DNA of 64,000 nt from contig OX597817.1 of the NCBI GenBank assembly GCA_951406725.2, positions 62,186,001-62,250,000 of the forward strand. Reading direction: 5' to 3'. The notes under the pieces were generated by a model. The model made no database searches, was not told where the DNA came from, and was given only the letters and a program-made list of their open reading frames with translations. Position numbers and translations under genes: made by a program. Shown here piece after piece: positions 1 through 64,000 of the stretch (position 1 is the first letter of the stretch; each line of letters opens with the position of its first letter). The DNA comes from Octopus vulgaris (lineage: Eukaryota).

Positions 1-566
1 CTTGCTCATCTGTGCGCCACACATAATAATCAAGGGCATTGCATTTTGTGGAGTTAGGTAGCCAGATGTTAGGGGTGATGTGGTTGCAGAAATTGTCTGT
101 CAGCCACGACTGGGTTCTCTTTTTGTATGGCACGGTGCAGAGTCCTGTTGCCAGACATATGCTGTTCCAGCAGCCACCCTTCTAACCCATCTCCTTTAGG
201 CTCTTGATGTAGGCCTTCTTGTTGAGTGTGAGGACGTGTGGGAAGACGAATGGAGGCTAAACGTCACCATCACTAGTGATCACTCCACATGACGTTGACT
301 GGTACATGTCCTCAGATTGCACTGCCCTGAGACTGACACATAAACACTCTGAAATGTTCGTATTGGAGATTCCGGTGCGAATGTCAAGCAGTACCATATG
401 TCATTTCCAAATTCTGGCAGAGTGAACTGCGTCAAGTTGCTGCTTTTCTCAAAGATTGTGCCTAACTTACTCTACTATATCGTTTAGTCGACAAAATCCA
501 AAATGAACAATGTCCATGCTCCAAATTGAAAATATGAAACAGCGACAATTTACCCATTGCCCCATG
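1..566 (-). mobile_element. Decayed DD37D (maT/mori-like) Tc1/mariner-superfamily element, runs off the window start
   Basis: Minus-strand translation gives YVWQQDSAPCHT and IWLPNSTKCNALDYYVW (DDD catalytic motifs, disrupted). Colinear with the + copy at 13791-14641; ends in a TIR-like segment next to TA. Confidence 0.8.
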
Positions 567-596
567 TATATACAATACATACATACATACCTACAT

Positions 597-659
<63 letters not shown>

Positions 660-665
660 TATATG

Positions 666-700
<35 letters not shown>

Positions 701-754
701 GTATGTGTATCTCTATATATACGTGTGTGTGTGTGCGTGTGTAAATCAAATGTA

Positions 755-895
755 TTGAAAAAAAGATGAAGACACGTCAAGGTATGACAAATATTAGTTT
801 AACGCTCAGGAAGAATGGAAAAGTCTTTGGCGTTTCGAGCGTACGCTCTTCAACAGAAAGGTTTGAGAGAAAAAAATCGGAGAGAAAAAAGTGTG
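755..895 (-). mobile_element. Penelope-like terminal-repeat fragment carrying a hammerhead-like motif
   Basis: Similar to 21420-21590 and 54865-54985; contains the hammerhead-like motif at 825-860; flanked by microsatellites. Confidence 0.6.
825..860 (-). ncRNA. Minimal hammerhead-ribozyme-like motif (variant core)
   Basis: Minus strand CTTT CTGTTGA A GAGC gtac GCTC GAAAC GCC AAAG: stems I and II pair; core has U6 and the cleavage triplet is GCC (probably inactive). Confidence 0.55.
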
Positions 896-1029
896 CAGTG
901 AATGACTATATACATCATATATGTGTGTGTCCGAAACATCGGGCAAGATTTTTCTATAGTTCCGAGTCGACCATGCTTAAGACCGAATTTCGTAAACGGA
1001 AACTCTATTATTGTATATACATGCATGTA

Positions 1030-1185
1030 TGCACGTTGGTAACCCATCATCGCTTGACAACTGTGTTTATTTGTTTATGTTCCCGTAGTCTAGCTGTTTT
1101 GCAGAATAACTCGATTTGATAAGTACCAAACTTTAAAGAATAAGAGAGCTAGGTTGATTTCATTGACTTACTGAAACACCTAAGT
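1030..1185 (+). mobile_element. Degenerate 3' half of SINE family A
   Basis: catcgcttgacaac...tcccgtagtctagc...gataagtacc...ggttgattt...gact aligns to the 3' part of 11006-11413. Confidence 0.55.
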
Positions 1186-1842
1186 GTTATATATAAGATG
1201 AGTGTGTGTGTGTGTGTGTGTATGTGTGTGTGTGTGCGTGTGTGTCTGTGCGCGCGTGTAAGGGTACAATATAATGATTCTTCCTCCAGGCAGAAGGTGA
1301 AATTGTTATATTTTGCAAACTGTCTTTCTTTCAAGAAAGTTCATTTGACTGTCAATTACTGCCATTGACACCTAGCATTTCAAAGCGGCACTTATTATTT
1401 CTTGTAGAACTTCTCATCAAGTTTTGTCTATGCCTTCAGGCAGAAGGATAAGACGAAAAGTTCTTTCATTTTCCTCTTTTGGTACAGCGTTTTCTTTTCG
1501 TTTCAATTGCATTTCAGTTTTAATGTAAGTACACTTGGCAGGGTGTATGAACGGCAGAGCAGTACACCAACTATCGTGGAATACCAAAGCCAAAGATATC
1601 CAAAGATATCCAAAGAGGGGGTTTTGATAATACATTGACGAGAAGATTGAACGCTATAGTAAGCTGGTACGAGTGCTAAGATATAACAGAGTAGAGAGTG
1701 GTAAAACTAAGAAGCTCAACTGATCTCAACTAAACTCGGTTATTAGCCAGTTTATATTACTCCCAAACGCTTGAATCACCGCGCGTGTGTCTGAACGAAT
1801 GTGCTTGTGTGTGTGTAGATTTTGCATGCTTTCGATCGCGTA

Positions 1843-1867
<25 letters not shown>

Positions 1868-1873
<6 letters not shown>

Positions 1874-2213
1874 TAAATTAGAGACAAAACCACTATTAGG
1901 CAAATCAAACAATGAAAGACTTAAGCCAATACATATGATTAATTTATATTATTTAAATATGTAACAATTATTAAAAAATATAATTAATGTTAATATTAAT
2001 ATTAATATAATAATATTAATTATATTTTTTAATAATTGTTACATATTTAAATAATATAAATTAATCATATGTATTGGCTTAAGTCTTTCATTGTTTGATT
2101 TGCCTAATAGTGGTTTTGTCTCTAATTTAATATAATATAATATTTTACTATAAAATTGGATTCAATCCTAAATCTGATTTTTCCCTGTAAGTTTGGATTT
2201 ATTCCCTAATATT

Positions 2214-2215
<2 letters not shown>
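1868..2215. repeat. Hairpin-shaped insertion: ~121-bp near-perfect inverted arms (1868-1988 / 2015-2135) plus a one-sided extension, between (TA)n tracts
   Basis: ttatattaaattagagacaaaaccactattaggcaaatc... is the reverse complement of ...gatttgcctaatagtggttttgtctctaatttaatataa; a related single arm occurs at 14728-14843. Confidence 0.9.
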
Positions 2216-2264
<49 letters not shown>

Positions 2265-2300
2265 CACACATACACGCACACACACACACACTGATATATA

Positions 2301-2336
<36 letters not shown>

Positions 2337-2370
2337 TGTATGTATGTATGTATGTATGTATGTATGTATA

Positions 2371-3249
2371 CGAGGTCTGATCAATAAGTATCCTGACTGT
2401 TACCATAGTAACGAATCTAAAGCACGCAGAGTGACGTCACTTGCCACAAATTGAACTTGAACCCTGCTCTACGTGCTTTCTTTGTTTAAACGTTCTAGCC
2501 CACTTGCGCTGTTTACAGCAGTGCTTGGATAGAACGTTCGTAGCGGGTGATCGTCGCATTGACCATGACGAAGATATTTGTCATGGCGATACCTGCTCAG
2601 AGGCCCAGGCAAAGTTACAGAAAGTGTATGGAGAGGATTGTATGAGTCGCACACAAGTGTTTGAGTGGTTCAGACGATTCCAAGACGGGCGAAAACATGT
2701 CGATATTGACGAACGTACTGGGAGACCCGCAGCCACCAGAACTGAGGAAAACATCGCAGATGTGCGAGCAGCTGTGAGTAGAAACACCATCCGTGAGTTA
2801 TCAGAGGATGTGCATATTAGTTACGGTTCAGCTCAATCCATTATCACTGAAGATTTGAGTATGAGATGCGTGTCTGCCAAGTTTGTGCCAAAAACTGTTT
2901 TCAGCTGACCAAAAGAACACTCGGGTTTCAGTTGCACAAGCTCAACTTGACTGCGTCGTGTCGAAAACGATAAAAACATTGCGTAGGCTTCTGAGCAGGT
3001 ATCACCGAGCTTTTGGCAAGATTTGATGCAGATTCTCTGGTCAACTTTCTATGTTATGGTTAATGCGACAATCACACGCTACAACCTTCCCTCCAAGCAC
3101 TGGTGCAAACAGCAGAAGTGAGTTACAATGTTAAAACTTCATGCGCATGCAAAACACAGCTTAAGGTCAATTTGTGCCAAGCTTCATTTTGGATGCTTTT
3201 GCCTCGTTACTATAGCAACAGAAATGAAATATTTATTGATCAGCCCAGG
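2371..3249 (+). mobile_element. Non-autonomous mariner element with N-terminal HTH transposase remnant and an inverted 5' end in place of its 3' end
   Basis: TA|cgaggtctgatcaataagtat ... atatttattgatcagcccagg|TA termini; ORF 2441-2908 LQKVYGEDCMSRTQVFEWFRRFQDGR...GRP...SAKFVPK (mariner HTH to WVPxxL-like motif). Confidence 0.85.
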
Positions 3250-3258
3250 TATATATAT

Positions 3259-3337
<79 letters not shown>

Positions 3338-3906
3338 TGTATGTATGTGTGTATGTATGTATATATAGTCATAAATGACAGAAATATTTAGCTGAATACT
3401 TATTTAACGATAAAAAATCCAAATACCACGATAAATTTGCTTTATAACTAAAAAAAGCTGTAAATAACTTATATTATGATATTTAATAATAAATAAATTA
3501 CTTAATGTGTCTGCACTAATATAAAATGGCACATTAACAGGCTTCTTTACGAATACTACCGGATTACATGAATATATATATTATGATACACACGCTCATT
3601 CATAGTCACTAGAAAACGCATACAGACATAGCACTTATCTTAATGACCGAAAAGCGCGGTAAGCTCCCTACCGCACCCGAGCATGGCCAAATCACCAGTG
3701 ATTTCACATTTTTATTAATGCTCCTCAGTGGCCCTCACCCGGTGCCTAGGGTTAAACTCAACTCGCTTTGTCAGTTTATAAGGGTTATTGTAGAAATTTC
3801 ACGCTGGTTTTATAAATGATAAAAGTGAAAATTATAAAAAATCAGAGTAGCTTATTCGGTATTGCTAGAAATAAGTGTCAAAACAACTCATAGCCACTAG
3901 AAAGTA

Positions 3907-4472
3907 TTGGGTTGTTCGGAAAGTTCGTGCCGATTTTTAAAGGAGAGAAAAAGGTCAATAAATACTTGCCGTTACATTTTTAATCAACCAGATATGAAAC
4001 ATTTTGTTGCACAACGCGTCTCCATCTTGCCTTTAACTTGAACATACACTCTTCCCAGAATTGAGGTGGTTTCATGGCAAAGAATTCATCAAGGTATCTT
4101 TTTACGGCATTCAAGGAATCGAAATTTTTACCATTAACACTAATCTGCAGAGACCTGAATAAGTGGAAACCCGAAGGAGCAATATCTGGTGAATATGGAG
4201 GGTGGGGTAACACATCCCAGCCGAGCTGCAGCAATTTTTGTCTGGTTCCCAAAGCATCAAGTGCCGAAAATGAACTGTCTTATCTTCCATTTTAAAGGGT
4301 TACAAAATTAACACAGGTTATAGGAAGATAAACCTTCTTCCACGAAAAGATAGCTTAAACTGTGCTCTAAATGGAGGTGTAGTCAAATCCTATTTTATGG
4401 ACTCAACCATGTTCTAAAATAAGTCGAAAGGTAAGCTGCTATAAATCGGCACGAACTTTCCGGACAACCCAA
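3907..4472 (-). mobile_element. Internally deleted mariner element (Hsmar1/cecropia-like), C-terminal transposase remnant
   Basis: TIRs ttgggttgttcggaaagttcgtgccgattt / aaatcggcacgaactttccggacaacccaa with TA on both sides; ORF 3980-4252 LGWDVLPHPPYSPDIAPSGFHLFRSLQ. Confidence 0.9.
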
Positions 4473-5045
4473 TATATACACACATTATGCAAGTATATAT
4501 GTACCTGTATTAGACACGGTTTCATATTTACAGATGAATCTGAATATCGGACGATTCAAATTGATATTCTATGAAGAAAAATACCCCTTTATTCGTGTTT
4601 TTATATATCCATCGAACAGTTGCGATATTATGAACCAATGCCCTACACATCCGATACCGTAACAAATAGCATTACTAAACTTTCGTCTTATTTTCCTTCG
4701 ACTTGTTCTGTGAAATGTTACTAAGTTCTAGATGTCGCACAATTCTCAAAGGATGCACCTGCTCATTGGAATTTATTTGACCTTGATACTTTTGGTTCTT
4801 TTCTTCCTTTAGATGCTTTATAATCCTTAAATCTATACCAAATCATCTTCTACGCCAGTTTCGCTCCATCTTAATTTTTACTTTTAAAATCTTTTTGTTG
4901 AACACTCTTCATTAATGCGAGTACTGAAAAAAGACATGTCCGATACCATTGTGAACAAGAAGCAGATATCGAACCCATGCACACACACTCTCTCTCACAC
5001 ACACGCACACAATTGCACACAAGCATGGATATACACATACATTTT

Positions 5046-5207
<162 letters not shown>

Positions 5208-5341
5208 AATATATGCATCAAATCGCCGAATGATGTTTAAACTTTCAAATAAAAAAAATAAATCTAAATTGTTAATTTTCTGAACTACGAAAAAAAAAAA
5301 TAGAGTGCATGAACATCGCTGTAAAAAATGGAAATAAATTA

Positions 5342-6768
5342 TACTGGGCAGCCAAAAAGAAAATAATGTTGTCTGCTACTCAGACAAATTATGCTGTACT
5401 AAACTAAATCGAGATTGCTGATTCCAAATCTGAACTCAGAATTGCTGCAGTACGTCAGGATTGTAAGGTATGCGCATAAATATATATAAATACTATATCA
5501 ATATCAGGAATAGTTTAGTTACAGGTAAATAATTATAATAATAGTATATTAGTACTATATATAGTATATTTATGTTAAAGGCAAATAGTATTATAATATA
5601 ATGGTACATAGTATATTTATGTTAAGGGAATACTCACTTTATTTTTGACATGCTCAGCTCAGAAATGTTTGAGACACTTGCTCTTGCGCTTATTCGTCAT
5701 GCTGGTCACTCGTTATAGGAACCAGCAGTAGTCATCCGTCATGTGTGGATTAAACCGGTCTTGATACCTCGTTTCCATCTCAGATATGTCCTGGTGGAAC
5801 CTCTCAACATGCACATCACTAACGGCGCCAAGATTCGTTGGAAAAAAAATCGAGATGAGAATGCAAGTATTGGGTTTTAAGCAATATTCGGCATTCCATT
5901 CTTTCATACGCTGTTAGCATGTTGTTTATTAAGTCAGCATACTTTTCAAACCTATGATTTCCGAGAAAGTTGTGTACAACTAACACGGACGAATGTCATG
6001 CCGTCAGCTTAACTGGATTCAGTCTACCTCTGAATTTGCTATTAGACATCAATTCTCTGATCTCAGGTCCAATTAAAATATCTGCTTTCAGTTTTGCGTC
6101 ATTTTCTCTGCACCAAAATTTGATTTTAGGTACTGCAAGCCACAAGTATCGTGTGTCATTTCTGTTACGGAGTTCTTCATGTGGTCGAGTTTAATGTGAA
6201 GGGATGGAACGAAGATCTTTTAGGGTCCACAAGTGGCATATACTGCGCATTGTACCGACCAACTGTGCGCTCATCTCTTTTAGACTCCAAACACACAAGA
6301 AGCACATTTTTGGTATATCCCAGCTGCAGTTCTCGGAGGAGGGAAGATACCTTTAAATCACCAAAAATATACTACTTATGAACTGAGTAATTAACTCCTT
6401 TCAGAATGAGTTCCATCGATTCATAAGTTTCTTCCATACAATAGGAATGGAAGGTTCTTCATTAGCATTATGTAACAACACAAATTTGAGGCTAACCTTA
6501 CTCGAGTCTATAAACAATCTCCATTCGTTAGTCACATTTACATGTTCTAGATTTGCACGAGTGCATTGCCGTCAGTGCAGAAGCAAGCATTGTTTTCTTG
6601 CTCCTATAATACGGCCTATATCTAGCCGAAAGTATAGTTGTAATCTTGCGCATAACTCAAAATCCTGACGTGCTAGAACAATTCTCAGTGCAGATTCGGA
6701 ATAAGCATCGTCGACTTAGTCTAAAACGCATGCTTTTACCCCAGTAGCAAAATCTTTGTTGTCCAGTG
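5342..6768 (-). mobile_element. Decayed Chapaev3-like (CMC) DNA transposon
   Basis: Imperfect ~120-bp TIRs (tactgggcagc...cgtcaggatt / aatcctgacg...gttgtccagtg), TTA on both sides; minus-strand remnants LFIDSSKVSLKFVLLHN, GDLKV...LQLGYTK, LHIKL, FPTNLGAVSDVHVERFHQDISEMETRYQ...DYCW. Confidence 0.8.
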
Positions 6769-8856
6769 TTATTGAATGCAGTTTTATGAGTTTGACTTGT
6801 ATCAGAATACGCACAGAATTATAAATACTTTTATATCTTTATAATGTAATAAAAGAACTTTCTGCGTCGGTTTTACTATATTATTGTCAATGTATGTTCA
6901 TCTCCCTATTGGTCGTTGAGTGCATTTTCAAGCTGCCTCCTTATTTGCATAGCTCTCTCCAAATTTGAATATCTAAGCATTATCAAATTACTTTCTATCT
7001 TTAAAACTCTATAATTCGAAAAGTACAGTAGAAAATTCAGCTGTTTGCAGCTCAGCTTCATTTATTCCGTCTTGGCCATATGAAATTTGACGCTTTAAAA
7101 TTTAAAGATTTTCATCATCGAAGTATACCCATCATGCGTGCCATACAATTCTTTGACATTATCATAGTTTGTTCTGGATATTTCCTCATGTAATCAGAGG
7201 TTAATGCCGTTTAACAGATTCACTGTAACTTAAACGTGCACTTTATTTTATCTGACAAAGAATTACTTTTTCAAATTTAGAGAGAATTAATTTCCAAATC
7301 ATTTCCATTTTATCAACATTTGTAATTTATCATGAATAGAACCAATAACTTCCCCGATTTGTTACAATTTGTTACAATATCTGTCCACTACACTATCATC
7401 CACCCTTACCCTTTCCACTATAACCCTAATGTCAAGGATTCCATTTCGTTTTCTTAATTAACTGAACAAATTCAGAAAATATTGCGCTTGTTAATCTTTC
7501 CTTTCGCTTATTCATTTCCGCCCCCTTTGAATAACAGCAAACAGCTGTGCATAACGCATACCACAGTGAATTCTTATGTGCAATCTTCGATTTTTTTTTT
7601 ACCAAAATTCGGAAAGCGTTTTATGGTTATCTGAATAGCGCTTTATCTCCGAACATATCTAATAAAAAAAAAAATACCAACCACATTAATTCGTGGAAGT
7701 CTCAGTTGAACACGCAGTAATCGAACACGTCATAATCGAAGTACTTCTGTATTTGTATGTTTTTTTAATTCTTCCTGGTACTTTTATTTCACAGAATTCT
7801 ATATTGAAATTATGTTTTGCTTCAGGCAGTAACATTTCAATTCACTCAACTGCCAACTTGTTAGGAATAGTAATTAAATCTTTCCTAAATCACACCTTAT
7901 AAAAAGAGAATAACTGGATATTGCAGTCGTATATACAGTACCGGAAAAAAATGGTCAGCTTAGCAATATGTGAGAGCAAAGTCTGCTCGTCTGGAGCTCG
8001 CCTGATGTTAAGAAGCAGCAGCAGCAGCAGCAGCAGCAAAAGAATAGTACTAAATTCATCGAGTTTTGGCTATAAAAGACAAGATCTCCCACATACAAAA
8101 CCGTACAAGGTGTTGTTGTGTCTTGAGAGGGTCATTACGCCAACAATAATAAGCACACACACTGGTTCAATATCATTTCTATATTTTTAGTCAATCGGTT
8201 AAATACCTGGCCAACTAACTAATCGATAGTTTGTTTAATAAGCTGCTCAAAAACAACCATTTTGAGCTCATAAATGATATGACCTTTCTCTTTAAGGTCT
8301 GCCTTCAGTCTAATACAAATACGAAAACGAAGTGCTATAAAGCATTTACTCCACATTTCTGTAACATCACGTTTGTTCATATTTTCCATCATTATCATTT
8401 ACTTAGAAGGGTACATAAGAAAGTATCGTTTTAATGAGATTCCCTTACACGCGTGACTTTACATGTCAGCTTTAGCCCTGAATCTACCATCATCATCGTA
8501 GTCGCCTTCATCATTATCATGACCACAAATATCATCATCATTGTGGTCGCTATCAACATCACTGTCATCGACGTCGTCGTCATCATATCATCACTATCCT
8601 CATCAAATGTAGAAACATCGGAAAATAAAAGAAATATTTTCCCGATTTCGTAATCTTATCGTTTATCACCTGTTCATTAACGAGAGGAGACCCGTGTGTA
8701 GTAGAAATTGACTTATATGTTATATAAATTCAATAATTAGCAAAATTAGATTTTATACTTTGATTTCAGAAAGAACATGTAACTGTGTAGAAAACGGGCC
8801 CTAGATAACTACCAAAGATTACATTGATGCTTTATATGCCTTGTATATACTACCTT

Positions 8857-9130
8857 GAGGCGCAATGACCCAGTGGTTAGGACAGCGGACTCGCGATCGG
8901 AGGATAGCGGTTTCGTTGTGTATGTTTATTGATCGAAAATACCTAAAGTTCCACGAGGCTCCGGCAGGGGGTGGTGGCGACCCCTGTTGTACTTTTTCGC
9001 CTCAACTTTCTCACACTTTCTTATTTTTCGGGTAACGCTGCGATGGACTGGCGTCCCGTCCAGCTGGGGGGAACACACACGCCACAGAAACCAGGAAACC
9101 GGGCCCATGAGCCTGGCTAGGCTTGAAAAG
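8857..9130 (+). mobile_element. tRNA-derived SINE with a V-domain-like central segment
   Basis: tRNA-like head ggcgcaatgacccagtggttagg...ggtttcg; internal ctgcgatggactggcgtcccgtccag resembles the conserved V-SINE domain (from memory, not aligned). Confidence 0.6.
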
Positions 9131-9656
9131 AATATATACTGCTTTAAACAAATTTTGTTACCAACCCCATCAATCTTCCTTTGTTGCACTGACTTGTAAT
9201 TTCTCTTGATATTCTCTCTGAATTATCTTGATATTCTGGTGGAATTTTCCTTCGATCCTCACTGATTTCTCCGATAATATCGATAAAGCGATCGAAAAGG
9301 AAAGGGGAAATGGTAGAAGCAATTTATTTTATGAATTGCTCTGCGATCCAGAAGTAAGATTATCTGTGAGCAGCAAAATTACCTCTAACGATACAAGTCA
9401 CGTATCTCATTATCCCGTTCGCATTTGAAATAAGGTATTTTCAGAGTAACCTGATTGCTGTCAATTAACACGCAAAACAATTTGCGTTCTACACAAAATA
9501 TTCATCAGTATTTGTTATTTTGACTTATCTTACATAAACAATTCCATGATTTCCTAAGTTTCTTTTCATGAGCTGCGGCCTTGTAGCACACGCACGCACA
9601 CACATATTGATAGCATCTCCTCTTATCCAAGTAGTTAATCTGTAGCGAGTGGTGAA

Positions 9657-9970
9657 GGTGCACAGCTCAGTTGTTAGAGCGTCGGGCTCACAATCATGAG
9701 GTAATAAGTTCGATTCCCGGATCGGGCTGTGTGTTGAGTTCTTAAGGAAATCACTTTATTTCACGTTGCTCCGGTTTTCTCAGATGTAGAAATGAGTTGC
9801 GACGTCACTGGTACCAAGGTGTATCCTCTTTGTCTTTCCTTTGAATAACATCGGTGGAGTGGGAAGGAGAGGCTGATATGCATGGCCTTCCATAGACATC
9901 CTTGTTTGGGTTTATATCTCCGAGAATAACTTTCTAGGTCATAAATGATTGGAGGGGGCTCTTTACCCTT
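9657..9970 (+). mobile_element. tRNA-derived SINE (family C)
   Basis: A box agctcagttgttagagcg, B box gttcgattccc; body aligns with 57039-57355. Confidence 0.75.
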
Positions 9971-9974
9971 TAAT

Positions 9975-10310
9975 CTATAGCGAGTGACTGAGTCTCTACA
10001 TGCTGATGGGTGCGAAGAGTGCCGGAACCTGAGGTAGCTGTTGAGGTCAAGGGCTGTATAGAAGTAGCGGGGACATTTATCACAGGAGAGGGTTGGCGGG
10101 GAGTGAGAAAGTGGGGGTCGCTCTTTGAGTCTTCAACGTCTGTTATCTGCCTCTTGATGTTTGTTATTTTGTATCTGGTGCGTTCCCTTGACGATGACAT
10201 TCCGCCACTTTGAGTGGTCAATGGTGATTGCTTCCCATGTATTTGGGTCAATGGAGCAGCGGATGAGGTGACCTTGAGCTGGTCTCGAGAATGAAATTTG
10301 GGGACTTAGT
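9975..10310 (-). mobile_element. Decayed 3' end of an RTE-like LINE
   Basis: Minus-strand peptide CSIDPNTWEAITIDHSKWRNVIVKG resembles the RTE C-terminal ID..WE..A.DRS.WR..V..G motif. Confidence 0.5.
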
Positions 10311-11005
10311 GTGGAGGCTTGTATGATGCATGCGTATGATGTGATCCGATCAGCGGAGGCTGTATCGTACCATGGTAGCTTCAATGCCGGGCAGTCCGGC
10401 CTGGAGCAGAACCTTTTCATTAGTAATATAGTCCTTCCATCGAATTCTGCAACCGCACAAAGTTTGTTTTGTTGGGAACGTTCTATTTTCTTCACGTCGA
10501 TAAAACATCAATGTCTCACAGCTGTAGAGGAGAATGGATAGGACGACAGCTCGGAATACAATATATAAATATATGAAATGACATTGTGAAATAACTTTCT
10601 ATTAAGATTAGTCTTAGGAAGAACTCAACCAGCTTGCTCACCTGTTATAAGTACCCTTGAAAAAGCCGTTTCTCAAAAAAAAAGAGAAACTTTCAAAATC
10701 TGTCCTTTGTATTCTAAGCCTGATGGTGCATGCAATGAATGCTACAAAATTGAATTCTTTGTAATAATATTACAAAATTAATATTTCCCTGAATTCCTTG
10801 GATAGTTTTTTCTGCCTCTAAGTCGGTTGGGGGTTTCGTTTCTCAGTTATATATAGTTCTAGCCATAACCCTTCACATTGGCACTATCAGAAACTGGCTC
10901 TGGATTTTAAATAATAATGATCCATATGATCCATATTTTCAACTGAACGATTATTTGTGTACTATAGATTTTCCTCTTTTTGGCTTAAGTTTCAACATTT
11001 CATAA

Positions 11006-11413
11006 GCAGGCGTGGCTGTGTGGTAAGTAGCTTGCTTACCAACCACATGGTCCTGGGTTCAGTCCCACTGCGTGGCACCTTGGGCAGGTTTTCTTCTACA
11101 ATAGCCTCGGGCTGACCAAAGCCTTGTGAGTGGATTTGGTAGACGGAAACTGAAAGAAGCCCGTCGTATATATGTACATATATATATGTATATGTGTGTA
11201 TATGTTTGTGGGTCTGTGTTTGTCCCCCCAACATCGTTTGACAACCGATGCTGGTGTGTTTACGTCCCCGTAACTTAACGGTTAAGCAAAAGAGACCGAT
11301 GAAATAAGTACTAGGCTTACAAAGAATAAGTCCTGGGGTCGATTTGCTCGACTAAAGGTAGTTATCGAGCATGGCCGCAGTCAAATGACTGAAACTAGTA
11401 AAAGTAAAAGAGT
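11006..11413 (+). mobile_element. tRNA-derived SINE family A (octopus OK/OR-type) with internal microsatellite
   Basis: A box tggctgtgtgg, B box gggttcagtccc, internal (TA/TG)n, 3' tail gcatggccgcagtcaaatgactgaaac plus (TAAAAG)-type repeat; several copies in the window. Confidence 0.85.
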
Positions 11414-11635
11414 ATAATTAACAATTTACGCTATACTATAGGCAGGAAAAACCCCAAAAGCAAAAAATTGTCTTTTTATTTTTCACTACGTCTCCGTTAT
11501 CTCTGTACTAGTACATATTCAATAATATTTGCGTGAACTGCAACACTTGTATTCGTCTCATAACTTCATTCAGAAGCAAGTATATTAGTCTCATTCAATA
11601 GAGCCTATTATATAATTTCTTTTTGCTTTTTTAAG

Positions 11636-11710
11636 ACCAAGTACAATGTCATTCGAACAACGTATATGGGAGATGTTATGACGCCGCGCCTATAGACCGT
11701 TACACAACAG
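11636..11710 (+). CDS. Candidate 75-nt phase-1/phase-1 coding exon (xQVQCHSNNVYGRCYDAAPIDRYTT)
   Basis: Acceptor ttctttttgcttttttaag, donor CAG|gtaagt, length divisible by 3, open frame, CpG-containing unique sequence; protein not recognised. Confidence 0.45.
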
Positions 11711-11939
11711 GTAAGTGAAAAATATAGAAATAATAAAACAAAAGAAAATTGTATTATTCGAAGGTCTTACAATGTATTTCTTTCAATTTTGTCAAATATG
11801 GTATATCTAGATTAAAAAATATTTTTTTGTGTTGTATCATTAATGGGTAGATGTTGAAATAAAGGGTATACACAAACACAATACAAGGTAAAGTTGTTAT
11901 CTTAATAGTTTCTAAATTGTGTGTAACAGGGCAGATAAA

Positions 11940-11940
<1 letters not shown>

Positions 11941-12021
<81 letters not shown>

Positions 12022-12024
12022 TAA

Positions 12025-12086
<62 letters not shown>

Positions 12087-12165
12087 ATATATATATGCAT
12101 ACATATACATACATATGTGTATATATATATATTTATATATGTATGTATATATATACATATGTATG

Positions 12166-12244
<79 letters not shown>

Positions 12245-12287
12245 ATATATATATATACGTGGATATATATATATGTATATATATACA

Positions 12288-12322
<35 letters not shown>

Positions 12323-12391
12323 CGTGGATATATATATGTATATGTATATATAATATATATATATATAATATATATGATACATATATATAAT

Positions 12392-12428
<37 letters not shown>

Positions 12429-12463
12429 CATATATATATATACGTATATATATGCATGTATAT
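11941..12463. repeat. Compound (TA)n/(GATA)n/(CA)n microsatellite block
   Basis: Direct reading; source of many spurious IY-repeat ORFs. Confidence 0.95.
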
Positions 12464-12778
12464 AGTGACACTCCAATAGCTAAACAAATTCAGCCATTAA
12501 ATGAAATTAAACTTCATACAATATGTTCTTATCAACAACAGCTTCTATGAAATGAAGCTGTTTAGTAAATAACGAGAATAATACTGCTGGTGTTGCTGTG
12601 CTTAATATCAGTCTGGCTAATTGTGAATTGTGTAAATTATTTCTAAAAAGTTTCTATAACAAAAATATCCCCGCAAAATAGACAAAGTAAAAAGATGTGT
12701 TCGAAGTGTATGTGTTTTTGTGTGTGCCTGCGAGCGTGCGTTTATGTGTATGGCTTTCTGTGATAATGTTTACACATA

Positions 12779-13666
12779 AAAGGTGGTATCAATAAGTTCC
12801 TGGACTAGTTATGTTTAATAAAATATAATTATTTACACAAGTTATGACATCATCTCCTCCGAAATAGTTACTTTGCGTAGTAATACACCGGTTCTTGCAT
12901 TTCTGCTCCATTTGGGGTTCGGTCAGGAAGTCGTTTCTCGCATGAGAGTCGAGGATTTTCTGCGACTCGCTCTTAACCTCAACAGAGGTGTTAAAATGGA
13001 AGCCTTGAGAAAAGATAGAAGTCCGCAGGTGCTATATCTGGCGAATAGGGCGGGCGCTGAAGCAACACCATGTTGTTTTTGGCGAGAAACTCACGAATGA
13101 AGAGAACTTGGTAACAAGGGGCACTGTCGTCGTGAAGAATCCATTTCCTCGCACTCCACAGGTCCTGACGCTTCCGCCGATTGTCCTTTCTCAAACGCTT
13201 CACAATGTCATACTAGAACTCTCGATTCACAGTCTGGTCCGAAGGTACGAATTCTCGATGTGCAAAACCTCAGATGTCGAAAAAAGCTATGTACTCTGTT
13301 CCGCATTCTTCGGTCGTGGAGATGAATGGCACTTCCATTGTGACGACTGTTGCTTCGTCTTAGGGTTGTACCTGTAGACCTAACACTCGTCACCGGTGAA
13401 GATCCTCGATAGGAAGGATGCGTCATCAGTAGCACGTTTTACGGAGATCTTGACAGACATTTGACGCGATGTTTCTGACAAAATCGCATAAACGTGATCA
13501 CGAAAACAGAAATTTCACATCATGCGATGTAAACACAACAATGTTACTCAGGACACTGCCTCATGAAGCTTCCACTACATGCTAGCTTCCACTACGCACG
13601 CAACCGCTTGGTACCGTCAGTTGGCGCGCTGCTGATCTAATCCAGGAACATTTTGAAATCATTTCG
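12779..13666 (-). mobile_element. Decayed mariner element
   Basis: Minus-strand remnants TGDE-like motif, YNPKTKQQSSQW, WILHDDSAPCY, PPYSPDIAPADFYLF; TIR-like ends aaggtggtatcaataagttcctggactag / ctaatccaggaacattttgaaatcatttcg. Confidence 0.85.
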
Positions 13667-13691
13667 TATATCGGCATCTACATTTACAATG

Positions 13692-13784
<93 letters not shown>

Positions 13785-13790
13785 AATATA

Positions 13791-14641
13791 CAGGCTTCGA
13801 TGGTTAAATTGTCACCATATTATATTTTTAATTTCGTACATACGCACTGTTTCTTTTTGATTTTGTTTGCTAAAAAGTATATTACGGTCAGTTGGGCAAC
13901 ATCTGTGCGAAAAACAGCATCTTGTTGCAATTCATTCTGACAGAAACTTTGAAACGACATGCTGTACTACTTGGAATTGGCACCAGAAGCTCCAGTACGT
14001 ACATTTCAGAGTGTTTGGGTGTCAATCTGAGGACATGTATCGAAAGTGATAAAAATCAAACATACAGTCAGCATCATGGTGCTTGGAGTGAAAACTAGTG
14101 ATGGTGACATTTAGCCTCCATTCATCTTCTCACAAGGCCTCACACTGAACACGGAAGTCTACATCAAGTGCCTAGATGAGATAGTGCTGCCCCGGGTCAA
14201 GAGAGTGGCTGCTGGAACACCCAATGTGTAACAACAGGACTGTAAACAATGCCACACAAGCAGGAGAACCCGGTCATGGTTGTAAGACAATTTCTGTAAC
14301 CACTTCGCACCTATCATCTAGTCATCTATCTCTCCAGACTGCAAGCCCCCTTGATTATTATGTGTGGAACGCAGTTGAGCGAGAGACCAACAAAATCCTT
14401 GTAACACCAAAGATGAACTGCAGACAAGGATTATGACAGCGTTCACCAACTTAAACAAGGAGAGTTGCAGGAGGTTCCGAAGTTGCCTGGAGGCCGTGAC
14501 AGAAGAGAATGGCGATTTTTAGATATTTTGAAGATATCTTTATGTAATTTTGGTAAATATATCTGTTAAAATATATATATCTGTTTCAGTGTTATTTTCA
14601 ATTTTGCGTAATTTAGACGACAGTTTATTCATCGCACCCTA
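13791..14641 (+). mobile_element. Internally deleted DD37D (maT-like) element
   Basis: TA|caggcttcgatggttaaattgtc ... gacagtttattcatcgcacccta|TA; remnants QQDC..CHT and SPDCKPLDYYVWNAVE (frameshifted); homologous to 1-566. Confidence 0.8.
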
Positions 14642-14661
14642 TACATACATACATACACACA

Positions 14662-14733
<72 letters not shown>

Positions 14734-14841
14734 TAAATTAGAGATAAAACCACTATTAGGCAAAAACTCAAGCCAATACATAAAATTAATTAATTAATAT
14801 TATTTTAAATATATATCAAAATTATTAAAAAAAGATAATTA

Positions 14842-14899
<58 letters not shown>

Positions 14900-14933
14900 C
14901 ACATACAAACACACACTCACACACACACACATA

Positions 14934-14964
<31 letters not shown>

Positions 14965-15390
14965 GCACATATACATCAATTTAATTCAGCCTTTAACTTT
15001 GGAGTGTGTTTGATTAATTTAGTCCAAGGTATATCGGCTACAGCGGAGATGGATGGCATTCCTGATGGTATATGAAAATTTCTGTAAATATCGAGAGAGT
15101 TTATATAAATTTCATAAGGAAACTGGAATGAAAAATTTGTTATTTTGTTGTTTCGTGGTAGGAACATTACGTCAAAAGTAAATACACGCTCTGGCTAAAA
15201 TTCACTTTTTAATTATTAATCAATTCACTATTAATATAACTACAAAGTAACCGATTGCTTGCGTAATCATTCATTTAAACCACTGGTACTTAGCCATTTT
15301 TTACCTATTGTATAATCCTATAAATGTTTCACCGACATTTTACCAGATCATTGCGGTAATATTTTTTATTATATAAACACACACACACGC

Positions 15391-15459
<69 letters not shown>

Positions 15460-15789
15460 TTACTCGCCATACACACAAAAAAACGCACACGTACACACAC
15501 ATACTACAACAAAACACACACATGGGACGTACACACGCACGCACACATTCCCCTTCTTCCTCCTTTTGCACTAATAAACATATATCCCTGTCAGCTCGCA
15601 CACCGTTACTACTGCTGCTTGCCACTAGCCGTCGCCCAACATATACATACATACACACACACGCACACACTCACACACACACCCTCTTCATCTCACACAC
15701 TGTGTTTTACCTTCCTTCTTTTTCCGCTTTCCTGTCTTTGAAAACCTGTCCCCTCTTGTCCACAACTTTCGCCTTTCAGTATGTTTACC

Positions 15790-15980
15790 TCGTGAAGACC
15801 ACTCGCGTTTTTTTCCCTCTGTCCTCCCACCTCGGGATCTTTCTTTCTTTTATGTTTCCGACGAAGAGCTCCGCTCGAAACGTCATACCCTCCTTCTTCC
15901 CTTTTTCCTGAGCGCCTAATAATACTTTAATTGTTCCACCTCTTTGCGTTGTTGTCTTTTTTGTTTTCTTGTTTGGATTA

Positions 15981-15985
<5 letters not shown>
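15790..15985 (+). mobile_element. Penelope-like terminal-repeat fragment with hammerhead motif
   Basis: Contains the motif at 15853-15888; its 3' part recurs at 33822-33921; ends in (TA)n. Confidence 0.6.
15853..15888 (+). ncRNA. Minimal hammerhead-like motif (C4 variant)
   Basis: GTTT CCGACGA A GAGC tcc GCTC GAAAC GTC ATAC; ACGT palindromic helix III, GUC cleavage triplet, one mismatch in stem I. Confidence 0.55.
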
Positions 15986-16024
<39 letters not shown>

Positions 16025-16292
16025 TGTATGTATGTATGCATGTATATACAACTGCAAGCATACATGGAAATTTCTACACATATTCATATATATAAAAGTG
16101 ATTCAATATAGGCAGACATATACTCGTTTGCGCAAATACGCAGGTATATTGTCGCCCATTAACGCATAGATGCAAATGTTTGCGTATATACACATAACTA
16201 GGTGCATTTGATCATCAGATATCCCGATATATTCCAACATAATACTTTTCTTGAACCCAATTCATACAATGATATTTATATACGGGGGCACC

Positions 16293-16349
16293 TAATAAAT
16301 CTGAAATATATACGCGTTTAAAAATATATATATATATCTTCAAATGTAA

Positions 16350-16399
<50 letters not shown>

Positions 16400-16452
16400 A
16401 CATACATTTGAAGATATATCTATTTAAACGCGTATATATTTCAGATTTATTA
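16293..16452. repeat. Inverted repeat (~60-bp arms) around a (TA)n spacer
   Basis: taataaatctgaaatatatacgcgtttaaa...atcttcaaatgta / tacatttgaagat...tttaaacgcgtatatatttcagatttatta. Confidence 0.85.
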
Positions 16453-18426
16453 TATATATGTATATATACATACATATATACCTTCATATATATCATCATA
16501 TAGTTATATATCTTCTACAAACGCTTCTGTTTATATGTTCCTTATACATTTATGAACATATAATTTTACTTTCATCGTCATATATGTATATCTTCATATA
16601 TATATGTATATATATATATGAAGATGAAAGTAGACTTATACCTTCATAAATGTATATAGAACATATAACGGAGGCGTATGTACACGGTATTGATTCAGGA
16701 TTTCCCGACCATCATGTATATATTTGTTATAGAAATGTATGCACCTTTGAACATTTATATTGTCCCATATAATTGTATATTGACAGTTTTTTTTTCTATA
16801 ATCCCCATTCAACTATACAAATAAAAGCATATATGATTAGTTTTATGTGAATACATAGAGAAAAACTTTTTATCAGTACGCCATCCATACATATTATATT
16901 GTCATATGTTGTATTAAAAATTGCAGTCAATGAGGAATTAAGTCTGCAAATCTGTAGAAGCGGTAACAACTTTTGTGGCGATTGGTGACTACCATCAGAG
17001 ATATTAACAAAACAACGACTACGAAGGTATGTTACGAAAAATACGATGTTTCCAGTGAAGGTTTTGTCTAAGCATTATATAAAGAATGGGACTGAGTCTT
17101 CCAAATTTCCAATGGGTCTTCAAAAACAAAAACATTCTATCATTAAAAGTAAATGAGAAACAACAATCTTTTGGCAACATTTACATTCACTTCATTTTAC
17201 TAACTTGAATCCATTGCGTAGCTTATTAACGCAAACATTTTCTAAAGCAAGGCCACGGAGATCTTGTGTGCAAGGGTCATGCTTTCGAATGTAATATAAC
17301 CTCGTCTTGACTTTGTTGACCCTTTTCTTAGTTATCTGTGTTATATTTAGATAGAGAGAGAGATTAAGACAGCAAAGGAAGAACGAGACGTAATATATGT
17401 TATAAATTGGATGCATAATAAGTTAGAGTGAGTCGAATATAAAACAATCAGGTTTATTAGAAAGATCATTGTGTAAGTGTAATTCTCGCTAAAATATTAT
17501 ATACAGCGAGATAATTAATTGAACCTTACTATTGTTTCAATTTTATTATCTAGTCTTTCAATATTCTGAGATTAATTTACCACTACTATGAATATTATTT
17601 TTCAATAGAGTTTTACTGTTTTCGTCTTGTATGCAAATGTTGTCTCAGAAAAATTCCAACATTAGGAAAACTTTTCAGCTATATTTATTCGACAAAGAAA
17701 CAATGGTGGCGCTTATAGTTTGTGAGGGTATCAGCCTCGGCTGCGTGTTGAACAAAATTCTAGGGACATTCGGCTGCATTTTCTATTAGGTCTTTCCAGG
17801 CACGTGCAAGCAAATGCAAACACACATAAATACATACATATATGTATATGTACAAGCATGCACGAATACATGCTTGTATAAAGGAACATCAAATATCAAA
17901 TTCACGTATGTCCTCATCTTCATTTTTATCCGCAACGTCTTCGAAGACTAATCTTTCAGTATCATATCAAGTGGATGATGGAAAATATCATTGAAAAATA
18001 TTCAATCATTAAAAGTGAATGAGAAGCAAAGTCTTTCTATAAAATAATGATGAGTGAAAATACACATATAAAAAAAAAACTACACATGCAAAAATAAAAA
18101 AAAAAAATTGTAGCCGACTAAACCGTAGAGTGTGTAGCTTTTTATTAGAAAGTTCCGAATTCCACTTCAGGTTGGTCTTATTTTCGATTTAAATAAGTTT
18201 TCGTGTTTCTTAGAAAGTTTAAAATATATTTTAATATGCAAATATAGCTGACAACATTGTACTCATGAAACTGGTCACAACATGCACAGAAAGCTGAGAC
18301 TATACTGTCGGCAAATTAGGTATCCATCACAAATAAAGTTTCCTCTGAGTCAACATGTTCATAACTGTGGGTGACAGAAAAAGATAAATAGTAAAATACA
18401 GCAAGGTTTGTCACCCACAGCTATAA

Positions 18427-18496
<70 letters not shown>

Positions 18497-18505
18497 ACAC
18501 ACACA

Positions 18506-18554
<49 letters not shown>

Positions 18555-18850
18555 GAATTTATGTTGCAAGATTCCTGATGTAATGCCATGTTTTGTTATT
18601 GTTAAAGATATTGTTGTATTTCGGGACGGTCATTTTTTGGCCAAATAAACACGCGCACTAAATATTCGTTCTTCATTCGTTTATTGCTTTTCATATTCCA
18701 ACTCATGTCCATTGTGCGGAAATCTTTCATCACACATCTCTGACCTCCTTAGCGATACCTTCCGTCTTCGTGTTCTACTTATTCCATTCTTTGAGAATGC
18801 AATAAGCAGAGAAAGAAAACACACAACAAAAACAATGACAATCCAGGAAT

Positions 18851-18932
<82 letters not shown>

Positions 18933-19724
18933 AGAGAGAGAGAGAGAGAGAGAGATAGATAGATAGGTAAAGATATAGATATAAATATATATATTGATAT
19001 AGATATAGATATATATATATATATATATGTGTATGTATATATGTATGTATGCATGTATGTATGCATGTATGTATGTATGTATGTATGTATGTATGTATGT
19101 ATGTCTGTATGTATGTATGTATGTATGTATGTATGCATGTATGTTTGCATGTATGTATGTATGTATGTATGTTAAAAATATAAAAGTCACGTGTGAATAA
19201 TAATGAAACAGGTAGCTGAAATCGCGATCAGGCTAAAATTTTACTTTAGATTCATGGGGGAAAAAACTTGTATTATATGTAATACTTGTATATCCTCGTT
19301 GGAAATAGCATGCAACCATTTCTGAAATGATATATCACTATCTTAAAATATCAAGAACTTACCGATAATATAGAATTTATTGCCCTATGTCTGAAATACA
19401 AATGTGATATTCATGGTTTGAATGCCTGTGATTTTATGCTGTTTTGGATTGGATTTAAATACTTAAACAATAATTCAATAAGCTAAAGCTTGTTAGAAGT
19501 TTATGTTCTTAAATGTCAGTACCATGGTGAATGAAGATAATGGTAATTCAACGTCTCTTTGAGTAGATTGTACAACGCACAGGAACATGATTAGTTCCTT
19601 AAACATGAGCTATACAGAAATGGTTAGTTGGAGACTATTTGGATTTGGATTTTATTAGAATACAACTTAAAAACGTATCTTGTATGTTTGTGTCCTATAA
19701 GTAGTGTAGACAGACTTAGATGTG

Positions 19725-19878
19725 CCTGTGAGGTAAAAAGTTTGGTTCATAACAACATGGTTCGGATTTTAATCCCACTGAGTGGCACTACGGGCATGTG
19801 CCTTCTACTTGGCCACGTAGAAATCTTTTACTTCACTCGGACCGACAGTCTTGTGATGTTTATATCTGATTAAGTCAG

Positions 19879-19946
<68 letters not shown>

Positions 19947-20147
19947 TCCCAAATCACGGCTTGGCGACTGATGTTGGTTTCCTTACGTTCCCGTAACATT
20001 AGTAGTTCGGCAAAAAAGACCAGATAGATTGGATCTGTACCATGCATGTGAAAAAAAAAAGAAGTGAGGACGATTTGTTCGACTAAACCCTTCAATAGCC
20101 TGTTACAGTCCATTGAGTGAAGCAAGTAAACGGTAAAGGTTAAAAGA
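19725..20147 (+). mobile_element. Old, diverged copy of SINE family A
   Basis: aacaacatggttcggattttaatcccactgagtggcac, internal (TG)n, cagtccattgagtgaagcaagtaaa tail. Confidence 0.6.
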
Positions 20148-20267
20148 TAAATCTCTTTACTAACGATTTGGGTTCCTTATTAAACCTAATTATCTGCAGG
20201 GAAAAGCAAACTTTATTTGAAAATATTCTTTTATATTGAATGAGAATTCAAATCACCAATGCTGGGT

Positions 20268-20465
20268 GCAAATTTCGGTACAAGGCCAGCAAATTTGGAG
20301 AGAGGATAAGTCGATTACATCAAACCCTGTGTTCGACTGGTATATAGTTTATCGATAACATGAAAGGCAAAGTCGATCTCAGCAGAATTTGAACTCAGAA
20401 CATAAAGACAGACGAAATGTCGCAAAGTGTTTTGCCCAACGTGGTAACGATTCTGCCAGCTTGCT
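20268..20465 (-). mobile_element. tRNA-derived SINE family B
   Basis: Reverse complement of gctggcagaatcgtta...ttctgagttcaaattctgc...gactttgcctttcat, shared with six other copies. Confidence 0.75.
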
Positions 20466-21419
20466 GATTCATGTCACAAATAATAAAAAGAAAAGAATCT
20501 ATTATCTTTCAAAAATATTTTAATCGTTGAGTATAGAAATATAATATGGTGTTTGAAATGGGTGGATTTAAAATGCAAGCAGAAAGTGTATAATGAGCAA
20601 ATCCTAGATAATATCAATAAACAGTAAAAGAAAAACTCTCAACTCAACGTTGGCCTTAACTCCGAACGGTGTCCAGTTTAGCAGAAGATATCTTAGAGTT
20701 CATCTGTAAAGTACCATAGGCTCTTTAATAAGGACGCTTAAAATTTCAAGTCGTATGGAAAAAACATCACTGCCATGATAGCTTAATCTTTAGTTTGTAG
20801 AAAGGCTGTTGCATTTGCAGAGCATTTCATTCCTGTAGAGACAGATTACCACCGCTTTGGCCATGTCAGCTAGTTTGGCGGTGATGGTAATGATGATGGT
20901 GATGATGAGGATGATGATGATGGTGGTGGTGATGGTGGTAGTGGTGGTGACGGTGATGACGATAGTAAATGTTGATAAGATGAAGAGGAAGAGGAAGAAG
21001 GAGATGAGGAGGAGGGGGTAAAGGATATTCTGGTTGCGTCGGTTTCATAGAACGTCGAGGCTCCACTGGAAAGTTTTTAATCTTATAAATCAGGGTGAAC
21101 GGCAAACAGTTTAAAATTATTTTAGCAAAGGGTGATTAAAAGTTAGAGGCGAAGAGAAAATGTATGCAGGAAAGAAGCAGAGGTTTAGGACGAGAAGGAA
21201 AAAGAACAAATATTGGTGAGAAAATGCTAACTAGTTCGACGTTAATGAGTGAGTAACGGCAATAACAAAATTGCCAATAGCATATCTCTCCAACCATTTC
21301 TCAGCGCAACAACATTTGCTTACCATTTCCTGTCGATGCCTACCAAAATTCGTCTACCAAAAGCACATGAACTGTATGTATATATATATCGCCATGATAG
21401 ATCGTTAGCCACGACACAT

Positions 21420-21590
21420 TTTTTCTCTCCTTGTTTCTCTCTTTGTTTTTTTCTGCGTCCCTTTCTGTAGAAGAGCGTAGGCTCGAAACGTAAAAGACTT
21501 TTTCTATTCCTAAGCGTTATACTAATACATCTGTTTGTTTTGTACACCACCTGTCTTCGTCTTTTGTTTTTTCGTAAACTCTCCCTATAT
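21420..21590 (+). mobile_element. Penelope-like terminal-repeat fragment with hammerhead motif
   Basis: Contains the motif at 21461-21496; its downstream part is the reverse complement of 54865-54985. Confidence 0.65.
21461..21496 (+). ncRNA. Minimal hammerhead-like motif (U6 variant)
   Basis: CTTT CTGTAGA A GAGC gtag GCTC GAAAC GTA AAAG: 4-bp stem I, 4-bp stem II, ACGT helix III, GUA triplet. Confidence 0.65.
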
Positions 21591-22094
21591 ACATACATTA
21601 GGTAGTGGGGTCCAAACAACCATTTTTAAGGAATCTTAATTCCACAGCATGCACAGTTTCAAACAGTATTTTAAATAAAATATATGAAAATTAGGGTTAT
21701 GTGACCTCCTACCGTACCCCTCCCATACACCGTCCACAATTAAATACCTTAATTTTCTATATTAATCATATAATCTATAACGCATACATACTACATTGCT
21801 GATGGATATGAAACATTTGATCACATTTCACTGTAGAAACCTTGTTTGAAACATCTGATGAGTTAAGATAGCAAAGACATTGAGATATAGGATAATTTGT
21901 AGGTAGGTACACCTCCAACATGGTAAAATTACAACTTTTCAATATGTGTAAAATGATTTTTTTTTAGAAAATGTATACATTTGTTAAATTATTTTCTTTT
22001 GTCTTTCAGATTATTTCAGAGCTAAATTGTATTATAATTCTACAAAACTACCTGCATAAATTTAAAATGTAATAATTCAAGTATATAAAATCAT

Positions 22095-22977
22095 AGACTG
22101 GCAATTAGAAGTAAAAACCGTAATTCAGCATTTGGATTTCCTGCAGAATTTTTACAGCAAACACCAATGTTCTGGTTTCTTACCTAACTCACAGTCCCAC
22201 AACAGTTCATTATTGTTCCTGGGAGTTGTCTTGCGCAAGTTTACATATTGAGGTAAAAGGTAAGTGATTGTCCAAGTCAAACACTTTAAAAATTATGATA
22301 AATATTCATTGATCAAGCTATTGATATGCATGTGAGACAGTTTATATTAATTTTATTTTTCTATTGAATTATATAAATACTTGCTAAGTTGTCATGCTAT
22401 TGTATTATAATGATTAATTTATGAATGAATATTCTGTTTACCTTCTAATTGTTTGTTGTTTTCTTCTTTCAGATGCTTCGCATTTGTATGAATAAGGCAG
22501 GCAACTTCTGCTATATTCGTGGTAAAGTGACCTTTGCATTACAGAAGTGCCGTATAACTGATATGCTTAGAAAGACATATCACCTATATTATGGATGCAA
22601 GATTGGCGACCAGGATAGACCTTTTTCCGGCGAACTGTAGTGCGGTTAGTGATGAACAGTGAAATCTTTCACCAAGATATTTCAACCATGGAAAAGCAGT
22701 ACCAGAGCAAATAAAATACATAAATGCTTACCGACTATTCTTCAGCCCATAATAAGCGTCAAGCAAAAATGCAGTGAGTACATACGGACCAGCTTAAAAC
22801 ATGACATATATTGTACATTAATAAAGAAATAATTGTATATAAAATGTCGTGTATTTTTACGCGAATAGCTAGTAAGTATTTTTCATGGTGATATTTAGAT
22901 TCAAGACATGAAAATACATAAGGATTAACTAATCACATTTAAGAAGCAGACTACGTTTCTAAGAGTGTTAACCAATG
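22095..22977 (+). mobile_element. Internally deleted Chapaev3-like element (boundaries approximate)
   Basis: N-terminal MLRICMNKAGNFCYIRG...YHLYYGCKIGDQDRP joined directly to C-terminal AVSDEQ..FHQDISTMEKQYQ...MLTDY; same motifs as 5342-6768. Confidence 0.7.
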
Positions 22978-23223
22978 TTATAAGCTATAAAATGTCGCAC
23001 TGACATTCAGCCGTGGGTATACTTTCCTTATGGCGGAAATATTTGTACGTTAAAGGCAGTGATTACATAACTACTATTCATTTGCCTTTCTTTTATTAAT
23101 ACCTACATACATATATCTATATAGGTAGGCATGTAGATAGATACATAGATAGATAGATAGAAAGATAGATAGATAGATAGATGGATGGATGGATGGATGG
23201 ATGGATGGATGGATGGATGGATG

Positions 23224-23316
<93 letters not shown>

Positions 23317-23899
23317 TTGGATCCCTGCAAATACATGAATATATAATTCATATTCTGATATCGATAAAATATCTCAAATCATTAAATATACGTGTGTGTT
23401 TGTGTGTGTGTGTATATATATATACACATATTTATATCTATCTGTCTCTCTATCTATGTGTGTGTGTGTGTATACACATATTTATATCTATCAGTCTATC
23501 TATCTATATGTGTGTGTGTGTGTACGCGCGTGTGTGTATGTATATGTGTGTGTGTGCGTTATGTGTGTGTGTTTGTGCGTTTGTGTGTTTTGCATAGATA
23601 TGTGTATATATGGCAGAAATTATATATGCATCAAGTTGTTCTTAAATGTATCTCCAATTTACCTAATTAATAGCTCTCAGTTTCATGTTTTTCATTCTTT
23701 TTAAGTAAATTTCAATTAAAATAATTACATAATTGCCTCTATAAACGCCACATATGTTTCACTAACATTCCATTTAGCTCACTTTTGCAAATATATTAAT
23801 GGTTCCTACCAGTTCGATTATTCTAGTAATTGTTTTTGCAAAGTGAATGGTTGGTACGAATGTATGTGATCTCACCGACGTCTCTCGTATAGTATACGC

Positions 23900-24513
23900 A
23901 ATTTTATTATATCTTGGAAGGGTCGTTACGCTAATAATAAACACAGGCACTGGTTCAAATTCACTTCTTTATTATTATTTGCTTATTTATTTATCAAACC
24001 AACTAATCAATAGCTTGTTTCATTAGTCTGTTAAACAATCAGTGAGTTGTTTGTTAAAATCCTTCTGTCGTCATTCGCAGCTTCATCCATGACATACACC
24101 TCTCTCCTCCTGGGCCGCTTCAAGATTGATTGATTGTTCAATTCAGTTGTTCGTAACCTGGGCCCACTTGACACTTGGTGGTACATATCATAACATTTAA
24201 AAAAAAATTATGTGCAATACTTCTGTGCATTGACTTACCAAATATGTTAATTTTTTTATGTATTTAATGATATTTCATTCTAAAAATATAATGAGATTTT
24301 TTAAACCTCGAATGGTTGTGAAGACCCACTAGAATAAAATAGGAATCAAAGGGTAAGAAATTGATTGAGAACCACATTTTTAAATAAATGATAATGCCAG
24401 CGATCGGTTGTTTTGATGGTTAAAATGAGTAAACAATTAACTAACAAGAAAGAAGTGAATTTGAACTAATACGTGTGTTTACTATAGTAATGACCTTACC
24501 AAGACAACGAAAT
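23900..24513. mobile_element. Old MITE-like element with diverged ~70-bp terminal inverted repeats
   Basis: tcttggaagggtcgttacgctaataataaacacaggcactggttcaaattcacttcttt vs the reverse complement of aaagaagtgaatttgaactaatacgtgtgtttactatagtaatgaccttaccaaga; a related end lies at 8120-8190. Confidence 0.6.
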
Positions 24514-25019
24514 TTGTTTCAACGCTGGAGTTGATATTGAAAATATTGCAAGCCAAATACAAAAACAAAATATACAATTACTTCTATATATAAACAACTA
24601 CATACGACTTATTTCTATTTTTCACAACTAGGGCATATATCAGTGAAAGATTCATCGGCATTGTCTAAAAAGATTTTATGGACAATACAAGTGTTATTTT
24701 GATGTAAATAGAGGCAACTCCAGTTTCGATTTTATATATATGGAATTTTACTAATTTAAGCAAAGCATGCATGCATACAAGTTAGCATATGTACTTAAAC
24801 GTAATGTATCGGCATAGAAATGCCATGCAATAAAAGGCGAAGCTTTCAACATTCATGCTATGTTATAAGCTCTTTATATTCTAGATTTATGAAAACCTTT
24901 TAAGGATTGGTTACATTAGAGTCTGGTTTACGTAACAAAAGTAATGGTCTTGATATACACAGATATACACATATATACACATGCATACATATAGATATGC
25001 ATATATATGTATATATACA

Positions 25020-25062
<43 letters not shown>

Positions 25063-25428
25063 GCACACATACACACACAGACATATATATATATATATGA
25101 GTGTAGGTTGGTATGTACATCTATGTATGAATTTATGTGGCTGTAAGTAATTATTTATATATGCATGTAGTTATAAATGTCATAGATAGAGAAAAATGAT
25201 AGAGAGTGGGAATGGAACAGAGAGAGGGACACATTTACTAATGCGACTCGAACTATAAGAATTTCTGGGAATTTACCATAAACGAGAAACAACCAACTGA
25301 AACGTTATGACACTACATTAGCTTCGTGAAGCATAAAGTAAACGAAAATGATCGCTACGGGAGATCATGTATACATACACTATATACGCTTGTGTGTGTA
25401 TACACACATATATACATATACACATATA

Positions 25429-25484
<56 letters not shown>

Positions 25485-25518
25485 CTACATAAGTATACTC
25501 ACGCACCCAACTGAAAAT

Positions 25519-25570
<52 letters not shown>

Positions 25571-26303
25571 GGATATATATAAATATGTGTATATATGTAT
25601 ATATTCATATACGTGCACGTATAAATGTTTAAGTAAGGCCTGTATGTATTTATCATACAAATGCATACTCGTACAGAAGCTCAGTAGAGACGCAATACAT
25701 GCTAAAGCAGCTTGTACACATTGTTTCTGTGTTTCTATATTTCTATGTAAGCAAACATGCACAGATGAAAATGCATCAATAGATTGCGGGTATAAAGTAA
25801 CATAATTAAAAGAAATCGTCGCAGAGTTACTTTAAAATACATATGGATGTAAAAAAACTAGCGTAGTATACACAACCCTACATGTAGAAATATAATTTCC
25901 TATAGCATATCACTTACGTACGCACATGTAAGAGAATTAGGGCAAGAAATAGAGGCGTAGACTTAGGAAAGAAGGAATGCAATCTAAGTTGATTGAAACT
26001 ACACATAGATACAGATCCACATACGCATATACATACATATATTACACACACACACACTTATATATACATAAATATATCTACTACATGAGACGATCAACTA
26101 AATAAAAAAAATTTGTAGCCTTGATTTCACCTGCTCCACCCTACCCCAATTTGGATTTCTATTTATGTACCTATATGTATATATAAATAACAAATAAAAG
26201 ACAGAAGATGGAATATACGAGAATAAATTATTAATCACAACAATTGTTTCGACACATCTAGCATCGACTCCTCTTCTGGAACACAAAAGACTGGTACAGG
26301 AGC

Positions 26304-26384
<81 letters not shown>

Positions 26385-26539
26385 TGTGTGTGTGTGTACC
26401 CAAGGAAAAAAGCAACAAGAATGGATTAGTAGTTTAGTACAATTGTTTCGTACTAAGAACTTGTTGAGAAATTAAGTACCAGAATTCTGGTGCATCTAAG
26501 TTAAGTACCATATTCATTTGAATCTTAATTATTTTGCTG

Positions 26540-26579
<40 letters not shown>

Positions 26580-26816
26580 CGATGAATAGCTTCGCGTAAA
26601 GCATTGGTTCTCTTACTTTATTATCATCTTATAATCATCTCATAATAATGACCTTTATGACTCGTATTACTACCTCAGTCAATCTAAATGTATATATCTG
26701 TCGCTACCTGTCATAAATAGCCTTTTTCTATTTGCAATATGCATTTTCGTTGATTTTCATATTTTACCCTTACATTTCCACGTGTATTTTATATTTTCTT
26801 TTCGTAACATATTTCT

Positions 26817-26897
<81 letters not shown>

Positions 26898-26902
26898 CAT
26901 AC

Positions 26903-29891
<2,989 letters not shown>

Positions 29892-30525
29892 CGTGTGTGT
29901 GTAAACGTGCACCCATTTATTTGCACATATATTTACATAAATGCAGATGTGTACACACGCACGTACGAACCTTTAATATACACAACTAACCATATATTCA
30001 TTTACACACAAATTTGCATATTTACATGCACTCACATAAATATATATATATATATATAATTTTTTTACGTATATAATTATAAAGATATTATTACAGTTAA
30101 GGGCTACTGGAAATGACCAGCGCCAATGCTAGAAATAGGTATCGAATACCTACAATCCACTCTACAATTTGTTCTGTATATTCAGTCTATGTATACATTC
30201 ATACATATACAAATATATATATATATAAATATATTTATATATATATATATGTATGTATATATATATGTATACACGCACACATATATATATATATACATAT
30301 ATATAAACATATATATATATGTGTGTGTGTATATATATATCTGTAAATGTAATGTGTGACAATTATTCAGAAATCCACGCCGCCATCTCTTCAGTTATCC
30401 GGCCTCCTCTATTTGCATAATATGGAGGTATCTTTAATTCTTTTGTTGTCTTACCATTTCTATCAATATATGTATGTGTGTGTTTGTGTGTGTGTGTGTG
30501 TGTACATATATAGATGTAATATATA

Positions 30526-30930
30526 GGCGCAGGAGTGGCTGTGTGGTAAGTAGCTTGCTAACCAGCCACATGGTTCCGGGTTCAGCCCCACTGCGTGGCA
30601 TCTTGGGCAAGTGTCTTCTGCTGTAGCCCCGGGCCGACCAATGCCTTGTGAGTGGATTTGGTAGACAGAAACTGAAAGAAGTCTGTCGTATATATGTATA
30701 TATATATGTATGTGTGTGTTTGTGTGTCTGTGTTTGTCCCCCTAGCATTGCTTGACAACCGATGCTGGTGTGTTTACGTCCCCGTCACCCAGCGGTTCGG
30801 CAAAAGAGACCGATAGAATAAATACTGGGCTTACAAAGAACAAGTCCCGGGGTCGATTGCTTGACTAAAGGCGGTGCTCCAGCATGGCCGCAGTCAAATG
30901 ACTGAAACAAGTAAAAGAGTAAAAGAGTAA
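30526..30930 (+). mobile_element. tRNA-derived SINE family A, near full length
   Basis: ggcgcaggagtggctgtgtgg...gggttcagccc...aaggcggtgctccagcatggccgcagtcaaatgactgaaacaagtaaaagagtaaaagag. Confidence 0.9.
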
Positions 30931-31598
30931 GGTGTGCATGTAGATATGATGAGAGACATACACACACTCACACAAATGTATATGTAACAAAGTATGTGTA
31001 TGTGTACCTGCGCGCGTGCGAGTTAGTTTGTGTGTTTCTCTACAACATATGCGTGCACGCGTGTATGCATACAATGAGTAAGGGATGTCAAGAAACGTAG
31101 AAATGAGCACACCAGTAAACACACACAGGCACACACAAAAAGACGCGCGCGCGAAAATACACACTCACATTATAGTTAACGTTTTACCAGTGTATGTGTG
31201 TATTTATGCATGTATATCTCTTATTATAAAAGGCAGATTTTATCTGCCTCCCTTTGGGAGTTATACAAATCTACAATATAGGATTTCTTCAATTACAATT
31301 TACCTGGCATTTTTAAGAGTACAATGCATCGCGTCATGCCAGGTCCAGTTTTTAAAATTTAAACTCCAATTAAGCAAAATTTACAGAAAACTCACATTCT
31401 GGTGTGTGTGTCAAATGCTTTTCTTAGTCTGGTTTACACCACACGCAAACGCACACACACAGTGGGCAACGAATAAAATGAAACTAATTCACTTACTGTA
31501 GTGAGTGATTCTTTCACTCTGCCTCCCACTTCTTCTTTCCACACATACACACGCAAATATATAAATAAAATTGTAAGCTAACGTGCGTGTGTGTGTGA

Positions 31599-31633
<35 letters not shown>

Positions 31634-31730
31634 TGACGGTGTGTGTGTGTGTGTGTGTGTGCGTGTGCGTGAGTGTGTGACAGGAAAGTTTTTTTAGACG
31701 AATATAACACCTATATCCAAGTAGCAGAAA

Positions 31731-31920
31731 GATAAGACAGTAAGGTGTGATTTGAGGGAGATTTGGCTGCTATTTCTACCATGTCTAGCTGCCATGTAGG
31801 GGTCTCCCTCATAGGCTCATACATACATATATACATAGATAAGACAGTAAGGTGTGATCTGGGGGAAATTTTGCTGCTATTTCTACCAGGTCTAGCTACC
31901 ATGTAGAGGTCCCCCTCAAT
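31731..31920. repeat. Two tandem ~82-bp copies of an interspersed repeat fragment
   Basis: gataagacagtaaggtgtgat(t/c)tg...gctgctatttctacca...catgtag..gtc at 31731 and 31838. Confidence 0.8.
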
Positions 31921-32125
31921 TCTTTTATTCTTCTGCTTTTTCCAGCCATTGCTCTGTGGCCATGCTGGGGCAATGCCTTGAAGAATTGTAGTTTAATGAA
32001 TCAACTCCAGTTTTATTTTTGTAAGCATTGTACTTATTCTATCTGTTTCCTTTGTCAAACCACTAGGTGACAGGGATGTAAACAAACCAACATTCGTTGT
32101 CAAGCAGTGGTGGAGGACAATCACA
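31921..32125 (-). mobile_element. 3' half of SINE family A, reverse orientation
   Basis: tggccatgctggggca...tacttattctatctgtttcctttgtcaaaccactaggtgacagggatgtaaacaaacc...gttgtcaagc. Confidence 0.65.
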
Positions 32126-32217
32126 AGCACAGACACGCACACACACACACATACATGCATACACATATACACACATACATACATATATACATATATATAT
32201 ATGTGTGTATATATATA

Positions 32218-32540
32218 TTGCAGCGTGGAAGGTGTTTGTAAGCCATTTAAGAAACACACAAAAACCGTTACATTCACTTCAACATTTAAATTTAATTTGC
32301 CAAAATATTTTCGTCGCTTTGAGACCGCGACCTGTTCACTGACAAAAATATCGTGCTAACAGGTCGCGGTCTCAAAGCGACGAAAATATTTTGACAAATT
32401 TAATTTAAATGTTGAAGTGAATCTAACGGTTTTTGTGTGTTTCTTAAATGGCTTATAAACACCTTCCACGCTGCAACTGTTTTCGTTCCAGCACACGATC
32501 TCAGATCAAGTCACTTGCTATGCAAGTACATCTCTGTAAC
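32218..32540. mobile_element. Hairpin-shaped Penelope-like terminal-repeat insertion (arms 32218-32336 / 32358-32476) in (TA)n
   Basis: 119-bp arms with about 4 mismatches, a 21-nt loop and a 64-nt one-sided extension; carries a hammerhead motif. Confidence 0.8.
32296..32346 (-). ncRNA. Hammerhead ribozyme motif with G3-C8 swapped core
   Basis: Minus strand TTTGTCA GTGAACA G GTCGC ggtctcaaa GCGAC GAAA ATATTT TGGCAAA: 7-bp stem I, 5-bp stem II, palindromic AATATT helix III. Confidence 0.65.
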
Positions 32541-32636
32541 TATATATATATTTATATATATATATATGTATATTGGTAAAAACAGTAAGATAACAAAAGA
32601 AAGAAAGACACCTCAATATTATGTAAATAGAGGAAA

Positions 32637-33030
32637 TCTTTATATATAAAAGTGAGGTTGTGTGTCTGTCTCCTACGATTTAGATTCCTAACTACTCCCA
32701 CATTTTGCGGTGCAGTTTAACCAAAACCGGGTATCTTATAGTCGTGATTCATATCGAGACCGTCTGGGTATTAGCGCGCGTCTACGATGAGTCTACGATT
32801 TAAAAAAAAATTTACCATCAATTTTTCCCATTTTTAATCCATTTTTGACATATATAAGGGAAGTAACTCTCTAAAATTTATTATTAAATCTCAGAACGTA
32901 AAAAGCTACAGTAACACCCTCCCCCTTTGTGGTTAGCTATATTGAGATGGCTATTATACTTTACATCTCTAAAAATGCTTATATAATTATTTCCCTTACA
33001 AACCCGAGCAACGCCGGGCGATACTGCTAG
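32637..33030 (+). mobile_element. Complete non-autonomous Helitron (~394 bp)
   Basis: A|TCtttatatataaaag 5' end; subterminal hairpin cccgagcaacgccggg (33003-33018); CTAG|T 3' end; inserted between A and T. Confidence 0.85.
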
Positions 33031-33194
33031 TATATATATATATATATATATATTGATGAATACCGATGCATTTATGTGAACGTGTGTATCACTGGTGAGT
33101 GAAAGATGTGGATCTATTAATGTACATCCATCAGATAACTAGGTTATCTATAACTGACATATTGCACTTATTGTTTTCCATTTCTCCTCAAACG

Positions 33195-33269
<75 letters not shown>

Positions 33270-33588
33270 CATACATATATATAAATATACATATGTGGGC
33301 ATGTACGTATGTATACATGTATGTAGTTATGTATGAATTTCTACCCTCAGTTTTATCGAATGCAGGTAAAGCAAACCAACCTATGTTTCATTCGCTACTT
33401 GTGTCCAGTGCGTATGCAACAGAATACATTTTGATTTCTTAGGTTCAAGGCTTTATAGCACGTAATGGCATCCATTTTATTCCGTTTCGTCAGAGGTAAT
33501 ATATGACATAGTATGTTTCTGCATTAGTACCTGTATTCTGTGTATTTACTAGGTATGTATACACGTATGTATGTATTATGTATTGATG

Positions 33589-33622
<34 letters not shown>

Positions 33623-33916
33623 TGTATGTATGTATGTATGTATGTATGTATTTATGTATGTATGTATTGATGGATTGATGCATGTATGCATGTATTTATT
33701 GCTTAATAGTTTCATGGATGTACGTGTGTGTGAGAATGTATGTATTTTATGAGAATATGCATATATATTTGTGTGTGTATATGTGTACATATATATATAT
33801 ATACACACACACATATACATAAACCCTCCTTCTTCCCTTCTTTCCTGAGCGGCCAATAATACTTTATTTGTTCCACATCCTTGCGTTGTTGTTTTTTTGT
33901 TTTCTTGTTTGGATTA

Positions 33917-33967
<51 letters not shown>

Positions 33968-33977
33968 ATAAACATAT

Positions 33978-34027
<50 letters not shown>

Positions 34028-34033
<6 letters not shown>

Positions 34034-34275
34034 GAAATGAGGTACTCAGATGATCGGATGGTTTATATTTACAGATATTTATTTGTATATTACATTTTTT
34101 ATATATATATATCATATCACTTAGATCATTAGCACTTTCTCCCATTCTAATGGGTTTTCAAATCAAACTAAGTTCCTTAGTTTGATTTGAAAACCCCACT
34201 AGAATGGGAGAAAGAGCTAATGATCTAAGTGATATGATAGATATATAAAAAATGTAATATGCAAATAAATATCCG

Positions 34276-34280
<5 letters not shown>
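34028..34280. repeat. Hairpin-shaped insertion (arms 34070-34172 / 34176-34277, 3-nt loop) between (TA)n tracts
   Basis: ...tgggttttcaaatcaaactaag ttc cttagtttgatttgaaaacccc... with arms of about 100 bp and a left-sided extension. Confidence 0.88.
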
Positions 34281-34332
<52 letters not shown>

Positions 34333-34351
34333 GATTGATAGAACGATAGAG

Positions 34352-34411
<60 letters not shown>

Positions 34412-34497
34412 GTGTAAATTGCGATTCTAAGGGTAACAGTTTCCATTCTCGATTAAATTTACTCCGCTTCACGCTGTCGGTATAGTTAGTGAAAGCA

Positions 34498-34713
34498 AGG
34501 CGGCGAACTGGTAGAACTGTTAGCGTACCGGGCGAAATTTTCGGCGGCATTGCGTCTGTCCCTATGTTCTGAGCTCAAATTCCGTCCAAGTCCACTTCGC
34601 CTTTCATCGTTTCTGTGTTGGTAAAATAAGTATCAGTTGAACAAATGAGGTTGATGTAATCAACGTAACCCCTACCTCGAAATCACTGGATTTGTGCCAC
34701 CATTTGAAACAAA
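34498..34713 (+). mobile_element. SINE family B
   Basis: aggcggcgaactggtagaactgttagc...gttctgagctcaaattccg...cctttcatc...taagtatcag. Confidence 0.75.
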
Positions 34714-35192
34714 GACTTTAAATATTTTCCCCACACGTACAATTGATATATTTATTTTCGCATACTTTAACATGTATCCATTCTTTAGTATGGGATTTGA
34801 TGATAAATACAAGCATATACATACGCATATGTGTGTGTAAATATGTATGTGGATGTTTGTGTGTGTTCGTTTGTTCAATTAGAGGGTGTTAGTCGTGACT
34901 TTGTACAAAATGACGTCCACAAAAGCGTAAGTTATGAGAACACGGAACACTTTCAAGATAATCATCTGTTACTATTTGTTGAGACTTTATCTTTTTTCGA
35001 GCAGGTTGATATTACCCATGATGTGACATGTCTTCACGGAAGATTGGAAACAATGAAAACCATCTGTATCAAATTTAAGGCAAGCGTACAGTAAAATAAC
35101 CCCTACTCATACATATACATGTGTGTGTGTGTTTGTGTCTTCGTTTGTGTGTATGTGCGTTTGTAAGAAATCTATTTATATGGGTATAGCTG

Positions 35193-35227
<35 letters not shown>

Positions 35228-35934
35228 GAGACCCGAATTCTCTTTATCTCTTTTATCACAAACATGTGTGTGTGTGTCTGTATGTGCGTTTGTAAAAAAC
35301 GAAATTATTTGCACATTATATACCTGTAATGAATATCGATATAATATATGGATATATAAACCATATGTTATGAAAATGCTTATACATTATGCATACATAT
35401 ATACAACACACGTACAGATATAAGAAACTACAACGTTTGTATATTATACATGTGCGCACACATGTGTGTAATTGTGTGTGTGTGTGTGTGCGTGTGTGTG
35501 TAATTGTGTGTGTAAATAATTTTATGAACATTTGGTATGGAATTCGTTTTATATTGTTGCAGCTGAATATTCAAAAACTTACTCATTCTGCATTTTATTG
35601 TATATTTCATTACATATTTCATCCGGCCTTGTGCCTAAAATTATATATTTGCATATACTTGTATATATTTCATTGCAGATATCAGCTGTTTGAGAGTAAG
35701 ACAGAATATTAAAGTAAGTTTCCAAAATTTTACAAATGTTGAGAATATAATTCTTTTCGAAGAATCTGCCGTCCATAGATAAGTTGCTTGTGTTCGTTGA
35801 AGAACCCCAAATATTTAAATGTTGTGTTGTACAATACAATATACATAGATGCAGGCATGGCTGAGTGATGAAGAAGGTCGGTGTGTAAACACGTAATGCG
35901 CGGTTCAGTCCTACAACGCAACAGCTGAGGTAAG

Positions 35935-36072
35935 TACATTTTTACATTATTTACATTATTTACATTTGACGAATATTTATCCTCATCTTGTTTGTTTTTA
36001 ACAAAACGTTTCGGTTGATACACCATCCAACCTTTATCAGGTGCCTTGGGGAAATTTCGAACCTGGGTTCCA
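35935..36072 (-). mobile_element. Penelope-like terminal-repeat fragment with hammerhead motif (35999-36045)
   Basis: Minus strand GGCAC CTGATAA A GGTTG gatggtgtat CAACC GAAAC GTT TTGTT: one core change (G8 to A), ACGT helix III. Confidence 0.65.
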
Positions 36073-36074
36073 GT

Positions 36075-36620
36075 GAGTATATGGGTTACAGTGTCGAAGA
36101 TTTCTTGAAGACCTTTTCCTCTAATCAAGTACCCAATTCTACCCAGAAAGCTCATTAGTGTGTGAAATCCCATAAGTCTTAAAGTCATCGGATGTAGATC
36201 ATTGTCCTCTCCAGCACGTTCCACACTTATAGTTGCTTTGAACCAAAAGGACTGGTCAAATGTGAGCAGTAGTGCTGCTCCATAAAGATTTGCATGCTCT
36301 GCAAGGAAGTGTACGGTTGAGTTGACATACGTTATGTCAATCGGGTTCATATCAACCAGGGGAAAGAACATGATTGATGACTGTTCTGGGTGGTCTCCGT
36401 TGTTTACTATTTGCAGGTATCCCGACCATGTTGGTCTTGGTAACCGGTGCGACAGAAACGTTTTCCACACGAAGTTTACCTTGGGGCTTTCCCTGTGTTT
36501 GGCTTTCTCTGGTAGAGCTTCACACTTGATATTAGCAAGTTCATCACCAAGTGATATGAATTTATTAATGCTGATGTGTCCTACAGCGGCAATTTCGTCT
36601 GCTGTCACAGAGAGGTATAG
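36075..36620 (-). mobile_element. DNA-transposase fragment, Academ-like
   Basis: PTWSGYLQ...FFPLVDMNPID..YVNSTVHF...LTFDQSFWFKA...LRLMGFHTLMSFLGRIGYLIRGKGLQEIF matches the TFDQPL/RLGGFH..MSFLG..G..M..SGL pattern; superfamily assigned from memory. Confidence 0.55.
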
Positions 36621-36649
36621 AAAATGTAGCAAAATAGCAGGACCTAGCC

Positions 36650-36870
36650 ATTGAATTACAGAGAAAATGCGGGTAAAATGTATCCCAGTAGTTATAGGTG
36701 CATTGAGAACTATCCCTAAAGAATTGAACAGCTCGATAGGGAAAATAGGAAAAAACAGTTCAGTACAGCTCCATGAAACAGTATTATTCGAAACAGCTAG
36801 GATACGCAGGAGGTTTCTTGGCATCTAAGGTTACTTGTTGTAGCCTGACGTTAATCTGTTTTGCGCATAT
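36650..36870 (+). mobile_element. 3' end of an R4/Dong-like retroelement
   Basis: VKCIPVVIGALRTIPKEL...QLHETVLFETARIRRRFLGI* followed by (TAA)n/(CAA)n. Confidence 0.7.
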
Positions 36871-36889
36871 GAATAATAATAATAATAAT

Positions 36890-36925
<36 letters not shown>

Positions 36926-36931
36926 AATAAT

Positions 36932-37472
36932 ACCAGGAAGTGGCTCTCATAGCTTCTGAACTTAACTGATTAGAAGTGTTATCATGTACATTGTTTTGTC
37001 TTGGTATAAAAGATGAGCTACAGCAAATATTCTGCTCAATACCACAAATTTGCTTGTCAGTTGTTTGACCATAACCAGTTGACCATGTCCCTTAGTGGCT
37101 GACGATATGTGCATCTCTGATCACGAGCAGAAGTAGTGGGGGAGCATCATAGCCATGTGTTGAGAGGGATACTTTGGGGTTTGAATGATTCACCTCTGGA
37201 AACATGGGTGTTTCATTCAACGTCCTTAAACAACCCTTATTCAGGGACCTTTTGAGCAGGATGGGTTACTCGACCTGAAGAAAATTCTAAGTGGGCCCCA
37301 CCTGCAAGGTCATGTGCTGTTTATCTTGATATGAGATCACCATGTCGCGCACATATGGTTGTGATGCATGTGCCTAGTGTACCCTTATCAGACGGGTAGT
37401 CATGATGGGTATACTGGGCTTCGTATATTTTACTCCAGTGTCACTTTGATGGCATACACTGCTCTCTCACTC
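36932..37472. repeat. Unclassified ~540-bp insertion bounded by (AAT/AAC)n on both sides
   Basis: GC-richer non-coding block sharply delimited by TAA tracts, inside the R4/Dong cluster. Confidence 0.45.
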
Positions 37473-37539
<67 letters not shown>

Positions 37540-37660
37540 GTAATAATGGAGAACACCGTAGACGTTTAACATGTGAGAGCGATAAAATACTGCTCCGAAA
37601 TCTATCCCAAAACATCGAGAATAAAGACAACAAATGGAGCCTAAAATAACTGACAAAGAT

Positions 37661-37888
37661 TTGGACTATATCCGAGTAAGTAATACTCATTAAAATGTAT
37701 TTCTATTTTCCAAATGAAATGATGTGTTTTAACTGTGTGTCGCTTCCGTCACTCGCACAACACGTGTAAACACACTCGCCACACTGACAAAGCGCTGGAC
37801 TACACCTGAGTAAGTAATACACATTAAACGTGTTGGACTATATCCGAGTAATTACATATTGGACTATATCCGATTAAGTACACATTAC
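37661..37888 (+). repeat. Four copies of a ~25-33-bp motif ttggactatatccgagtaagtaatac
   Basis: Copies at about 37661, 37796, 37833 and 37859. Confidence 0.75.
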
Positions 37889-38066
37889 AAACACGTACGT
37901 ACGTAAACTAATTAATTATGTATACACCCCAGTTTTACACGAACACATTTTAATATTTAAAAAAAAAACTTAAGTAATGTATAAACAAGCGCGCACACAC
38001 ACATAAGTGAGTCGAATAAAAACAAACGACAAAGACTAGTCATTATTGATCACCAACTCATTAAAC

Positions 38067-38127
<61 letters not shown>

Positions 38128-38430
38128 ACTATATTTATTTGTTTATAATTATAGAAGCAGTGCCCTATCAAATTGTATTCGCTAATAGATAAAATCAGAA
38201 GCCTAGTACTAACACCAAAGTGTTAATGACAGTTAGCCAAAACTCATGGCGGATCAGAGGAAATATTAACAATGACAAATAATTAAAAATGAAAATGATA
38301 ATATCAGAGCTGATAATAATAATGGAAGAAAGCTGTTGAATTCTCCTTATTCTTTGATCGATGATACATCTAATGATGGTGTCACAATAAAAACACTGGC
38401 AATTGCGCAACCTGATAATCGCTAATATGA

Positions 38431-39606
38431 GTGACAATGAAAAAACAAAATGTTGTAAATAACGGTGGCAATGAAACTGAAGCCCTTGAGGCTGACAGTG
38501 TTGCACCCGGCAGGCTCAGAGATACTGGTCCGGCTCCAGCCTGTCGCTATCCAGCAATGGACCAGCACACACGGCGTAGATGGAACAAACAAGTCAATGC
38601 TGTGGTCATTGAGTGTTACGACCTGAAGAAACCTGTAGATGAAAATGGTACTCATATTAGGGGATACCGACAACGTATGTATGGTCAATGGAAAGAAAGA
38701 GGATTGTTTCAACTCACGGAACAGAGATTATATGATCAAGCTAGAGCAATAAGTAAAAGTCGTTGCTTCACAGAAGGAGAGCTCGAAGCTATCAAAAGAC
38801 GTGCATCAGAAAACAGCAGTAGAGGAAACGATGAAAATACGGTTCTTACTGACAAAACTAATCTGATAGAAGAAAACAGAGGAGAGATCTCTAATAAACC
38901 ACAGGAAAGGAACAGTGATAAGAGACATTTCATAGAGATGTTGAAGATAAGACAGACAGAGAAAAAAGATGCTTATGGATGTTAAAAGTGATTTAAAACC
39001 GGTAAGGGAGGCTCTAATCTGTGTTGCCCACGAGCCATCATTAAGAGCCAATTACATCAAATACAGAATAGACAACCTATCAAAAAGTGATGAGTGCACA
39101 ATTTGTGAACAAAATGGATGAAACTGTATCGCATATTACTAGTCAATATACGCCACTAGCCCATAAAGATTATAAGAGACGTCCTGATAATGCAAAGATC
39201 CTATGGGATTTAATGATTCAGTGAGACTATGGCATAGAGAATAGGAAACCAGACAGTGTTAATTGAGAAAGAAAGCAAACGATACTGGGCATGGATATAG
39301 CATGCCCAGCTGATAAGGTATGCAATAACAAAGAAAGTCGATAAATATGACAGGTCAGCTTGGGAGGTTAAGCAGTTGTGATCGCTGAAAAAGGTGATAA
39401 TTGTCGGAGCTGTGGGAACAGTGAGTAAAAATCTTGAGAAATACATGGAACAAATAGGGGCTGCATAAAGAGTGGAGCACTTGCAGAAAACAGCACTGCT
39501 TGGAACCGCTCGAATACTCCGGAAGGTGCTCGAAAAATAAGAGTTCACTGGTAGTGAACAGCTGACACCGTAGTACATCTCCAGCCTTAGAAGCTGTACA
39601 AAGGCA
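38431..39606 (+). mobile_element. Internally deleted R4/Dong-like element (N-terminal domain joined to C-terminal CCHC/RLE; RT missing)
   Basis: ORF 38431-38985 RRRWNKQVNAVVIECY...GYRQRM..W...TEQRLYDQARAI...ELEAIKR; from ~38920 degraded C-terminus ending IVGAVGTVSKNLEKYMEQIG...HLQKTALLGTARILRKVLEK*, then (TAA)n. Confidence 0.78.
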
Positions 39607-39830
<224 letters not shown>

Positions 39831-40760
39831 GCAGGAAGTTTTACCAAAAATGGACTTGAGGGCGCTCATGAATTCAGATCACAAATAGCCAACAAAGCAG
39901 AAGAAATCCTACTCCAATGGAATTACATGGCCAGTTTCACCGTGAAACTAGAAAATTAAAAGACCAGGAAGCAGAGCAAGGGCGACCTAAAAAAAAAAAA
40001 CAATACTGAAAACCTAAACATCACTGACCAGGATCTGGGATTGAATACAAACTCAGTGAAAAGATATCATATATACCATACAAGTGCAACGAACATCTGC
40101 CGAATGTGTGTGAAGAAGCTCCAAAGCGTGACTCAAATTGTAAGTGCTTGTGAAAATCTTGCGCAGAAAGAGTACAGGCAGAGACACGACAATGTAGCCG
40201 AAAACCTTCACTGGCTACTATGCTGGAAGTAAGGATACGAGGTAACAGGTGCTTGGTACCCACATACACTATAAAACATAATGGACGAAAAGGAGAAGGC
40301 AAAAATCCTCTGGAACTTTGACCTCAGTCAGACAAGGTGTTAGAGCACGGAAAGCTTAATATAGTATCCTTTAGGAGGGACAATCAAGAGTGCCTGATAA
40401 TCGACGTGTCAGTACCAGGAGGTCAACATATTATCATGAAAGAAGGAGAAAAGATTGTTAAATATGGAGACTGGAGAATTGAGATCGCTAAGATGTGGCA
40501 GCTACGCGAGTCAAACATAAAGGTCGTCCCTGTTGTCATCGACCCTGAAAGAACATCTAGAAACTATAGAAATACTGTACAATCTAGTTCTATTGTAAAA
40601 ATCGGCAGTACTTGCATCTGCACGCATATTGCGCAAAGTAGTCTGTCTGAGGTCCTTGGGATTTGATAGCCAGTACAAACCCCCGGTACATACAATATCT
40701 CCAATCAACAAATATCGCTATATTGGATACTGTGCGATATCTTAAATGATAAAAATAATG
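39831..40760 (+). mobile_element. Degraded 3' portion of an R4/Dong-like element
   Basis: LHGQFHRET, CRMC...QIVSACENLAQKEYRQRHDNVAENLHW, CLIIDVSVPG...KIVKYGDWRIEIAKMW...VVPVVI. Confidence 0.8.
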
Positions 40761-40975
40761 GTTTCACATTTTGCCACAATGACATCAGTTTGGGGGGAAG
40801 GGGGTGACTTGATCACATCGAGCCCAGTGTTCAACTGGTACTTATTTTATTGACCCCGAAAGGGTGAAAGGTAGAGTCGACCTCAGCGGAATTTGAACTC
40901 AGAACGTAGGAGCGGGCGAAATAACGTTAAGCATTTCGTCTGGCGCACTAACGATTCTGCCAGTTCGCCGCCTTA
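40760..40975 (-). mobile_element. SINE family B
   Basis: Reverse complement of aaggcggcgaactggcagaatcgttagtgcgcc...ttctgagttcaaattccgctgaggtcgac. Confidence 0.85.
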
Positions 40976-40984
40976 CAAATACAA

Positions 40985-41029
<45 letters not shown>

Positions 41030-41154
41030 TGATGTGAAAGAACAGGTGGGTAAAGGGCCTTACTGGGGAGCCCCAGGACTAGATGGGTTTCATGGCTTCT
41101 AGCTGAAAAGATGCCACGCAGTGCATGAAAGACTAGCAGAAAGGTACTAGTAGA

Positions 41155-41316
41155 TGATATCGACCCCAGTGTTTCACTGGTACTTAATTTATCGACCCCG
41201 AAAGAATGAAAGGCAAAATCGACCTCAGTGGAATTTGAACTCAGAACGTAAAGGAAGACGAAATGCCGTTAAGCATTTCGCGCGGCATGTTAACGATACT
41301 ACCAGATCGCTGCCTT
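41155..41316 (-). mobile_element. SINE family B, 3'-truncated
   Basis: cgaccccagtg...tcgaccccgaaagaatgaaaggcaaaatcgacctcagtggaatttgaactcagaacg...cgctgcctt. Confidence 0.8.
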
Positions 41317-41326
41317 AATAATAATG

Positions 41327-41357
<31 letters not shown>

Positions 41358-41364
41358 TAATAAT

Positions 41365-41454
<90 letters not shown>

Positions 41455-41486
41455 GATAATAACAATACTGAATAATAATAATAATG

Positions 41487-41571
<85 letters not shown>

Positions 41572-41573
<2 letters not shown>

Positions 41574-42893
41574 GGATACAGAACGACTCTATCTGCCAAG
41601 AAAAGAGGGAGGCCGTGGTCTTTTGCAACTGGCAATAACAATGAAGATTGCTACAATTGGCCTAGACACCTACCTGAAAAACTCTGAGGACTGGATGTTA
41701 AAACTTGTCTCAAAACATAAAAACAAGAAAGCATCATACTCAGTCACAAAACAGGCAAAGGAATATCTAAGTGAATTCCGAATACAACCAATTTCGGAAT
41801 TAGAGATATACATACAAGAAACAAGCACAGAAAAAGCTAGACGCATGAAAACCCGTGCCAAAACTGCGGCCTTAGATATTCTGAATAATAAATGGCAAGA
41901 AAAACCTCTCTATGGTAAATACCCAAAGAGAGCGAATAATGCAGATATTGACAAAGCCCTGACCCATCAATGGCTAATGGCCTCTGACTTAAAATCTGAA
42001 ACAGAGGGGTTTATCATAGCAGCTCAAGATCAATGCCTACCAACAAGAAACTACCAGGCCAACATATTAAAGAACGGCAGTAGCCCAACATGTCGTGTAT
42101 GCCGACATCAAAATGAAACCATTGACCATGTTGTCTCCAAATACAGTCTTCTAGCGCCTACAGAGCACCTCAACAGGCATGATAGAGCTGCACAATATAT
42201 TCACTGGGTAATTTGCAAAAACCTGGATTTGCCCCATGAAAAAAACTGGTGGGAACACAATCCACCTCCAGTGCTTGAAAATGACCACATCTCACTCCTC
42301 TGGAACTTTACCATTCAAACGGACAGGAAGATAGATGCAAATAGGCCAGACATCATATTGAAAGACTTCAGACAAAGAACATGCCTCCTCATTGATATGA
42401 CTGTCCCAATCGATATAAACGTATCTGTCAAGACCTACCAAAAACTGAGCAAATATAAAGATCTTGAAATAGAAATCAGCAAAATGTGGAAGCTGAAGAC
42501 TAAAACAATACCTGTTGTCATAGGTGCCCTGGGAATGATAGCGAAAGGGACTGATTGCTACCTAACTCAGATACCAGGAAACCCCAAAATGGCAGAAATT
42601 CAAAAGATAGTGCTCATGGGAACTGCTCATATCATACGCAAAATACTCTCTATGTAATCCCAAGGTTTAAAACAAACTTTTTTTTTATTTAATTTTTTTT
42701 TTAAAATTTTATTTTTATGTATTAGACATTCACTAGTACAACACCAAAAAGAAGAAAAAAACAAAAAAAAACAAATATATGGCACAGAACTTTCAACCTG
42801 TTGTCTCTTGAGGTCCCTGGGTGAGACTCGGAGCCAACTTGTACAGACATAAAGCAAAAGACAAACATAGAACAATAATAATAATAATAATAA
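41572..42893 (+). mobile_element. Young 5'-truncated R4/Dong-like retroelement; open 344-aa C-terminal ORF (41623-42657) with zinc knuckle and restriction-like endonuclease
   Basis: RLYLPRKEGGRGL, ETEGFIIAAQDQ, CRVC..ETIDHVVS, RHD, NRPDII...LIDMTVP.D...K..KY.DL..EI...W; (TAA)n on both sides. Confidence 0.92.
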
Positions 42894-43503
42894 CTCCAGT
42901 ACTTGAAAATGACCACATCTCACTCCTCTGGAACTTCACCATTCAAACTGACAGGAAGATAGATGCAAATAAGCCAGACATCATATTGAAAGACTTCAGA
43001 CAAAGAACATGCCTCCTCATTGATATGACTGTCCCAATCGATATAAACGTATCTGTCAAGACCTACCAAAAACTGAGCAAATATAAAGATCTTGAAATAG
43101 AAATCAGCAAAATGTGGAAGCTGAAGACTAAAACAATACCTGTTGTCATAGGTGCCCTGGGAATGATAGCGAAAGGGACTGATTGCTACCTAACTCAGAT
43201 ACCAGGAAACCCCAAAATGACAGAAATTCAAAAGATAGTGCTCATGGGAACTGCTCATATCATACGCAAAATACTCTCTATGTAATCCCAAGGTTTAAAA
43301 CAAACTTTTTATTTATTTATTTATTTATCTATTTATTATTATTTTTTATGTATTAGACATTCACTAGTACAACACCAAAAAAACAAAACGCCAAACATAT
43401 GGCACAGAACTTCCAACCTGTTGTCTCTTGAGGTCTCTGGGTGAGACTTGGAGCCAACTTGTACAGACATAAAGCAAAAGTCAAACATAGAATAATAATA
43501 ATG
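42894..43503 (+). mobile_element. Second, shorter 5'-truncated copy of the same R4/Dong-like family in the first copy's tail
   Basis: Near-identical to 42266-42893 in the coding part (about 5 substitutions seen); more differences in the 3' UTR. Confidence 0.92.
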
Positions 43504-43514
43504 ATAAAAAAAGA

Positions 43515-43735
43515 CCGAGAGCACTGTACTAGCTTTTCCGACCTTATTGCAATAGAATAGATAAAACTATTGCACTAATTGCACTACTAGGCACTGCACA
43601 CATCCTACGCAAAACACTTTCCATACAATAACAATCAGAGCATCACAACAAATCACAGCACATACCTAAGGCACACAAAGCTGCGCTCGGTAGTGAAGTG
43701 AAAGCACGCTATAAAAATAAAACTACTGAATGATG
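43515..43735 (+). mobile_element. Short 3'-end remnant of another R4/Dong-like family
   Basis: IALLGTAHILRKTLSIQ* followed by a different 3' UTR and (TAA)n. Confidence 0.7.
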
Positions 43736-43850
<115 letters not shown>

Positions 43851-44516
43851 TAATAATAATAGTCACCATCGTCGTACTATCATAGGTTGGATAATGTATT
43901 CATAAATATATTATAGGGCCGATACAGATAAAATATCTTCTCATATTAATATTGAATGAATGTCTCGGGGTAAAACAACAACTACAATAATAGAGACCAT
44001 AAAGCTGTTTTGCTGTAATTGCCTCTGTTGTTGTTGTTGTTGATGATGATGATGATGTCAACAAGGACAGCAGCAACGATGATGAGGGGGATAAGGATGG
44101 TGATCGTTCAGTGATGATGAAATGGTAATTACAGTAGAGATTTACTAGGTCGTTAACCTCTTGATCACGATCTCATCATAATACTAAACGTAATCGTAGT
44201 CATGGTCATCACGCAAACCCTTGTCATTCTCAACGTTGTCGTCATCATCATCATCATCATCATCATTATTATTATTATAATTATCTTCACCATCATCACC
44301 ACCACTAAGATCAACCGTCATCAAGGTCGTCGTTATCATCATCATCATCATCATCATCAAAGTCATCTAAGTCATTAATATTATCACCAGCAGCATCAGC
44401 GCCATGGTATTCTTTCATTTCAACGGTCGTCAAAATTATATTGAAATATTTATTTTTTTAATCTTATTTTATTTCGTTTGATGTTAATTTTCATCAGTTT
44501 TATCTTTTTATCTATT

Positions 44517-44551
<35 letters not shown>

Positions 44552-44876
44552 TTGTTAAGCTTCCATTTTTAAAGTTGATTACATCCATACCGATTTTCCT
44601 GTTCTCCGTGAAAGTTAAGTTGAACACATTCACTTTTATCTATTCTCTCTGCTGCTTGAAGATGTGTATACATTCCAACGAACACGGAGCCTAGTTAGAA
44701 AACATTCAAACGTTTTTCTTTGTTTTTGATTTGTTTTAAAGGTATATATATATATTATTTTTTTTTTGAGGCTGAAATTATTTCTCGAGAAGAGATGAAC
44801 TGATTTTAATTTCCTTTTTAATAATTCAGTCCTAAAGCAGTAAAAAAAAAAACCTTCAGCAGGTACAATTATATAT

Positions 44877-44907
<31 letters not shown>

Positions 44908-44992
44908 CATCATCATCATGATAACAACAGCAGCAATAATAATAACAATAATAATTCAACAACATCACGATTTCGGATACTGTGCGACGTCT

Positions 44993-45072
<80 letters not shown>

Positions 45073-45081
45073 TGATGATTA

Positions 45082-45122
<41 letters not shown>

Positions 45123-45136
45123 GATGATGGTGGTGG

Positions 45137-45169
<33 letters not shown>

Positions 45170-45756
45170 CATTAATTTGCCACAAGCGCGAAGGATGAAG
45201 GGAACGATACAAAGACAGACATAAAATGTGGTGGATTACATATAATGAAATGATTAAAAAAATATTAAAGAAAGAAACCATATAAGTATACACGGTATAC
45301 GTTGAGAAAGAAGCGACATATGCATAGCATACAAAGATCAGGGGAGAAAATGCTCGAGCGTATTTGCAGAAGAGTAGATATGGTAAGTCATGCAGTGACA
45401 TTGTAGCAGCCCTTTGTTTAGCAGTTGTTTACACCTCTTTTCTATCATATTACAACATTTAGTTTCGCCATTAGAAGGTTCATCAAATAATAACATGCTA
45501 GTGAGTGAGAAATTATGAGGCAATTTCAAATCTAAGTCTATTATATATTTTAAATAGATAACAGGATAGTTCAACACCATTATCGTAAAAGCCTCCCATC
45601 AGCTTGTATATGTATGTGTATGAGTTTGTGTTCTTCTGTGTGTTTGTGGGTGTGTGTAATTTTATGCGCGCACACACATACACACAAACGCACAAACGCT
45701 TACACACATGAAGGTACACACACACACACACACACACCGAGATCCACACATATATA

Positions 45757-45918
45757 CGAGGGGGTTCCTGGCTTTGGGCTAAGGAAAATACAGAAAGATC
45801 AGTTGATTATGATTTTATTCAAAATATTACCCTCTCAGATTCATACATTTATTGCAGCGTTCCTTCAACCAGGCTTTTCGGAACACCCTTAAAACCAAAA
45901 CTTTCAGCACCCCATCGT
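45757..45918 (-). mobile_element. Mariner-derived MITE
   Basis: TA|cgagggggttcctggctttggg ... ctttcagcaccccatcg|TA; reverse-complement homologue of 46459-46637. Confidence 0.6.
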
Positions 45919-46029
45919 ATACTATATATTCTTACTTCAAAAATTTACGAGCCAGGGCGATTCATCTAAACTTTCTAGAGTGTATTATTCCTAGATAGTA
46001 TATGAGACTAAGGAGTATATATATGTTAA

Positions 46030-46335
46030 GGCTTGTAGTTTAGGGTACCCGACTTACGACCGTAAGGTCGTAAGATCCATATCTGCCGGCGCGTTGTATA
46101 CTTGAGCAAGACACTTTACTCCACGCTTCTCCACCCGGCTTAGTTGTAAAAAATTATTTGCCTCTCTATTTCAAAGGGCCAGCTTTTTATATTGCGTATC
46201 AAGCTAAATCTCTCTCAGAACTTCATTAAGGGTACATGTGTCTGTGGAGTGCTCAACCATTTCAACCATTAACCTTACTACTAGTTTCGTCCGATGATCG
46301 GATCAAGTGGGCCCTTCGTTGTTTGATGCGACGAT
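46030..46335 (+). mobile_element. Old tRNA-derived SINE-like element
   Basis: ggcttgtagtttaggg...cttgagcaagacactttactccacg resembles the SINE family C head and core. Confidence 0.45.
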
Positions 46336-46342
46336 GTATCAA

Positions 46343-46451
<109 letters not shown>

Positions 46452-46458
46452 TTTATTC

Positions 46459-46637
46459 ACGAGTGGGTGTTGAAAAGGTAATTAAGGGTATCGCGAATGG
46501 CCTGATTGAAAGCTCCGAGCTCTTTTACAGGGCTTACAAAAACTGAAGGACGGCTGCAATAAGTGTGTGAATCTGATAGGGGAATATATTGAATAAAATC
46601 ATAAGTAACTGGTCCTCCTGTATTTTATTTTACCCAA
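46459..46637 (+). mobile_element. Mariner-derived MITE
   Basis: Encodes the last transposase codons (..KDGCNKCVNLIGEYIE*); homologous to 45757-45918. Confidence 0.6.
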
Positions 46638-47316
46638 AGCCAGGACCTCTACAGCATGTATATATGTATGTGTGTGTGTGTGTGTGTGTCTGAGTCTCTG
46701 TGTGTCTGTGTGTCTGTGTGTATGCATGTATATATATCTATTATATTAAGAGCGAAATTGCTTCTGCCTTGGACCCCTGTGTCTCAGTCTACATTTGCAC
46801 TACATCAACACATTATAACTTTTTGGAATCACAATGATCTCCGAATTGAAAATCTGCCCGTCATTTGGTTCTTGAGCATCCAGGGTTGGGAACTGACTTA
46901 AAAGCATTTGGATTTCTACACATCGTTGCTGGCGTATGTCAGATGGTGTCAGAGATAAAATGGGAGATGAATGACACTCGCCTCGTTAATTTTACGTCGA
47001 GACAAGAACTTTAGGGCAAATTGGCCTACATTTGAAATTCAACTTGGGACCGGAACAATAAAATGATTGCATTACTGAATAGAATGTCACCCGTCTTTAA
47101 AATCTGATCAAACACCATCGGGGCATTATTGACGTATATAGTCATATTATTTAGCTCTCATTAGTTTTGGCCCACAGACCCAATTAGCCCTCTGCAGGAG
47201 CAAACTGAAAACTTTGCACAGCGTGTGGCTTTTAAGCTGGAATACATATATATATATATATATACAGATAGATATATATATATACAGATAGATAGATACG
47301 TATGTATGTGTATAAA

Positions 47317-47356
<40 letters not shown>

Positions 47357-50181
47357 TTTTATATATACATGTGTATGTGTGCGCGTGCGTATTAATAAGT
47401 ATTTTTATATTTGTTGCAATGTTCTTTAAAAAAGAATATATCCAGCAGAATTGTCCTCGTGTTTTGCCATATAATTTGGTATACAGCCTTGATGTAAAAT
47501 AATTTGTTTGATAAAAAAAAAAAACCTATTCTCTTATATGCTTTTGAACATTTAATAAAGTTGAAATATGATGTCTCTTGACCAATAATAACCTACTAGA
47601 AATTACACATAATGCTCTTAGCAACTGTCGAGTCCATATATAATCAATAACACTAGACTAGTTTAACAGATTCAGCGACGAGGACAACCTACAGCTATCG
47701 ATTATGCAATATTTGTGAAGCTTTCTTTTACGGATGCATGGGCATCTGTGTATGCGTATCTGTCTAGTTATATTTAGTTACACGTACACACATACACGCA
47801 CACAAACAATAATGCATGCATATATATTATTATATATATATATATATATATATGCGTGTGATGGGTTATGCATGTATACATACAGACATACATACAAGCT
47901 CACACACACATTAAAATCGAACAAAGAGAATGTTATCGCTGAATTTAAAGATATTTAGCAGTTAACTTGTATCTGAAATTGCGTTGTATTTTGTTTTGTA
48001 TTTGGTTGTTTGTTACTATGAATATGTGAGAAGTAAGCATGTGTGGATATGTATACATGTATGTATACATTAGTGTAAACAGACACACCTGTATAAACAT
48101 GCGTACATATACCTATACATATATACATATATATGTGTGTGTGTATATATGTATATATATATATTTATATATATGTACATACATACCTGTATTCATATAT
48201 ATATATATATATATGCATATATACATACATACATCCATCCATACATGTACATACACACTCACACACACATAGACACAAAGATACACAAACATATAGTTCA
48301 AATGTACAGAAAACAAACGAAAATTGATACACATATGAGAGAGCAACATGCAGACGTATCAGTTTGACATTCGAGAAAATGGAAAAGTATTTGACGTTTC
48401 GAGCCTACGCTCCAGGACAGAAAGGTGCGAGAGAAATAAATGGTGGGAGAGATGAGAGATAAAAAAGGAAAAAATGTGTCGAAATTAATACTTTTACATG
48501 TTGGCACATATATATAAGCTATATTGTATCAATAAAAGACGTAATTCAATACAGAGACAAAGCATATGTAAAATTTTAATGAAATGAAACTAAAGACGTG
48601 TAAACCATTAAACTATTTTTTAAAAATCCGGTGATCACCTGTTTTCGTTCTTTGCTTTTTCGATCATAATATCATTTCCATCATTATTCGCCGTCTACTA
48701 TGAAACTCGCCAACAAATCAGGACTACTGTGTTTCCATTCGTAAGATATGGCTGAGAACATATTCTAACTAGTATTGATTTAGAGAAGCCACTGACGTAA
48801 TTACGAGATACAATTAAAGAAATTTAAAATAACTTTGATTACAAAGTTCCTCTGTATAAGCTTTTATATTAAATATGCTCTGTCTTACATTTAGGAATTT
48901 ATATGAATTTTTACATATTTACGAGAAGTAGATGGTTGACGTCGTAAGTAACCAGATTTTATCCTTATGTACAGCTATTCGGGCATCAGAAAGAGTGAGG
49001 GGCATTAGATAAGGGCTAAGGGAAAACCTCACGAATAGATACAGCTTGATTTACTTTAAAGAGATAATATTCATAAATAACGGATATAAGTTGAAGATCA
49101 TTTTTAGTATATATGTAAAAATGTTTTAATTTTTTTAGATATTATATTATATTTGGAAACAGACAAACGTTATTTTCACAGAACTTCAAACAAGCCAACT
49201 ATAAACATTTACAAAATTTTAATTTCCTTCTACTCCACGTTATAATCTCATAGATTACCTAAACAAAAGAACCTAGTCTTCGACAAGTCTATTTTCAACT
49301 CACTAGGTCCCCAATGATACAGAATCGAAAATTAGCTTATGTTAGATAAATGTAGTCAATGAACATTGACGGCAAAAGAACAGAACCAGATGAGAAACAG
49401 AAGTCGTTTCGACACATCAAAGAGCCTGAATGCAATTACTAACCGAATTGGCTATCACATTTAGATATTTCCCAACCATGCATAAATTTCAGAAGCTCTT
49501 CAACTGCGGTAGTGCTAATGCCAGCTATAGCTGCCTCGATAACATCACTATTCAAGTTTCATATCACAATCTATGCTGCACTTACTCTCACAAATATCTG
49601 CATTCAACACCACACCAGCTAACTGTGTAGTTGTAACTACAGAAATATCTTTAGAGTTTTCCACATAATGGTCAACAGCAGCAATATATAAAGTATAGAA
49701 CTAACGATATACACTGCACGAATTTATACCTCAATTACCGAAAACTTCAGATCGAAAACAAGTAGTTCACAGATTGATTTAGTTACAAATATATAATAAT
49801 TTTTGCATCTCTATCCCAAATTGTTTTCAAACTTAGGGACTGCGAAAACGCGAAATACCTCGCATAATTTGGATAAGAAAACCAGGTACAACTAAGGAAA
49901 ATCTCAAGTCAATAGATCACTTAATTGATGAGTGAATATTATCGTTTCCTTTAACAGCCAGGACTTGTGGTTAAGCACCAACATATTTCGTGAAATAATT
50001 CGTTTTAGGAATACCATATCGCGTCGTACACATATAAAACTATAAAATAATAGCATGTAAATATTAAGTTGAAAAATCCTTTTTGATTTTGGATAAAAGA
50101 AACCGAAGGCTGCCTATCATTTACATGCTTCGGTGTATGTGTGTATTTCTCGACAAGAGATGAACTGTGCTTCGGTGTATG

Positions 50182-50351
<170 letters not shown>

Positions 50352-51771
50352 CATACATACATTCACATGCATGCATTTATATTTAAATATATGTATATAT
50401 AGCACAGTTTCCACCTATAAAATTCCACTGACACAGGTTTGGTGTACTCGAAGCGACAGAAGAGGCCCTTATCCGTTCTGCGGCTCGAACTTCCTAATGA
50501 ACGCACAACTACGCATGCGTTGTGAAGAAGTAATCTCTGAAGACGACGAACCAATAATGATGTAGACATGACGACAAAGAACGAAAGAAGAAGGCTATTA
50601 TTTATAACAATGACACTATAGTTATTGCAGTTATTGATGCAACGGATATATAATAGCCGATGTCTCTAAAGTGGCAAAGAATATTATTTAGATGATTTGT
50701 TTGTTTTTATTGAATCCCACTTGTACGACAATATTTCTCAATTGAGGAATGATCAATGAAGTAAAATTGAAAAATTCCATTTTATACCGGAACAGATGTA
50801 ATAGAATTAATGATAGCGGTGGTGAATCTCGTTATCATTTTCACATCTGATTATTTTATAATATATATCGACAATGTTATATATTACAGTAGTCTGTATA
50901 TTGACTGAAAAGGATGACCACAAGAGTAAATGCTTGTCTATCTATGTTCTAATATTCATTCCTTGTGATCTCAATAGATTTTACCAATCACCCATTCGGA
51001 TTCCATATATACAAGTAATACAGTGAAATTGATTCAATTGATTTTCAATTTTCGCGTTAATAATTACCTCAAAGTAATTGATATCTGTGTGAAATAATCT
51101 TCTTTAAGGTCTATTTTCAGAATTTTTCTATAAAGAAATGAGATAGAAATCTTTTTTTTTTCTTTTTTAATGTTTGGCTTTCAACATCGTGTTTTAAAGA
51201 AAAGAAGAATTTAAGAATGATTTCGTCGATCTAAGTGATGCTACCGATATATCTGGCTATGTTCCTTTCCCTCCACCATACACAAATCACCAGAGATTCT
51301 CCACGTGGTAACACAATATACTATAAATAGCAGCTAAATTTCTCTTATGTAATGCTCTACCGTCTTAAAACAGGAAATCACACTAGAAGAAATGTCGTTC
51401 AGGGATGCCCCAGAGGGTACGGTATGATTACAGCTGGAATAACTTTAAACCAAGTTTCACTTCATTAGGATTGAGATGAGGTAAAACAAAACAACCTGAA
51501 CATCTCACCAAAAAGAACACCACCAGAAAAAAAGAGAGAACGACTACCAGAGCTACATTATTCGGAATTCTTTATCATTTTTATAGTGAATGCGCTCCGA
51601 ATGTTACAAATTGGATCCGTAAATAGAATTTTCTTTGAAAAGATATAAACTGCACTCACACAAAAACATATATTGTTGCATCAAGTCGCACATGTATACA
51701 TGAACACATTTTATCAACACAGGAAAATATACAAATGTACAGTTATGTATATATTACATTAGGGTAATATG

Positions 51772-51805
<34 letters not shown>

Positions 51806-51877
51806 TTGTCAGTTAATATATGTAAATATGTTCATATATTTATACATACACACATATATATACATATATATATATTA

Positions 51878-52219
51878 GTGGCTGTGTGCTAAGTGACTTG
51901 CTTAACAACCACATCGTTCCGGGTTCAGTCACACTGCGTGGCACCTTCGCCAAGTTTCTTCTACAATAATCTCAGGCCAAAGCCTTGTGAGTAGACTTGG
52001 TAGACGGAAACTGAAAAAAGTCCGTCGTGTATGTGTGTGTGTTTTTGCGTGTCTGTTTTTGCCCCACCCCCATCGCTTGACAACCGATGTTAGTGAGTTC
52101 ACGTCCCTATAAAATAAGTACTAGGCTTACAAATAATAAGTCCTACGGACGATTTATTCGACTAGAGGCTCCATGATGGCCGCAGTCAAATGACTGAAAC
52201 AAACAAAAGAAAAAAAGAA
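51878..52219 (+). mobile_element. SINE family A
   Basis: gtggctgtgtgctaag...gggttcagtcacactgcgtggcacc...atggccgcagtcaaatgactgaaacaaacaaaag. Confidence 0.85.
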
Positions 52220-52237
52220 TATATATATATATAGTAT

Positions 52238-52286
<49 letters not shown>

Positions 52287-52424
52287 TGATTACACACATA
52301 CACGTGCGCAAGCGCACACGGTCACACACACATATAGACGCACACACACACATACACATATACAAAGGCAAATCAAAAGTAAAGAAAGGAAGAACGGTAC
52401 AAATCAAAAGGATGTACACAGTGC

Positions 52425-52627
52425 ATAGAGCGCCGGGCGAAATACTTAGCGGTATTTCGTCTGCGGTTACGTTGAAATTCCGCCTAGGTCGACTTTGCCT
52501 TTCATCCTTTTCGGATCGATTAAATAAGTACTAGTTACGTACTGGGGTCGATATAATTGACTTAATCCGTTTGTCTGTCCTTGTTTGTCCCATCTGTGTG
52601 TAGCCCCTTGTAGACAGCAAAGAAATA
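52425..52627 (+). mobile_element. SINE family B
   Basis: gcgccgggcgaaatacttagcggtatttcgtctgc...ggtcgactttgcctttcatcctt...ctggggtcgat. Confidence 0.8.
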
Positions 52628-52773
52628 AGATTGGCGTTGAGAGAAAATTTAAGACGGAGAAAAGAGGGGAGTTTACGTTTTGAGCATAGCTCTTCCTCAC
52701 AGAGAGGAAGGAAGAAAATCCAAAGAGAAAAAAAGAATAGTTCGAGAAACGCACTTGCGTAGTTACGTGGCTG

Positions 52774-52842
<69 letters not shown>

Positions 52843-52924
52843 CACACATACATACATATTTTGAATATTCGCACGAAGCGTGTTAGTCGATAACACTGCC
52901 CTCAGCACATGACTCCTACTCATT

Positions 52925-53060
52925 AGATCGACCCTCAACAGGACGAAATGCAAAGTTGATTTGGCAGTATTTGAACTGCAGAACGAGAAGAGGCAGAACA
53001 ACTGTCTCTAAACATTTTTGTCAAACGCTCTAACGCTAACCATTCTACTAGCTCGCCGCT
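52925..53060 (-). mobile_element. Diverged SINE family B 5' part
   Basis: tcgaccctc...gaaatgcaaagttgatttggcagtatttgaact...ctaaccattctactagctcgccgct. Confidence 0.6.
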
Positions 53061-53064
53061 TTTC

Positions 53065-53460
<396 letters not shown>

Positions 53461-55006
53461 ATATATATATATTACATAAAACCTCTTCCTTTGCTAAATA
53501 ATATTATTGCAAACTTATAGTATGGCGGCCGAAGAGACTGTGATGGTGACATACAAACATAAGAATGGCTTCCGTTACGTTATTAATTGCGAATTTTAAA
53601 AGCAGGACGATTGAGATTGTGTCGATATTATAGATTACTCAACAACATTATAAAAGTAAAGAATAACAAAACTATAAGTAGTATTACTTTTAACTTCTTT
53701 CCTTCCACACTGCCATCTATTTGTTCATATACATAGCTACACAGCAATAAAAATAAGTATGAAAACTGTAAGGCGATAAAAGCCAGCTGCTCTTCATTTA
53801 CAACAAACCAAATTTTGTGTTCTATCGCATTTCTTTTATTTTTCCTCTTTTGTATTTACATATTTGCTGTTGTTTTGATTCATTGGCTTTGAAATTATGC
53901 GAATATAAATTGTTCGTTCATATAACATTTTATTCTGCAGTAATCCGTCATTTCATTTAAGACATTCATTAAAAGAACGAAAGCAACATAGAAGTTCGTC
54001 ATCACCAACATCATCAACATCGTCTCTCTCTCTCTCTCTCTCTTTTTCTCTTTCATCCTCTCCCAACTCTCTCTGTATCTTTTTTGTTTGTTTCTTGAGA
54101 ATATTATCATTAACATTAATTTTTTAACGTTGCTTTTGAGTTATAAAATATGCTTTTCTTCCTATCAGAAAATAATAAATATATATTGCAATGCTAACGG
54201 CCGTGCAAAATTTGACAAATTAAATAAACTTCATTAATAATTGATCCATGTATATTTATGTAAATAGGTGTATGTATGTGTGTGTATAAATGCATAATAT
54301 ATATTAATATATACATATGTATATATGTAATATTTATGTGTGTGTATCTATGTATATATGTATCTATGTATTCATTTATGTGTCAAACTATCGAGCAAAA
54401 TCGATGCATGTGCATGTTCGTAAACTAGGCGAGGAACTTCATATACCATTGATTTTAATCTCTGTCGTAGGATCAAATTTGATATACACATGAAAATTAT
54501 ACAAAACGTTAGATGTTCACCAGAATTCTTTTTATGATATCTAACCCCAGGCAACAACTCTTTTAGCTAAGATATTGATTCAGTAATCATTTTTTCCCTA
54601 GAGAGAGGAAAGTGTTATTCCAGGCATTATACCATGTGAAAAGATATGTTTTTCTTTTGTTTTTAATACCTGTGTTTCTGCTTAACTCATCTCACTTTGT
54701 TCTCTATTGGTTATTAAAGAAAAATAGAAAAATGTCTACAAATTGTCCGATTACAGTGTGTACTGACATATTGTCTGATTATTATTTGAGTGGAATATTG
54801 CTTTTCAAGTCTTGTAGCAGACAGAATTGTCTTAAAGTTGTATATGCAAGGATATATATATATAGGAGAGTTCATGAAAAAAAACAAAAGACGAAAACAG
54901 GTGGTGTAGAAAACAAACAGATATATTAGTATAACGCTCAGGAATAGAAAAAATATTTTACGTTTCGAGCCTACGCTTTTCTATATATACAGATATATAT
55001 ATATAA

Positions 55007-55418
55007 GGACTGGTTAAAAGTTTGAATCATATGAACAATAAATAAAAAATATAACTCATTATCGGAAGCACATGATTGACACATACACACACATTAATGC
55101 ACACATATGCACTCACACATACACCAATGCTCACATATATACTCACACACATACGCGAATACATATCGAATAAGTCATTTAGTTTTTCTTCAGTTTGCGC
55201 TTGAATGTCCGAAGAGGCGGACATCTTTTCTATTCGCTTTAAATAATATGAGGAGTGAAATCGATCTGTTACTTAGTATATATTTGTGTATTTGTGTGTG
55301 CAAGAGAGAGTTTGTGAGTTTGTATGCGTATGTGTGTGCGTGTGTCAATCAAATGTTTCCACTTAATGTGTCGCTTTTCTAGTTATTGTCCATACGATTC
55401 AGATTTTTAATCAGGCCA
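55007..55418. mobile_element. Old foldback/MITE-like element with diverged long inverted arms
   Basis: ggactggttaaaagtttgaatcatatgaacaataa...tgattgacaca vs the reverse complement of tgtgtcaatca...ttattgtccatacgattcagatttttaatcaggcc. Confidence 0.6.
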
Positions 55419-55684
55419 TTTTTGCTCATATTAGGACTTTCCCTGTTCAGTTGTCTTCTTTAACTTTATTCACTTAATGTAAATTATCTTTAATGTAAAT
55501 TTACAATTTTACAGAAATACGAACACGACATAAATAAAAAGAAAAGATGCCTGTTGATTTTAAGCTTAGCAATAAATTTGTTAATAGAAGTACAAAGTCT
55601 TGTGAGAGGCAATGACATTCAATTAAATGAAGATGTAAAGTAGATATTTATTTTTTCCGTCTGTATCTAATGTCCGTCTACACT

Positions 55685-55812
55685 ACTTACCTTCTGTCTG
55701 GTTTTATCAGCTAAGCGGATTGGTACACCACTACGACCTCGCTTATTCATGAGTGGATGTAGAGAAAATTTGCAGCGTACTTACCTGAAATAAAAAGAAA
55801 GAACAATCAGAA
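55685..55812 (-). promoter_or_regulatory. Candidate recursive splice site with associated 94-nt RS-exon (55784-55691)
   Basis: Minus strand ttctgattgttctttctttttatttcAG|GTAAGT at 55786/55784; downstream donor AAG|GTAAGT at 55691/55690; stops in all three frames. Confidence 0.6.
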
Positions 55813-56004
55813 ATAGAAACTGAGTATATGAGTATGAGTATAGCACTGTGAGTCAGTGGAGGGGTGTCTTTGATGTGATAAATAAAAACAAAATGAACAG
55901 CGAAAACTTACGTTTGCATGAATGTGATGGTGTAGATCATGACATTCAATGGTTCACACTCTCTACACAGACATACATGTGTGTGTGTTTGTGTGCGTTT
56001 GTAT

Positions 56005-56036
<32 letters not shown>

Positions 56037-56057
56037 CTGTGTGCGTGTATCCATGTT

Positions 56058-56092
<35 letters not shown>

Positions 56093-57038
56093 GTTTGTGT
56101 CTATGTGTTGTGCAAATCTCGTAGTAATACACTATACATATATATAGATATATGCGTATATACATATATGAGTATATGTGTGCGTGTGTGTGTGTTTATG
56201 CATGTATGTACGTGTGCATGCGTACGTGTATATATATATATGCTGCAAATATACGAAATCATATCTGAAACAAGCACAACCATTCAGTTATAGTGAGTTA
56301 CATTTCAAAATGGTCACATCCCATCCAAGTGAATTGCTATATCTAAAGATTAACCAACCATGTTATGTATTGGGAGAGAGTGGCGTGTGATAGGGAGAGA
56401 TAGAGTGCAGATACATTGTTTGCAGCGACGTGCTCAAAAAAATCTTCGAGTTTAGTCTACGGGCTTAACCAAGTGAATGTATGGTCTCTCTAGCAGGCAA
56501 TTTAATATATACATTAGTTTGGTTTTAACTCCATGAATCCTTAACCTTTTAAATTATTGTATCATTCCATGTCAATGAAAAGACCTTCTAGAAATATGCT
56601 AATGATTAGTTAAATAAATACCGATGGAAAGAAAAGTAGACAAGTAGCGAATTAGTTTAAGTTTATTCAATTTGATGCCTCAAAAGCATGCACGTTGATT
56701 TGCCGTATTTTCAGGCATATTAGTCAAACTTTGCAGACCAAAATTTACAACCAAGGTAGACCGCCACATATGCCAAGACGACCCAAAATTCCGAACGAAA
56801 TTCAGCAGGATTTGGAAAAATAGTGACGATGTTCGAATGATTACCGACATGTTTACACTATATACGACATTGCCTTGTATAATATAAAATACGGTAGATA
56901 GTTAATATATACTATTTTGATCGAATCAGTCTCTTATTAGTCAGTTTAACCTGTAACTATAGAAAGTCTTCATTACAGGGGAAATTCAAGGTCACCAGAC
57001 ACTGATTCGACCACCAGTGTGTGTGTGTGTGTGTGTGA

Positions 57039-57355
57039 AGGCGTATTGCTCAGTGGTTAGAGCGTCAGAGTTACAATCGTATGGTTATGATTTCGATTCC
57101 CAGACGGGCTGTAGGTTCTGGTCTTCAACAAGGCGCTTTATTTCACTTTGCTCCAGTTCACTCAGCTATAGAAATAAGTTGCTACGTCAGTGGTGCCAAG
57201 CTGCAACGACATTTGCCTTTCCTTTGGACAACATCTGTGGTGTGGAGATGGGAAACTGGTATGCATGGTCAGCTGCTGTTCTTCTACGAACAACTTTCCC
57301 AGACATGCTTCGGAGGAAAAATTTCTGTGCAACCCTATGGTCATTCCTGACCAAA
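57039..57355 (+). mobile_element. tRNA-derived SINE family C
   Basis: ggcgtattgctcagtggttagagcg...ttcgattccc; body aligns with 9657-9970. Confidence 0.75.
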
Positions 57356-57469
57356 GATAGATTGATAGATAGATAGATAAATCCTGAGAGAAAGAAGAGA
57401 GAGAAAGAGAAGAACGAGAGAGAGAGACATACGCATACACAATTATGTTTATAAGTATATACATGTATA

Positions 57470-57552
<83 letters not shown>

Positions 57553-58325
57553 TTATATATGTACTTAATTATATACATACATACATACATTCATGCACAT
57601 ATTATTGCCTCTTTGTGTATGCAAGTTTCTTCCATTTTCCTTCTAGCGTTCATCATTTGCCGGGATTTGTAGAGAAGTGGTCACTAACTATCATCGACGA
57701 TTGGTTTCATGACATAGGAAATCAATATAATTCTCAAAGCCACCTAATAACAGGTTGCCATGTCGCAGGATCTCACTACCAACCCATTCAGCCGACGCTA
57801 AGTGCAATAATAATTACCGATATACTTTGTCCACGATACAAGTAATATCCGTCGATATTTGAACTTGTTTGATAGTAAATTGATTTCCAGCTTGAAATCT
57901 TTTGTATTTATGAAATTAATCATAATTCTATTTGCCAAATTTGCTAATTAATATCGTTATTCCCTTTCTATATCTCTCTCAATCATCTTTAATTCGGACC
58001 GAAGCTCTCGTTCTGTGACCCCACCCTCCGTTGCTTGTGATGTATTCACACTCCCCGGCTTACCCTTTCTCTTAATCACTCTTTGATTGTCTGCTGTCTC
58101 TCTCTCCTTCTCTCTCTTTTTCTCTCTCTTTGCTCACTGTTTCTCTGTCTGTATCTCTCTCTTTTTCTTTCCTCTCTCTCTCTCTCTCTCTGTCCTTCCC
58201 AATCACACAAACGCAGGAACACATACATAAACACGCAAAGACGCAGAAACATGCCCACACACACACACACTGACAGGCAAACATGTAAGCACTCAAATAC
58301 ACACACATATATGTCCCTTTCTTTT

Positions 58326-58387
<62 letters not shown>

Positions 58388-58441
58388 TGTGTATATACAT
58401 ATATATATATATAGTCTGAAACATCCACACACATGTCCCTG

Positions 58442-58487
<46 letters not shown>

Positions 58488-59963
58488 GGGTCATGTGTGT
58501 GCGTGAGTGGGTCTTTCTGACTGTCTTCCTCCATTTCACTTTGTAATATTCATCCTACAAAATCGGCCATCTAAATGATTTATTCGAAATACTTCCACAA
58601 TACACACATGCATACATATCTGCATATATGCATTCATACATGCACATATTCAAACATACATACATACAGATAAACAGAACCTGGTTCATATTCACTATCA
58701 TACCGACAGCCTTCCATCATTCCGCAGCCACTTAAACCATGCAGAAAAGTCGTACGAAATCTATACGTTCAACAGTAACATCAGTTAAATCATCCGTCGC
58801 TCTTCTTATAACCGATATCAAAGAACATCAAATGCAAAGAAACATTACAAGCAGCAACAAAAAAAATGCAAACAAAGACTATCAATAATAGGCATCACGT
58901 ATAGCATTCGATAGACATCTATAGTTGAAAAAAAAAACGTCCGAAAGAATACAAGCATACTAATGACAACCACATATGCTATGTTTTCTTAACTGAAATG
59001 AAAAGCAACAATTTTGTACCACCAATGCATTAGAGTCGTCATAGACAATACCTATTCAATGCGCATTCATTCAATCTCTGTTCAACTGTTTAATGGATCA
59101 ATCCATTATCTATCAAACCGATCATTTTACCGCTGCACTCATATGCATTGTTCTTTGTCTTGATTTTTGGTATTGCTTTAATATTTTGCTGTGTTATTTC
59201 ATGTATTTTGCTATGCCCATGCTGGGCCATCGCCATCAGAGGATTTTGTTAGTCATTACGATACAATCAATTGGTTTCGTCTTGTAATTATTTTACCGAT
59301 ACTTAATTAGCGAGTGATCATGAGTGCACATTTTCTCGGATGCTTGTGCAAGCGAATATACTCGTGCCATGTAGCTTGCCCGAGGGCGTTTATACATCCG
59401 TATTTGTTAACGGTTATTTTTGATATTTTTCTCGCTGTAATGCGTGTTCGTTTCTCCTTTTTTCCTCATCTATGATTTTATTTTTGATCTTCTATATAAA
59501 GGAAGATATTTCCTCCGTCTGGCTGTTTTTCTTTCTACAAAACGAGACGTTACATTCCGAACAGTTATTTTAACGAGCTGCAACTATTTATCACCCGACG
59601 AGATACATCTGCACTGCCGGATGCTCCGGAACAAGTTGTTGAGTGTCCCACCCACGAGGGAGCGGAAGTAGATGTGCCGAAACGAGTATAAATTCTCGTA
59701 TACTCCATCTTCTGTCTTTCATTTGCCATATACATAACGATTACTGAAAAACTGACCGTGCTTAACCAGTGAGCTACCAGATGTAAAGCATTCGTTTTAC
59801 TATCCAATATATTATTGCTTATAATAGCATCAGTGGGTCAACATACGTAAACATCACCTAACGGTAAAAAATTATCGATTAATGATTAAAGGTACTAACA
59901 AGCAGTACCGACATACAAAACATAGTAGTGAAAATGACCAAACCACAAACTTTTACCTGAACA

Positions 59964-60146
59964 CAGCGAGTCCTACTAACCGCAGGGTAATAGAAATTAA
60001 TTATCTCACCAATGTGTGCGATGACCGTTTAAAATTTTTATTCACTTCAATCACTCTTTTTAATTTGCTGTGGCATTAAAAACGCTCATCGTATACATTG
60101 GGGAGATTAATAATTTCTACAACCGTGGGGTCAGTAGGACTCGCTG
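59964..60146. mobile_element. MITE (~183 bp) with ~65-bp imperfect TIRs
   Basis: cagcgagtcctact...tagaaatta...tctcaccaatgtgtgcgatga / tcatcgtatacattggggaga...taatttcta...agtaggactcgctg. Confidence 0.8.
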
Positions 60147-60329
60147 AAGATGAACTAAGAGCTTTTCTCTCAAAGTTCGAAATCACGCTAATATATTCAT
60201 ACACCTATAAAAACGCAAATGCGCACAGAAGCCCCGATATATACGTATGCGCCTAATCTAGTGTTTATAGTACACTTGTATACCACGTTCTTAGCAATAC
60301 ATTGGTTATGTAAAGGGCAACTTGATCCA

Positions 60330-60562
60330 GCCGTGCATTAGCATAACTGTTTGATTTTGTTGGTTTGTGTACATCGAGCGCTGGAGGGATTGGTTCTGTA
60401 CAGTATGTCGGTTGTGAATATTATCGTTTTATTATCACTAGGTATTCTCAGTTTATTATTTGAATTGTTACTGATGTTAAGTTTTGGATGATTATCGTGG
60501 ATATTGTAATTATTGCTCTGTTGATTAGTAGTATGAAAAAAAATCATCTAAGTATTATCTTT
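60330..60562 (-). pseudogene. Highly degraded Penelope-type reverse transcriptase remnant
   Basis: Minus strand YLDDFF, then (shifted frame) NHPKLNI...IIFTTDILYRTNP, resembling the PLE RT YxDD / HP.I.F / TDIY.KPT motifs; adjacent to a hammerhead. Confidence 0.4.
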
Positions 60563-60767
60563 CTTCCAACTTCTACTTCATCTTCTTTCTCTTAACAGTT
60601 ACAACAGCGATCGTTCATTATGTCATTTTCTCGAAACTAGAAAGTACACTTTCCGCGCTCATATTTAAATTTTTCTGCGTTTCAATAAATTTTCTCTGAT
60701 TTTGCTCATTCTCGAATTTGATGGATATATAGCAGTACCTAAGTCGACTCAAGAAATCTCAAGTGAG

Positions 60768-60831
60768 ACTTTTTATTGATGTACCTGAAGAGACCCAGAA
60801 CGGGTCGAAACGTGTTGTATCCAATAAAGTC
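60768..60831 (+). ncRNA. Type I hammerhead ribozyme with canonical core
   Basis: (gact)ttttattgatgtac CTGAAGA GACCC agaac GGGTC GAAAC gt GTT gtatccaataaagtc: complete CUGANGA/GAAA core, 5-bp stem II, extended stem I, GUU triplet at 60814-60816. Confidence 0.85.
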
Positions 60832-61201
60832 TATTTCACATTCCATCTCCTATTATATTATTAATGTTACCCCAACCGCCACTACGAAGTTCCTGCAAGA
60901 AATCTACTGGTAACTACAGGCAATCGAAAATGTGCCAGTGCTTTACTCATCATTTATTTGTATATTTTGTACAATTTCTATATTGTATATATATATATAT
61001 ACACATGCGCACACACACGCGTCACACACACACACGAACCTATATGATTTGGTATGATAAATAGCGAAGAATCAGGTATACGAACTAGAAGATGGATACA
61101 CACAGATACACACTTTCACGTGATAGAAATTAGAAATGACTCATATATACCAACTAAGATCCATACATATGGGTGTATGTATATACATTGTGTCACACAG
61201 T

Positions 61202-61279
<78 letters not shown>

Positions 61280-61358
61280 GACAAATATAAACTCTACCGT
61301 TTATATAAATATAGAAATATATGCACAAACTCTCACAGAGACAAACACGCGTACATAA

Positions 61359-61389
<31 letters not shown>

Positions 61390-61549
61390 AACGACGAATA
61401 TAAACGTTGCCATAATCTCTATAATCAATAACCTACTGTTTTCTTGCCACTCCAAATATCAATCGATGTTTTATATTTATCGGTTTGTTTTCCTTTCCGT
61501 TTATCAATATATCAATTTCCATTTATGCTCTTATTTGTCATGTTTCGAT

Positions 61550-61601
<52 letters not shown>

Positions 61602-62772
61602 GAGAGAGAGAGAGAGAGAGATAGAGAGAGAGGGGGAGAGAGAGAGAAAGAGAGAGAGAGAGCTTTGTTTATATACAACCACAATTTCTTCAGAACTATT
61701 GAAGATACTAAAATCTGGCAATACAAATTTTAAATGTATAACCATCATAATAATACCTTACATTAAGTGCTTTCATTATATACTACCTCCGAAACCAGAC
61801 CGAAAATCCATTCATTTCATTTATATGAGTCATTATCTTTCGCTTGGAATCTATTGTGATCGTCATCCAAGTGAATATCACTGCATGGCTTCCTTTAACG
61901 TTGAAATATTCAGATATGTTTTGACAGACTCATAGATGCCGATAAAGCAGAGTTGAGAAATTTAAGAAAGTGAAAACTTTTTATAAAAATGGTTTGTCTG
62001 GTTAAGACCAAATAATATACATTTAAATAGCGAGTCAAAGATATAGAGTAAAAGATATAGGTTATTGTGTTACAGTTGAACTGTCGAATAGACAAAACGA
62101 AATAAACTGTGTCGAAATAACTGTATCGTAGACTTGACTTCGAGTAAGTCTAGCACTAGTCTGAAAAAAGCGTACACTAAACATATAAGAACTGATGAAA
62201 TATACAGAAATCTTGTTAAATTTATATACGCTTCAAAGTCATGCGCTCCGGGAAAAAAAAGCAGACATTCATGGTGAAATAAAGACCTCTTTAGCATGTT
62301 CAAATGATGCAAAATGCACGCGTAGGGATATAATCAACTAAATTATTTTAGTATGCTGAAAACAACGAAACTGTTTATAGTTAAAGTTGAATCTTCAGCG
62401 AAATATTTTTAAACCTAATCAGGCTATTAATTCCAAGTTTAGAGGTCAATGTGTTTTAAATATTTATCTCTGGGAATCTGTGTGGCCGGAGATGTTTTTA
62501 ACAAATAAACCATTTTGAGGTTATCTTAAGTGTTTTGTGGTTATTATGTGTTCTATTCATGGAGGTATGTTTAATAAAAATGAAAACATCGTCATCATCA
62601 TCATCTTTTATTGTTAATAGTTTGAATGGAAAGCAACGGTACCAAGAAACGAAAGTAATGAGAAACGTCGGAAAATTATGTTGCTTGGGCAGCTTCTGTG
62701 ATTCAGTGTAGATGAGAGTAAATTCGAAAGAGTGAATGATTGTAGTCCCTGTCATTTCAATATTTGTATTAG

Positions 62773-62813
62773 TTCCGGTGGTTTACATCGACCGAAACAT
62801 GATAACGCTGATG
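62773..62813 (+). CDS. Candidate 41-nt micro-exon (xPVVYIDRNMITLM or SGGLHRPKHDNAD)
   Basis: Acceptor tatttgtattag, strong donor ATG|gtaagt, CpG-containing unique sequence; two open frames. Confidence 0.3.
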
Positions 62814-63477
62814 GTAAGTACGACTGTGTTCGGTTCCTCTTGTCTGTCAATAATCTCTCCCCTTTACCCTTCTATCTTCTCTCTCTTCTCTCTTCCCCCT
62901 TTCTCTCTCTAACTGTCTTTCTTTGATTCTATCGTTGTCTACGGTTTGTTCTATTTATATATACTCACTCATCTGAATCAAATCTTAACTTATTTACAAT
63001 CCTCAGTATTTGACTCATCAGTAATTTTGGCGATAGCAATCAATAAAATTGATGCGTAACTGGTTGGCGTCGATGAGATTTTTCATGACGTCAACACTCA
63101 ATTTGGATGATCCGGATCTTGTTCAGGAAAATTTCCTAAAATGGAAACCAAGCAGTCTGGGTTCAATTTGAAGCGAAAACATGCTACACATATATACATA
63201 GTAGGAAGTTGATTCATATGCAATTTTCATAACTAAGGACGAAATACATAAACCGAAGAATTAACTTTTTCATTATAGAAGACCTCCCTTCCTACATCCA
63301 TGTGGTATATAGAATAAAAGTAATTATCTATTTTATTTTATTCAATCATCGTTTAGTTGGTCTTTTAACCATCAAATGTTCCCCAATCAATACTTCATTC
63401 AGGCGAGGTAAGCAGTAAAAGTACTTCAAATATGACTTAAAATGTCTGTAATACCCATATGGATGATCATCGATATA

Positions 63478-63695
63478 TCGATTTCAAATTTTGCTACAAG
63501 GTAAGCCATATCGGAGGAAGCGATAAGTCGTTTACATCGATCCCCGTGTTCAACCGCTACTTATTTCATTGAGCCTGAAAGGATGTAAGGGCAAAGTCGA
63601 CCTCAGCAGAATTTGAAATCAGAACGTTAAGTCGGACGAAATGCCGTTAAGCAATTTACCTGGCTTACTAAAGATTCTGCCAGCTCCCCGCCTTG
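63478..63695 (-). mobile_element. SINE family B
   Basis: gcaaagtcgacctcagcagaatttgaaatcagaacg...gattctgccagctccccgcctt. Confidence 0.8.
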
Positions 63696-64000
63696 GTGAT
63701 GATTATATTGCAAATTTAGGCAGAAGACCAGTAATTTATATCGTACGCTTAAGTCAATATTCACCAATCTCAGTACTTCAGCAATGTATGATATTAACCT
63801 TGGTAGGAGGACAGGCAAACTTGACTTCTGCGAAATTTGAATTCAGAACGTTAACAATGCTATCAGCACATCATTTCATTTACCATCATAGAACTGGAAA
63901 GAAAATTACAAGGAGTGGTCTTTAAGGGGTGGCGCGGCCATCTGAAAATAGCAATAAAATTTCACTCCGTTAAAACCTACTGTTTAAAATTGGAAGGATA

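Follow-up and report, generated by a model that had tools for sequence, protein, structure and literature searches.

The 64,000-nt stretch of the Octopus vulgaris genome analyzed here (hereafter the window) lies wholly, from position 1 to position 64000, inside intron 1 of a TMEM272-like gene on the minus strand. TMEM272-like is the name used by the source records of its mollusc relatives, and any function read from it is putative. The first-pass annotation had placed the window within a giant minus-strand intron, and the intron does span 503,023 nt, from the end of exon 1 (G000:C4:62664363, outside the window) to the start of exon 2 (C4:62161339, 24.7 kb to the left of the window), in a gene whose coding exons cover about 650 kb. 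The splice site of interest is on the sense strand of this intron, 422,578 nt from its 5' end and 80,445 nt from its 3' end. The upstream exon, exon 1, encodes 83 residues identical to the N-terminus of octopus proteins; the peptide is the same in the models of O. sinensis (LOC115211023) and O. bimaculoides (LOC106876369), and 49-54% identical to chiton, abalone, and limpet proteins. No family was matched in a Pfam search of the TMEM272-like protein or in an Rfam search of the 64-kb window. Two paralogues, at G000:C6:37225405-37225836 and C26:21087594-21088043, are 42-43% identical over the membrane-spanning last exon.

Other features are also present in the window. Three AG/GTAAGT donors lie on the plus strand (11636-11710, 22010-22259, and a donor at 35928-35935), two of them with a good acceptor upstream, at distances of 75 and 250 nt, and these may be exons of a transcript that runs antisense within the intron. 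Long reading frames at 27079-29886 (minus strand) and 41575-43282 (plus strand) have motifs that suggest broken endonuclease and reverse transcriptase pieces of LINE-type retrotransposons.

Layout and strength of the splice site

On the minus strand, the site begins with a CTGAT (55806-55810), a putative branch point whose A lies 23 nt before the junction, followed by a pyrimidine tract (55805-55787) and an AG (55786-55785), which together form the CAG acceptor (55785-55805) used in two RNA-like contigs described below. Directly after the acceptor stands a GTAAGT (55779-55784), presumably serving as a donor, and this juxtaposition of acceptor and donor follows the pattern of recursive splice sites (Yn-YAG/GTRAGT). 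The same GTAAGT opens a 94-nt segment (55691-55784), the putative RS-exon, which is closed by a second donor, AAG/GTAAGT (GTAAGT part at 55685-55690), that is joined to exon 2 in O. vulgaris protein models; a downstream donor defining a short exon is another feature of recursive sites. In the frame of exon 1, the segment runs into a stop after 13 codons (TAA, 55745-55743). An AATAAA (55647-55652), 38 nt past the end of the segment, bears only on the possibility of a terminal exon, which is considered further below.

The tandem layout had been reported in the first-pass annotation, and all of its elements were reproduced, from the CTGAT through the second AAG/GTAAGT, as were the stops in all three frames of the segment and its position in unique DNA (a stretch of 371 nt matches the genome at one place). 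What had been overlooked is the ATG at 55750, the only one in the 94-nt segment, which opens a frame of 20 codons (55691-55750) that stays open to the second donor and is in frame with exon 2. The earlier description of the segment as a cryptic, poison RS-exon therefore holds as far as the 94 nt and their stops are concerned, whereas a purely cryptic or purely poison nature does not fit an exon that has such an ATG, at which three public O. vulgaris models begin, and a donor of its own that outscores the regenerated one.

Loose motif counts in a single window carry no significance by themselves. For example, AGGTAAGT occurs five times in the window against 1.93 expected, a count reached in eight of 100 shuffles, and Y8-N-YAG/GTRAG, with one mismatch allowed, is found once where 0.32 would be expected, which 29 of 100 shuffles also reach. 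The scores of the two splice signals are more distinctive. Of all acceptor-donor pairs on the window's minus strand, the 55784 acceptor and the 55690 donor form the strongest, and, using rough, self-made matrices with thresholds fixed near the score of the site when that score was already known, the combination of an acceptor of at least 9 with a donor of at least 7 turned up once in 12 Mb of order-5 Markov sequence, and in the intron once on the sense strand and not at all on the other strand of 584 kb. A second site of like strength was not found in intron 1, where a few weaker candidates are present.

Junctions in RNA-like contigs

Twenty-four sequencing runs were listed, six of them with the whole or part of the stretch and none of these recorded as RNA, their RNA nature being guessed; contigs of four of the 24 runs were aligned to 811 nt around the site. 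More than a trace of the stretch was present in three of 21 RNA-like runs and next to none in the other 18, a near-absence that is no evidence in either direction.

Contig X1 matches 55785-55602 with zero differences and carries 17 extra letters upstream of the acceptor. The single genomic match of these 17 letters is the end of exon 1, abutting its GTAAGT donor, so that the loose end maps 422.6 kb away on the same genomic contig and the same strand. The contig, which comes from an RNA-like run, thus joins exon 1 to 55784, the upstream junction that the first-pass annotation had anticipated, and it continues unspliced through the second donor (55690-55685). Spliced upstream and unspliced downstream, X1 has the shape of a recursive intermediate.

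Contig X2, from a separate study under a separate organism label, covers 55784-55713, matching 72 of 72 nt of the segment, and a long loose end starts at that acceptor too. Here the loose end consists of the end of exon 1 followed by 19 letters before the acceptor, pointing to a route through a microexon. An exact genome search with the loose-end motif gave no match; a match with one mismatch was found afterwards inside the intron, 23.3 kb upstream of the site, at a genomic microexon of 19 nt (L003; C4:62265092-62265074, minus strand) that has a strong acceptor and a weak donor and shifts the frame. The junction expected of a first step, from an upstream exon into the site, is therefore present in two contigs from two studies, and the acceptor is in use by two routes.

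These contigs are shallow, with depths of 7.5 (X1) and 4.2 (X2) and one contig per run. Among the other contigs, X3 (55259-55470) is intronic, lies further downstream, and has no junction, while X6 covers 55469-55748, agrees nearly as well with the flanking intron, and gives no clean coverage of the acceptor. Among the contigs of the four runs over the 811 nt, none joins the segment to exon 2.

Excess of the fused motif in the genome

The first-pass annotation had suggested that fused acceptor-donor motifs should be enriched. Genome-wide, Y12-N-CAG/GTAAGT has 89 matches, whereas its single-base neighbors, the three alternatives at each donor position taken together, have 102 (+5), 52 (+4), 27 (+2), and 56 (+6). 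After base composition, the 89 sites are in 3.3- to 6.8-fold excess, which bears out the enrichment with single-base neighbors and same-strand clustering as the comparators. The reversed pattern has three matches against 89, although its sequence context differs and it is not the main control. The site in the window has purines in its tract, fails the strict 12-pyrimidine pattern, and is not among the 89.

The motifs are also clustered by strand. Ten adjacent pairs among the 89 lie within 500 kb of each other (1.4 expected), nine of them on the same strand, and in the independent set of 65 TAG-type sites nine have a CAG-type site no more than 500 kb away (2.1 expected), in every case on the same strand, compared with one of 79 control sites; these expectations presume uniform spacing, and donors after pyrimidine-rich exon ends may add matches. 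Fourteen of 15 clusters are single-stranded, and one C26 pair with identical motif text may be a duplication. The 89 and 65 sites were located by motif. Strand skew was also tried as a proxy for the direction of transcription and rejected, as the host intron has no skew and the motif loci showed no difference from the controls.

For downstream donors, the first 30 of the 89 sites were set against as many controls, the first of the 102. Within 15-300 nt, donors at thresholds of 5, 6, and 7 followed 5 vs. 3, 2 vs. 2, and 0 vs. 1 of 30, respectively, without an excess at the sites. Within 20-120 nt, a range picked after that negative result, a donor of at least 3 follows 14 of 30 sites, compared with four of 30 among the controls and 73 of 750 among background bins; the range agrees with the distance of under 100 nt given for flies (PMC6224609). 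A branch-point motif is found at 15 of 30 sites and 10 of 30 controls, which is no clear difference. A downstream donor of at least 7 is found at none of the 30 other motif loci, and the site in the window is therefore atypical.

Several loci stand out by themselves. A span of 337 kb (G000:C13:4468665-4805401, plus strand) holds five strict motifs on the same strand at intervals of 37-120 kb, which may form a ladder of recursive sites within a single giant gene, and smaller same-strand clusters are found at C9:104.96-105.62 Mb and C13:57.42-57.80 Mb. One motif locus (L069) and two control loci (L107 and L108) belong to one repeat family, with about 94% identity across 620 nt, and the repeat is therefore able to supply such motifs.

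Protein models with and without the segment

In six protein models (P0002, P0003, P0004, P0010, P0011, and P0013) exon 1 is joined to exon 2 and the segment is absent, and a more distant assembled protein (P0005) has the same exon 1-exon 2 layout. The O. sinensis and O. bimaculoides models, both from RefSeq, skip the segment, as does an Argonauta model; its inclusion is therefore not constitutive, as the recursive reading of the first-pass annotation entailed.

By contrast, all three O. vulgaris models found (P0009, P0014, and P0016, all public) include the 3' part of the segment: they start at the ATG at 55750 and are spliced from the second donor to exon 2, and they are without the 83-residue exon 1 kept in chiton, abalone, and limpet. 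Protein searches and cluster lists gave no O. vulgaris model starting at exon 1. Either the segment is in real messages at times, or the first exon was mis-chosen by gene prediction; in the latter case the segment could have been taken as the first exon because exon 1 is too distant. According to one O. vulgaris annotation paper, ab initio predictions were combined with aligned transcripts (PMC10700109). It is plausible that these models were truncated by intron-length limits, where both the pipeline of origin and the limits are assumed, and it is suggested that, for this gene, the first exon of the public O. vulgaris models is wrong. The missing exon 1 may be one case of a wider failure of annotation where introns approach or exceed 500 kb. 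Nevertheless, the segment may sometimes be included in O. vulgaris messages.

Proposed splicing route and alternative explanations

Because the signal is joined to exon 1 in assembled RNA-like contigs, removal of the intron likely takes two steps, and we propose that intron 1 of the octopus TMEM272-like gene probably contains a recursive splice site whose RS-exon is included on occasion. In the first step, the one seen in RNA-like contigs, exon 1 would be spliced to 55784 and 422.6 kb removed, probably because the strong acceptor and the downstream donor define the 94-nt exon. In the second step, the regenerated donor would be spliced to exon 2, removing the 94 nt together with the last 80 kb of the intron, and the product would be the normal protein of 321-342 amino acids. 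If instead the downstream donor won, the 94 nt would be retained, the frame of exon 1 would run for 96 codons, and nonsense-mediated decay of the message is predicted. Exon definition, use of the regenerated donor, and decay of the included form are steps that we infer.

The donor sequences are consistent with such a competition. Joining exon 1 to 55784 restores nine donor letters identical to the genomic donor of exon 1 itself, and the rough matrix scores this regenerated donor at 6.6, against 8.1 for the downstream donor, and at 4.2 when the microexon precedes it. These scores fit a donor-competition model in which some inclusion is predicted, and more of it after the 19-nt microexon, because the regenerated donor is then weaker. 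Inclusion would bring a stop after 13 more codons when exon 1 precedes the segment and after 18 when the microexon does; the premature stop lies 52 nt before the exon end with further introns downstream, which is typical of poison (NMD) exons. In the fully cryptic type, the regenerated donor is stronger than the exon's own, and here it is not (6.6 vs. 8.1); the usual donor order of fully skipped RS-exons is the reverse of that found here, but donor strength alone does not decide the outcome (PMC8605326). The donor order therefore counts against "fully cryptic," not against "RS-exon." Overall, the site has four features of a recursive splice site and lacks one, the fully cryptic donor order.

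Alternatively, though this is unlikely, the segment might be an ordinary poison cassette exon that starts with GTAAGT by coincidence and whose regenerated donor is unused, being either included, with a premature stop and decay, or skipped by splicing exon 1 to exon 2 over 503 kb. Such an exon would suit the strongest acceptor-donor pair on this strand of the window, a downstream donor no weaker than the regenerated one, and the inclusion annotated in O. vulgaris, and X1 fits it as well, as a transcript whose downstream intron was not yet removed. Furthermore, human donor-regenerating exons are often kept, with the exon junction complex repressing re-splicing (PMC6224609). However, a full six-letter donor at the start of an exon is rare by chance, and the juxtaposition of acceptor and donor is both enriched and strand-clustered in the genome.

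A coding alternative start is improbable. In this case the ATG at 55750 would begin a protein of 258-273 amino acids without the conserved exon 1 peptide, reached through an unseen internal promoter or by restart after a stop 5 nt downstream of the ATG. Such a start would account for P0009, P0014, and P0016, which begin here with exon 2 joined in frame, and for the frame that the sole ATG of the segment keeps open to the donor. Yet both junction contigs have exon 1 and its own ATGs upstream, the N-terminus was not found in other species (three hits of four candidates, and cluster lists), and shortening of the model by the assumed intron-length limits is plausible.

It is very improbable that the segment belongs to a cryptic last exon, in which both donors are ignored and cleavage after the AATAAA at 55652 leaves a peptide of 96 residues. 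X1 would agree with this, as it passes the second donor and stops 45 nt beyond the AATAAA, at 55602, but no poly(A) loose end is seen at 55602 among the rows shown, the intronic contig X3 lies further downstream at 55259-55470, no short octopus protein consisting of exon 1 only was found (four hits of five candidates), and two perfect donors would be left unexplained. Finally, although low depth, one contig per run, and more than a trace in just three of 21 RNA-like runs would suit rare mis-splicing to a strong chance acceptor, and although template switching could mimic the X1 junction because G-GTAAGT is common to the exon 1 boundary, noise or artefact of this kind is scarcely credible for an acceptor met in two studies, with an X2 junction that shares only GT with the upstream boundary, at a site of a strength seen once in 12 Mb of simulated sequence.

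Returning to the recursive site with an occasionally included RS-exon, a bolder version is conceivable in which donor competition acts as a protein switch and the octopus relies on far more than 100 recursive sites to process its giant genes, which we consider improbable as a whole. If it were true, re-splicing would yield the full-length membrane protein, whereas the stop brought by inclusion would lead to restart at the ATG 5 nt before it and thus to a 258-amino-acid form without the conserved N-terminal peptide.

Comparison with known recursive splicing systems

Recursive splicing has been described in insects and vertebrates, and for sea urchin there is evidence from motifs (PMC2773006). 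We found no report of it for octopus, squid, or any other cephalopod or mollusc in the open-access literature, in line with the remark in the first-pass annotation that it was not known to have been characterized in cephalopods. The word "recursive" is absent from the main text of an octopus transcriptome paper (PMC9699675), in which libraries from ribo-depleted total RNA are described, and PMC8797185 and PMC8997533 are unrelated to molluscan recursive splicing. The octopus site is likely a known mechanism in a lineage without a report found, an expected extension rather than a new mechanism. A junction-supported site together with a strand-clustered motif excess would nonetheless add the third big bilaterian branch to those with recursive splicing. 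As an invertebrate with vertebrate-sized introns, the octopus makes it testable whether such introns are handled in a fly-like manner, with many cryptic sites, or in a vertebrate-like manner, with few, and about 150 candidate positions are offered here for existing total-RNA data.

At the level of the motif, the excess resembles that of RP-sites in the long introns of insects and sea urchin, where the fused motif is likewise several-fold in excess (PMC2773006). It amounts to 4- to 22-fold in four of five invertebrates, and far above 10 in mosquito, compared with 3.3- to 6.8-fold in octopus. The two estimates differ in design, as the published one set the sense against the antisense strand of introns and had no mollusc, whereas ours used single-base neighbors and same-strand clustering.

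At the level of the single site, the octopus locus is similar to the Drosophila ratchet points of Ubx, kuz, and Bx (PMC8605326) in its tandem acceptor and donor, very long intron, and nearby second donor, as well as in a junction from the upstream exon into the site and in an out-of-frame exon, which in flies is missing from the canonical mRNA and here from the O. sinensis, O. bimaculoides, and Argonauta models. It differs in the length of the exon (94 nt vs. about 50 nt typical in flies), in the exon's own donor being equal to or stronger than the regenerated one, and in a first step of 423 kb (PMC8605326). The vertebrate RS-exons and their "binary splicing switch" (PMC5126111, PMC6224609) offer a second parallel: the competition of two donors sets inclusion, inclusion leads to a premature stop, as predicted in octopus, and how strong the regenerated donor is depends on the exon before it, a role that here would fall to exon 1 or the microexon. 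Unlike the vertebrate exons, the octopus exon contains an ATG whose frame continues into exon 2, and for octopus the competition, the decay, and any control by the exon junction complex are proposed by analogy. Judged from these likenesses, the octopus site likely works as fly ratchet points and vertebrate RS-exons do.
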